Shown: positions 1 through 64,000 of the stretch, piece by piece
How the letters are laid out: every line of letters starts with the position of its first letter
Position numbering within the stretch: position 1 is the stretch's first letter
Position numbers and translations under genes: made by a program
Notes under the pieces: model-generated
The model's database searches: none
The model's input: the letters and a program-made list of their open reading frames with translations, nothing else
What the model was told of the DNA's origin: nothing
Assembly (NCBI GenBank): GCA_046563655.1
Contig: CM102286.1
Location: 13,764,001-13,828,000, forward strand
DNA length: 64,000 bases
DNA from: Yuukianura sp. NJ FZ-2021
Lineage: Eukaryota
Reading direction: 5' to 3'

Positions 1-804
<804 letters not shown>

Positions 805-1545
805 TATCAAGTCAAGGTGATTGCGATACGACGATGTTTGATGAACACCTCAAGTGGATGGTACGAACTTAACACCAGTACAGCAGACAGCAAGGCCTAA
901 TTTAGCAGATTAGTAATTGATAATCAGTAACTTAAAATACCGTCATCAGTGGATCCGATTTGAAAACCGAAAAGCAACCGGGTGATGTTCTTTATGAAAC
1001 AGACGTCGGCAATTCCTCAATATTCAGTTGAGACTTGAGAGATGACATGAATTTGCAAATTCTTCAATTTTGAATTTCCCGCATTCTCACTATACTGTCT
1101 TGTCAAATACCCGGCTAAAGTGAACTTTGTAGTGCCTCATTGCACCTCCACCTCATATTAGTTGAGAACCACATTTTTTGAACCCCGCAAAATCTCGAAT
1201 TTGAATTGTAACCCTTCTTCCAGTTATCATTCGTACGGCTAGGAACGCAAACTTTAATAAATAACATCTTAAGTTTGGATGGTACCCCACCCAGCATAGT
1301 ATTAATATGTTAGGGGTATGGGGTACAATATAAATTCAAGATTTTTGAATGTCCCAGTGTGATTGTATTGTGATTTTTTATATTTAGGTAAAATATCTAA
1401 TGTTAACCAGTATGAGGGGAGATCGACTGCTTTTCAATACGATTTGCTGCAAGATTTTTTTAAAAAACACAAGCAAAAATTCCTTGCAGAAAATAGGGAC
1501 GAACATTTTCTGCAAGCTTTTTTCTTGCAGAGAACGGAGGCGTTG

Positions 1546-1978
1546 CACAGTGGGGCCGATCGCTTCAAACAACGACAAGCGTTTCGGGGGAAACAAATTG
1601 ATTATTAGAAAATACACGATTATAGAGGCAAAACAGTCGCTAACTTATTGACATAACAACCGAAAGTACAGCGCGATTTCAGTTTTTATGATTTACGAAC
1701 TGGATTTCCCCTCATAGACGCAATTTTTCACCAACTTCAAAAATCAGTTAAAAATACTAAATTGGTAAAGTGGCACCAAGTGGCGGTCGGACTTGATACG
1801 TGATGCTGTCTAGTTTTTATTGCTATATTCAGGTTATCTGTAGGTAACGGACATTTTTGGACGATTTGATCTTTGTAGATCCTGATTTTGGCATTCATTT
1901 TTAATGTAATTTCTAAAAATCAACATAGCGTTTCCCCTGACAACCGTGGCGCCTGTTTGAAGCAGCGACTCCACTGTG
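1546..1978. mobile_element. Transib-type MITE (433 bp) nested in the left arm of the larger element
   Basis: Termini CACAGTGG...CCACTGTG, imperfect TIR of about 70 bp (GCTTCAAACA, GGGGAAAC, TTGATTnTTAGAAA), 5-bp TSD CGTTG at 1541-1545 and 1979-1983. Removing it restores the host arm's symmetry with the right arm. Confidence 0.85.
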
Positions 1979-2135
1979 CGTTGTTATAAGAAGTTTGCGC
2001 AAAATCGAGCCGTTGTTATAAGAAACATGCGGAAAATCCAGATGTTGTCATAAAAAGCTTGGGGAAAATCGATGCGTTGTTATAAAAAGATTGCGGAAAA
2101 TCGAGACGTTGTTATAAGAAACATGCGGAAAATTT

Positions 2136-4913
2136 GAGGAATTGGAATTTTAAAAAATTCAGCTGAAATTTAACTTTTGGATATATTTGCCTTGCCGAGG
2201 ATTCACGCGTACTCTACCGTCTTGACATGTTGGCCTCGTGAAAAATTGACCTGTTCTCTAACTTTTTGACGTGTCCAAATTTTTAAAAATTCACTTGTAC
2301 ACTTACTTTTTGAGGATTTGGAATTTTGAAAAATTCAGCTGAAATTCAACTTTTGGAAATATTTGCCTTGCCGAGGATTCACGCGTACTCTACCGTCTTG
2401 AAATGTTGGTCTCGTGAAAAATTGACCTGTTCTCTAACTTTTTGACGTGTTCAAATTTTTAAAAATTCACTTGTACACTTACTTTTTGAGGATTTGGAAT
2501 TTTGAAAAATTCAGCTGAAATTCAACTTTTGGATATATTTGCCTTGCCGAGGATTTACGCGTACTCTACCGTCTTGAAATGTTGGTCTCGTGAAAAATTG
2601 ACCCGTTCTCTAACTTTTTGACGTGTCCAAATTTTTAAAAATTCACTTGTACACTTACTTTTTGAGGATTTGGAATTTTGAAAAATTCAGCTGAAATTCA
2701 ACTTTTGGATATATTTGCCTTGCCGAGGATTTACGCGTACTCTACCGTCTTGAAATGTTGGTCTCGTGAAAAATTGACCCGTTCTCTAACTTTTTGACGT
2801 GTCCAAATTTTTAAAAATTCACTTGTACACTTACTTTTTGAGGATTTGGAATTTTGAAAAATTCAGCTGAAATTCAACTTTTGGATATATTTGCCTTGCC
2901 GAGGATTCACGCGTACTCTACCGTCTTGAAATGTTGGTCTCGTGAAAAATTGACCTGTTCTCTAACTTTTTGACGTGTCCAAATTTTTAAAAATTCACTT
3001 GTACACTTACTTTTTGAGGATTTGGAATTTTGAAAAATTCAGCTGAAATTCAACTTTTGGATATATTTGCCTTGCCGAGGATTCACGCGTACTCTACCGT
3101 CTTGAAATGTTGGTCTCGTGAAAAATTGACCTGTTCTCTAACTTTGTGACGTGTCCAAATTTTTAAAAATTCACTTGTACACTTACTTTTTGAGGATTTG
3201 GAATTTTGAAAAATTCAGCTGAAATTCAACTTTTGGATATATTTGCCTTGCCGAGGATTCACGCGTACTCTACCGTCTTGAAATGTTGGTCTCGTGAAAA
3301 ATTGACCTGTTCTCTAACTTTTTGACGTGTCCAAATTTTTAAAAATTCACTTGTACACTTACTTTTTGAGGATTTGGAATTTTGAAAAATTCAGCTGAAA
3401 TTCAACTTTTGGATATATTTGCCTTGCCGAGGATTCACGCGTACTCTACCGTCTTGAAATGTTGGTCTCGTGAAAAATTGACCTGTTCTCTAACTTTTTG
3501 ACGTGTCCAAATTTTTAAAAATTCACTTGTACACTTACTTTTTGAGGATTTGGAATTTTGAAAAATTCAGCTGAAATTCAACTTTTGGATATATTTGCCT
3601 TGCCGAGGATTTACGCGTACTCTACCGTCTTGAAATGTTGGTCTCGTGAAAAATTGACCCGTTCTCTAACTTTTTGACGTGTCCAAATTTTTAAAAATTC
3701 ACTTGTACACTTACTTTTTGAGGATTTGGAATTTTGAAAAATTCAGCTGAAATTCAACTTTTGGAAATATTTGCCTTGCCGAGGATTCACGCGTACTCTA
3801 CCGTCTTGAAATGTTGGTCTCGTGAAAAATTGACCTGTTCTCTAACTTTTTGACGTGTTCAAATTTTTAAAAATTCACTTGTACACTTACTTTTTGAGGA
3901 TTTGGAATTTTGAAAAATTCAGCTGAAATTCAACTTTTGGATATATTTGCCTTGCCGAGGATTTACGCGTACTCTACCGTCTTGAAATGTTGGTCTCGTG
4001 AAAAATTGACCCGTTCTCTAACTTTTTGACGTGTCCAAATTTTTAAAAATTCACTTGTACACTTACTTTTTGAGGATTTGGAATTTTGAAAAATTCAGCT
4101 GAAATTCAACTTTTGGATATATTTGCCTTGCCGAGGATTCACGCGTACTCTACCGTCTTGAAATGTTGGTCTCGTGAAAAATTGACCCGTTCTCTAACTT
4201 TTTGACGTGTCCAAATTTTTAAAAATTCACTTGTACACTTACTTTTTGAGGATTTGGAATTTTGAAAAATTCAGCTGAAATTCAACTTTTGGAAATATTT
4301 GCCTTGCCGAGGATTCACGCGTACTCTACCGTCTTGAAATGTTGGTCTCGTGAAAAATTGACCTGTTCTCTAACTTTTTGACGTGTCCAAATTTTTAAAA
4401 ATTCACTTGTACACTTACTTTTTGAGGATTTGGAATTTTGAAAAATTCAGCTGAAATTCAACTTTTGGATATATTTGCCTTGCCGAGGATTTACGCGTAC
4501 TCTACCGTCTTGAAATGTTGGTCTCGTGAAAAATTGACCCGTTCTCTAACTTTTTGACGTGTCCAAATTTTTAAAAATTCACTTGTACACTTACTTTTTG
4601 AGGATTTGGAATTTTGAAAAATTCAGCTGAAATTCAACTTTTGGATATATTTGCCTTGCCGAGTATTCACGCGTACTCTACCGTCTTGAAATGTTGGTCT
4701 CGTGAAAAATTGACCTGTTCTCTAACTTTTTGACGTGTCCAAATTTTTAAAAATTCACTTGTACACTTACTTTTTGAGGATTTGGAATTTTGAAAAATTC
4801 AGCTGAAATTCAACTTTTGGATATATTTGCCTTGCCGAGGATTTACGCGTACTCTACCGTCTTGAAATGTTGGTCTCGTGAAAAATTGACCTGTTTTCTA
4901 ACTTTTTGACGTG
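2136..4913. repeat. Tandem satellite array, 176-bp unit, about 15.8 near-identical copies
   Basis: GAGGATTTGGAATTTTGAAAAATTCAGCTG recurs every 176 bp from 2136 to 4776, with a degenerate remnant near 4959-4988. Confidence 0.98.
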
Positions 4914-5664
4914 ACAAAATTTTGTGACAAAATACTATAACTTTTACGTTTACTTTTCGAGGAATTCTAACTTGGGAAAATTCAGCTGTCGTAAAATCTT
5001 AAAAGTGAATTATAATTTATAACAACGTCTCGATTCTCCGCAAGTTTCTTATAACAGCGCTTCGATTCTTCGCAAGCTTTAGATAACAGCTCCTCGATTT
5101 TCCGCAAGCTTCTTATAACAACGTCTCGATTTCTGCAAGAAAAAAACTTGCAGAAAATGTTCGTTTTGATTTTCTGCAAGGAAATTTAATTGTGTTTTTT
5201 AAAAAAAAAGCTTGCAGCAAATCGCGTTGAAAAGCAGTCGATCTCCCCGCATAAATCAGAAGGGTACAATGAGAGAGAAAAGGCCTTACCTCAACCGTCT
5301 CGTTTGTTTGTAAACAATGAAAAAGAATTTATTATCAATTTGAACTTGACATGAGGTTAATTATAATAGTTTACCCGAATCCGAGTTAATTAATTCTGCT
5401 GGGTCTTCATAAATCTCCGCAAAGCAATTACTACATGAGATTGTATAGGTAATTCAATGAACCATATATTTTGTGTATTAAACAACGTTTGGCCAAGTTT
5501 AACTGTTTCTATTATCTTTTGCAGGTCTATTATACTCGATTCTTGCCTACAAAAATCGATCTCCGTCTCTCGTGTCGTTGCCGGCGTACCGCGTAACGTA
5601 CCCGTACGGTGATTAACTTAAAGACGGAAATAGTGAATTAGAGCAAAAACGAAAGAAGACCGCC

Positions 5665-6324
5665 ATGACAACAAATCCAGAAACTACAACGTTACTACAA
5701 GAAGCCATTGACGACTTACTTGACATCCTAATAGAAGAAGAGGTGTGTGACATCGTCAACGAGAGGGGCCATGACTACTTATTTGGAAAAGAGGAAGAAG
5801 AAATCCGACCGGACGAAGTTGATCCAGACCTAGAGAGTGTTAACTCCCTAAACGTTGACATTTTTGGCCAAGTATTGGGCAAGAAAGCTACTTTTGAAAT
5901 CCAATGTCCCAACTGTAAAAGAACCCTGGCTGCTGTCAGATTTGCTCCACACCTTGAAAAATGTATGGGTATGGGCAGGAACAGTTCCAGGATTGCCAGT
6001 AGAAGACTAGCTGCTGCTGCTGGGAATAATTCTAGCAATTCCTTTGTTTCAACTACTGACACACAACGAGCATCATCAGCTCCAGGTTCCACTGGTACTT
6101 CTGGAGCATCATCCGTCATCAGCCAGGGTGTAAGTTTATCAAATCTCTGGTAATAATCAGTAATCTTAACAATCTCTGATGTATTTCCTTTGTTTCAGGC
6201 CAACAATGGAGATAATCCTTCGGACGACGATCATTTTGAGGATATTGACGACGACGAAGACTGGACGATGGAGAAAAAACGTAGAAGCAAAAAACCCATG
6301 GACAAGACTAGTTCCAGACGATGA
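5665..6324 (+). CDS. Sgf11: SAGA deubiquitination-module subunit Sgf11 / ATXN7L3 homolog (2 exons)
   Basis: Zinc finger [34 protein letters not shown] and upstream DIFGQ motif. Intron 6130-6198; exon 2 encodes DDDEDW..KKRRSKK and ends at TGA 6322-6324. Confidence 0.93.
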
Positions 6325-6583
6325 GCTATGGAACTTAAATCAACAACGTCGATTTTATGTAATGTAACCTTTTTTTTTTGTAATACAAATACCTTAAACG
6401 ATAAATAAAAAATGAGCAATGATGTAATTATTAATTAAACCTTAGTAAATTTCACATCGATTTCACATTTTAGTATAGTAATCTGAATGAAAATGATTTA
6501 GCTCCAACAATACGAAGGAAAACTTAGGAATGCATGTGTATTTCGAAATCAAACCTTGAATTTTCTGCGACGATTGTAATAAA

Positions 6584-7055
6584 CTATTTCATGTTTTCCA
6601 GCTCAGACTTAAAGTCGTTTGCTTCAGCCGAGTCGTTGAATTGTATACACAGAACTTTAATGCCAGGGTTGTCTATGTTTGGATCGTGCGATTGAGCCAC
6701 TGGGACTTCGATTTTGTACTTTGCGGTTCCTACCCGAGTAGGTCCATGGATGGGGCGGTTCTGAGCTACTAAACCGGCGTACTCGTGTACTTCGTTTTTT
6801 ACCGAAACCGTTATGACACCTACTTCTGGTACTAACGTAACTTTTGATTCTTCCAGCCTCGTACCATCTAAAGCGACTCCCGCAACGGAGAACTCCCTAC
6901 CATACAAAACAATAATTAGTACGAAGCTTACATGGAATAACAAAAACTTAAAAAAAAACAATGGTCAGGGCACGGCCCCAGGGGAGCCGGGAGCGGGACA
7001 AATTTTTCAGTGGCTGATCTTTTGGCACGAAGTCATCGCCTTACCTCATTGGCAT
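6584..7055 (-). CDS. Small two-exon orphan protein A (about 107 aa), possible PH-superfamily fold; paralog of 17469-18104
   Basis: Exon 1 ATGCCAATGAG|GTAAGG (7055-7045) and exon 2 6896-6584 join in frame (MPMREFSVAG..FKSELENMK). Upstream TATA-like TATAAAA near 7128. Paralog with the same intron phase at 17.5 kb. Confidence 0.75.
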
Positions 7056-7534
7056 TTTAGTCGAATTAACTTAGTTTGGAATGGTAAACGATTAACTTTT
7101 GAATCGTTCTGAAGGAACAAGTTTTATATTCTCAAAAGTGAATTATAGAGACCAAGAGAATACCGCCCATACTCATACTAGAATTTGAATTTGAATCCTC
7201 TGACTCCTTTCATTTCAACTCTCACAGGAACTGTTAGGATACTTTTTGGCACATTTATTTGGCTAGATCCCATTTCGGTGTCAACATAACCTTATAAGAC
7301 TTGTTTAAATGCCAGAGACAGAACACGAGGGTAAGGCTAAACACTTTCGATCCGACACAATCTAAAGATCCTGAGCTCGATTGAATCACTTATCCAAACT
7401 TAACTTTTTACATACCCCTGACATTAATTGTACGTGAAGCATAAGGGAATTTAAGCTGTCGAATGAGTCATAACGAGTAAGTTACTTCAGGCACATCAAT
7501 CATAAAGACGACGTTGACAAAATCATTTTAGCAT

Positions 7535-9474
7535 TTACGCTTTCGGTTGAAAATCTTGATCGAAGATTTTCCTCAAGTCCTCACACAGAAGCTGTTGATC
7601 TTTTGCACACTGTGCTAGAATCTCTAGAAGAATTACTTCATTTTGCAGCAGTTGGAGAATCGCTCTCTGCCTGCTGCTCATCTGCTGATTTTCATCTTCT
7701 CTACCAATGGATTTGAGCATATTTGCTTGTGAGTTTTTAGCAGAGTGACACAAAATTGTAAATCGAGTTGCAAGGAACTTCCAGACTTCTGCAGTAGGTT
7801 TTGTGAGGAAGGAGAGGTCGTCTGCCTTGGTCTCAAGCGAGTCCAGGAATTCTGAATTCAAATATCAAAGTTAGTTTTAATTATTAAAAATTAATTGAAT
7901 TGAAGTGGGTTTTTACCTTTATCGGCTTGGAACAGTCGAATGAAAACGAAAAGGCTATTGATTTCAGTGAGCGAAGTTAGCGTAACTGTAAATGATTCTT
8001 GACACTTCATTCCGAATTCTTTGAGCACTACTTCTTTTCTTGTCCGTTCCTTATCATGTGTCCCAATTCCAATTTCCAAGTTAAAAGTATCGAAGAAGCA
8101 AATGTTGGGAACGAAACCTCCGTGGACAAAATGCTGAATGCTGGTTCGCTCTCCATAGTAGATCAAAAATTCCTTTCCAACTTCGTAGTTCCGTGTTGCG
8201 TAACATGCCAAGTACTTTTCTTCCGGATGATAGGCATTGGCAAATCGACCATTTGGATCATGGTTACACATGTCCCATAATGGAATGAGACACAGCTCCT
8301 CCTTCGTCTTGTCCGGACTCACGAGGTTGTTCTGTCTCGTCATAGCAGTGGATGCTGCCCATCTAGAAAAGTTCAAAATAAGTTAATCGATTGATGAACG
8401 TTGCGATTACGATAAACAATGTACTTACGCGTATCGCTTGAACGTAAAGACGTTACGTAAGGCTCGACTAGCGGAATCAGTAGCTTTCTACAAACATTGA
8501 AATAATATCTTGATTCAAAATATTAAATTTTTGAAAATTTTAATATTTCGAAAATCATGTTTGAAGTTCAAAAGTTACCCGAAATACTGCATGAAAGTAT
8601 GCATACTGGCGGACGATGTTCCTATACATTCTTATGGCTTCACCTGTGGAGAAATTACAACAAATCATTTATAATTTATCAAATTCAACTATCAATTGGT
8701 TATTCAAATTCTGATTTTGTCTCCTACGAAAGCCATTCTGGGAATTCTTCAATACCCGCATATCTTCCAGGGTAAAAAAGAGTATCGTGTCGTATGATGT
8801 CGGTAACAGATCGATATAAGGCTTCCAAAACGATGCTTCCTTGGACACATATTTTTCGTAGAGTAGAAAAAGTGACAAAAGGACGTTGGACATGGACCGA
8901 ATCACAGGATCCTTCTCGGCAAGAATTCCTGGAACAAAAACAAAACATTTTTAAACTTCCGAAATTCCTTGTCCAGTGATAATCTTACTACCTAATTTTG
9001 ACTTCTTAGCGTTCATAGTTGTCATCATGACTTCTTCCCGAATGAGAAGGACTTCATCTCCAGCAGCAATGGATTCTTGTGTGACTAATCCCAACCCATT
9101 ACTTCCCACATCTTGTATTGCTAATTTAGTTGTGCTAACGCCATGTTTCTGTAGCCACTCCATAAAACTCGGTACTGCCAACAGACGTCGCTTCAAACTG
9201 GCTTCATTTGATTCTTCCAGAACGTCCAGTTGTGCATTACGACTCGCCTCTTTTTCTTCAACTTGACAAATGATGCTGTGGAGCTTCGTGAAATGTTCCC
9301 ATTCCGATTCTAAGCCCGCCGATTCCCGGAACGGTTTAGAAGATTCTATACAACAGAGCGAATAAACTATCGTTTGTTGTTATTCAATTCAAGTCACTCA
9401 ATTGATTATATGGCCAGCTCACCCTGTAATAATGATTCGTTGAGAACTTCAAGAGAAACTTTACGATTGGACAT
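7535..9474 (-). CDS. SETD3: Actin-histidine N-methyltransferase SETD3 homolog (multi-exon)
   Basis: FMEWLQKHGV, GLGLVTQESI, SMSNVLLSLFLLYEK..SFWKPYIDLLP, RWAASTAMTRQN, LIPLWDMCNH, FLIYYGER: SET domain followed by a Rubisco-LSMT-like domain. ATG at 9474 (MSNRKVSLEV). Confidence 0.9.
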
Positions 9475-10661
9475 CGTCTAATGAATTCTTGGAAAAAAAA
9501 TCGCTTTGTACTTATATTGTGTACACCGTCGTTGTGTCGCCGCTGTCCGTGCAAGCCGTGAATCTTCACTTGCCGTCGCCTGCGGAATCCAGTGTCGTAA
9601 ATGTCGAAAGGTGACAGGAACAGCGCCAACACTGGCGACAACTTTCAGGTAATAATTCGCAATGCAAAACCACTGCCCGTGCCCGTCCTGTTCCTGCTGA
9701 TTCAGAGTAAACTTCCAGAATTCCGACACATTCCCAGGATTAGTGTGCTGATTACATTTTTATATAGCCAATGAGCCTCATTCCAGACAGCGAGACAGCA
9801 CGTCTAGAGAAAGAAGCATTCACCCAAAAATGGGAAAGAAAGAACGTCTGACATTTATATCAGTGTATCCACCCACGCACCGTGTTATGTATGGCTCTAC
9901 TGCAACATTTTACCTTTATTTGTACGTTCGCTAATCGATTAAAAGCGGACATTAAAAAATTAAGAAACTCGTCTTTTTTAAAATTTGTAAACATAAATTT
10001 CTCCATTTTTTGTAACGTTCCAAGATGAGTCTCGAAATAGCACTTAATTTCCAAGTTGCAACAAATTAAGAAATCAGAGAGGTGCTGCATCGTAAATTGT
10101 TCCATCATGTTCTCATCGTTCGTCAGTCAATTAATCTTAGAACGGTACAGGCTTATCGCGTTTTTTGCTAATGTAAACATATAACAAAGCATACCACAAC
10201 TCCACATAAACACTACCTAACCTAAAAGTAAGCAGCATTCTAAGATTTTATGCTCAAGTCCGAGGAATAGTGGGACGCACGCGCTCATTTTGTTATCGAT
10301 TCACATGAAGGGAAATTGCCGATTCGTGATTGAACTTCCAAGGAGCCAAAAACAAACGCAGAGAACTGTAAAAAAAAATTTTTTTTAACGTGTAGAGCGT
10401 GTGCGTATCGTCGCGCCTTGGTGAATGAGAGGAGTGAGAGCAGAGCACCGTTCCAGAAGATAAAGATTGTAAAAATTAACTGTTTTGTGTGTAAAAGTAG
10501 ATCCGACCGTTTGGAATGCAGTATCTAAGTTACCGTTGTTCAAGAATGTTGTGGATCCTGTTCTGAAGAAGTTGTTAGGACAAGACGAGGTGGGTCGTGG
10601 TTGTCTTCTTTGTTTGTCATAAGTGACTTTCATAAAGTATCAGTTTGGTGGTCAGTAAACG

Positions 10662-12265
10662 ATGTCAATGGGGAAGAGACAACATTGTTATCTCTGTGAC
10701 TTGCCACGGATGCCGTGGGCAATGATCCATGACTTCAGTGAAGCCGTGTGTCGGGGTTGTGTCAACTATGAAGGAGCAGATCGGATTGAAAACGTACTGG
10801 AAACGGCTCGGCAGATGAAACGGGCTCATCACGGGGCGTATCCAGAACCGTCGATTAGCTTGACCCCGAGGTCAGGTCCACAGAAAAACGGAGGTAGTGG
10901 TGGGATATTTCATGTCCAGCCGCCACATCATTCTCAAGTACCGCCAGTACATCCGCTACATAGTCACCATCAGCGGCTAGGAAGCTCGAGCCAATGCCAG
11001 TCTTTAAGTAATAGTGGACTCAGCAACTCGGCCGTTCCGAACATTCCGATGACAAGTTCGATTTCATCGTCACTTGTGACAACTTTACCAATAAAACGTA
11101 AGTCTGTCGTTGAACTTGTAAAAATCATTTACTCAAATAATTCACGATGTCTTTGTCTTTTCAGAGGAAGCAAACTCCCAGTTGTTATTCCCACCAACGA
11201 TGCGGTCAGGAGCAGGTCTGATGGCAGTTATCCCGCAACAGCAAGTACACCAATCACAACCGCAAGGTCAATCCGGGGGCCATTCTACTTCTCATTCAAG
11301 GCCAAGCTCGTTACCTCCGACACCAGTCGCTTTAGGCCTCAAACGCCTCTCTGACGAAGAACCTTGCGAGCAAAATGGGATTGACCCTCCAAAGCGTCCA
11401 GTTTCTCATGGAAAAGTGTAAATATGAACCTAATATATTGAAATTTTTTGGTTATCTGCGATAGAACATGAGCGAATTGTCAGATTTTTTTCAAACATCC
11501 TTTTTTTTTCAGTACAATTACTGAAGACCAGTCCTCGAATGCATCCAGACCGCCACTGTCGAGGGGAGAAAGTCTTCCGACCGGTGCTGCCGAGAGTGGA
11601 GGTGGATTGAACGTTGCAAAAGACAAGCCACTCCGAACATCTTCCTTTGATACGTCGGCTTTATATGCTAAACAAGGAAGCATCACAACTACGAACGGTA
11701 TGACATGTCTTTTACAACTCAATTATCTTATCTCTAATTTAATTTACCTAAATTACACTCTCTCTGCTCTGGATCAGTGGAGTTAAACTCTAATACTGTG
11801 CAATCCCAATACTAAATGTTTCAATTAAATATTTTCAGCGAGTAGACGACCATCCGGATCTTCTCGACATGGAGGGAGTCCACCTTCTTTAGTTGACAGC
11901 GGAGAATCTCCAGCAAATTCGCTGAAATGCACGTTGTGCCAAGAGCGACTAGAAGATACTCACTTTGTGCAGTGCCCCTCTGCTCCAAATCACAAGTTCT
12001 GCTTTCCATGTTCAAGGCAGGCAATCAAAAGACAGAACACAGGAACAGATGTAATGCATCAAGTCATATGAATATATTTATACAATATATTTATGTAATA
12101 TAATCATAAATGTATAATATTTTCTAGGTGTATTGCCCCAGTGGTGAGAAGTGTCCACTCGCTGGATCTACCGTTCCCTGGGCCTTCATGCAGAATGAAA
12201 TCTCCACGATCCTGGGAGAAGCTGGAGATTGTGACAAGAGCAAGAAGCAAGGCAGAGAAGCATGA
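10662..12265 (+). CDS. IRF2BP: Interferon regulatory factor 2-binding protein homolog (Drosophila Pits)
   Basis: N-terminal zinc finger [38 protein letters not shown] and C-terminal [61 protein letters not shown]. Confidence 0.96.
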
Positions 12266-14038
12266 AACTAAAAGCAGAAATAAGTTAACATTTAGAACCG
12301 TTTATGCATAACTTCTGTAAATAATTAGGTAAGCACAAGAAAAAATTTCTCTTCGCCATTGATCTCCTACATATCAATTAACTTAACGGTCAGAGAAGAC
12401 AGAATGACAGTTGTACTTGATTGATTCTTCATTTCCAGGATTCCGATTGGTCGAGGCTTAAGGCTTCAAGCATAAGAAGAATTTTACGCAGGGTTTGTAT
12501 GTAACAAGACTTCAAATGATTACTAATTCATCACACTTCACAGTTGACCCTTGTGTGATGCTTTGAATCACAATGTACTTGCAGTGCAGCTTTGGATTCC
12601 AAGCTACAACCTTGGAGGATTTGTCGTAAGATTAAGTTAGAAAGATTATTAATCAAAACTTGTTACGAGAGAGTTAATTGGTTTAAAGGTAGTTAAGTTT
12701 AGTTTTGCTTTTGCAAATATGGGTTTTTGCTGTTTCCAAACGTTCTCGAGTTACTGTTTTCTCCAGTAGTACAATATTTACATAATAATTTACATCTTAT
12801 ACTTATAAGTCGCTTTAAATTGTAAACGTTTTTGCAGTCACATGCAAAACACAAAACAAATATTTTTGAGCGAGACTGAACAGCCTAAAAAGCTAATCCT
12901 CGCGTTGTGTTGTCACTTTTGACGTTAATAACCAATAGAATAGCCTTAACATTATTTTAAGTAGCTTGAACAGTGTCTCAAACGTGTTACTACCTAACCT
13001 AAATTAGTTAATTAGTTAACTTTAAACTAATTAGTTAAAGTTATTATAAGGATTCTTTGATGCAAGATGTTTTAGTTGTTAGAGGATTGAGGGTGTGACG
13101 TGAGTACAAAAGAACATGGTCGAATATACTGCTGGAATCATACTTTGCAAGATGAAATGTTCTCGATAAAGTTCTGCAATTAAGTTTACCTGCTCTAGGT
13201 TCCATTTTTGTAGTAATTTGTAAATTAGTAAAGTTTGTATACTAATTGTTATGCATAGAATGATGCTTAAAATGCTTATTTACTATTCACTAATTGCTTG
13301 TTTTGTTGTGTTGTCCCTTAGAATGATTTAATTTAACAAGGAATGGGTTAAATAGAATGATTAATTAGTTCTAATTAATGAAATTGCTACGAGATGAAAC
13401 AAATTAAGTCAGAGAAGAATAAACAAATCTGTACCACTTTTTGTTTAGAAAATTAATCGTTTCGTTTCCTTTTTTTTGTAGGGGACAAATGTACGAAATT
13501 CATGGTCGATCATGCATCGCATGTACCATGGATAGGCTGACGACTCTTAGCATAGTAACCTTGGTTACACAATTACTAACGAGCTGGTTATTAGGTGACA
13601 GTAAAAGTAATTGAAATCCAAGTTTTAATTGACAAGGAAGGGGAAGTTACCTGATCGGAGAATGGAGTGCCGACGTCTGCATTGTTGATTCAAAAGATCC
13701 CGTTGTTCCTGTATTTTTTGCAATCATATGTTCCAGTGCAACTTCTTTAGTTGTCCGATTTGCTGATCTCTTTAGTAATTTAGGTAATGTTAACATAAGT
13801 TCCAAATTTCGTTAATTCAACATTGGAGAAGAACCTCAATTAGTACTGGTCGTTATATCGTTATATGGGTATACTGGACGAATAGGTGAACGCTGTGACG
13901 GACTGTGGACAGTATTTGCTGCTAAACTGGGATTAATTTAAATTTTTACAACAGATAGCACAAGGGAGGATACCAATATCGGAGGCTCCGGGAACTTGAT
14001 TTATTGATATCCGTCAATTACTGGATTCGAGTTCGACT

Positions 14039-17000
14039 ATGGCAGGATATCCAGGAGGCAGTGACATAGTGAATCTAAATGTTGGTGGGACTCGGTAAGC
14101 TTATGTTCATAACTGCCAACCATCAATTTCATTGGAATGGAAAACTAATTAAGGTTATTCGATTGTTATAGGTTCAGCACATCATGGCAGACGTTGACCT
14201 GGGTTCCGGATTCCTTTTTCACGGCACTTCTCAGCGGCAGAATTTCTTCGACGAAGGATGAAGTTGGGGCGATATTTATTGACCGAGGTTGCTCAACCTA
14301 CAAATTCCTACTAAAAAGACACTGTTGACAAAGTTAATTATAAAACTTTCGGTTTCTTTCAGACCCGACACTGTTTACTGTGATTTTGAATTACATGAGA
14401 ACGCGAGATGTGGACCTAAAGAATGTCGACCTACGACAACTGCGCAATGAAGCTGAATTCTACGGAATCATACCATTGATCAAGAGAGTTGCTCTATGCG
14501 AAGACTTGGGACATTCTTCCTGCGGGGATGTCCTGTTCTACGGCTACCTTCCACCAGCTCGTAAGTGCTTAGACATCATTTGATTAATTAGATTGATTGA
14601 TTGACTAGGTTGATGTTTTATGCTAATCTGTCTCGTTTCTGTTCTTATTTCAGCCATTCCTGTTTACAACGATACCGTTTCAAAAACTCCAGTTTGCACC
14701 TCTATGGCCAAGTTTTCAACTGCAAATAACACTCCGGAAGAGAAGACAACAACTGTGACATCCCCGGCAAAGGGCGTGCCTACTCCTGGCTCAATCGTTA
14801 GAGTTCCAGAGCCACCAAGCGGAGCAGCAGCAGCGACAAAACCAGTAGCTGCCACTGCTTCTACTTCTGCTAATTCACTCCTGAAAAATTCCGTGATAAA
14901 TGGAAACAGTCAACTCCACAACTGGAACACTCCTGGTACCACGGCTCGAGTCAGTGGGACTCATTCCACGGGAACCTCAATCGACATGCGCCAGTAAGCC
15001 GACTTCTCTCAATTAATGGATTTGTTTTTCTAAATGTCGCCTATTCGTTTAGGCATTCCAGAAATCCATCGTTTGATGCAAAACATTCACGCAACTCGTC
15101 CGCTGATCTCAACAAATACTTCCGGACCGAGTTATCCATACTGTCACAGGCAACTTGGCACGATCCCTTGCGTGTACGACTTGTCAAAGCTCATCAAAAC
15201 TGGATCGCAGTTGCCTACGCCCATTTTGTCACATGCTACAGGTAATAATTTAGATTACATATAATTTTTCATATTTGACTAATTAACTTACTCTTCTAAT
15301 GCTTTTGGTTATTAGACTTAAGGACTCTTCTGGATGGCAGCTCGTTTTTACCAGTCCACGAGTCGATGACATGATTGATCGTCTGGCAATTAACGCAAAA
15401 CTTGGAACTTCTAATTCCGGTGCAACTTCATCTGGAGATAAAATGGTTGCTATTGCTGCTCGAAGTTCTGTTGTGATGTGGGGCTTATCTGATGATGGTA
15501 AGTTTTCCTCAAAACTTACTTTTTACTAAACGTTTTTAGGAAAACCAGAGTTCCCTTTCGAACATTTGGAATTCGTTCTTTAGGTAATCGAACCGACATT
15601 GGAAAGTTTACACTTCCCGTTCCAGTTGAGTATTTGTTTTTCATTGGAAGTCAGCTGGTTGCCTTATCACAATCTGGAAAAATTGGAGTTTGGCATGCCA
15701 TGACACAACATGTTCTTGTCCAAGATCTCACAAATATCATGTCTTTCGACACTGCCGGTTCTTTCCTACTTCTTGGTTGTAGCAACGGAGCTATTTCTTA
15801 TATCGGTAAATTTTGTCACTGATTGTACAATGATTCCTTGTTATTTTGTTAATCTTTTGCAACTTTTTTAGATATGCAAAAGTTTCCTCTGCGAATGAAA
15901 GACAATGATTTGCTGGTCACAGAACTCTACAGGGATCCGTCCAGTGAACCAATCACTGCGATTTCTGTTTACTTAACCCCAAAAACCAGTATGAATCCAG
16001 TTAATTTTTTTTTTGTCAATTTGCGAATTATGCAGTTGTGGTTTTGTTGATTGAACTATTGCTCCTTTGTTGTTAAGGTATTTCTGGAAACTGGATTGAA
16101 ATTGCTTACGGAACGCAGTCTGGCATGGTCCGTGTAATCGTTCAACATCCGGAGACGGTTGGTCATGGACCGCAACTTTTTCAAACGTTTACCGTTCACC
16201 GTAGTCCTGTAACAAAAGTGAAATTGACTGAGAAGCACTTGGTCTCCGTTTGTAGCGAGTACAACCATGTGCGGAGCTGGACGATGACCAGATTTCGGGG
16301 AATGATATCAACACATCCTGGTTCAATGCCGTTGGCATCTTTCAAAATACTTTCACTGGAAGGACTTGAAGTTCCGGGGTCTGTTGTGAATGCTGGAAAC
16401 GACTATGGTATGGCTATATTTTCCATCAGTTTATCCTAAGGCTAGATGGAAATCTGAATTAACACTTATTTTCAGGCCCATATGGAGAACAAGATGATGA
16501 GCAAGTTTTTGTGCAGAAAGTTGTTCCTGAAACGAATGAAGTTTATGTCCGGTTAGCTTCAAATGGCAAACGGTAAGGCATTACTTGCATTTCATTTAAC
16601 GTCGTGATCGATTGCAACTTTGGTTTTTGTTGTACTAGGATTTGTACGATTGAGTCCGTCGATGGAACGCAAATTACCAGTTTCTGTGTCCATGAATGCG
16701 AAGGGTCTAGTCGACTGGGGTCACGTCCAAGGAGATTCATTTTTACGGGACATGCTAGGTATAACTTTTGACAAGTTGTTGCAGCTTTTCTATGTTGAAT
16801 AACATGTGTGTGGAAACGCCAGTGGACATAAAGTTATGATCTTCGATGTTGTTGTTTTGCCACAGCGGTGCTATTCAGATGTGGGATTTGACGACAGCCT
16901 TGGATTTAGCGTCAAAAGGCGAACCTGGTGAGTAAACTGGCATTGGTCGTTCACTTAAAAACCGAAACTTGTAGTAAATTAACAACAATTTCAATCCAGC

Positions 17001-17241
17001 AACCCAAAGAACTGGAGGACCAACTGCAGAGGAACTGTTGCGTTTGCTGGATCAATGTGATTTGAGCATATCCCGTGTACCGACGCCCTGCCCTTCGCCA
17101 GGAGTAGGGTTCCCAGTCAGTACCGGTTCCTGCATCGGCTCCAATTCTCTCAAGGCGTCGAACGTCGCTTTTCTATCGCAACAGTCCCAAAGCTCGGTTA
17201 CACAAAGTTCATCAGCTCAAGACGACGGTGGGGTAAAGTAG
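14039..17241 (+). CDS. KCTD3: BTB/POZ plus WD-like protein KCTD3/SHKBP1 homolog
   Basis: [34 protein letters not shown] (BTB), [58 protein letters not shown]. Confidence 0.94.
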
Positions 17242-17468
17242 CTTGCGAGTGGAGCTAGAAGCTACCATTGACGGAAGTCTAGTTTTGGATTTAAGTGTCA
17301 ACTTGACGCCGATTTCTCGCGACACAACGACGGAAACAGAACAGATTAATATTATTAGCTAAAAATGGGCTAAAATTTGGTTCCAACAATACAAAGGAAA
17401 GCGTTGTAATGCAAATGGAACTTTATTTCGACATGAAACCATAAATTGGTTGAGACGACTGTGAATAT

Positions 17469-18104
17469 TTAGTTCATCTTTTCCAGTTCGGCCTTCAACT
17501 TGTTGGCAGCAGCAGCATTACCAAACTCAAGTCGTAACGTTTTAACACCCGGGTTTTGACGAATCGTAACGGGATTACGAGAAAGATCTACAGGCACTTG
17601 AAGCTCGAATTTCCGACTATTTCCGATTCGAGTGGGTCCATCGATAGGCCGATAATGCGATAAATACGCCAAGTACGTTTGCACATCATTCTTCGCCAAG
17701 ACCTCGATGATTCCTCTTTCCGGTATCAACAACACTTTCGACTTCTCCAGCTTTATCCCGCCCATACCGAGTTCCGTGACCGCCACATCGAATATCAAGA
17801 ATCTGGATACAAAACAGAGCAAAGGTGGCTTTCAGTTGCGAAAAATGAAATGTGTTTCTCAAATCATTGTCGGCTCTTACGCGTTACATGGCGACTCCCG
17901 CCACATCAAAGCAAAAGTTTCTACCATACGAAATCAAAGTTAACTCACGTTAACTCAAACATGGAATTAACTCAATCTTTCCGAACAAGACATTTATGCA
18001 CGAGAGATGGATTTGGAAAATTTTTCACTACTTACAATTGTAAGTATCATCTAAAAACTTTGTCCCAATTCGTCATTGCCTTACCTTAACGCCGTTACCT
18101 GCAT
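17469..18104 (-). CDS. Small two-exon orphan protein B (about 117 aa), paralog of 6584-7055
   Basis: Exon 1 ATGCAGGTAACGGCGTTAAG|GTAAGG (18104-18085) and exon 2 17802-17469 join in frame. Shares LExSKV, RPIxGPTRxG, VPV, NPGxKxL and ANxxKxELExM with copy A. Confidence 0.75.
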
Positions 18105-18616
18105 TTACTCGAATTTTCTTATTCGGAACCTGAACGTAGATGTTCAACTTTTAAGTTTGAAATGTTTCTCGAATTAAACTTTTAGAAGCTCCACTTTTTA
18201 TTCATATGGCCTGTATTATTAGACAAATTATTATGTCTGAAATGTTCCGTTATTCCTTGCTGTGTTGCATATCCATTGAAAATAAGACGCCGGCGGGTAC
18301 TTCCGTACGGTGAATGGAAATTAAACTGTTGGGAAGTCCGAATTCTGCGGAATCTGCTGTTTAGTCAGGCCGTCTCTCTCATCTGTGTTTCTGTTTTTTT
18401 TTTTCAATCATTTCAGGGCTCCCAGAGTACGGTCAATTAAGGACGGAGTATAATCAATCACACTTTAACACACAACGACCACGCACCAATCTAGTAGGAA
18501 GAACCACATGGACCACAAATTACAGTCTTAATTCTTAAATCTTCCGTTTTCTCCGACCAATCAAATCAATCAATTCGGTAATTTACAAGGTTGACTTTCT
18601 TTTTATTCAGTTCAAG

Positions 18617-21346
<2,730 letters not shown>

Positions 21347-23659
21347 AAGTTTTAAGCATCAGGAGCAGAAACCGAAATAGTTTCAGGCAAGATATTTTTC
21401 GCGTTTGACATTTTATCACTTCTGGCTAAAGGAAATAAAATTAAATGTATCTTTTTTTTGTATTTAGGGAACTTTTGCGTCAACTTTGACCTCAATCCAG
21501 GAAAAAATAATTTTTGAAGCGAAGATGTCATTTCCAGTGCCACGCGTTTTGTCGACAACATCTTTGTACTCTCGCGTGGTATTTTACGTGAGAGTATTGT
21601 TTTGAAGTCGTCGTTCCTTAGGCCAAATACTACTGAAATGTTTGTTCTCGATTTCTCATTCAGTTTGTTTGTAAATTGAAACTGAGAAGAGCAACAAACA
21701 TTTCTGTTAGCCTTTTTTCATGATGTTTGTGGTTTGAAGATGATGTGAAGATGTTACGAGGGAATGGATTCATTGAAAACCAGACAAATGGGGAGTTCGC
21801 TCATCCAAATTAAGTCCATGTCAACTTAAGTTATTTGTTACAATTTGGCCCCCACTCCACAAACACTACTCCCGTCTTCCCATTATCCCAATGTAATCCG
21901 CTTCCATTACCTTCTACATTCATAAGTAAAGTAGATCTTCATTGTATTGTTGTCTAAGCAGAGTATCAAGTTCCCCAGTTCAAATCCTCCTCTCCGCAAA
22001 AATCAAACCGAAAAATGAGCAACTGGATTTAAAACGACCCCGTTTGGTTTTGCCCAAAGTTTTGAATACTGGGCAGCATGCCTTCTCTCCTTTTAGTGGG
22101 TATTGGGTTTTTGTAACTTTTTTCAAAAGTTTGTGTAATACGCTTACGCACGTTCCCTCTTGTCTTTGTTTCTTTCACTTTTTTGTTATTCTTTTGAAAA
22201 ACTGAAATGAATTAAAAGTGGAACTGACAAAAGAGGGGAGATTAAGTTCTCATCCTATTGTTATTTTCTCTTTTGAAATACCCGTCATCGGATCCATTAC
22301 CTCCATGGAAGATCGCTATACGAAATCTGCTTATTTTTCCATATCCATCACCATCACCCTTGTCCCAACTTTCACTCCTGTCCCAAACAAGAAACTCAGC
22401 TAAGTTAGTAATTTAAATTAACATTAGTTAATTACTAATGTTGATTAATGAGTAATTTACTAATAAATTACAAATTACTTGTTACATCTTGCTGGAGGCT
22501 GATTTTGAAAGAATGTTTACCGAGGTGTGAAATTTATTTTTGGGTGAAAGTCATACTTTTACGGGTTTTGATTTTCGTTTTAACTCAAAAGCTAAACAGA
22601 AAGGAGGAAAACCAAATTCGGTTTTTATTTTATTTTGAAAATGTTTTTCTGGGATAACGGAATGAGTTTTAGAAAATTTTGGAAAATGCCTGACATTTTC
22701 AAAAAATTGGGGAGTGAGGGGTTAAAAAGAGAAAGTGTAACGTGAGTTTAAAGAAAACTTTGCAAAGAAAGCATCTGGAACTGACTTCTTACGCGAAAAA
22801 TTTTTTGTGAAAAGAAAAGTTTTTGATAAGAGTATGGGATTTTGTTTCTAGTGAAAAATTTGAGAAAGATTTTTGAACAAAAAGAAGTAGCTCAAGTTAC
22901 CACCAAAAAATTGATTTTTAAATTCTAGATTATCTTTGTTATTAATTTTCTATGGAAATATTGCGTTTTAGACAATAGATTTTCTTTTTTTCTTTTCTTT
23001 TTGTTGGGTTTTGTGGCTTCCTAATTAAAAATATAAAATGTTCATCAAAATTTTGGTGTATGGGCGCGTGAAGTTTTGACTTGTCAAAATTAAGGTTTGT
23101 CAAAGCTTATTAATTAAGGGAGAATTGGGAACTGGAGCTTAATTCCAAATTAATTAAGCTGTTTTCGGAACTCTCTTCTCTCGTTATGCTCTAAAAAGTT
23201 AAAGTGATGCTTTCAATTACTCAAAACCACCACCACGGTCTTCCACGGCGTCTTTTGTAAGTGGACAACAACGGAATTCCTAAATCCCGCCCTCCTAACA
23301 CAGTCCGCCTATCAAACCGAATTCTGAAACACTCCAACCCCTTAGTACTATGTACTCTTTTTCTTTTTCGGTGGGTTTCCTTGTGTCCAGAAAGTGCGGC
23401 TTCGGGGATTCGATCACCGGCCTCTTCTTACCAAACGTCCCGAGGAACCTTGTTCTAAAATGCTCTTCTTCCTTAGTACATAATGAACTGAAGATGTGGT
23501 TCAACTAATTAGTCGCCAGTAGCCTCTCTCCAACGAAACATCTTCAAAAACAAAAATTTTGAGATAAGATACTCAATTTTTTTGGGATACCTTGGTTCAG
23601 AGCGATCATTTTCAAGATTTTCAAATTTTAGAGTTCCAAACTTTCAAAATCGAAAAAAA

Positions 23660-26530
23660 ATGGAAGAAGAAATTATCGAAGAAGTTTCGAGTAGTGGTGA
23701 GCCCAAATTTGAAAAAATGGAAAACGGAAGAAAAGTGGACAGTCCGGAATCCGGTAAATCCGTGCCGGTTCGAACCGATTTTAGTATCGAATCGCTTTTG
23801 AGAAAAGAACCGGCAGAAATTGACGGAAATCAAGACGGGGCTGCTGGAATCAGTTACGCTGGAGAAGATGAGCATGGACTGCGATTGAGATTGGCGCCAT
23901 TTTGTCATGGTGACGGGAGTCAAGAAATTGGCGGGGAATTCGGATCGGACCAAGAATCGTCACCTTCACCAGAGCCCTTAAGGGGTCACATTGCAGGGTC
24001 AACTGGTGACCCAAGGTACTTTGGAATCACTGAAGAAGAGCTAACGGCATTCCCTTGGCTGAGCTGCACAAGATTCAAACCACCGAAACTACCAAGTAAG
24101 TTCCATAACTTTTTTTTAAACATAATTAATTTTTTAAAGAAATTTTTAAAAAGTACAATTTTTTTTTTTGGTTTTTTTCGTTGGTTTGAGTTTAGTAATT
24201 TTGGTTTGTGTTTCAATTTTTTTTTGTTTATGCAAGCTGCGTTTGAATTGCAAAAGTTGGTGGGCTTTTTCCTTTTTTTGTTATTTTAATTTTTTGAGCA
24301 AAGGATATGGTTTTGGTTTGTAATTTTTCAATGTCGTCGTTACAGATTTCAATTTTTAAAATTGATTCACTTTTTTTTTGGAAAAAAGGAAAAAATTTGA
24401 GGTTTTTCACATCAATTTTTGTCAAAACCGATTTCATATTTTTTGGCCGCCGTTTTTGCATTTGGTTTTGAATTACCCTAAGTTCGGCTCATAACGCGCG
24501 GCTTTCCATTCGGCTTTTTATCTTAAATTTTTAAGTAATCTGCACGGAAGGAAAGTTAAAACTAATTAAAGTTGAGTTTTAATTAATAATCTATCATTAA
24601 AATCAGATGCAGGACGTTTCAGGTCCAGCAATGCTAAAAGTAAAAAATTGCAAAAGTTAATGAGGCGAGGGAAGTATTTTTTTTGCAATTTGTGTGGATT
24701 GGTCATTTGAACGACATTGTTTGGTTTTGTATTTGTTTGGATTGCTTAATGAAGGACAAAGGAAAGTAACTATTATAGTTTTTGGTTTGAGTTAAAACTA
24801 AAAGTGCAAATCAATTAATTAAATCTACAATCGGATGTGGACAAAATCCTAATGAAACTGTGGCCATTTCTTATACACATTCTTATCAAAAGTGAAATTT
24901 ATTACTACTTTCCTTGACACTTCACCATCAATTAGCACTTCAACTTTTGATGACCGGAAAATGTCGGTTTTTCGGTGAAATTATTGGTTTCATTTTTTTA
25001 AATTTTAACTTTCATACCTCATGCATTTTTTGTTGTTTTTTTTTTGTTAGATTAACTAAGCTGACCTGCTTAGCAGGAAATTCTCATAAAAATTTAAGTT
25101 GTAAATTTAGTAACTTCGAGAAACCTACACTTTTTTTTCAAAATTTATTTTTGGACGCACAAATGCGGTTGTGTGAGTCTTAAATGAATTACAAATAAGG
25201 TTTTTGTGGCTTTGAAAATCGTTGTTTGAAAAGTTTTAGTTTCAATGAATCTAATTTATTAACAATTTTCCGGGAAGACAAATTAACCATAAACTTCGGA
25301 TCTAAACTTTTTTATTCAATTTATATCTAAACAAGCTGAGTAAGTATTCAAGGAGTGTTGAATTTTCTAACTAATTTTCCTCAATTGGTTAGGATTGACC
25401 ACAAAATTTGACGATTTAAGACCGTTTTAAATGAAAGTCTATGGGAAAGGAGTTGGAATCAGAATTTTCCATCTGCTTCTGTTTCAAAAAGATTGTGGTA
25501 AATGATTGACATGTTATAAGAGGTTAGGGTTTGGGGTTATGAAGCGATAAAGAAAAAAAAATTTCAAAATTTTGAAATGTGTTTTTTGGTTTTTAGGAAC
25601 AAGAAAACGCGTGGGATGCAAAAGGTATGGGCGTGGTCCAAGAATTCCTTTCGCACCGCACCAAATTGCGGTACTAGAAAGTACATTTTCAAAATCCCAG
25701 TACTTGAGCAGCGATTGCATTCACAGTTTAGCGGACACTTTACGCTTGAGTGAAACTAGGGTAAGAAATTTCAAAAATTTCATAAAATTTTATCAAAATG
25801 TGTGGAAGAATGTTTTTTGAAAAGATTTTTTCTGTTTTAGGTGAAAATTTGGTTTCAAAATCGAAGAGCCCGCTACCGACGTGAGCGCGAAGCGACATCT
25901 TCTGGATTAGGTCATGACAACAACGGTGACCAAGCTGCTCATTTCCACGCTCACTACCTTGCTCAACAGCATCAACTGCCGTACAGTCCAGCATCTTCGG
26001 CTGGACTCACTCCAGCTGACCTTGGATCGGCTGGACAACCGCTGGACTTGTGTCGATCGCTGGACAAAAAGTCCTTTGAGCACTTCATGGCCGGCTCCCG
26101 AGCTTCACCGGAGTCAAGTGGCAGCGAAAAGGAAAAACTAATTTTTCCAGACCTAATTGCTCAGCAGCTCCAGCGATACCGGGAAGTACAGGAGTACATT
26201 CTGCAACAGGAACAACGACATTTGAACTTTCTGAAGGCCGATGCTGAATCTACTGCCAATCACCAGCAGCATCCAGCATCCAGATATCCTGTGTCAATTC
26301 TCCAGTCGGTTCTCCAGGCTTCACCACAAATGGTCCAGTTCCAGCCGTTTCAACATACCAAAACGTACTACAGCCCAAGTACAACTTCTGATGCTGCGGA
26401 GATTGCAGTTGGTGGTGACAGTAGAAGCAGCAGTAGCAGCCATACTCAATCCATGCAGTTTGAAAGCACCTACTCACCCCCCACCCCCAACCCCACACAG
26501 CTACAAAATTTCTCACTCCAATTTAGATAG
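23660..26530 (+). CDS. Msxlx: ANTP/NKL-class homeobox protein, Msxlx-type (3 exons: 23660-24095, 25597-25760, 25841-26530)
   Basis: eh1 motif DFSIESLL, pre-homeodomain motif FPWLSCTRFKPPKLPR, and homeodomain GRGPRIPFAPHQIAVLESTFSKSQYLSS..LRLSETR|VKIWFQNRRAR. The WLxCTR(Y/F)xPPKL plus PRxPF combination is what I recall for Msxlx. Confidence 0.8.
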
Positions 26531-26949
26531 TTTTTAGAAAAATTTGTTTACACGTTTTTTAAAATTATGAAAATTATATTAAAAAACTAAAAAAAAAGAT
26601 CACCTGAATTCCCATTTTCGCTTTTTTAGCATAATCTTATCAAAGCTACTAAAAAGCTCAAGAGTCTCAACTATTGATAGTGTCTTTCAATTGCTGTCGT
26701 CAAAAAGATGTTGCATGTTGCAATTTGCCAAAAAAAAGTAGGGCGTTTGTCTGCAAGTATCAGTGGAATAGAGCCCCTCCCACCACTTAGCCCAACCGGC
26801 GTTAATTAAAACAGCACATGGTATAACACACTTCTACTTTAAATCAGCAGATTTTTTTTGCAGCTTTCATATCATTTTGGCGTATCCTTCGAGCCGGTCC
26901 ACTTTGCTCCCGAAAGTCAGAGGAAATCAGCTGATTGCGGTTTGCAAAG

Positions 26950-29900
26950 ATGGTGTTATTGTTGAATAGATTTCCACGACACCTTAATCTACGCTTTGCG
27001 AAACGTTTTTATCATAGTGAACAAGGAGCCTTCGGATACAAGCCACACTTGACACGCCCGGTAGCAGATTCTGCCGGTAAGTGTCGTATCCAGGTCAAAC
27101 AAAGGTCATCTCCATCTGAAACATTCTGAAAAGACTCGAGGAATAGATAACACGTTTCGTGACACTCGGTTCTGGCGGTTTTTACAAGAGCGGTGCAAAA
27201 CTCGCATCTTTGCGCATGTGCACGTATCTTCTGCAAAGTTCCTTTCTTTGTTTCATTATTCGGTGCCATTTTATCCTGAAGTGTGTATATTGTACAGTTT
27301 GTTTAAGTAATTCGTGGAATTAATTGGTTGATTTACTTTTCAGTGAATGAACAGCAGGATCAGAACAGGAGCATTAATGCTAAATTTTGCCGTCTTGTGG
27401 AAGCCTACCGGAGACATGGCCACCGCGTTTCCAGTGTCGATCCCCTTGGACTTGGGTAAGTTTTAGCGGCACAGACAAACTTATTAGGTAAACTTAAACG
27501 TTGACCTTCAATTTGATCACTTTGTGGTTAACTAAGACTGACAAATACTGAAATTTAGACAAGTCGGAACCGAAACCCCATCTGAGCTTAACATTGAGCG
27601 ATACTCTGTTGATCCATCGGAGAGGATAAATCTGAACGGTATCCTCCACGGTAAAAGTTTGAACGATACTGAATCTACGACTGTTCAACAAGCAATTGAT
27701 TTTTTGAAAACTACGTACACCAGTAACACTGGCTATGAATTTTCATACATCGAAGTAAGTAGAACTACTAGCAAAGATACTGCCAATACCAAAATTGTTT
27801 CTCAATTTCATACTTTCATTAAATTGCGTTCAACTTTTTAATTCTAGAATGAACAAGAACGTGAGTGGTTTGCCAGACGAATTGAAGAATTGGCCGAAGA
27901 AGTTTTGCCGGATGACTACAAAGTTCAAATTGCACTGGAAATGGCCAAGGCCCAAAATTTTGATCACTTCTTAGCCAACAAATTTCCAACCGTCAAACGA
28001 TATGGAGGCGAAGGTTGTGAAGCCTTGATGGCCTTCTTTCTAGAACTTCTCCGAGAATGCGGTAAATTCAAAATTCGAACAATTTTTCATTCAATCCCTG
28101 ATTCCTCCTGCAAATGACACTTGAACTTGATTTTTTTTTTGCAGCGGCGAAAGACGTGGACCACATTGTACTGGGAATGGCTCACCGTGGAAGATTAAAT
28201 GCACTCAGCGGCCCTCTTCAGTTTCCTCCCGTTCGGATCTTCCATAAAATCAAAGGATTGTCGGAATTCCCGAGTGATGCAAGAGCATCAGGCGACGTTC
28301 TTTCACATTTAAGTAATTACACGTAATTGTAAAGTAACTGCGTGCATGCACTTCGGTTTTATGTACTTAACGTTCTAAATTTGAATCTTGCAGGTACCTC
28401 GGTAGATCTGGATATAAATGGAAAGAAAATTCACTTCATGATGCTACCCAATCCATCCCACCTTGAAGTATAATTTCAGAATAAGCTCAATTTTTGACTT
28501 ATTTTTTGAATTTTTGATTGAGAATTTTCAAAATTTTGAAACCAGACTGTGAATCCAATGGCAGCTGGAAAAGTTAGAGGGAAAATGATGTCGCTTGGGA
28601 ACTACGACTACAGTGAAACTGGCGAAGATTCGCCTCGTGTATTGTGTTTACAGGTGACTAAATTTTGAAAAAAAAAATTGGAAAAACTTGATATTAGCTT
28701 TTGGTTATTGCCAAATTCGAAAACTGATTTTCAGATTCACGGAGATGCGGCAATTGCTGGGCAAGGAATAAACCAAGAGACGTTAGGTTTTGCTTATGTT
28801 CCACATTTTCGTACTGGAGGTTCCATCCATCTCATTACAAACAATCAAGTTGGGTTTACGACTCCGCAAGAACGTGGCAGATCTTCCAACTACAGTTCAG
28901 ATATTGCCAAAATCATTGGTGCTCCGGTGATTCATGTCAACGGAGATTGTCCTGAGGTGTGAATTCATCAAATCAAAATTTCGAAAAAAAAATTCAAAAA
29001 TTTGTCCTTAACGGAGACTGTAATGCTAATTCTGGATTTTCTCTGGTTTAGGAAGTAGTGAAAGCAACGAAATTGGCGGTTGGGTATCGACAAAAATTTC
29101 ATCGCGATATATTCCTTGACTTGATTTGTTTCCGAAGATGGGGTCACAACGAACTGGACGATCCAACATTCACGAATCCAATTATCTACAGTGTCATCAG
29201 TACGCGAAAGTGAGCTCCACTTTTACTTTTAGCAGTGTCTGTAGGCCGAGGTCCAGGTCACTTACTCTGGAATGTTTGTGTTTCAGATCCGTTCCAGATG
29301 TGTATTGTGAAAATCTTATCGCCAAAGGCGTTCTAGACGAGGGTACACTCAAAGAATCGTTGACTGACCACACCAAAATGCTTTCGGCAGAGCTAGAAAA
29401 AGTAGAAACTTATGTTCCTGAGAAATCTTACTTTGACTCGCAATGGTCTTCCATGACACAACCAGGCGACACCATTTCGACATGGGACACTGGAGTAGAC
29501 ATTCCGCTTCTACAGCATGTTGGCCTCAAATCAGTGGAATATCCAGAAAATTTCGTAAGTTCCCTCCATTTTTCCTGATTTGGCATTGTGTGCACTGTGT
29601 GTTACCATTTTCCTTTGATTTCAAGAATGCTCATCCACATTTGGTCAAAACGTATATGAAATCCAGGAAAGCGAAAGCCACTACTGGAACAAACATTGAG
29701 TGAGTTAACTAGCTTGTGTGTTTTTTAATTTCTTTAACAATTAATTGGTTCAAGTTTTTAGTTGGGCTACAGCAGAAGCCATGGCGTTTGGATCGTTACT
29801 CTACCAAGGTACAATTCTGCCTAAATTTCGGAAGATTTTTTCACTAATTCAGTTTTTTTTTCTTTTTCACTTTTTCAGGATTTGGAGTTCGGTTGAGTGG

Positions 29901-31271
29901 AGAAGACGTCGGGCGTGGTACGTTTTCACATCGACATGCGATGTTGGTTGACCAAGAAGATGGATCTATAGTCATCCCAATGAATTACTTGCAAGAAAAC
30001 CAACCAAAGAAATTGGAAGTGTGCAACACAACGTTGTCGGAAGAAGCAGTGCTAGCGTTCGAGTATGGATTTAGCATCGAGAATCCGAACAATCTAGTAG
30101 TTTGGGAAGCTCAATTTGGTGACGTAAGTCAAATAAACCAAAATCCAATGAAACTGTTGAAATTTGTTAAAACTAAAAAAAACTTACAGTTTTTCAACGG
30201 AGCGCAGATAGTCATTGACACCTTGATCACTTCTGGAGAAAGTAAGTGTCTTTACTAAAATATGTCAAATTTTTAAAGCGAAAAATCTTAACGGTATAAC
30301 TTTTTGTAAATAGCGAAATGGATGCGACAGAGCGGCATAGTAATGCTACTGCCTCATGGAATGGATGGTGCAGGTCCGGAACATTCGTCATGTCGGATAG
30401 AACGATTTCTTCAGCAAACAGATTCAAATGAAGAAGGGATACTCGACGGAGACTACAACAACATGCAAGTCGTCAATCCTACGACTCCAGCACAATACTT
30501 CCACCTTCTTAGACGCCAAGTATAGTTCAACTTCAATAAAGTTCTTAGTTTAGCTTCAAAGTTTTGAAAATTGATTTGATTTTTTAGATGATTCGGAACT
30601 TTCGAAAACCTCTTGTCGTTGTTGCTCCGAAGATTCTACTGCGACTGCCTGAGGCTACGTCAACCCTAGCAGAAATGGCACCCGGAACACATTTCCATCC
30701 TGTGCTTGGTATGTTCCCGCTTTTTTTTAACGGCAAATAGCATACTAATTAAGAAGTTTTTGTTTAGGTGACAACGATGTGAAAGCTGGTGAGGTCAAGA
30801 ACCTGATATTTGTATCTGGCAAGCATTACTACACGTTGAAGAAAAAACGGGAAGAGCTGAACAGAAAAGATGTCGGAATCATACGGATAGAATCGCTGTG
30901 TCCATTCCCTGCTCAAGAGATCGCACTAGAACTTTCCAAATATAAAAATATTCAATGTAATTAGCTTAAGCAATCTCAAATGAGGTAATTTTGATAAGTT
31001 TAAAAGTTGACTAAACTTTGCAGCAATCATCTGGAGTCAAGAGGAGCATCAAAATATGGGGGCGTGGACCTTTATAAAACCTCGGTTCGAAAATTTTGTC
31101 GGAAGAAAGGTAAAGTATTTAGTACTAAAATCATTGAAACTAAACTTGAACTGACGTTTTTTTTAGATTTCGTATGTTGGACGACCACCACTCGCAGCTC
31201 CAGCTGTAGGAATCAGCCAGCAGCATAGACAAGAAACGGAGAAACTTTTGAATGACAGCTTCAAAAAATAA
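26950..31271 (+). CDS. DHTKD1: 2-oxoadipate dehydrogenase E1 (DHTKD1), mitochondrial
   Basis: Transit-like N-terminus followed by [108 protein letters not shown]. Confidence 0.95.
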
Positions 31272-31631
31272 GTGGAGCTATAATCGTTTTGACAATAAAC
31301 AGTACAAATGAAGAGCATTGATCGGTGTTGATTTGTTGACGGTTGACGAAAAAGAAAAATTTCGACCTCAAGAACAAGATTTTAGTTTGGATAAATTGTT
31401 GTTCCAGAAAAAAAATAAAGTGAACTTGTCCTGTTAACTTTTCATGCGTCCCAGCTTTGATCCAAGATTGTTATTTTAATGTGTAAATAGGCCAATAGGA
31501 AATCTAACCATTCATTATCTTAAGTTTTGACATGCTCATTAATTTAACAATTTCGAACATTATGTTATTTCCAATGAATTAGCAAAATGAATTGCAAATT
31601 TTTACTGGACACGTCCAATCACATCTTCGGT

Positions 31632-32847
31632 TTAGGACGACGTGCCGGCTGAAATAAATTCAAAAAAATCTTCTATATAAAATGATAAAGATTTTTTTGA
31701 TTGAGGTAATCTTAAATTGCATGCATTGACCGCTGTAACTACAACCTCAATTTTCCTAACGTCTGTTGGTTACAAGCTCTTGCTAAGAGACTAAAAAACC
31801 GCCCTCAACCTACCAATTGCACTGTAACCTTGAATTGCATACAAAACTTGAGACGCTATGTTTACACAGTGCGGTACACTGCATGCAAATTATTTTTACC
31901 GTCATCGATTTTCATAATTTAATTTTACATTTTTCATAAGCTAAAAAAAATCCTGCTTACCTGCCAAGTCATTCAACACAATGAAGTACACATTCATGAG
32001 CGAAGTGTAGTCGCGGAGGACGTCTTCTAGCTCGCGCCGTCTTTCTGCAACGATTCTTAATTTCGATGACTTTTCTTCCGTGGAAGTTTCGGGAAGTACA
32101 GTAGCCTCTTGATGTCCAAAAAAAGCATGAGTTTGTCGATGAAATGCTTTCTCTATGGCGATTTCTAACTTTTCCTTGGCCACTGTTCCTTCCCCCTCGA
32201 CGCGCATATCCTAAGGAAACAAATGAATTCAAATTCTTAATTAAAATGTTTGGTCTCATGACATGGGTCACTCTTTGTTCCTGAATTGATCTCATTATGT
32301 ACGCCCAGTACTACAACTGTGATCCAATCACAGAAATAAATGCTTTTATGAGTTTTTATCATCGCAGAGGTCAAGAAAACTGTCCCAATTCAACCCGTAG
32401 GGTCACCATTGGTCGTAGGTTACAAATTATTGCAAATTGTTTTTTTTCAACTCTCATTCACGCAACTTTGCTTGGACCAATTCTGGGAGCATTCACACTG
32501 GGAATATTTTTCCATGGACAGAGCAACTGGTGACCCAAAAAAATCAAAAAAAAAAAATTCATGATGTGTGACCCAACTCTATGACCTTGGCAAAGTCAAG
32601 CTTTTGTTTTCAGAAACCCAGAGCTTAAAATTTTTGTTCAACTTCAACTTTTACTCACCTTCAAAGCGACATGAAGAAATTCACAATCGTTTTGGCTCAA
32701 GTATAGTCGCATTCTACCTAGCGGTAGCAGTGCGATGAGCGCCATATTTGTGGCAATCGAAATGAACGGGTCTTTCTGACTTGTCTGAAGTAGCAACAGA
32801 TCTAGCGACTTTTGATTCGAAATGCGAAATGAGACGTCTTTCATCAT
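31632..32847 (-). CDS. Putative 3-exon orphan protein (about 151 aa), function unknown
   Basis: Exons 32847-32659, 32210-31961 and 31648-31632 have GT/AG boundaries and join in frame (456 nt) to a TAA. No recognisable domain. Confidence 0.55.
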
Positions 32848-32979
32848 TTTCCTGGACTTAAGTTAACTTTAGGAGTTAGTATTAAAGAAAAGTCAAGGTA
32901 ACACAGAAATTGGAAAATATCCCCCTCCCACTACATGACGCTATGACGATGACTAGACGCTAATTCAAAACTCGATAGT

Positions 32980-33090
32980 CAGGGTGTGTTTGGTTTAAAT
33001 CAATAAATTTAAACCACGATTTAAGCCATGATTTAAACCGAACGGTTTTTTAAACTAAAAACCCGGTTTAAATTCACATGGTATAAAATG
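32980..33090. mobile_element. Probable DNA-transposon end remnant (CAGGG terminus with TTTAAACC subterminal repeats)
   Basis: CAGGGTGTG followed by repeated TTTAAACC/GGTTTAAA motifs. No matching partner end or TSD found. Confidence 0.4.
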
Positions 33091-33920
33091 GCGGAAAACG
33101 ACTCAAATTGAAGAAATTTCGTCAGAAAACGAGTCAGTTTGAAGACATTTTTGGCTCGAAATAACGTTGATGAAACTAATTTCGGATTTGAACAACATAG
33201 GGTTACAAGTATTTCGAATTCTCACAAAAGAACATCGTTGACAATGCGTTTCCCCATCGTGTTTTGCTTTATTGAATGCTGATTTTCATTTTCTTTAAAT
33301 TACCTTAAATTATTTTTAGTTCAAAAACTTCGTTTTTAATTTCAATCGGCCATACTTTCCGCTTCATTTCCCGATTTTGGTGTAAGCCAAAAAAAAATGA
33401 TTTAACCCAAAAACCAATAATTTTTGATTTTTTCAAAAAAAAAAAACCAACACTCCTTGTCGATAATGCTACTAACTTGACTTACCTTAGTTGTTTTTCG
33501 AAATTCTGAAATGACTTCCTTTATGAATTTGAAATGTTGACCTTGACTCACAACTTGTGAATCAAGTTGCTTGTGACTTTCTAGAGCAAATTTCAATTAA
33601 GAAATAGTAGCAGAAGCTAGAAACAACCGACTTTTGACCGCAGAGGAATATTCCCATTTTTTTTTTTGAAATTTTGAACCTAAAAGTAGGATCAGCTTAG
33701 GAAGGGATTTTGAGCACTTCAAATACCCACTTTATTTCTAACACTTTCCCCATATATTCCTTTGTCTTCAAAGGGTTCTTGTTCGCCGAATTTTATTTTT
33801 ATAACAACCAACAATTGAGATGCAGCGTCCGAAGGGAAACGTAGGAATTTGCGACAATTTTTAGAACAGAAAACTTTCCACGTTCTGCAACTCAACATGA
33901 AAGCTTTGCAGTGTTACGAT

Positions 33921-34495
33921 CAGGGTTCGAAAAAAACGTCTTTTTGGGAAATAAACGAAACATACGTCTTTTTTGTTTTAAACGCTCGTCTTTTTCCCGT
34001 CTTAATGAATATTGTTATTATACCGTTTTACAAGTAATTTTGCATTCAACTACTGTTAAATTTCAATTTAACTTACGATATAGCAGTAAAATCAGGGTTC
34101 GCTGAATCAAACATACATAAACGAAACATACGTTTTAAACGTCGGTTTAAACGGTTTTAAACGTCGTTTTAAACGCTGAGGAAAAAAAACGTAGGTCTTT
34201 TTCGTTGGTTTTAAAGAGGCTATTATTCAAATTTTTTTAATTGCTTTCCACTTATTTAAAGCAAAAGCGACAGTTTTTCAACATTTTGATCTGTTTTACC
34301 TTTGGGGAGTGAGTCCAGTATTCATTTTACTGGTATATCGTAAGCTAAATTGAAATTTAACAGTAGTTGAAAGCAAAATACCTGTACAACGGTATAATAA
34401 CAATATTAATTAACACGGGAAAAAGACGAGCGTTTAAAACAAAAAAGACGTATGTTTCGTTTATTTCCCAAAAAGACGGTCTTTTTCGAACCCTG
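33921..34495. mobile_element. MITE with about 170-bp inverted repeats and CAGGGTTCG termini (hAT-like ends)
   Basis: 33921-34091 is the reverse complement of 34324-34495 with scattered mismatches. A second CAGGGTTCG end lies inside at about 34092. No clear TSD. Confidence 0.8.
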
Positions 34496-34523
34496 AGTTT
34501 ACTAATCAGTCATATACCTGACG

Positions 34524-36005
34524 CTAACTTTGTACGATTTCTCCCGAGTAGTGTCCACTATCGGTGACGGTAGAGATTGACTCTGTAAGATTTCCATAGA
34601 AGACGGACGTTGTTCTCGGAATTGGAACTGAACCACGCCTCCTGATTTAATTTCAGTTAACTGAGATCTTTTTAATTAGTTCTGCTTACAATTAGTTAAT
34701 TTAACTTTATGCTAGTCAAAATTACGAAACCGAGCGTTGTTTCTGAGGTAAAGTGAGAACCCACATCCAAGTATTTTTCTTTTCGTTAGTTCTAGAAATA
34801 CTTCTCTGAACTTCTTGCCATAGGCACAGTGGATTGTAAAGTTAATAGAAGCAATGAGAACCCACAGGAAGTTTCTAAACGAATCCACACCAAATACTGC
34901 TGTTGACCCGGTCAAAGGTTAGGCCAAAGTGTTAACAATGAACAGAGTGTTACAATCCAAAAACACCGCAACCACAATCATAAGCATCATGGTTCTTTTC
35001 TGCATTTGGGACAAATGCAGACCCTTCTTTGTTGGCGAAGTAGATCTGAATAACTTTTATAACTGAAAAAATAACTTTTTCTAGAAAATTTTGAAATTGG
35101 TTTGTGAATTTTGAATTTACCCGCCTAAGGATCAAGCAGTTGAGAACAAACGTTGTGACAATGGGCAGTAAGCAGTTGAGAATGACTTATTTGAGTCATT
35201 CGGACTTTGGCGCAACTCTGTCGTTACTGGAATGTACTCGACTTGTTCCGCGTCGGTTACGTTGCGTCTGCGTTCTATGACGGTAAATTCCAGCCAGCGA
35301 GCACTGTTGAGCAGAAATGACGCAACGGCGACAACAATTGCCGCAACTAACATGCGTTCAGGGCTGGTACAACAATTCTTGGTTTGAGTGGATGAGAAAC
35401 AGCCATGTACCGCTCAAATGTCACCAACAAAATGAAAAACAAAGACGTTGTATGAGCGGAAAATTTAAGAAAATTGTTACAAATGATTATACAATAGGTT
35501 TTGGGCAAGTTTAGGTTTTTAGCCAAGTTTTGCTGGTTGTTCTTACCAACTAAGAATAGGACGTAGAGAGCAGGAATTCCTAAGGCATATGCTGAAGTTG
35601 TGTAGTCTGCAATTTCGTAGTACGACAAAATTGTCGGAATTGCTAAAAAACTAATAACGACTAGCAGAAACGAATCGGAAAAAGAGAGCCCTACAAAAAG
35701 ACAATTCATCGGTAGATGGCTCATCTTACGATGACATAACACGCAGCGTTGATGCCACTCCCCACGAGTCCTGCGCAGATCACAAATAGTGACATGTAGC
35801 CAACCATGACGATCAGACGATACCGATTCTGGCCCACTAATTTGTCTAAAGTGAATCCATTGACGTCGTCAGTAAACATTTGCAGCTTTTTTAAATTGTT
35901 GACATTGTAAAGTCCAATGAAAATTGAAAACGCGAGATGATCAATTTTTGTTACATTTTGAACAACTGCACTGTGAATGTCACTTCCCGCCAGAAATTCC
36001 TCCAT
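34524..36005 (-). pseudogene. Rhodopsin-class peptide GPCR (FMRFamide-receptor-like) pseudogene
   Basis: Motifs MNCLFVGLSFSD, VTFERYMAVSHPL, TM5 NCLLPI and ASINFTIHCAYGKKFR are present. Frameshifts near 35743, 35380 and 35185, in-frame TAA at 35057-35059 and 34919-34921, and an acceptor reading TTTTCCG instead of TTTTCAG near 35458. Confidence 0.82.
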
Positions 36006-37154
36006 TGCTCTAAAACTAACTTTAAATCTAACTAACAAGCTTAACTTTTTGACACTTTACGGAATGAATTGTCGTACTGTTCGTCTTTCCGCATTTGGTA
36101 ATGCGGTACAGGAGAGGAATATTTGAGGCTTTGGTTGAATTTTGTAATAGTGAATTCTGGTTATAGCGTTTGAGGTGTAACAATAATGTGACTGTTTTCG
36201 AAATCCGGATTGAAAAGGAAAGAGCGGGAATTTCTCAAATCTCTTTTTTTCCATCCTTGTTTATTCCTTTGTTCTATTGCTCAGTAATTCGTGGATAAAG
36301 TTCACTTTCAACCGATGACCGCAGTAATTCATCGGCAATTGACTAATTAGATGTGATAACTGTGACAACCTCAACTAATGATAGCTGATCATCAGATTCA
36401 TGTGACACAGTTAGACCAAACTCATCAACAGCTAAGGGTGAGTCATGTAATGTAACTTTTTTATTTTGTTGATGAAATAATATGCTGTAATGAATCTTTT
36501 CAGATTGGAACTGGAACAGCAGCTACCTACACCTAGAGGAGTTGAGAAAAGCACTGGATAAATCCGCCAAGCATTTTAGAGAACGAATTAATCATCATCA
36601 TTCATCCAGAGGAGACGATTAACTTCGACTTCGACTTCCCGATAAGCCTGTCCTACTAGTCCAGTCCAGGACCAGGTAAACAGAGTTGATTGAGTACATT
36701 TGCTTTCCCTCCTAACCATCCTACTGTAAGTCAAGTCCAAGAACTTGTTCCAGAATCCAGGTTCGTCAAGGACGACGTATCCAAGTAAGCCAAGGACACC
36801 TTGGTTCAATAATATCCTCCCCTTGAGGTAACCTAATGCTTCGCTCTTCAAGGCTGAAGGAAGACGAACTTCATTCTGCTCTGATTCTCACGCATGCGCA
36901 TGTCTCGGAGAGTCCCGGTATTTCAAAGATCACAAGGACATTCGATTCAAGAAGAACAGACTTTAGATTCACCGAGCAGAAGAGCGAGTCAGTTGAGCCA
37001 GAAAAAATTGGGCGCCTCTTTCTTTCTGAATCTTCCACCCGTCTGATAAACACATTTTTACGAATCTCGTGTTTGTATTACAGGTAAAAATTCTATTGGT
37101 CGCGTGATTGATTGGACTCGAAAACTGCAAAAACGAAAGACACAGACAGTTTGA

Positions 37155-39221
37155 ATGGCTTGGACGAACCCGAAAAGGAATAATGCCAAAGGTCAAGGTC
37201 AGAATACTCAGAGTCCAGTTACAGTGATGCGGAGTGCAGGATTTACGTCAATCAATGAAAAGCCAGTGGACGACGTTTCACTGAACTTTTTCTATGAACC
37301 AAGGACCCTTACATTATTGTTTGCCGCAACTGTTGCCCTGATATACATTGCCTTCAACCGGTAAGTTGGCACTGACTAAACTTTGAAGTTGACATTCCAT
37401 GAGCAAACTGATTGACTGTTGTCTGGTTTGTGTCTACAGGGATGAGTCAAATTTGCAGTCAAACATCAGCACTGGATTCAAATGCGTTGTCCTTTGCTTC
37501 CTTGTTATTTCCGTCTTGGCCTTTCCCAATGGCCCATTCACACGGCCACATCCTGCCGTTTGGCGAATGGTCTTCGGAATCTCTGTCATGTACCTAATTA
37601 CACTCATATTCATCCTGTTCCAAAACTATGAAACTGTCAAAGCAATATACTTATGGATTGACCCTGGACTTAAGAACTTTTCAATCAACAATGACAAGGT
37701 AACTTTTCAAAAGTCTTCAAATCAACATCAACCTCTTCTCCATATCAAATCTTGGCTGAGTTGCAGTTTCATTCTACAGTCCAAAGTGGTAGTGGTAGTG
37801 GTAGTGGTAGTGGTAGTGGTAGTGGTAGTGGTAGTAGTAGTGGGAAGTGGAAGTAGTAGTAGAGTAGTAGAGGTAATGTTAGTGGTAGGGTTAGGTTAGG
37901 TTAACCTAACTAACGTAACCTAACCTAATAGTCATAACTGCTAAAACGTATTTCAAATTCCACTACCACTACCACTACCACTACCACTACCACTACCACT
38001 ACCACTACCACTACCACTACCATTACCTAGTACCACTACCACTACCACTACCACTACCACTACCACTACCACTACCACTACCATTACCTAGTACCACTAC
38101 CACTACCACTACCACTACCACTACCACTACCACTACCACTTTGGACTGTAGAATGAAACTGCAACTCAGCCCAAATCTTTGATAATTTGATTAATCCTGA
38201 CGGTTTGTTAACCTTAACAGGAGTACGGCGTTAATTGTTCCCACATCACTATCGAACGGATTTGGTCGCACGTTGACGAATTCGCCCTCGCACATTTCCT
38301 TGGATGGATCATGAAAGCAATTCTGGTGCGTCACGTTGGACTTCTCTGGACAATCAGCGTGACGTGGGAGATCAGTGAAGTGGCATTTGCTCATCTCTTG
38401 CCAAACTTTGTCGAGTGCTGGTGGGACGCCATTATCCTGGATGTCATCGTGTGTAATGGTGGTGGAATTTGGGTTGGCATGCAGATCTGTCGATTGCTGG
38501 AGATGAGAGAATACAAATGGGAGTCGATCAAGTAAGTCCACCAACTGCAACGTGTTACAACTCTGCTCTAATTAATTCTAATCTAACTCAATTCTAATTA
38601 CTTTAGATCGATTCAAGGGGCCAAGAAGAAGCTAAAACGCGCCGTGTTGCAGTTTACACCGGAGAGCTGGACGCCAGTACGTTGGTTGGATCCCAATTGC
38701 AGCTACATGCGCTTCTTTGCAGTCTGTCAGTTGGTCGTATTTTGGCAAATCGCTGAACTCAATACCTTTTTCATCAAACACATCTTCGAAACTCCGCCAG
38801 CCCATCGTATCGTCTTGTTTAGACTGGCCATTCTCTCACTTATCGTGGCACCTTCGCTAAGGTGAGTTGATTTTTTAATTTTCAAAAAAGTTTAAAAGTT
38901 TTTACTTTACAGTTCTTTTCTTGCTCATGAATGTTGATTTTGTTTTAAATTTTTAGGCAATACTATACTTACGTAACTGACACTCGTTGTAAGCGAGTGG
39001 GTACTCAATGCTGGGTACTTGGAGCCATCACGGCAACTGAAAGCATCATTTGTGCAAAATTTGGGAAAGAGCTGTTCGGTCAAACGCAACTCAAAAACAT
39101 TTCCCTGTGGCTACTAATTCAAGTGTTCCTGTCCATTCTCTGTGTCTCTGGATGCATTTGGAAAGAAACGTGGAGTCAGCAGAAGAATTCAAAAGACGTG
39201 TCAAAGGTCAAGTCCAATTGA
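37155..39221 (+). CDS. PTDSS1: Phosphatidylserine synthase (base-exchange type)
   Basis: [80 protein letters not shown]. Confidence 0.95.
37754..38171. mobile_element. Intronic palindromic MITE (418 bp) with microsatellite arms and a TTAGG core
   Basis: Perfect 32-bp TIR GGCTGAGTTGCAGTTTCATTCTACAGTCCAAA extended by (GTGGTA)n/(TACCAC)n. 8-bp TSD CAAATCTT at 37746-37753 and 38172-38179. Lies in PTDSS1 intron 2. Confidence 0.92.
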
Positions 39222-41516
39222 TCCCAGATACGATGATCTCAGAAGCACCGAAAATTCTACTCAAAAGCAATTTCAAGTTAATCTCATCGCGGATTCTTCG
39301 AGGCATCTAAAAAACAAAGTTTACTGAAAAGTGAACTCTCACTTCAAAACTCAAAATTTAATGAAGGTCATGGAACTCACAGCAAAAGTTAGACTTCAAA
39401 GGAGACACATTTCTCATAAATCGCGAAAAAAAAATTGTTAGCAGATCCAAGAGTTGCATTTTTTGCAAAAAATTGAAAGATGCAGTAGCAGAGTTGTACC
39501 AAATTAATATTATTGTGTCCACTTATAGTTAATTCGACCTTCAACTCGAATATTGTTCAGTGTTCATATTTAGTCATAGTACTTGCTAGTCAAAAAGTTC
39601 TACCAAAAAAGTCAAACTATAATTAAATGAAACCTGCCAGTTGAGCAGACAAAAACTTGCAATGCGAAATTGTCTGTTTCGAGACAATTTTTCATAGAAA
39701 AGTTTCATGAATTAGAAATTTCTCTAAATTATTCCAATTTCTCTCGTTTTCGCAGAGAAAATCGGAGTAATTAATTAAATTGGGCGATTCGCTAGTCCAA
39801 TTTCCAGCTCTGAGTCAGTCAGATTGACGTGATAATTTTTTCATCGCAATTTTCTTCTCTTTCTCCATAACATGCAAACGGAAGATCATTTTCCAATCCA
39901 TTAAGATTCTACCTACGTTCGTGTAGAAACTATTTAAAGTACAGTATAGACCATTTCATTTCCTTTTTATGTTTTAGGTTACGCCTTTTCGGTATTTTCA
40001 AAATACGGATCTCCTGGTACAAGTTATCAAGGTCTTCCTAAAAATCGATTGACTTTGTGTCATTCATTCACCTAACTTATTCCTTCCATAGCCCAAAGTC
40101 TATGACTTTGATACAATGTACAGCATGTTCAGGAAGTATTAGCTCCCAGATTAATTCGAATGTGACTAAACTCGTAACATCCAAATGGATTTTTTGAACA
40201 AGAATTCGGAAATTACATGCGGAGGCAGGTTATACAATTCCGTTTTTTTTCTTTTGCTAAATACCGTGTGTGGGGAGACTCTACGACGCTTGCTTAGAAG
40301 ACTCTAAATGAGCCGGTTCGGAGAAAAGGGAGCGAGCCAAGGTGTAAAAAACCCGAATTTCCGAAAAGCTGCGCCGAAGAAGTTCGGATTCGGACTTAAA
40401 GTGGGTTTGTTCCCATCCACTATTTTTTTTTGTAATTTTGGCACAATGGACTTTTGGTCTTGAGCAATAGGTGACTTTCAACACAAGTAGAAAGATCTTG
40501 GGGAGGAATGATTTCTGTTCCTCACGTTCATTTAACTGCTTTCACACTCACTGAAAAAGGAGGCTTTAACCTCATCTTGTTTTTCAAATTTCATTTTGAA
40601 CGGCTCTTGCCAACTTTCTCCTGCTCAGAACTTGAGTAGCACTGGACTTCTTTCGTCTAAAAATATTTTGGAAAGGCTAATTTGCACAATGGGCAACTGA
40701 TTCTTCCGTTTTAAGTTTCTTCGGTGTGGGAACAAATCGAAAGTCATTGATTTTAAGTCTAAGACGTCGCCTGTGACCTAGGTCAGTGTACCGGACTACG
40801 CAATGGCGACCTCTGCGAAATGACGTTTTGCCATTGAATTGCATCCTACCTTCTCAAATAGTTAGGTAAGCTACTAAATTTTTTTTAAAACCAAAGTTAT
40901 AACCATTTTCGAAAGTCAACTTTTAAAGTAACTTTTGTTTTCCCTACTTTCACCAGCATTGTTGAAATCAGAAAAAAATTGGAACAAAATTGTTGATCAT
41001 GAAAATCATTGAGTTGTAAAAAAATTACAGATTTTTTTGTCGCTATTTTTATAAGGTTAATTTGAGTTTTTCTTCAAACTATGAAAATTGATGACTTCAA
41101 TTGAAAGAAATTGAAACATTGAAAAAAAGTTTTAAAATTTTTTAGCACTATGATGACGTACGGTATAGAAATCGTGTGAATCGGTGTGTGAACAGTTTAC
41201 TTTTTGAAAAATTCATTTTTTTTTGTGTGTGTTTTTGGTTATCCGGTTAGACATTTCGGTTTCTGCGGTCACGCAGATGGATCATTCACTTTTTTTGATA
41301 CCAACACAAACAATAACGATATGACAAGGACAAAAAACAAAATAAACTGTGCTATACTTTGAATTCTTGTTTTTTTTCGCCTTGTGTGTGTAGGTAATCG
41401 ACCGTGGAACTGAAATGAATTTACTGCAAAAGCAAAGTTTTTCTACATCTTGAAACTGTTTTTTACAAGTTCATTTTACAATCACCAAAGGTCATTGACA
41501 CTTCTGAAAGGTCAAG

Positions 41517-47486
<5,970 letters not shown>

Positions 47487-49246
47487 AAAAAATTTGATAC
47501 TGAACTTCGATACTGCTGCTCTGCTGCTCGACAGTGCTTGTGAAATACAGCTTGTACCTTAAGTTTAAACGTAGTTCTAGAAATTATTAAGCAAACGAAC
47601 GGGAAAATACCGGTTCCAGCCGAATCTTACAGAACTTCTAAAAATTTAATGCAAATACGCATGAATCTCAGAGGAACCGAGGAAGTGTCGTCATTGCTAA
47701 CCGTCGAGTTAAGTTCCGTTTTGAGCTTCTTTTTGTAAACCGGTATTTCAAACCGGTAAACCGGTAAAATATATGGAATATATTTTATTCCGTAAATCTT
47801 CCTGTTTCTTCTACTCAGCTTAGATTTTCAAAAAGGAATTTCACAAAATGTTAAGGCCCGTGCACACTCCTAGTCAATCACGCTTTTCCGCGGCTTGGTT
47901 GTGCAACTCTAAAACTCTGAAGATTTTCTAAAAAAGCAACGCCGTGGATCTAGTCACACCCAACCACCTTAAGAGTGCTGAAGCTTAGTCATTTAGTTAA
48001 TTAATTAACCATTAATTTGCAACGACCTGCACACTTCAGAATGCAACTCATGCAAGTATAGCTCAGGCGTAATCGGAAAATATTTGTACGCAGTGCGTGC
48101 TATTGATAAAAATTTCATGCTAGGTTAAATTAAATAATTATAATAATTTAGCTGCTGAAACCTTATACGTCGTAAGGAATGATGATGTACGCGATTCGCG
48201 CGTGAAAATTTGAATCTCGCGGAATACGATTAGTTTAAAACAAGAATTACATTAAGTTCCCACCTTAACTTTTTGAATAATCAGAAATTTGTTTAGCAGT
48301 GCTCCAATTAATTAACTTATTTAGAAAAAACTGAAATTACAATTTAGTCAAAAAGTTAACTCAATTTATGCTAGTCTTTGAAATTATTATTCACAGCGCG
48401 TCCGAGCTACTTTTCTATATTCCAAATTAATTAAATAATTAATTAATTGTATTACCTTTGTGTAATCGTCATCTCCTCAGTTGCTCACTAAGAATTGTGG
48501 ACGGATAAGACGTTAATAGTGCTTCTTCAAATGAAAATAAACCTGTTAAAATAAAATAATTAAATGATTAATTACAACCTTGTTGTAAAATTAGCTATTT
48601 TATTTAAAATAGCTACACGACTTGTTTCTTATTTAATTTTTTCCAGCCAAACCACCTTATAAATAACAAATTCAAGTCCTATCACATTAAAAACTTACAG
48701 TCTTGAGTAAGTTCTTGCCGAAGGGAAAGTCATCTTTAACTTTTAAACTAAATGCGCGGGAAAAGTTAAAAACGAATTGTAAAAAAAGCATAAATTTAAA
48801 AATTTAACACATTTTTTTCAAAAACCTTTAAAACATTGTTATTTACCAGAAATATAACTTTTTTTTTCCAAGATAGCTTCCCCTTCTTCCAGACTCAATT
48901 TCTATCGACTGTCTAAATTATAACTGACAGTTTGCAAAGTATTATAATAATTAATATAATTATTACATAATATTGGTTCCATATTACTAAAAAGTAACTT
49001 CAGTAACATAAAAATTATACCAACTACACACTAACATAAAATCGTCAAAAGTGACTACTATAAAAGCTAACGAAAGTCTAAAATTCTTTAAGATTTTTTA
49101 GAAAGATTTGGGCAAACAAAAGTAGTTTGGTTTTGATTATTGTCCATTTTCTTTTAAAATTCTGGCTAAAAGTTCACTGCACTAATTCGAAGTCGTTTTT
49201 CTAAAGCTAAAACTTTTAGTTTGGAGGTTTGTTTAAAATTCAGGCT

Positions 49247-52200
49247 TTAGGATGGATTGTGATGCGGGAGAGAAGAGCCTCTGAATGCTTTTGGCGGTAG
49301 CTTTGGTGGCGGTTTGCACGGAAGTGGCAGAATCCCACCGGGATTTCCCGTCCTCAGAGGGCAAAAGTCGAAGGCCGGCCGCTGCTGATCTCTGGCATGA
49401 CTTTGGCTTCCTAAAAATGAAAAATTCTTAAAAATCGGTCACTAATTTTCCAAAATCTATCTGTTTCTGTAAAATCCGAGTTGTTACCACTTGACGACGG
49501 TGAGGAATGTAACTCTGGACCGTTTTGATTTGGTGTCAGTCGGCCTGGAGAGGAGTTCATATGTATAGAGTGAGATGGGCTGCTCGGATCCCCTTGCAGT
49601 GCAGAAGAGTTCCGACGAGGAATTGGAGGATTTGGCCTTGGTGAAACTTTTCGCGGCGGCAGCGGTGGAGGTGGAATTTCCATTGCGTTTGGCAACTAAA
49701 CCAATCAAAATATACTTCCAAAATACTGCAAGTATTTCCAATACTAAACACTTACCAACACCGGTGACATGGAATCTCCAACAGAGCCTTCCCGCTTACT
49801 TCTCGGGGGAAGAGGTGGAGGTAGATTGAATGCGGATTGGTGATGAATGTGTTGCGGGAGACTTGTGTTATAATGCACAAAATGCGGTGGTTGACAACCA
49901 GGAGAAGAGATTGACCCGGGCGGGGTGTTAGGAACTGAAACAAAAAAAAAATTACAAAAATTAATTAAAATCCACAAAAACGAATCTAAACTGAACACCA
50001 ACAACAATACTTCAAGTAACAGTGAGAAAAAACGATTTCAGTCTAATTTTTGAAACCAAAGAAATCATAGGCACATGAGTCCATTTTCGAAGCTCGAAAT
50101 AGGCATGCGTAAGCTCTTGACTCATCATTACATTGAAAATTTAAAGCGTGAAAATTTGAATTTGAAAATGTCATTTCAAAAAGAATGATTTCGTTGCCAT
50201 TTTCGTTTTAAAATCACTGATGACTCAAGTGCTGTATAGTCCATTCCACTCTTAACACTTATAGCATGCCCATGCAAAGAAATCGGAGTGAATTTTACTT
50301 TGTCCGATGAGAACTGGGGCAAAGATGGAGAAGTCATTGTGGAAACCTGAGTGGGAAGGTGACGAAGTTGAGGCGAGAGAAGACGGAGTTAAGGCCTTCG
50401 GCGTCTGACAAGAAGATTCATTTAGTGACTGAGTCTCCATTTCATCAATCAGTTTCATTCTGGACGAAGAGAAGTTCATAGTCGATGTAGAGAATGGAAG
50501 AAGAGGGCCTGGATGAGACCGACCAGGTAAGTGCTTTGGCTTGATCCCTGGTGACTTTAAGTTTAAATCCGGCCATTTTCGCGGCTACAAAGTCATCCAA
50601 ACCAACATTAATTAACTAAACCAATTAATTTACACTCACGATTAGTGTTTTTCACAGAAACTTACAAATTTGAGAGCTTGCTTTGCCCCTCTCGGCTCAA
50701 TGGTTAGAGATCGTTCGTACAAATAATTAGAAATTTCATTTTCCGGCTCATCAGGTTCAAACGGCTGGAGCTTCTCGATAAACTCCCGAAGTTTGTTCTC
50801 AACTGCCAGAACGTAATGGGAATATTGGAACTGCCGGATTTCACTGGTGATTTCAGCTACTTTTCGGCGTTTACTAAAGTTTATCAGTTCATCAGACTGA
50901 GGAAGGAAATCACGATTGCCCTCTTCGATGTGAAGAATGTTGCTCAGGTACATTCCTACAATCAAGCCGAATTATCAACTATGACAAACTGAGCAAAAAC
51001 TCTCAATATCTTCCAAATCACTTACCAAAGAAGGGGACACAGGGCGGGTTGATCGACCGTAGCTTGTCTTGGTATTTCTTGTAATGGTCATTTTGCAGCT
51101 CTTGAGCCTCTTCAAGTCCCTTCATTAGTCTTGGTGACACGCACTATGAACAATTTAGAAAAACAGTGTTACAGGAAGAAAAACTTTTTTTAGTTGCAAA
51201 CACTTGCCACTTCCAGTGTCTTTTGAAATTGTTCTACCTGGAATGAAAAATTTAGACGGTAGACAGAGGCGGAGCCCATGGCACTAACAACAGCGAGAAC
51301 TCCATTGAAATTGTTCAGTTCCTGCAAAAGCAAAACAAACATAACAAAACGATTAGCTATGGATGAATCTAACCCTATAATAGTTATAAAGTGATATTTA
51401 TTTAGTACCAGGAACATAAGGTAAAATTTTAAAGGCTGAGGTTTTTTAAGTTAAAATGAAGGTAACCAACACCTTACCGTCAACACCATCATGATTTCTA
51501 AAATCCTAGAAATAATAGCCACCCGTTCCTCCAAGTTATCCGTGTCGACAATACTTCGCTCAAACCATCTCGTAACCTTCAAGTAGAAGTAAATCACATG
51601 AACTACCAATCTAATCATTTTGAATTGAGAAATTCCTTGCTTACATTCGTCGTATGTTTAATCATCCGAAGAAGATTGGGAGATGATTTTTCCTAAAAGT
51701 AAAATGCAGAATCCATTAGAATACATAGGTAGATTTTAGACTCAATTCTTTTTAGCTTACCTTGTTCTTTTTCGTCCACACACTTCCAACCAGTTCCGAA
51801 GGTTTCACTACACGGTAGTAATCAAACTCTAGCAGAGTAAGTTGACGAGCAAACTCAATTGGATGAAGCTACATTTTGTAATAGAAATCAAACACATTGT
51901 AATACACATAGCACTGTGGATTGAAATTCTGCATCCAGAGTCATACCGTTAGTACATTCCATTCAGACACCGGACATTTTATATGAGTTTCAATCGGAGG
52001 AGGTGACTTTACAGCAGAGAACTGACGATCTTGTTCAAACTGGCTGTTTTCCACCTATAAATGAAATAACCGCCGGTTAATCCACTCACAGTAATATCTG
52101 GGATACGTAAAAATTGCTTTAGTAAAACTTACAGCCTTTCGTAAACATCTTCGTACTGACTCGAAAATGGAACTTTTTCCTCGACCATCGTCGACATCTT

Positions 52201-55200
52201 CCAGAAACTGCTCCAGTTTCCCCTGGAGAGAAGGATCCCGCTCAAAGTCATAGAAATGATGAATTACCCACTGTTTTATCACATTCAGCACCCTAAATCA
52301 CCAAATCATTGATTTTACAACGTACACATTTTACTTCTACAAAGTTCTAACAAACCTCAGACGAACAAGTCGTGAATACTCTTTTCGAAATCGCTTCAAC
52401 ATTTCTCTAGCATGTACCGTTTCACGTTCCTCTTCCGGGATATCCGGATCCGGAATGGTGAATCGCTCCATGAGATAATCAAGTAACTCCTACAAAAAAT
52501 AGTTCATTCAATTAGTACAAATTACAAAGTTTTCAAAAAATGGAGTGTTAGAATCATGAAAAACAGGGCAAGAGTCTTACATGGGGGGAACAGAAACTTC
52601 TGTACGTTGTTAAAAACGTATTGACAAAATTTGGATCCGAATATTGATGATGCGTTAGCCTCTCCACTAGTTTTAGTAATGTTGCACCCTAAAGTAATTA
52701 AAATATGCCAGTTTATAACAAAAAGCTACATAAATTGACCAAAATGTCACTGTAAACTCACTTTAATCACAGAATGGTTTGAATTGTCCTTGTCAAAAAC
52801 AATGTTTTCATCGGAATCAGGCACAGCAAACCGGTACTTCGTGCTCGGTGGCAGTCTCAACGGATGCTTTCGCTCCTCATCCGACAGGATACGGTCCAAG
52901 AGACGATCAAGCATACTACATTCCAACAACTTTTCAATTAATAATTGAACCACAAAACATAATTAATAAAATTCTAACCTTTTTGTAGTTAACATTACTA
53001 AAACGGCCATCCAATTTGATTTTTCTTCGTAAGTCTTTGTCGATATGGTTATTGGCGCTTGATCCCTGGGCAGTATCTCAAACAAATTCCTCGATTCTAG
53101 ACAACATTCATCAATTAATTGATCGATCAGATATTTTTTGTTGAAAATCATTAACTAACCTTCTGTAGCCTCCTTATCACGAACTTCCAACTTCGTTAGA
53201 TGGAAGGATTCTTTCATTCGATACTCAAATTGTGGTCCTCCAGTTACAACAGAAGTTCTTCGATGCGACGACTTGCAAAAAATCATACAACCGTCGAACA
53301 GGTAGGCATGTCGCTCCGATGGCTTCTTCGCACTGCCTAATTTTTGGAGATCTCCCTCTGAAAATTTCAACAGCATTTGTTCCAGTACCTTCCGGTTGTT
53401 AATAAACGAATTTACGAATTCATTAGAAATTGCGGATACTCACCACAGAAAAATTCGTTAAAATACGACTGGTTGTACACATCACCAAACCCTTCAATTT
53501 GAGTTTTCAATTCCAGTGCCTTCTTCTGAGCAAGTTGTTTACTTCCCTTGCCGTTGATTCGTGAATTTAAATCCCCCGTTAGCTTCTTTGGAATGTTCAA
53601 AGCTTCCAAAACTGACTTCAAAGAAGTAAATACACTGTCGGCCTGCAGAAATTCTGCTTTGTCTTCTTCTGAAGGCGATAAACTGTACAACAACTGCAAA
53701 CGAAGAAAAACTTACACAATGTAAGACGTTACGATTCAAAAACGTCAAGGAATCTTACCTTGATGTACTCAAAGTACTGCTGACAATGATAAAAAGGCTC
53801 CAGTAATAGTTTTGGAAAATAAAACTTCACAGCTTCTACGTAGCCGGTTCCGGCAGTAGCCAAGGCGGATTCGACTTCGTGTTGACTTAGAATTTCGGTA
53901 AGGTCAGTCTGACAAGATTCGTTGAATGCTTCAGCATATCTATCGTACACATCAAACTCCCAAGTCTAAAACAAGAAAAATCATTGAGGTTAAAATGGTA
54001 GAAAAGAGAGTTAAAACTAAGTTAATGAAGTGATTAACCTCGGCTAATTCCAGTATACAGCCTCCAACGGCGGGAACTTGGTTGGGTTCGTTGATTTCTA
54101 AAGTGTCTTCTAGTGAACTGATTAGCATGATTGTTAGTTCTGTTATGTCTTCGATGCATACGAATACTGTCTCCAGACGCTAGTAGAAATAAATGCTTAT
54201 TTACTTGCACTTGAACTGCTTGTCCTGAGGTAACTTTTTGCTGAAAATTGTACCTTGTTGACCGCATCGAGTTGGCAAGCCAAGTGCTCGCGAAAGACCT
54301 TAGTAAGCATTTGTAAATCCCGAAGGTACTGCTTCTCACAGCGTATGAAGTCATCTACAACCTGCACGAAAATCCAGAAAAAGTTCCCTCATATTATTCT
54401 CGAGCTAAGCTTCTATTATTCTATAATAGTTAATTCGCAATTACCTCATTATAAGAAAGTGAATTCCTAGGTATAGGTTGCTCCTCCATCAGATCTAACG
54501 GCCCTCCTGTGTCACCCAGCTTGAACAAATCGCACAACACCTAAAAATACACACAAGTTAAGTACTGTTTTGGAACAAAGTGACAAAGGCTTCCATTACT
54601 TTATCGCAGATCAAAGCTGCTTTGACGTCTTGAACAGTAAACTCTCCATGTCTGCTATGCTTCACGTAGTTTCCGACAAGCTATGCAAAAAAAAAGAAGT
54701 TAAAAATGTGCGTGACTTCCTAATCCTAAGAAGTTTTAACATTACATGAAGAATGTCGGCTGAGATGTACTCAAGTACAGCAGCGATGTACAGCGTCACA
54801 TTGTGGTCAATTTTATGCTGCAAAACTTCCTAAAATACAGACGAAAATATCACACGGTTATTTTAAAATCGAAAATTGTATTCAGTATTATTTCAACACG
54901 TTAGAACTGGACTCATATTATTACCTTTTGCAGTAAGGTGTGAAGCCGATCCACTGGAAATACCTGTATTAGAGACGATGAGAGTTAATTCAAATTCGTT
55001 TAGTGATGTGATAACTTATTAGCATTAATCCATGGTTAAATCGCGACATTACCTGTGTTTCTACGCTATTTTTCTTCTTTCCTTGCTTGTTCAAGGCATT
55101 TGAGGCTTCGTCTATGGCCCACTTATCAACTGGTGGTGGAAACATCTTCTGTATCCTGTCCTGGATTTCAGACACGGTGTGAGGTATAGGACGACTGCAA

Positions 55201-55545
55201 AGTAATCCCAGCAATTGGAGGATGAGCCGCTCGACGTGGTAGAACGCTTCTTCTCTGGCTTTTGTCGAATGTCCAACTTGCTGCGAAACCTGTGCCAGTA
55301 ATCAGAAAGTTAGCAATTGCCTTTTAGTTAGGGATGATAACCATTATGATCAACGATGACTCATCGCTAGGACTCAAATTGAATTTTTCTCTAAAAGCGA
55401 AAGAGGACTATTTACCCTATCTGTTACGTAGTCTGAATTTTACCTTCTGCAGCCCTGGAACAAAAAGTCCTCTCCATTTGTTCTCATTTTCTTTCGAAAT
55501 GAAGTCGTATTGACTCAAATCCGCATTTGAGTATGCTGGTAACAT
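49247..55545 (-). CDS. Sos: Son of sevenless Ras GEF
   Basis: Histone-fold region ([23 protein letters not shown]), DH, PH (ERHAYLFDG), REM ([25 protein letters not shown]) and CDC25 ([32 protein letters not shown]) domains, followed by a PPPLPPR-rich tail. Confidence 0.96.
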
Positions 55546-57027
55546 AGTTCCACACTCGACTCCAGGTTTCCAGGGAACAAATGTCGTAGAGCTTTTGGAA
55601 CTTCTTCAGTGACGAGTTTCCAACATAAGTCTTAACAAAAGATACAGGAATTCATCCGTCGAAACAGTTTACGTCATCGTCCATGATCTCGCCTTCTCCT
55701 GGTTATCGGAGTTTCCATTTTGGGCAACTCTTCTCTTCGGTCAGCGACGCACGGTAGATTCAACAATCAGTTCAGCAAACAGGAACCGAAGTTACACCTA
55801 TTAAGACATAAGTATGTTCACAAACTTAGATTCCACCATGTACACTAAATTAATCGTTAATTTTCTTACCATGGCCCGAATATAGATTAGGTTACGATTC
55901 TGCACTGGCTCCGCCCAATTTATCTTGACTTTATTTATGGAATTAATAATTCAATTACTTTACCTAAAATAGGATACCTCAGGAGATGAAAAACTGAAGA
56001 GGGAACATAAAACTAATCAGTGAAGCAGAAGTGGTTGAAAAGTTGAAAACAGAAATGACATGCATTTACATCAACAACTTCAAAAAATAGTAATCAAACA
56101 GGATCAACCAGACTTCGGCACTTTCCTCCCGCCACTCTCCCCTCTTTTTCCTCAACCACAAATATGTGAAAGTGGATGTACCGATCGCGGTGCGGCGAAA
56201 CAGTTGAGCCGAACAAATCCGGTAGGTTCGACTCAGTGTTTCACAATGTGATAAAAAATATATCCTACTACCTAGTTAAAGTAATACTATTATCAGTTGT
56301 AACATAATAACATCACGTACTTCGAATATGAATGCAATTAAAGCCTCATATTTGTATTATCTTTGCCCATTTGCACCATATGTACTCATATATTTGTTGA
56401 TTACACCATACGTACTATCTGCACGACTGCATGGTATGGTATCTCAACTTGTACCGAATGTTTCAAACTCATTTCGTTTTTCCCGCTACTTATTCAAAAT
56501 TTTACGTTCGGGAAAAGTAGGGATTAAGAAGATAACTCTATATTGACGTTTTGTTTACGTTTCCTTTGCATTGGAAAATTAAAGGGACAATAATTAACGG
56601 AAAAATGGTGGTGCATTTGGATAACCCGGTATAACCGGTTATTTGCGGTTTCTGTTGCACATGAGTGATTTTAAGGAAAGTCAAAATCCAGCGATTGAAA
56701 TTTCCATAAGATCATGTGACCTTACGGGGATACAAGCAAAAGCATTTGAATTCACAGGAAAGAGAAGGGAGAAAAACTTATTTGTATTTTTTGTTCATTG
56801 TTCTCTCACTCAGCAGGTCGACTGATAAATCTCTCGAATTTACAAAGTTTTCTTTGTCTCGATTCATTCGTTTGTTGTACAAATTACAACAAAATTCAGC
56901 GGTAAGTTCAGTCTATATCTAAAACAATCGACTGGCAATTCGTAAGTATGCATGACTCATGTGTTTAGACATCGGTAAACATGGAAGGTTAACTGACCAA
57001 TTCATTTGTATTTAGTCAAAGGGGGAG

Positions 57028-58736
<1,709 letters not shown>

Positions 58737-60430
58737 GTTCCAAACTCCTTATATTTCTTGATTTTTTTTTATCCCAAGCTTATTAACGTTTCTCGAATCT
58801 TGATGACCTTTGACCTTGGTTGAAAGCTCTTTGAACAAGTCAATAACCTCTCACTCCGCAGTGACTTTTAAGCCCTAATATTCCAACTGCTGAGAGTCTT
58901 GACGCTCTATAAAGTAACTCATTTTTATCAACTACTATTATGTCAATTTTAGTTTAGTTTATGGAGGACCAATTATGAATTTTTGGCTTCATCTTCCCGA
59001 TTACTACCATTGCTTATCAGATCACAATTAGTGGAAAGAACTTCCCATGTTTTAATTGTATATAGTTGGAGATCATCTTCTTCCTTGTCAACTTGTCACA
59101 CTAAATAATACTAAATAGGGACAGTACGTATAAGGAGCCTTTCACCGTAGTTATTGGGATGTTTTGTAGACATATTTTCCCATCCCAACAACTCTTGTTT
59201 ATTTCCTTACAAAAACTTCATATTTCTAAATTCAAGTGTAGTTTTCGCTGAGAAAAACCTGATCTTAACGATTGGTAGCATTTACATAGGTTTCCATTTT
59301 TTCTGAACTACACTCGGGATTCACTCAACTTCGCAAACAAAACTGCTCTAATGGAATGCGACAGCGTGAAAAAACGCGAAAATCCTCGCAGAATTTCAGA
59401 AAACGCCGAATTCCGGAATTCTTAAGGAAATTCAACAAAATTAACGATTTTCAGATTTCATTTAGCAGTTACCGCAGTTTGTAACCTTAACCGTAATAAT
59501 TTTGGAATTGACGAATAACGTAACATTTGTAACAAGACACAGACAGACAGACAAGGTCAAACCATAAAGTAGCTTTCGCTAACTATTAATGAGGAGCAGA
59601 TCCGTTCATTGCGAAGTTTTGTGATTGAAAGTGTTAAATACTGCTGCAAATACTTGAAGTAACCACGCAAGCACCAACCAGCCCTTAAAACTAACCAACA
59701 TCTAATTACTAATGTTAATCAGTTGAGCTAATCAAGCCGAACTGAGATACAGGGAACGATAGGTGTTTCTTTAGCACTGTTTTCCTATTTTAGTCTTACT
59801 AAAGAAAAATAGATAATTTTATATAAAAACAAATTAATAAACCTAAACATTACTACAGATTAATGTACAGGGGGATTTTATCCTACAGCTACGCTGGAGT
59901 AAATTATAATAAATAAATATTGAATTTATGTTTAGTATCATTCAAATAAAATTTATAAACCAAAAAGCTTGGGAATGATGTATCTTATTTTTTCAATTAA
60001 CAGTTAATTAGTAATTAGTAATTTGCAACGTACATTGTTGTACCGTATTGTATTGACATTTGCTATTACATTAGGGAGGTTGAGAGGCGACCAAAGATAG
60101 CCCGGGCTCCTCAATGAATCAAAGGCGAATAAAATTTAACAACAACAAAACAAAAGCAATTCGATTGTAATTCGAAGCAACATTGACCTCACATTGACAT
60201 TTCCGTCGGTAAGGTATTTTAATTTAATTACTAATTGACGAATTCGATTACTAATTCTGGGTATACTTTCAGATATTAGACGATCCCTTAAGAGAAATCA
60301 AGCTTTCAGTGGACAATTTATAAGAACTTTCAAAATCTGTCATGGTGGTGTCAAGGGTCAACCTAATTAGCTAAGGTTTGCCAGTTTCGCGTTCTCTTTG
60401 AACTGGAGTGCGGATTGTCACTGGTCAACG

Positions 60431-61797
60431 ATGCTGGGAGAGCCATATCGCTATGAATACGCTGCAGGGCCCACATTAGAAGCGAGTCCTTGTCCTGGAT
60501 ATTACTGTGGCCGAATCCAATTTTCAAATGGAAGGTTAGCTAATTTGTTCCTCGATTTTTCAAAAATTAGTGCTTTATTTAATTAATAAACTTTACTGTG
60601 TAAATTTAGTTTCAGCAGTTGTGGAGCGTGTCCCACCGGATTTCGACGGATGTCAAATGGATACGAGTGCATCTCCTGTGACAAGGACTTGTTATTCTAC
60701 GATTGGTTATATGTAAGTAATTAACATATTACTAATTAGATAAACTTATTGAAGAAATAAGTTTCTTTTGTGATTCTATAGCTTGGATTCATGGGCATGT
60801 TACCGGTTCTGTTCCACATGTGCTCCACAAATCGGAAGAACCTAAGGTAAATCGGTTTACATTTTGTTTCCGTGTTTACCTATTATGTTTTAATTCAAAT
60901 TGTTCTTTTTAGTACACAAGATACTTTATGCTCAGTAGTTTTATCAATTCTGGAAATCGCCATTTCCGCAACGATTACACTTCTGGCTTGGGAACCTCGC
61001 TGGAGCTTCAGAATCAAGTCCTGCGGAGTAACACATCTCGCCGATTGGTATCCAGTCTTCTACAATCCGTCTCCAAATTATGAAGAAACTCTTCACTGCA
61101 GTTCAGAACAAGTTTATCCACTGTAAGCAGTACTTAAAAGTAATACTCACATTCAATTAATAGCGATTTACGTTCAAGTCTTTTGATTTTCAAAGGTACA
61201 CAATCATCCTGGTGTTCTACGCAGTTGCAGATGCGGTGATGTTAATTCTACGATTCACAATTCAGTTTTTCGGATTCAAAGTGCTAAGTTCCGTTTACGC
61301 TGCGCTCTACTTTTACCCAATTCTCGCCCTCTGTCATTTAGTTCTCGGAGGATTTATTTGTAAGTATCCGACTTTCGAAGTATGCCGACTGCTGCTAGTT
61401 TCTAAACTTATGTTGTTTGATCTAGATTCAATATTCCCATACTGCACAATACTGGGTTCAATTGTTTCCTGTTCCTATCACTTTGCCAAGCGTGAAAACC
61501 AGGTAAGCCAGAACGTCAGTAATTCGTTTGAACTTCGTCATGAATCATGATTAATGTTGATCGATTCTAAATATTTCACAGGGATTCAAGAACTTGATTG
61601 TGGACAGTTTCAAGGACTGGAGAAACGGAGGAATCATCCTCTGTCACTGGTTTTTGCATGCCTATGGCATTGTCTCCGTGACCCAGCTGAGTGACCTGAC
61701 TCTTGACCTAAGTTTGCTTTCACTTGTCCCGGCTCCTACGCTAATTTATATCGCCACGGTAAGCTTTACTGACCCCGCTAAGTTACACACTGACTGA
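60431..61797 (+). CDS. JKAMP: JNK1/MAPK8-associated membrane protein
   Basis: CPGYYCGR, CGACPTGFR, YDWLYLGFM, LADWYPVFYNPSPNYEETLHCSSEQVYPL, YAALYFYPIL, HWFLHAYGIVS, FTDP. Start codon is tentative. Confidence 0.92.
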
Positions 61798-61921
61798 CGA
61801 TTAGACTGGAGAAATTATAGCTTCGATAGGGAATTTACTCAACATTAAAATGCAATCGATTATCGATTGATGAGATATAACTTCTAGAGAGTTAAAACGT
61901 ATCCTACGATATCGCTGATGC

Positions 61922-64000
61922 TTACACCACTTTCCGTTTTTTCTCATCCGGTTCCTCTGAGTCATCATTGTTTTGAAAAATTGGTTTCGGTTGCGTCCTA
62001 AAAAAATAATCGAAGAATCGAATTAACTGGTGTATTTTCCAAAATTTTCGTGTCTTTACTTTTGATAAGCTGGAGTGATCCAGATTGGATTTTCTGCAGC
62101 GTCTTTGGCATATCGAAGAATCGCTTCTCTAGGATCCATGTCGTCCTTGACACTCTTGCTCATGCCCAAATTCCGAATAACATATGAGCTTAGTGTAGAT
62201 CCAGAAGTGCCAACTCTTCCAGCAGTTCCAGCCGTAATTGGTAGTTCCGGTCGCTTGGACTTGACAGGATCCATTCTGGGAGATAAAACATAATTTTACA
62301 TAATTAATTTAATTAATTTGTATTATATAATTAATAATTACCGAGCCTTAGCCTCTTCCCGCTTCTTGTTCCTCGGTCGATCTTGTTTGAACAGCGGAAG
62401 TGCATTTGGAGTGATGATGATCCTGTTTGTCTGATCTTCTACCATGTCATCCCGTCTTTGCTTCTTTGGTTTCTGACCGTGACAGAGAAGGGCTCCCCTG
62501 TGTGACTTCTGGAGATCGTAGAAGATTTTGAACGAACCGGAAGCAAAAGTGAAGAACATTTGATTGATACGATGATTCCAAGCAGCCCGGATGACAATGT
62601 CCTTTGGAAACTTGATGGTCGTGGATGGCTCCACGGTGAAGTTCTTCATTCGAAGGAATCTAAGCTCAGAGTACTTGATTTCTTCGTCTTTGTCTCTTCC
62701 AGTAGTTCCGCTCGGAAGACATGGAAGCAGTAAGTGTCTGTCGTCTGGACTAAAGGTGAGGTCAGTCCTGCAGTAAAAAGCAACATTCCTGTTAGAACTT
62801 TTTTTCTAACTTTTCAAAAAACTTTGGAGGGCTTAGAAGACGTTTTAGAACTTACGTGTTGTACTTGGCGGCGAAATCTCCTTCCTTGAAAATTGGTTTG
62901 GAGAGATTTCGGCTATCCCAGATATTGAGTACAGCATCTTCACCTCTCGACGCCACGAAGTTTCCAGAATAGGAAGTACAAATGGCAAAGATGTCAGTGT
63001 TTTTTGCATGTGCACTTTTAATTGTAGCTGTCGGAACAACAAGTTTCCGACGCGTGTCCCACATGTTGATGCAACCTGAAAACGAAATCAAAAACAAAGA
63101 TTTAGTTTTGAAGCGTTGAACAAGGTAGCAGTAGCTTGCTTACCATCCAATCCACCAGCATAAATCTGATTCCCATCTCTTCCGTAACAACAAGCTGTAG
63201 CAGGATTCTTCATTCCAGAAAGTCCACGAAGTTTGACACAAGTCTTGTGCTGTCGTGGATTGTTGACATCCCATAAGCGACAAGTTCTGAAAATCGTAAC
63301 AGTTAACATTAGACGACATTTCAAAATTAAGGTGTTTTTTTTAAGTGTCCGACGTTACCCATCGTCTGAAGCAGTAAGGAAAGTTTCTCTGCTTTTGGGA
63401 TTGAATTGACCTCCGGTCAACATTGCTACGTGACCTTTCGTTCGACCCATGTCAACAATGTACTGGTCTCCTTTGACACACTCAAGTATTTCGATGCCGT
63501 CTCTGTTGACAACTTTTGCCTGTTGGAGAGCACATTAGTCAGAAAAGCATCAAAAAGTAAAGTATCGTCAAAAGAATCTGACCTGACAGTTTCCGGAAAT
63601 GATCAGCAGGGCCTCTCCATTGTTTGAGTAACTCAAATTCTTAATTACATGGCTAAAACAAGGATAACATAACGATTAATCGATTAATGCTTAGCCTTGT
63701 TAACTAGTTAGTAAGTTGATTATTAGTAAGTTACCTTTCACATGGCTTCATAGCCCTAAAAGCATGACCGTTCTTGAGTCCAGTGAAATCCCACAGTTTG
63801 ACTTCGTAGTCCAGAGATCCAGTAGCGAAGCGAGTACCACTTGGATCCACAGCAAAAGCGGAAACTGGTTTGTCACTGTGCGATAAATTAGTCTTGAACT
63901 GAACAGGGAAGTTCGGTTTGTATGTTTCCTCATCGTCACTGGAGAAAAAATTTTCAATTTTCAATAGTTACGCAGCAAAAGCTCCGTATTTTCTCATAAG
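61922..64000 (-). CDS. WDR70: WD-repeat protein WDR70 / gastrulation defective-1 homolog; 5' end lies beyond the window
   Basis: DPSGTRFATGSLDYEVKLWDF, KGDQYIVDMGRTKGH, IIITPNALPLFK, DPVKSKRPELP, DPREAILRYA, WITPAYQKTQPKPIF. Confidence 0.93.

Follow-up and report, generated by a model that had tools for sequence, protein, structure and literature searches.

RSS-like ends are well established for Transib transposons, and models of the step from Transib to RAG invoke the acquisition of a second gene with a regulatory role. In HzTransib (Helicoverpa zea, 6pqn and related) and in RAG, heptamer-directed nick-hairpin cleavage is followed by strand transfer with a 5-bp stagger (PMC4840297). The ends of HzTransib are heptamer-like and scarcely nonamer-like (PMC4840297, PMC8289069). 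An RSS23-like end, in which an A-rich nonamer lies 23 bp after the heptamer (the Kapitonov and Jurka consensus), is a common Transib type that is absent in HzTransib (PMC1131882, PMC8355894), and 12/23-type Transibs (Transib5, Transib2_AG, TransibN1-3_AG) combine one RSS12-like and one RSS23-like end. Transib end architecture is, however, labile (10.64898/2026.08.26.747230). Transib elements are stated to hold a single gene (PMC7204232), and their catalytic D-E spacing is 206-214 residues, compared with 253 in RAG1 (PMC1131882). The acidic hinges of RAG2 and RAG2L-A suppress transposition when they are tethered (10.1101/2023.08.20.553239).

The window is the whole stretch of DNA analysed here, 64,000 nucleotides from Yuukianura sp. 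NJ FZ-2021, and all coordinates of the element are given in window positions. It contains a small, non-coding and recently mobile miniature element (MITE) of ordinary Transib type, whose parts and surroundings are as follows.

1411 to 5253 (no strand): host inverted-repeat element, young and unrelated, with a 176-bp array inside it (2133-4896); the MITE lies within its left arm.
1541 to 1545 (+): left 5-bp target site duplication (TSD), CGTTG; one CGTTG stands at the empty site in 14/14 sibling host copies.
1546 to 1978 (no strand): non-autonomous Transib (MITE), 433 bp, young subfamily; 92-94% identity to its seven closest relatives among the matches listed.
1546 to 1552 (+): left heptamer CACAGTG, invariant (46/46 ends).
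1546 to 1628 (+): segment collinear with one end (~83 bp) of a 5,077-bp autonomous element; 88% over the first 69 bp, with an 83-bp alignment for copy L019.
1565 to 1573 (+): left A-rich block TCAAACAAC, 12-bp spacer after the heptamer; 6/9 to the RSS nonamer.
1589 to 1594 (+): left GGAAAC, 44-49 from the left tip, in 20/23 left ends; candidate second binding site.
1666 to 1978 (+): collinear match to the opposite end of the 5,077-bp element, ~312 bp on the side upstream of its transposase gene; 77% over ~250 bp for the window copy.
1930 to 1935 (-): right GGAAAC, 44-49 from the right tip, in 23/23 right ends.
1952 to 1960 (-): right block TCAAACAGG, 11-bp spacer; 5/9 to the RSS nonamer; one subfamily only (10/23 copies).
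1972 to 1978 (-): right heptamer CACAGTG, invariant (46/46 ends).
1979 to 1983 (+): right 5-bp TSD CGTTG, which repeats the letters of the left TSD.

The sequence-only reading of this stretch had described CACAGTG at both ends, a 5-bp TSD, and spacers of 12 bp before TCAAACAAC on the left and 11 bp before TCAAACAGG on the right. The letters agree on every point, with the heptamers starting at 1546 (+) and 1978 (-) and CGTTG at 1541-1545 and 1979-1983. A second shared block was said to be spaced unequally on the two ends; this is so for TTGATT, which is offset by 3 bp, but not for the GGAAAC before it, which occupies 44-49 from both tips. CACAGTG by itself is matched nine times in the window versus 5.9 expected, and 17 of 100 shuffles are as high. 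The heptamer alone is within chance while the element itself exceeds chance, and the case for the element therefore rests on its copies.

A copy search of the 98.7-Mb genome gave at least 43 matches, the best 30 of which were retrieved. They represent 22 distinct two-ended places, and with the autonomous parent make up a set of 23 copies; two duplicates of other loci and six one-ended matches were excluded, and the presence of a TSD was not used for selection. A 5-bp TSD was found in 23/23 two-ended copies (from the best 30 of at least 43 matches, plus the parent), and CACAGTG at all 46 ends, as had been proposed as a check on the family. The TSDs are 62% GC compared with 37% in the flanks. 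Twenty near-full-length copies are 431-456 bp long (19 of them 431-433 bp), 75-100% alike, and fall into several subfamilies. Two of them are identical and another two almost so, with different TSDs at the two sites of each pair. The family combines CAC-starting terminal inverted repeats (TIRs) bearing a CACAATG/CACAGTG-like heptamer, 5-bp GC-rich TSDs, and ends in common with an element coding for a Transib transposase, and its assignment as a Transib-type MITE stands on these three features.

Indels are rare in the family, with 342 substitutions versus four gap blocks on a tree of 20 copies. By one pairwise method, 3.6 gaps were counted per 86 substitutions in the MITE family, compared with 26 per 158 in the internal non-coding DNA of two sister elements. 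This scarcity, which the choice of full-length copies favours, suggests that long, spacing-sensitive ends may be required. Such ends are familiar from other DNA transposons. Some roles for the MITE were considered and set aside. Its changes have no period-3 pattern, as a coding role would leave; a 10.5-bp period in them reached p 0.012, uncorrected for 27 periods tried, with periods of 13 and 14.5 stronger, and was not accepted. For a structured RNA role, the RNAalifold covariation term was unfavourable (+0.52), with double changes in 5/87 pairs, and an Rfam search of window positions 1200-5600 returned 0 matches.

Several individual copies have unusual structures. Subfamily ends and interiors are mixed in the mosaic copies L009, L010-L012 and L019; in L019 the right end is 98% identical to the parent and the interior 75-80%, which suggests conversion or template repair from the autonomous element. 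The MITE copy with TSD CAGGA (G000:C3:5985258-6005590; L036, L037, L028) is split near an internal TTAA by ~20 kb containing several long ORFs, putatively receptor-like. This same TTAA carries a 578-bp insertion in copy L021. The related loci L041 and L042 each have a CACAGTG end resembling that of the MITE (73-75% over 92 bp) with long ORFs after it, and may belong to a larger element of another family.

The surrounding host repeat dates the insertion. The 135 bp that precede the MITE are 98.5-100% identical in the best 14 sibling host copies, and all 14 have an empty site with one CGTTG and no MITE; therefore the TSD is real and the insertion recent. The earlier suggestion that the MITE arrived after its host element is confirmed by these empty sites. 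The host array consists of ~16 tandem 176-bp units of 97-98% identity, and the host element is flanked by genes for 26S proteasome subunit 4 and Sgf11. Its family (1411-5253 in the window; L076-L089) has TA termini and 6-bp TSDs in 4/4 copies seen whole, with 5/6 TSD bases matching in the copy in the window. We take it to resemble elements of the IS3EU type.

The search for an autonomous partner with the same ends was successful. A pattern search of the genome listed 54 ends, one pair of which lies 5,077 bp apart (G000:C2:8909073-8914149, equivalent to L033 574-5650) with TSD AGCCG. Its ends match those of the MITE, the only such case among the eight transposase loci found. The MITE corresponds to ~83 bp of one partner end joined to ~312 bp of the other; copy L019 is identical to the partner at 176/180 terminal bases and aligns over the 312 bp, while the window copy is 77-88% identical to the partner ends and its right end differs beyond position 10. 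The right block TCAAACAGG is missing from the autonomous element. Two loci with Pfam RAG1 matches (L034, L035) were rejected as partners, being other-family Transib transposases; the ends of L034 differ, and no TIR pair was found for L035. Other Transib loci were observed at L034 3717-7208, L064 2993-6355, L067 3212-6274, L035 6354-3871 and L065. The transposase frames of L034, L035 and L067 are long and open, and three other-family elements have TIRs and 5-bp TSDs.

The partner transposase (697 aa) is encoded by four exons. They are separated by three GT-AG introns (56, 65 and 70 bp), and the spliced frame is not broken by any stop. HzTransib 6pqn is the best PDB match of each exon (E 6.5e-34 to 1.4e-10), with ~38-40% identity over the aligned core, and an exon-1 model (pLDDT 91.6) matches HzTransib first, followed by RAG1 and BbRAG1L. 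The DDE triad is D278, D385 and E595, the last assigned by alignment to 6pqn and presumably the catalytic E. The 210-aa distance from D385 to E595 is inside the Transib range and unlike that of RAG1, which would imply loss of the alpha11-alpha12 RAG2-binding region. There is no cysteine in the C-terminal tail, and hence no CTT1/CCGHC. Relatives of exon 1 among longer proteins were missed by a word-index search and recovered with HMMER; the nearest named relatives are proteins of Folsomia candida. The sequence-only reading had expected a Transib/RAG1-like transposase. A Transib transposase with the same ends does exist in the genome; it is HzTransib-like rather than RAG1L and lacks the GRPR/K motif.

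In both sequence and structure, HzTransib is the described system closest to the partner. With HzTransib and subgroup II Transib (PMC9435367) it shares CAC ends, 5-bp GC-leaning TSDs, little nonamer likeness and the lack of a CCGHC tail, and it likely falls into the latter subgroup (Tao et al., 2022). Unlike HzTransib, it has three introns that are clade-wide, no GRPR/K, an acidic second ORF and a fixed GGAAAC at 44-49.

Public run contigs from four runs of one sample, which may be the source of the assembly, provide evidence on the recent history of the parent. In 3/4 runs, contigs join L033 568 to 5651 across the whole parent. These empty-site contigs do not agree with the locus at some adjacent bases and may come from another allele or a paralogous flank. 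One contig in the fourth run (recorded 'DNA?') skips exactly intron 2. Variants in the run contigs are 2-4% diverged, and four of the six listed for exon 4 are synonymous. Together, the run contigs hint at a recent or polymorphic parent insertion, and at transcription.

Very probably, the MITE is a Transib deletion derivative that owes its movement in trans to the HzTransib-like enzyme encoded by the C2 element or by a close sister copy. The shared ends, the open spliced frame with its DDE triad, the 5-bp GC-rich TSDs and the recent insertion are observed directly. We infer the mover of the window copy, because this copy is only 77-88% identical to the parent ends and its right end diverges; the enzyme may have come from a sister element that the assembly lacks. 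As a deletion derivative of a cut-and-paste Transib, the MITE would keep only the two ends, and the transposase of the 5,077-bp element, or that of its sister, would mobilise it in trans. By analogy with HzTransib and RAG, the enzyme would cleave at the CAC that opens each heptamer, through nick-hairpin chemistry, and the ends would be inserted 5 bp apart into a GC-leaning target. Family specificity would come from CACAGTGGGG and from distal blocks whose positions are fixed: GGAAAC at 44-49 of either end and, at the left end, the A-rich block. Such sequences may be read by N-terminal helical domains without GRPR/K, with no RAG nonamer mode and no 12/23 rule.

Internally deleted derivatives amplified in trans from a one- or few-copy partner are likewise described for TransibN1-3_AG (PMC1131882) and for Kodama/Hopper with its partner Nozomi (10.64898/2026.08.26.747230). 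Compared with these, the MITE family here is much shorter, comprises several subfamilies that are 75-100% alike and has mosaic ends. The 12/23-like asymmetry of TransibN1-3_AG is absent from it.

The resemblance to the RSS nonamer, which had been offered as partial, requires separate consideration, given that the ends could act like V(D)J signals in which a heptamer and a nonamer 12 bp away are read by a RAG1-type nonamer-binding domain (NBD). Left ends do score best against the nonamer at a 12-bp spacing, with a mean of 6.5/9, and ACAAACAAC is read at 12 bp in the parent and in most older copies, a 7/9 match that random stretches reach in 2-5% of draws. HzTransib also responds to a nonamer at 12 bp (PMC4840297). 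RAG1 alignments of the exon-1 model reach into the region of residues 88-149, and these residues match the RAG1 NBD (3gnb) weakly (Z 4.3, rmsd 3.5, 59 aligned), among unrelated helical matches. However, nonamer position 6 is C on all left ends, no end is of the 23 type, and the right-end block changes place between subfamilies. The nonamer-contacting motif GRPR/K (GR[PK]), which marks the start of the NBD (10.1101/2023.08.20.553239), is present in 0/4 rows of the partner's clade versus 29/41 other rows. It is thus highly doubtful that the ends are read in this way.

The scores of the window copy itself are close to chance. In comparison with ACAAAAACC, its left end scores 6/9 at 12 bp and its right end 5/9 at 11 bp, values that random stretches reach in 9% and 30% of cases when six RSS spacer lengths are allowed; at 23 bp the two ends score 1/9 and 0/9. 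AA at nonamer positions 5-6 was found in 0/23 left ends with a 12-bp spacer and in 0/46 ends with a 23-bp spacer, so that the family has neither an RSS23-like end nor the paired RSS12-like and RSS23-like ends of the 12/23-type Transibs. A 12/23 asymmetry was rejected on the spacers of 12 and 11 bp and on the conserved block, which stands equally far from the two tips. Only 10/23 copies have TCAAAC at the right end, where it seems to reflect a later change that made this end more like the left one. With near-chance scores, a right motif confined to these copies and a transposase without GRPR/K, the nonamer resemblance did not prove meaningful, and the RSS likeness of the MITE adds nothing beyond known Transib features. 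The left A-rich block is a different matter; it probably matters, because it is kept (as WYAAACAA) in 23/23 left ends.

The architecture of the parent raises the further question of a RAG2-like gene. ORF2 of the parent, with 99 codons at L033 4665-4369 (-), lies tail-to-tail with the transposase and has 37% D/E. Its ATG directly follows a GT-AG intron-like stretch, its GC content is 52% compared with 28-29% around it, and it is single-copy in the genome. RAGL, ProtoRAG and TransibSU elements (PMC7204232, PMC4411706) have in common with the parent the heptamer ends, the 5-bp TSD and a convergent second ORF. The parent might accordingly be read as a RAGL (RAG1L-RAG2L) transposon whose acidic ORF is a RAG2L remnant, since the two genes lie tail-to-tail between the TIRs and the D/E content of ORF2 is inside the 34-44% range of the RAG2 acidic hinge (10.1101/2023.08.20.553239). 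Unlike those elements, it has no RAG2L kelch-PHD gene and no CCGHC tail, and its catalytic spacing is of the Transib type. Within the 5,077 bp no ORF is large enough for a kelch propeller, Pfam returned nothing for ORF2, the transposase is HzTransib-like, and in the sisters ORF2 is on the same strand as the transposase. The RAGL reading is largely refuted and retains almost no probability; no RAG2-like gene is present inside the element. A Pfam RAG2 search of the genome gave 0 candidates, a result that is uninformative since the control was likewise without a match.

The sisters of the parent place this acidic ORF in a wider context. In a tree of 49 rows (exon-1 core, midpoint-rooted, with HzTransib and RAG1 rows left out), the parent groups with L063 and L066 of the same genome and with the JGI metagenome contigs L090-L092 (support 99/98). 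Intron positions are common to the clade: all three are found in L090-L092 and the first two could be read in L063 and L066, the third coinciding with a break in L063 and being lost with a deletion in L066. An acidic ORF (23-37% D/E) lies downstream of the transposase in 5/5 members with downstream sequence, the contig of the sixth stopping ~320 bp after the transposase stop, and in 0/3 other TIR-bound Transibs of the genome. For the L063/L066 pair, dN/dS of this ORF is 0.25 (p 7e-7), and for the C-terminal half in the L091/L092 pair it is 0.33 (p 2e-4). The acidic ORF is, as judged from these substitution patterns, under purifying selection in two independent sister pairs. The basic ORF3 exon of L063/L066 has a dN/dS of 0.18.

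These acidic ORFs might nevertheless be unrelated captured or chance low-complexity passengers, with no role in transposition, in an ordinary single-gene Transib lineage. The three ORF2 types have no significant homology to one another, and orientation varies, only the ORF of the parent being convergent. Searches for relatives of the parent ORF2 found none in the genome or the Atlas and two candidates, neither significant, in a protein database, and the L091 ORF2 recovered only itself; no ORF2 has a Pfam match, and these blank searches do not show absence. However, purifying selection in two pairs and in the ORF3 exon, the similar place and composition in 5/5 members, and the intron-like stretch and raised GC at the parent ORF2 all speak against passengers, which we consider somewhat unlikely. 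No RNA sequence carrying the parent was listed, and the parent ORF2 is without cover in run X4; both observations weigh neither way. The openly available literature searched, Repbase not included, yielded no Transib with a non-RAG2 second gene or ribozymes. Within it, the parent lineage looks like an undescribed Transib variant with more than one gene, and would carry accessory ORFs of which acidic ORF2 is probably a real element-encoded protein.

A more ambitious proposal is that this is an undescribed intron-bearing, multi-gene Transib lineage of soil arthropods in which a free acidic protein would associate with the transposase of its own element, at the basic surfaces that bind DNA, and damp transposition. 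The idea arises because the tethered hinges of RAG2 and RAG2L-A have that suppressive effect; ORF2 would parallel the RAG2 acidic hinge independently of RAG2. In the parent it is convergent with the transposase, and the sisters have a basic ORF3 and structured-RNA motifs beside these genes. The hinges of RAG2/RAG2L-A are 52-78 aa long with 34-44% D/E, compared with 99 aa and 37% for ORF2 (10.1101/2023.08.20.553239). The hinge is tethered to the RAG2 core, whereas ORF2 is free-standing, without sequence homology and with a putative role. Taken as a whole, the proposal appears distinctly improbable, the inhibitor role being drawn by analogy.

The MITE adds one more member to a known kind of element, and the interest lies in the lineage of its parent. 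A separate Transib clade that gained second genes under purifying selection would show second-gene capture to be recurrent. Should the acidic protein prove to inhibit transposition, it would offer a natural model for how the RAG2 acidic hinge could originate and act. In addition, a transposase that is apparently intact and recently mobile is found here together with a 433-bp natural substrate, a pair suited to the study of end recognition by a Transib without GRPR/K and CCGHC.

Structured-RNA motifs were observed in the sisters. A conserved motif of ~60 nt is located at L063 6085-6023 and 3252-3190 (-), L066 6047-6109, L091 620-682 and 3500-3562, and L092 2142-2204 and 3156-3218. It lies ~190 nt upstream of the transposase exon and the ORF2 exon, with one L092 copy after ORF2, and folds into an outer stem and an inner hairpin with an AGUA/GAA pair, which we take to resemble the loop-E motif. 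Across the seven related copies 98% of cells pair and two pairs are changed on both sides, a level reached by 7/500 shuffles. The motif has no Rfam match, is absent from the parent and from IMG/VR, and occurs at three places in the genome. In L090, at 4238-4302 (+), an HDV-like ribozyme fold lies ~100 bp past the transposase stop, near the place of the 60-nt motif in the sisters. It matches Rfam RF02682 at 30.9 bits (E 0.06), below the gathering threshold of 44, and the fold was also found by a custom descriptor; in the literature searched, HDV-like ribozymes turned up with retrotransposons only.

A second Transib MITE family (L033 5696-6259, L096-L125) has ends in common with L063/L066. Among its 15 copies in the 540-590 bp range, 13 are 562-567 bp long, with middles apparently derived from different deletion breakpoints, which hints at selection for minimal length.
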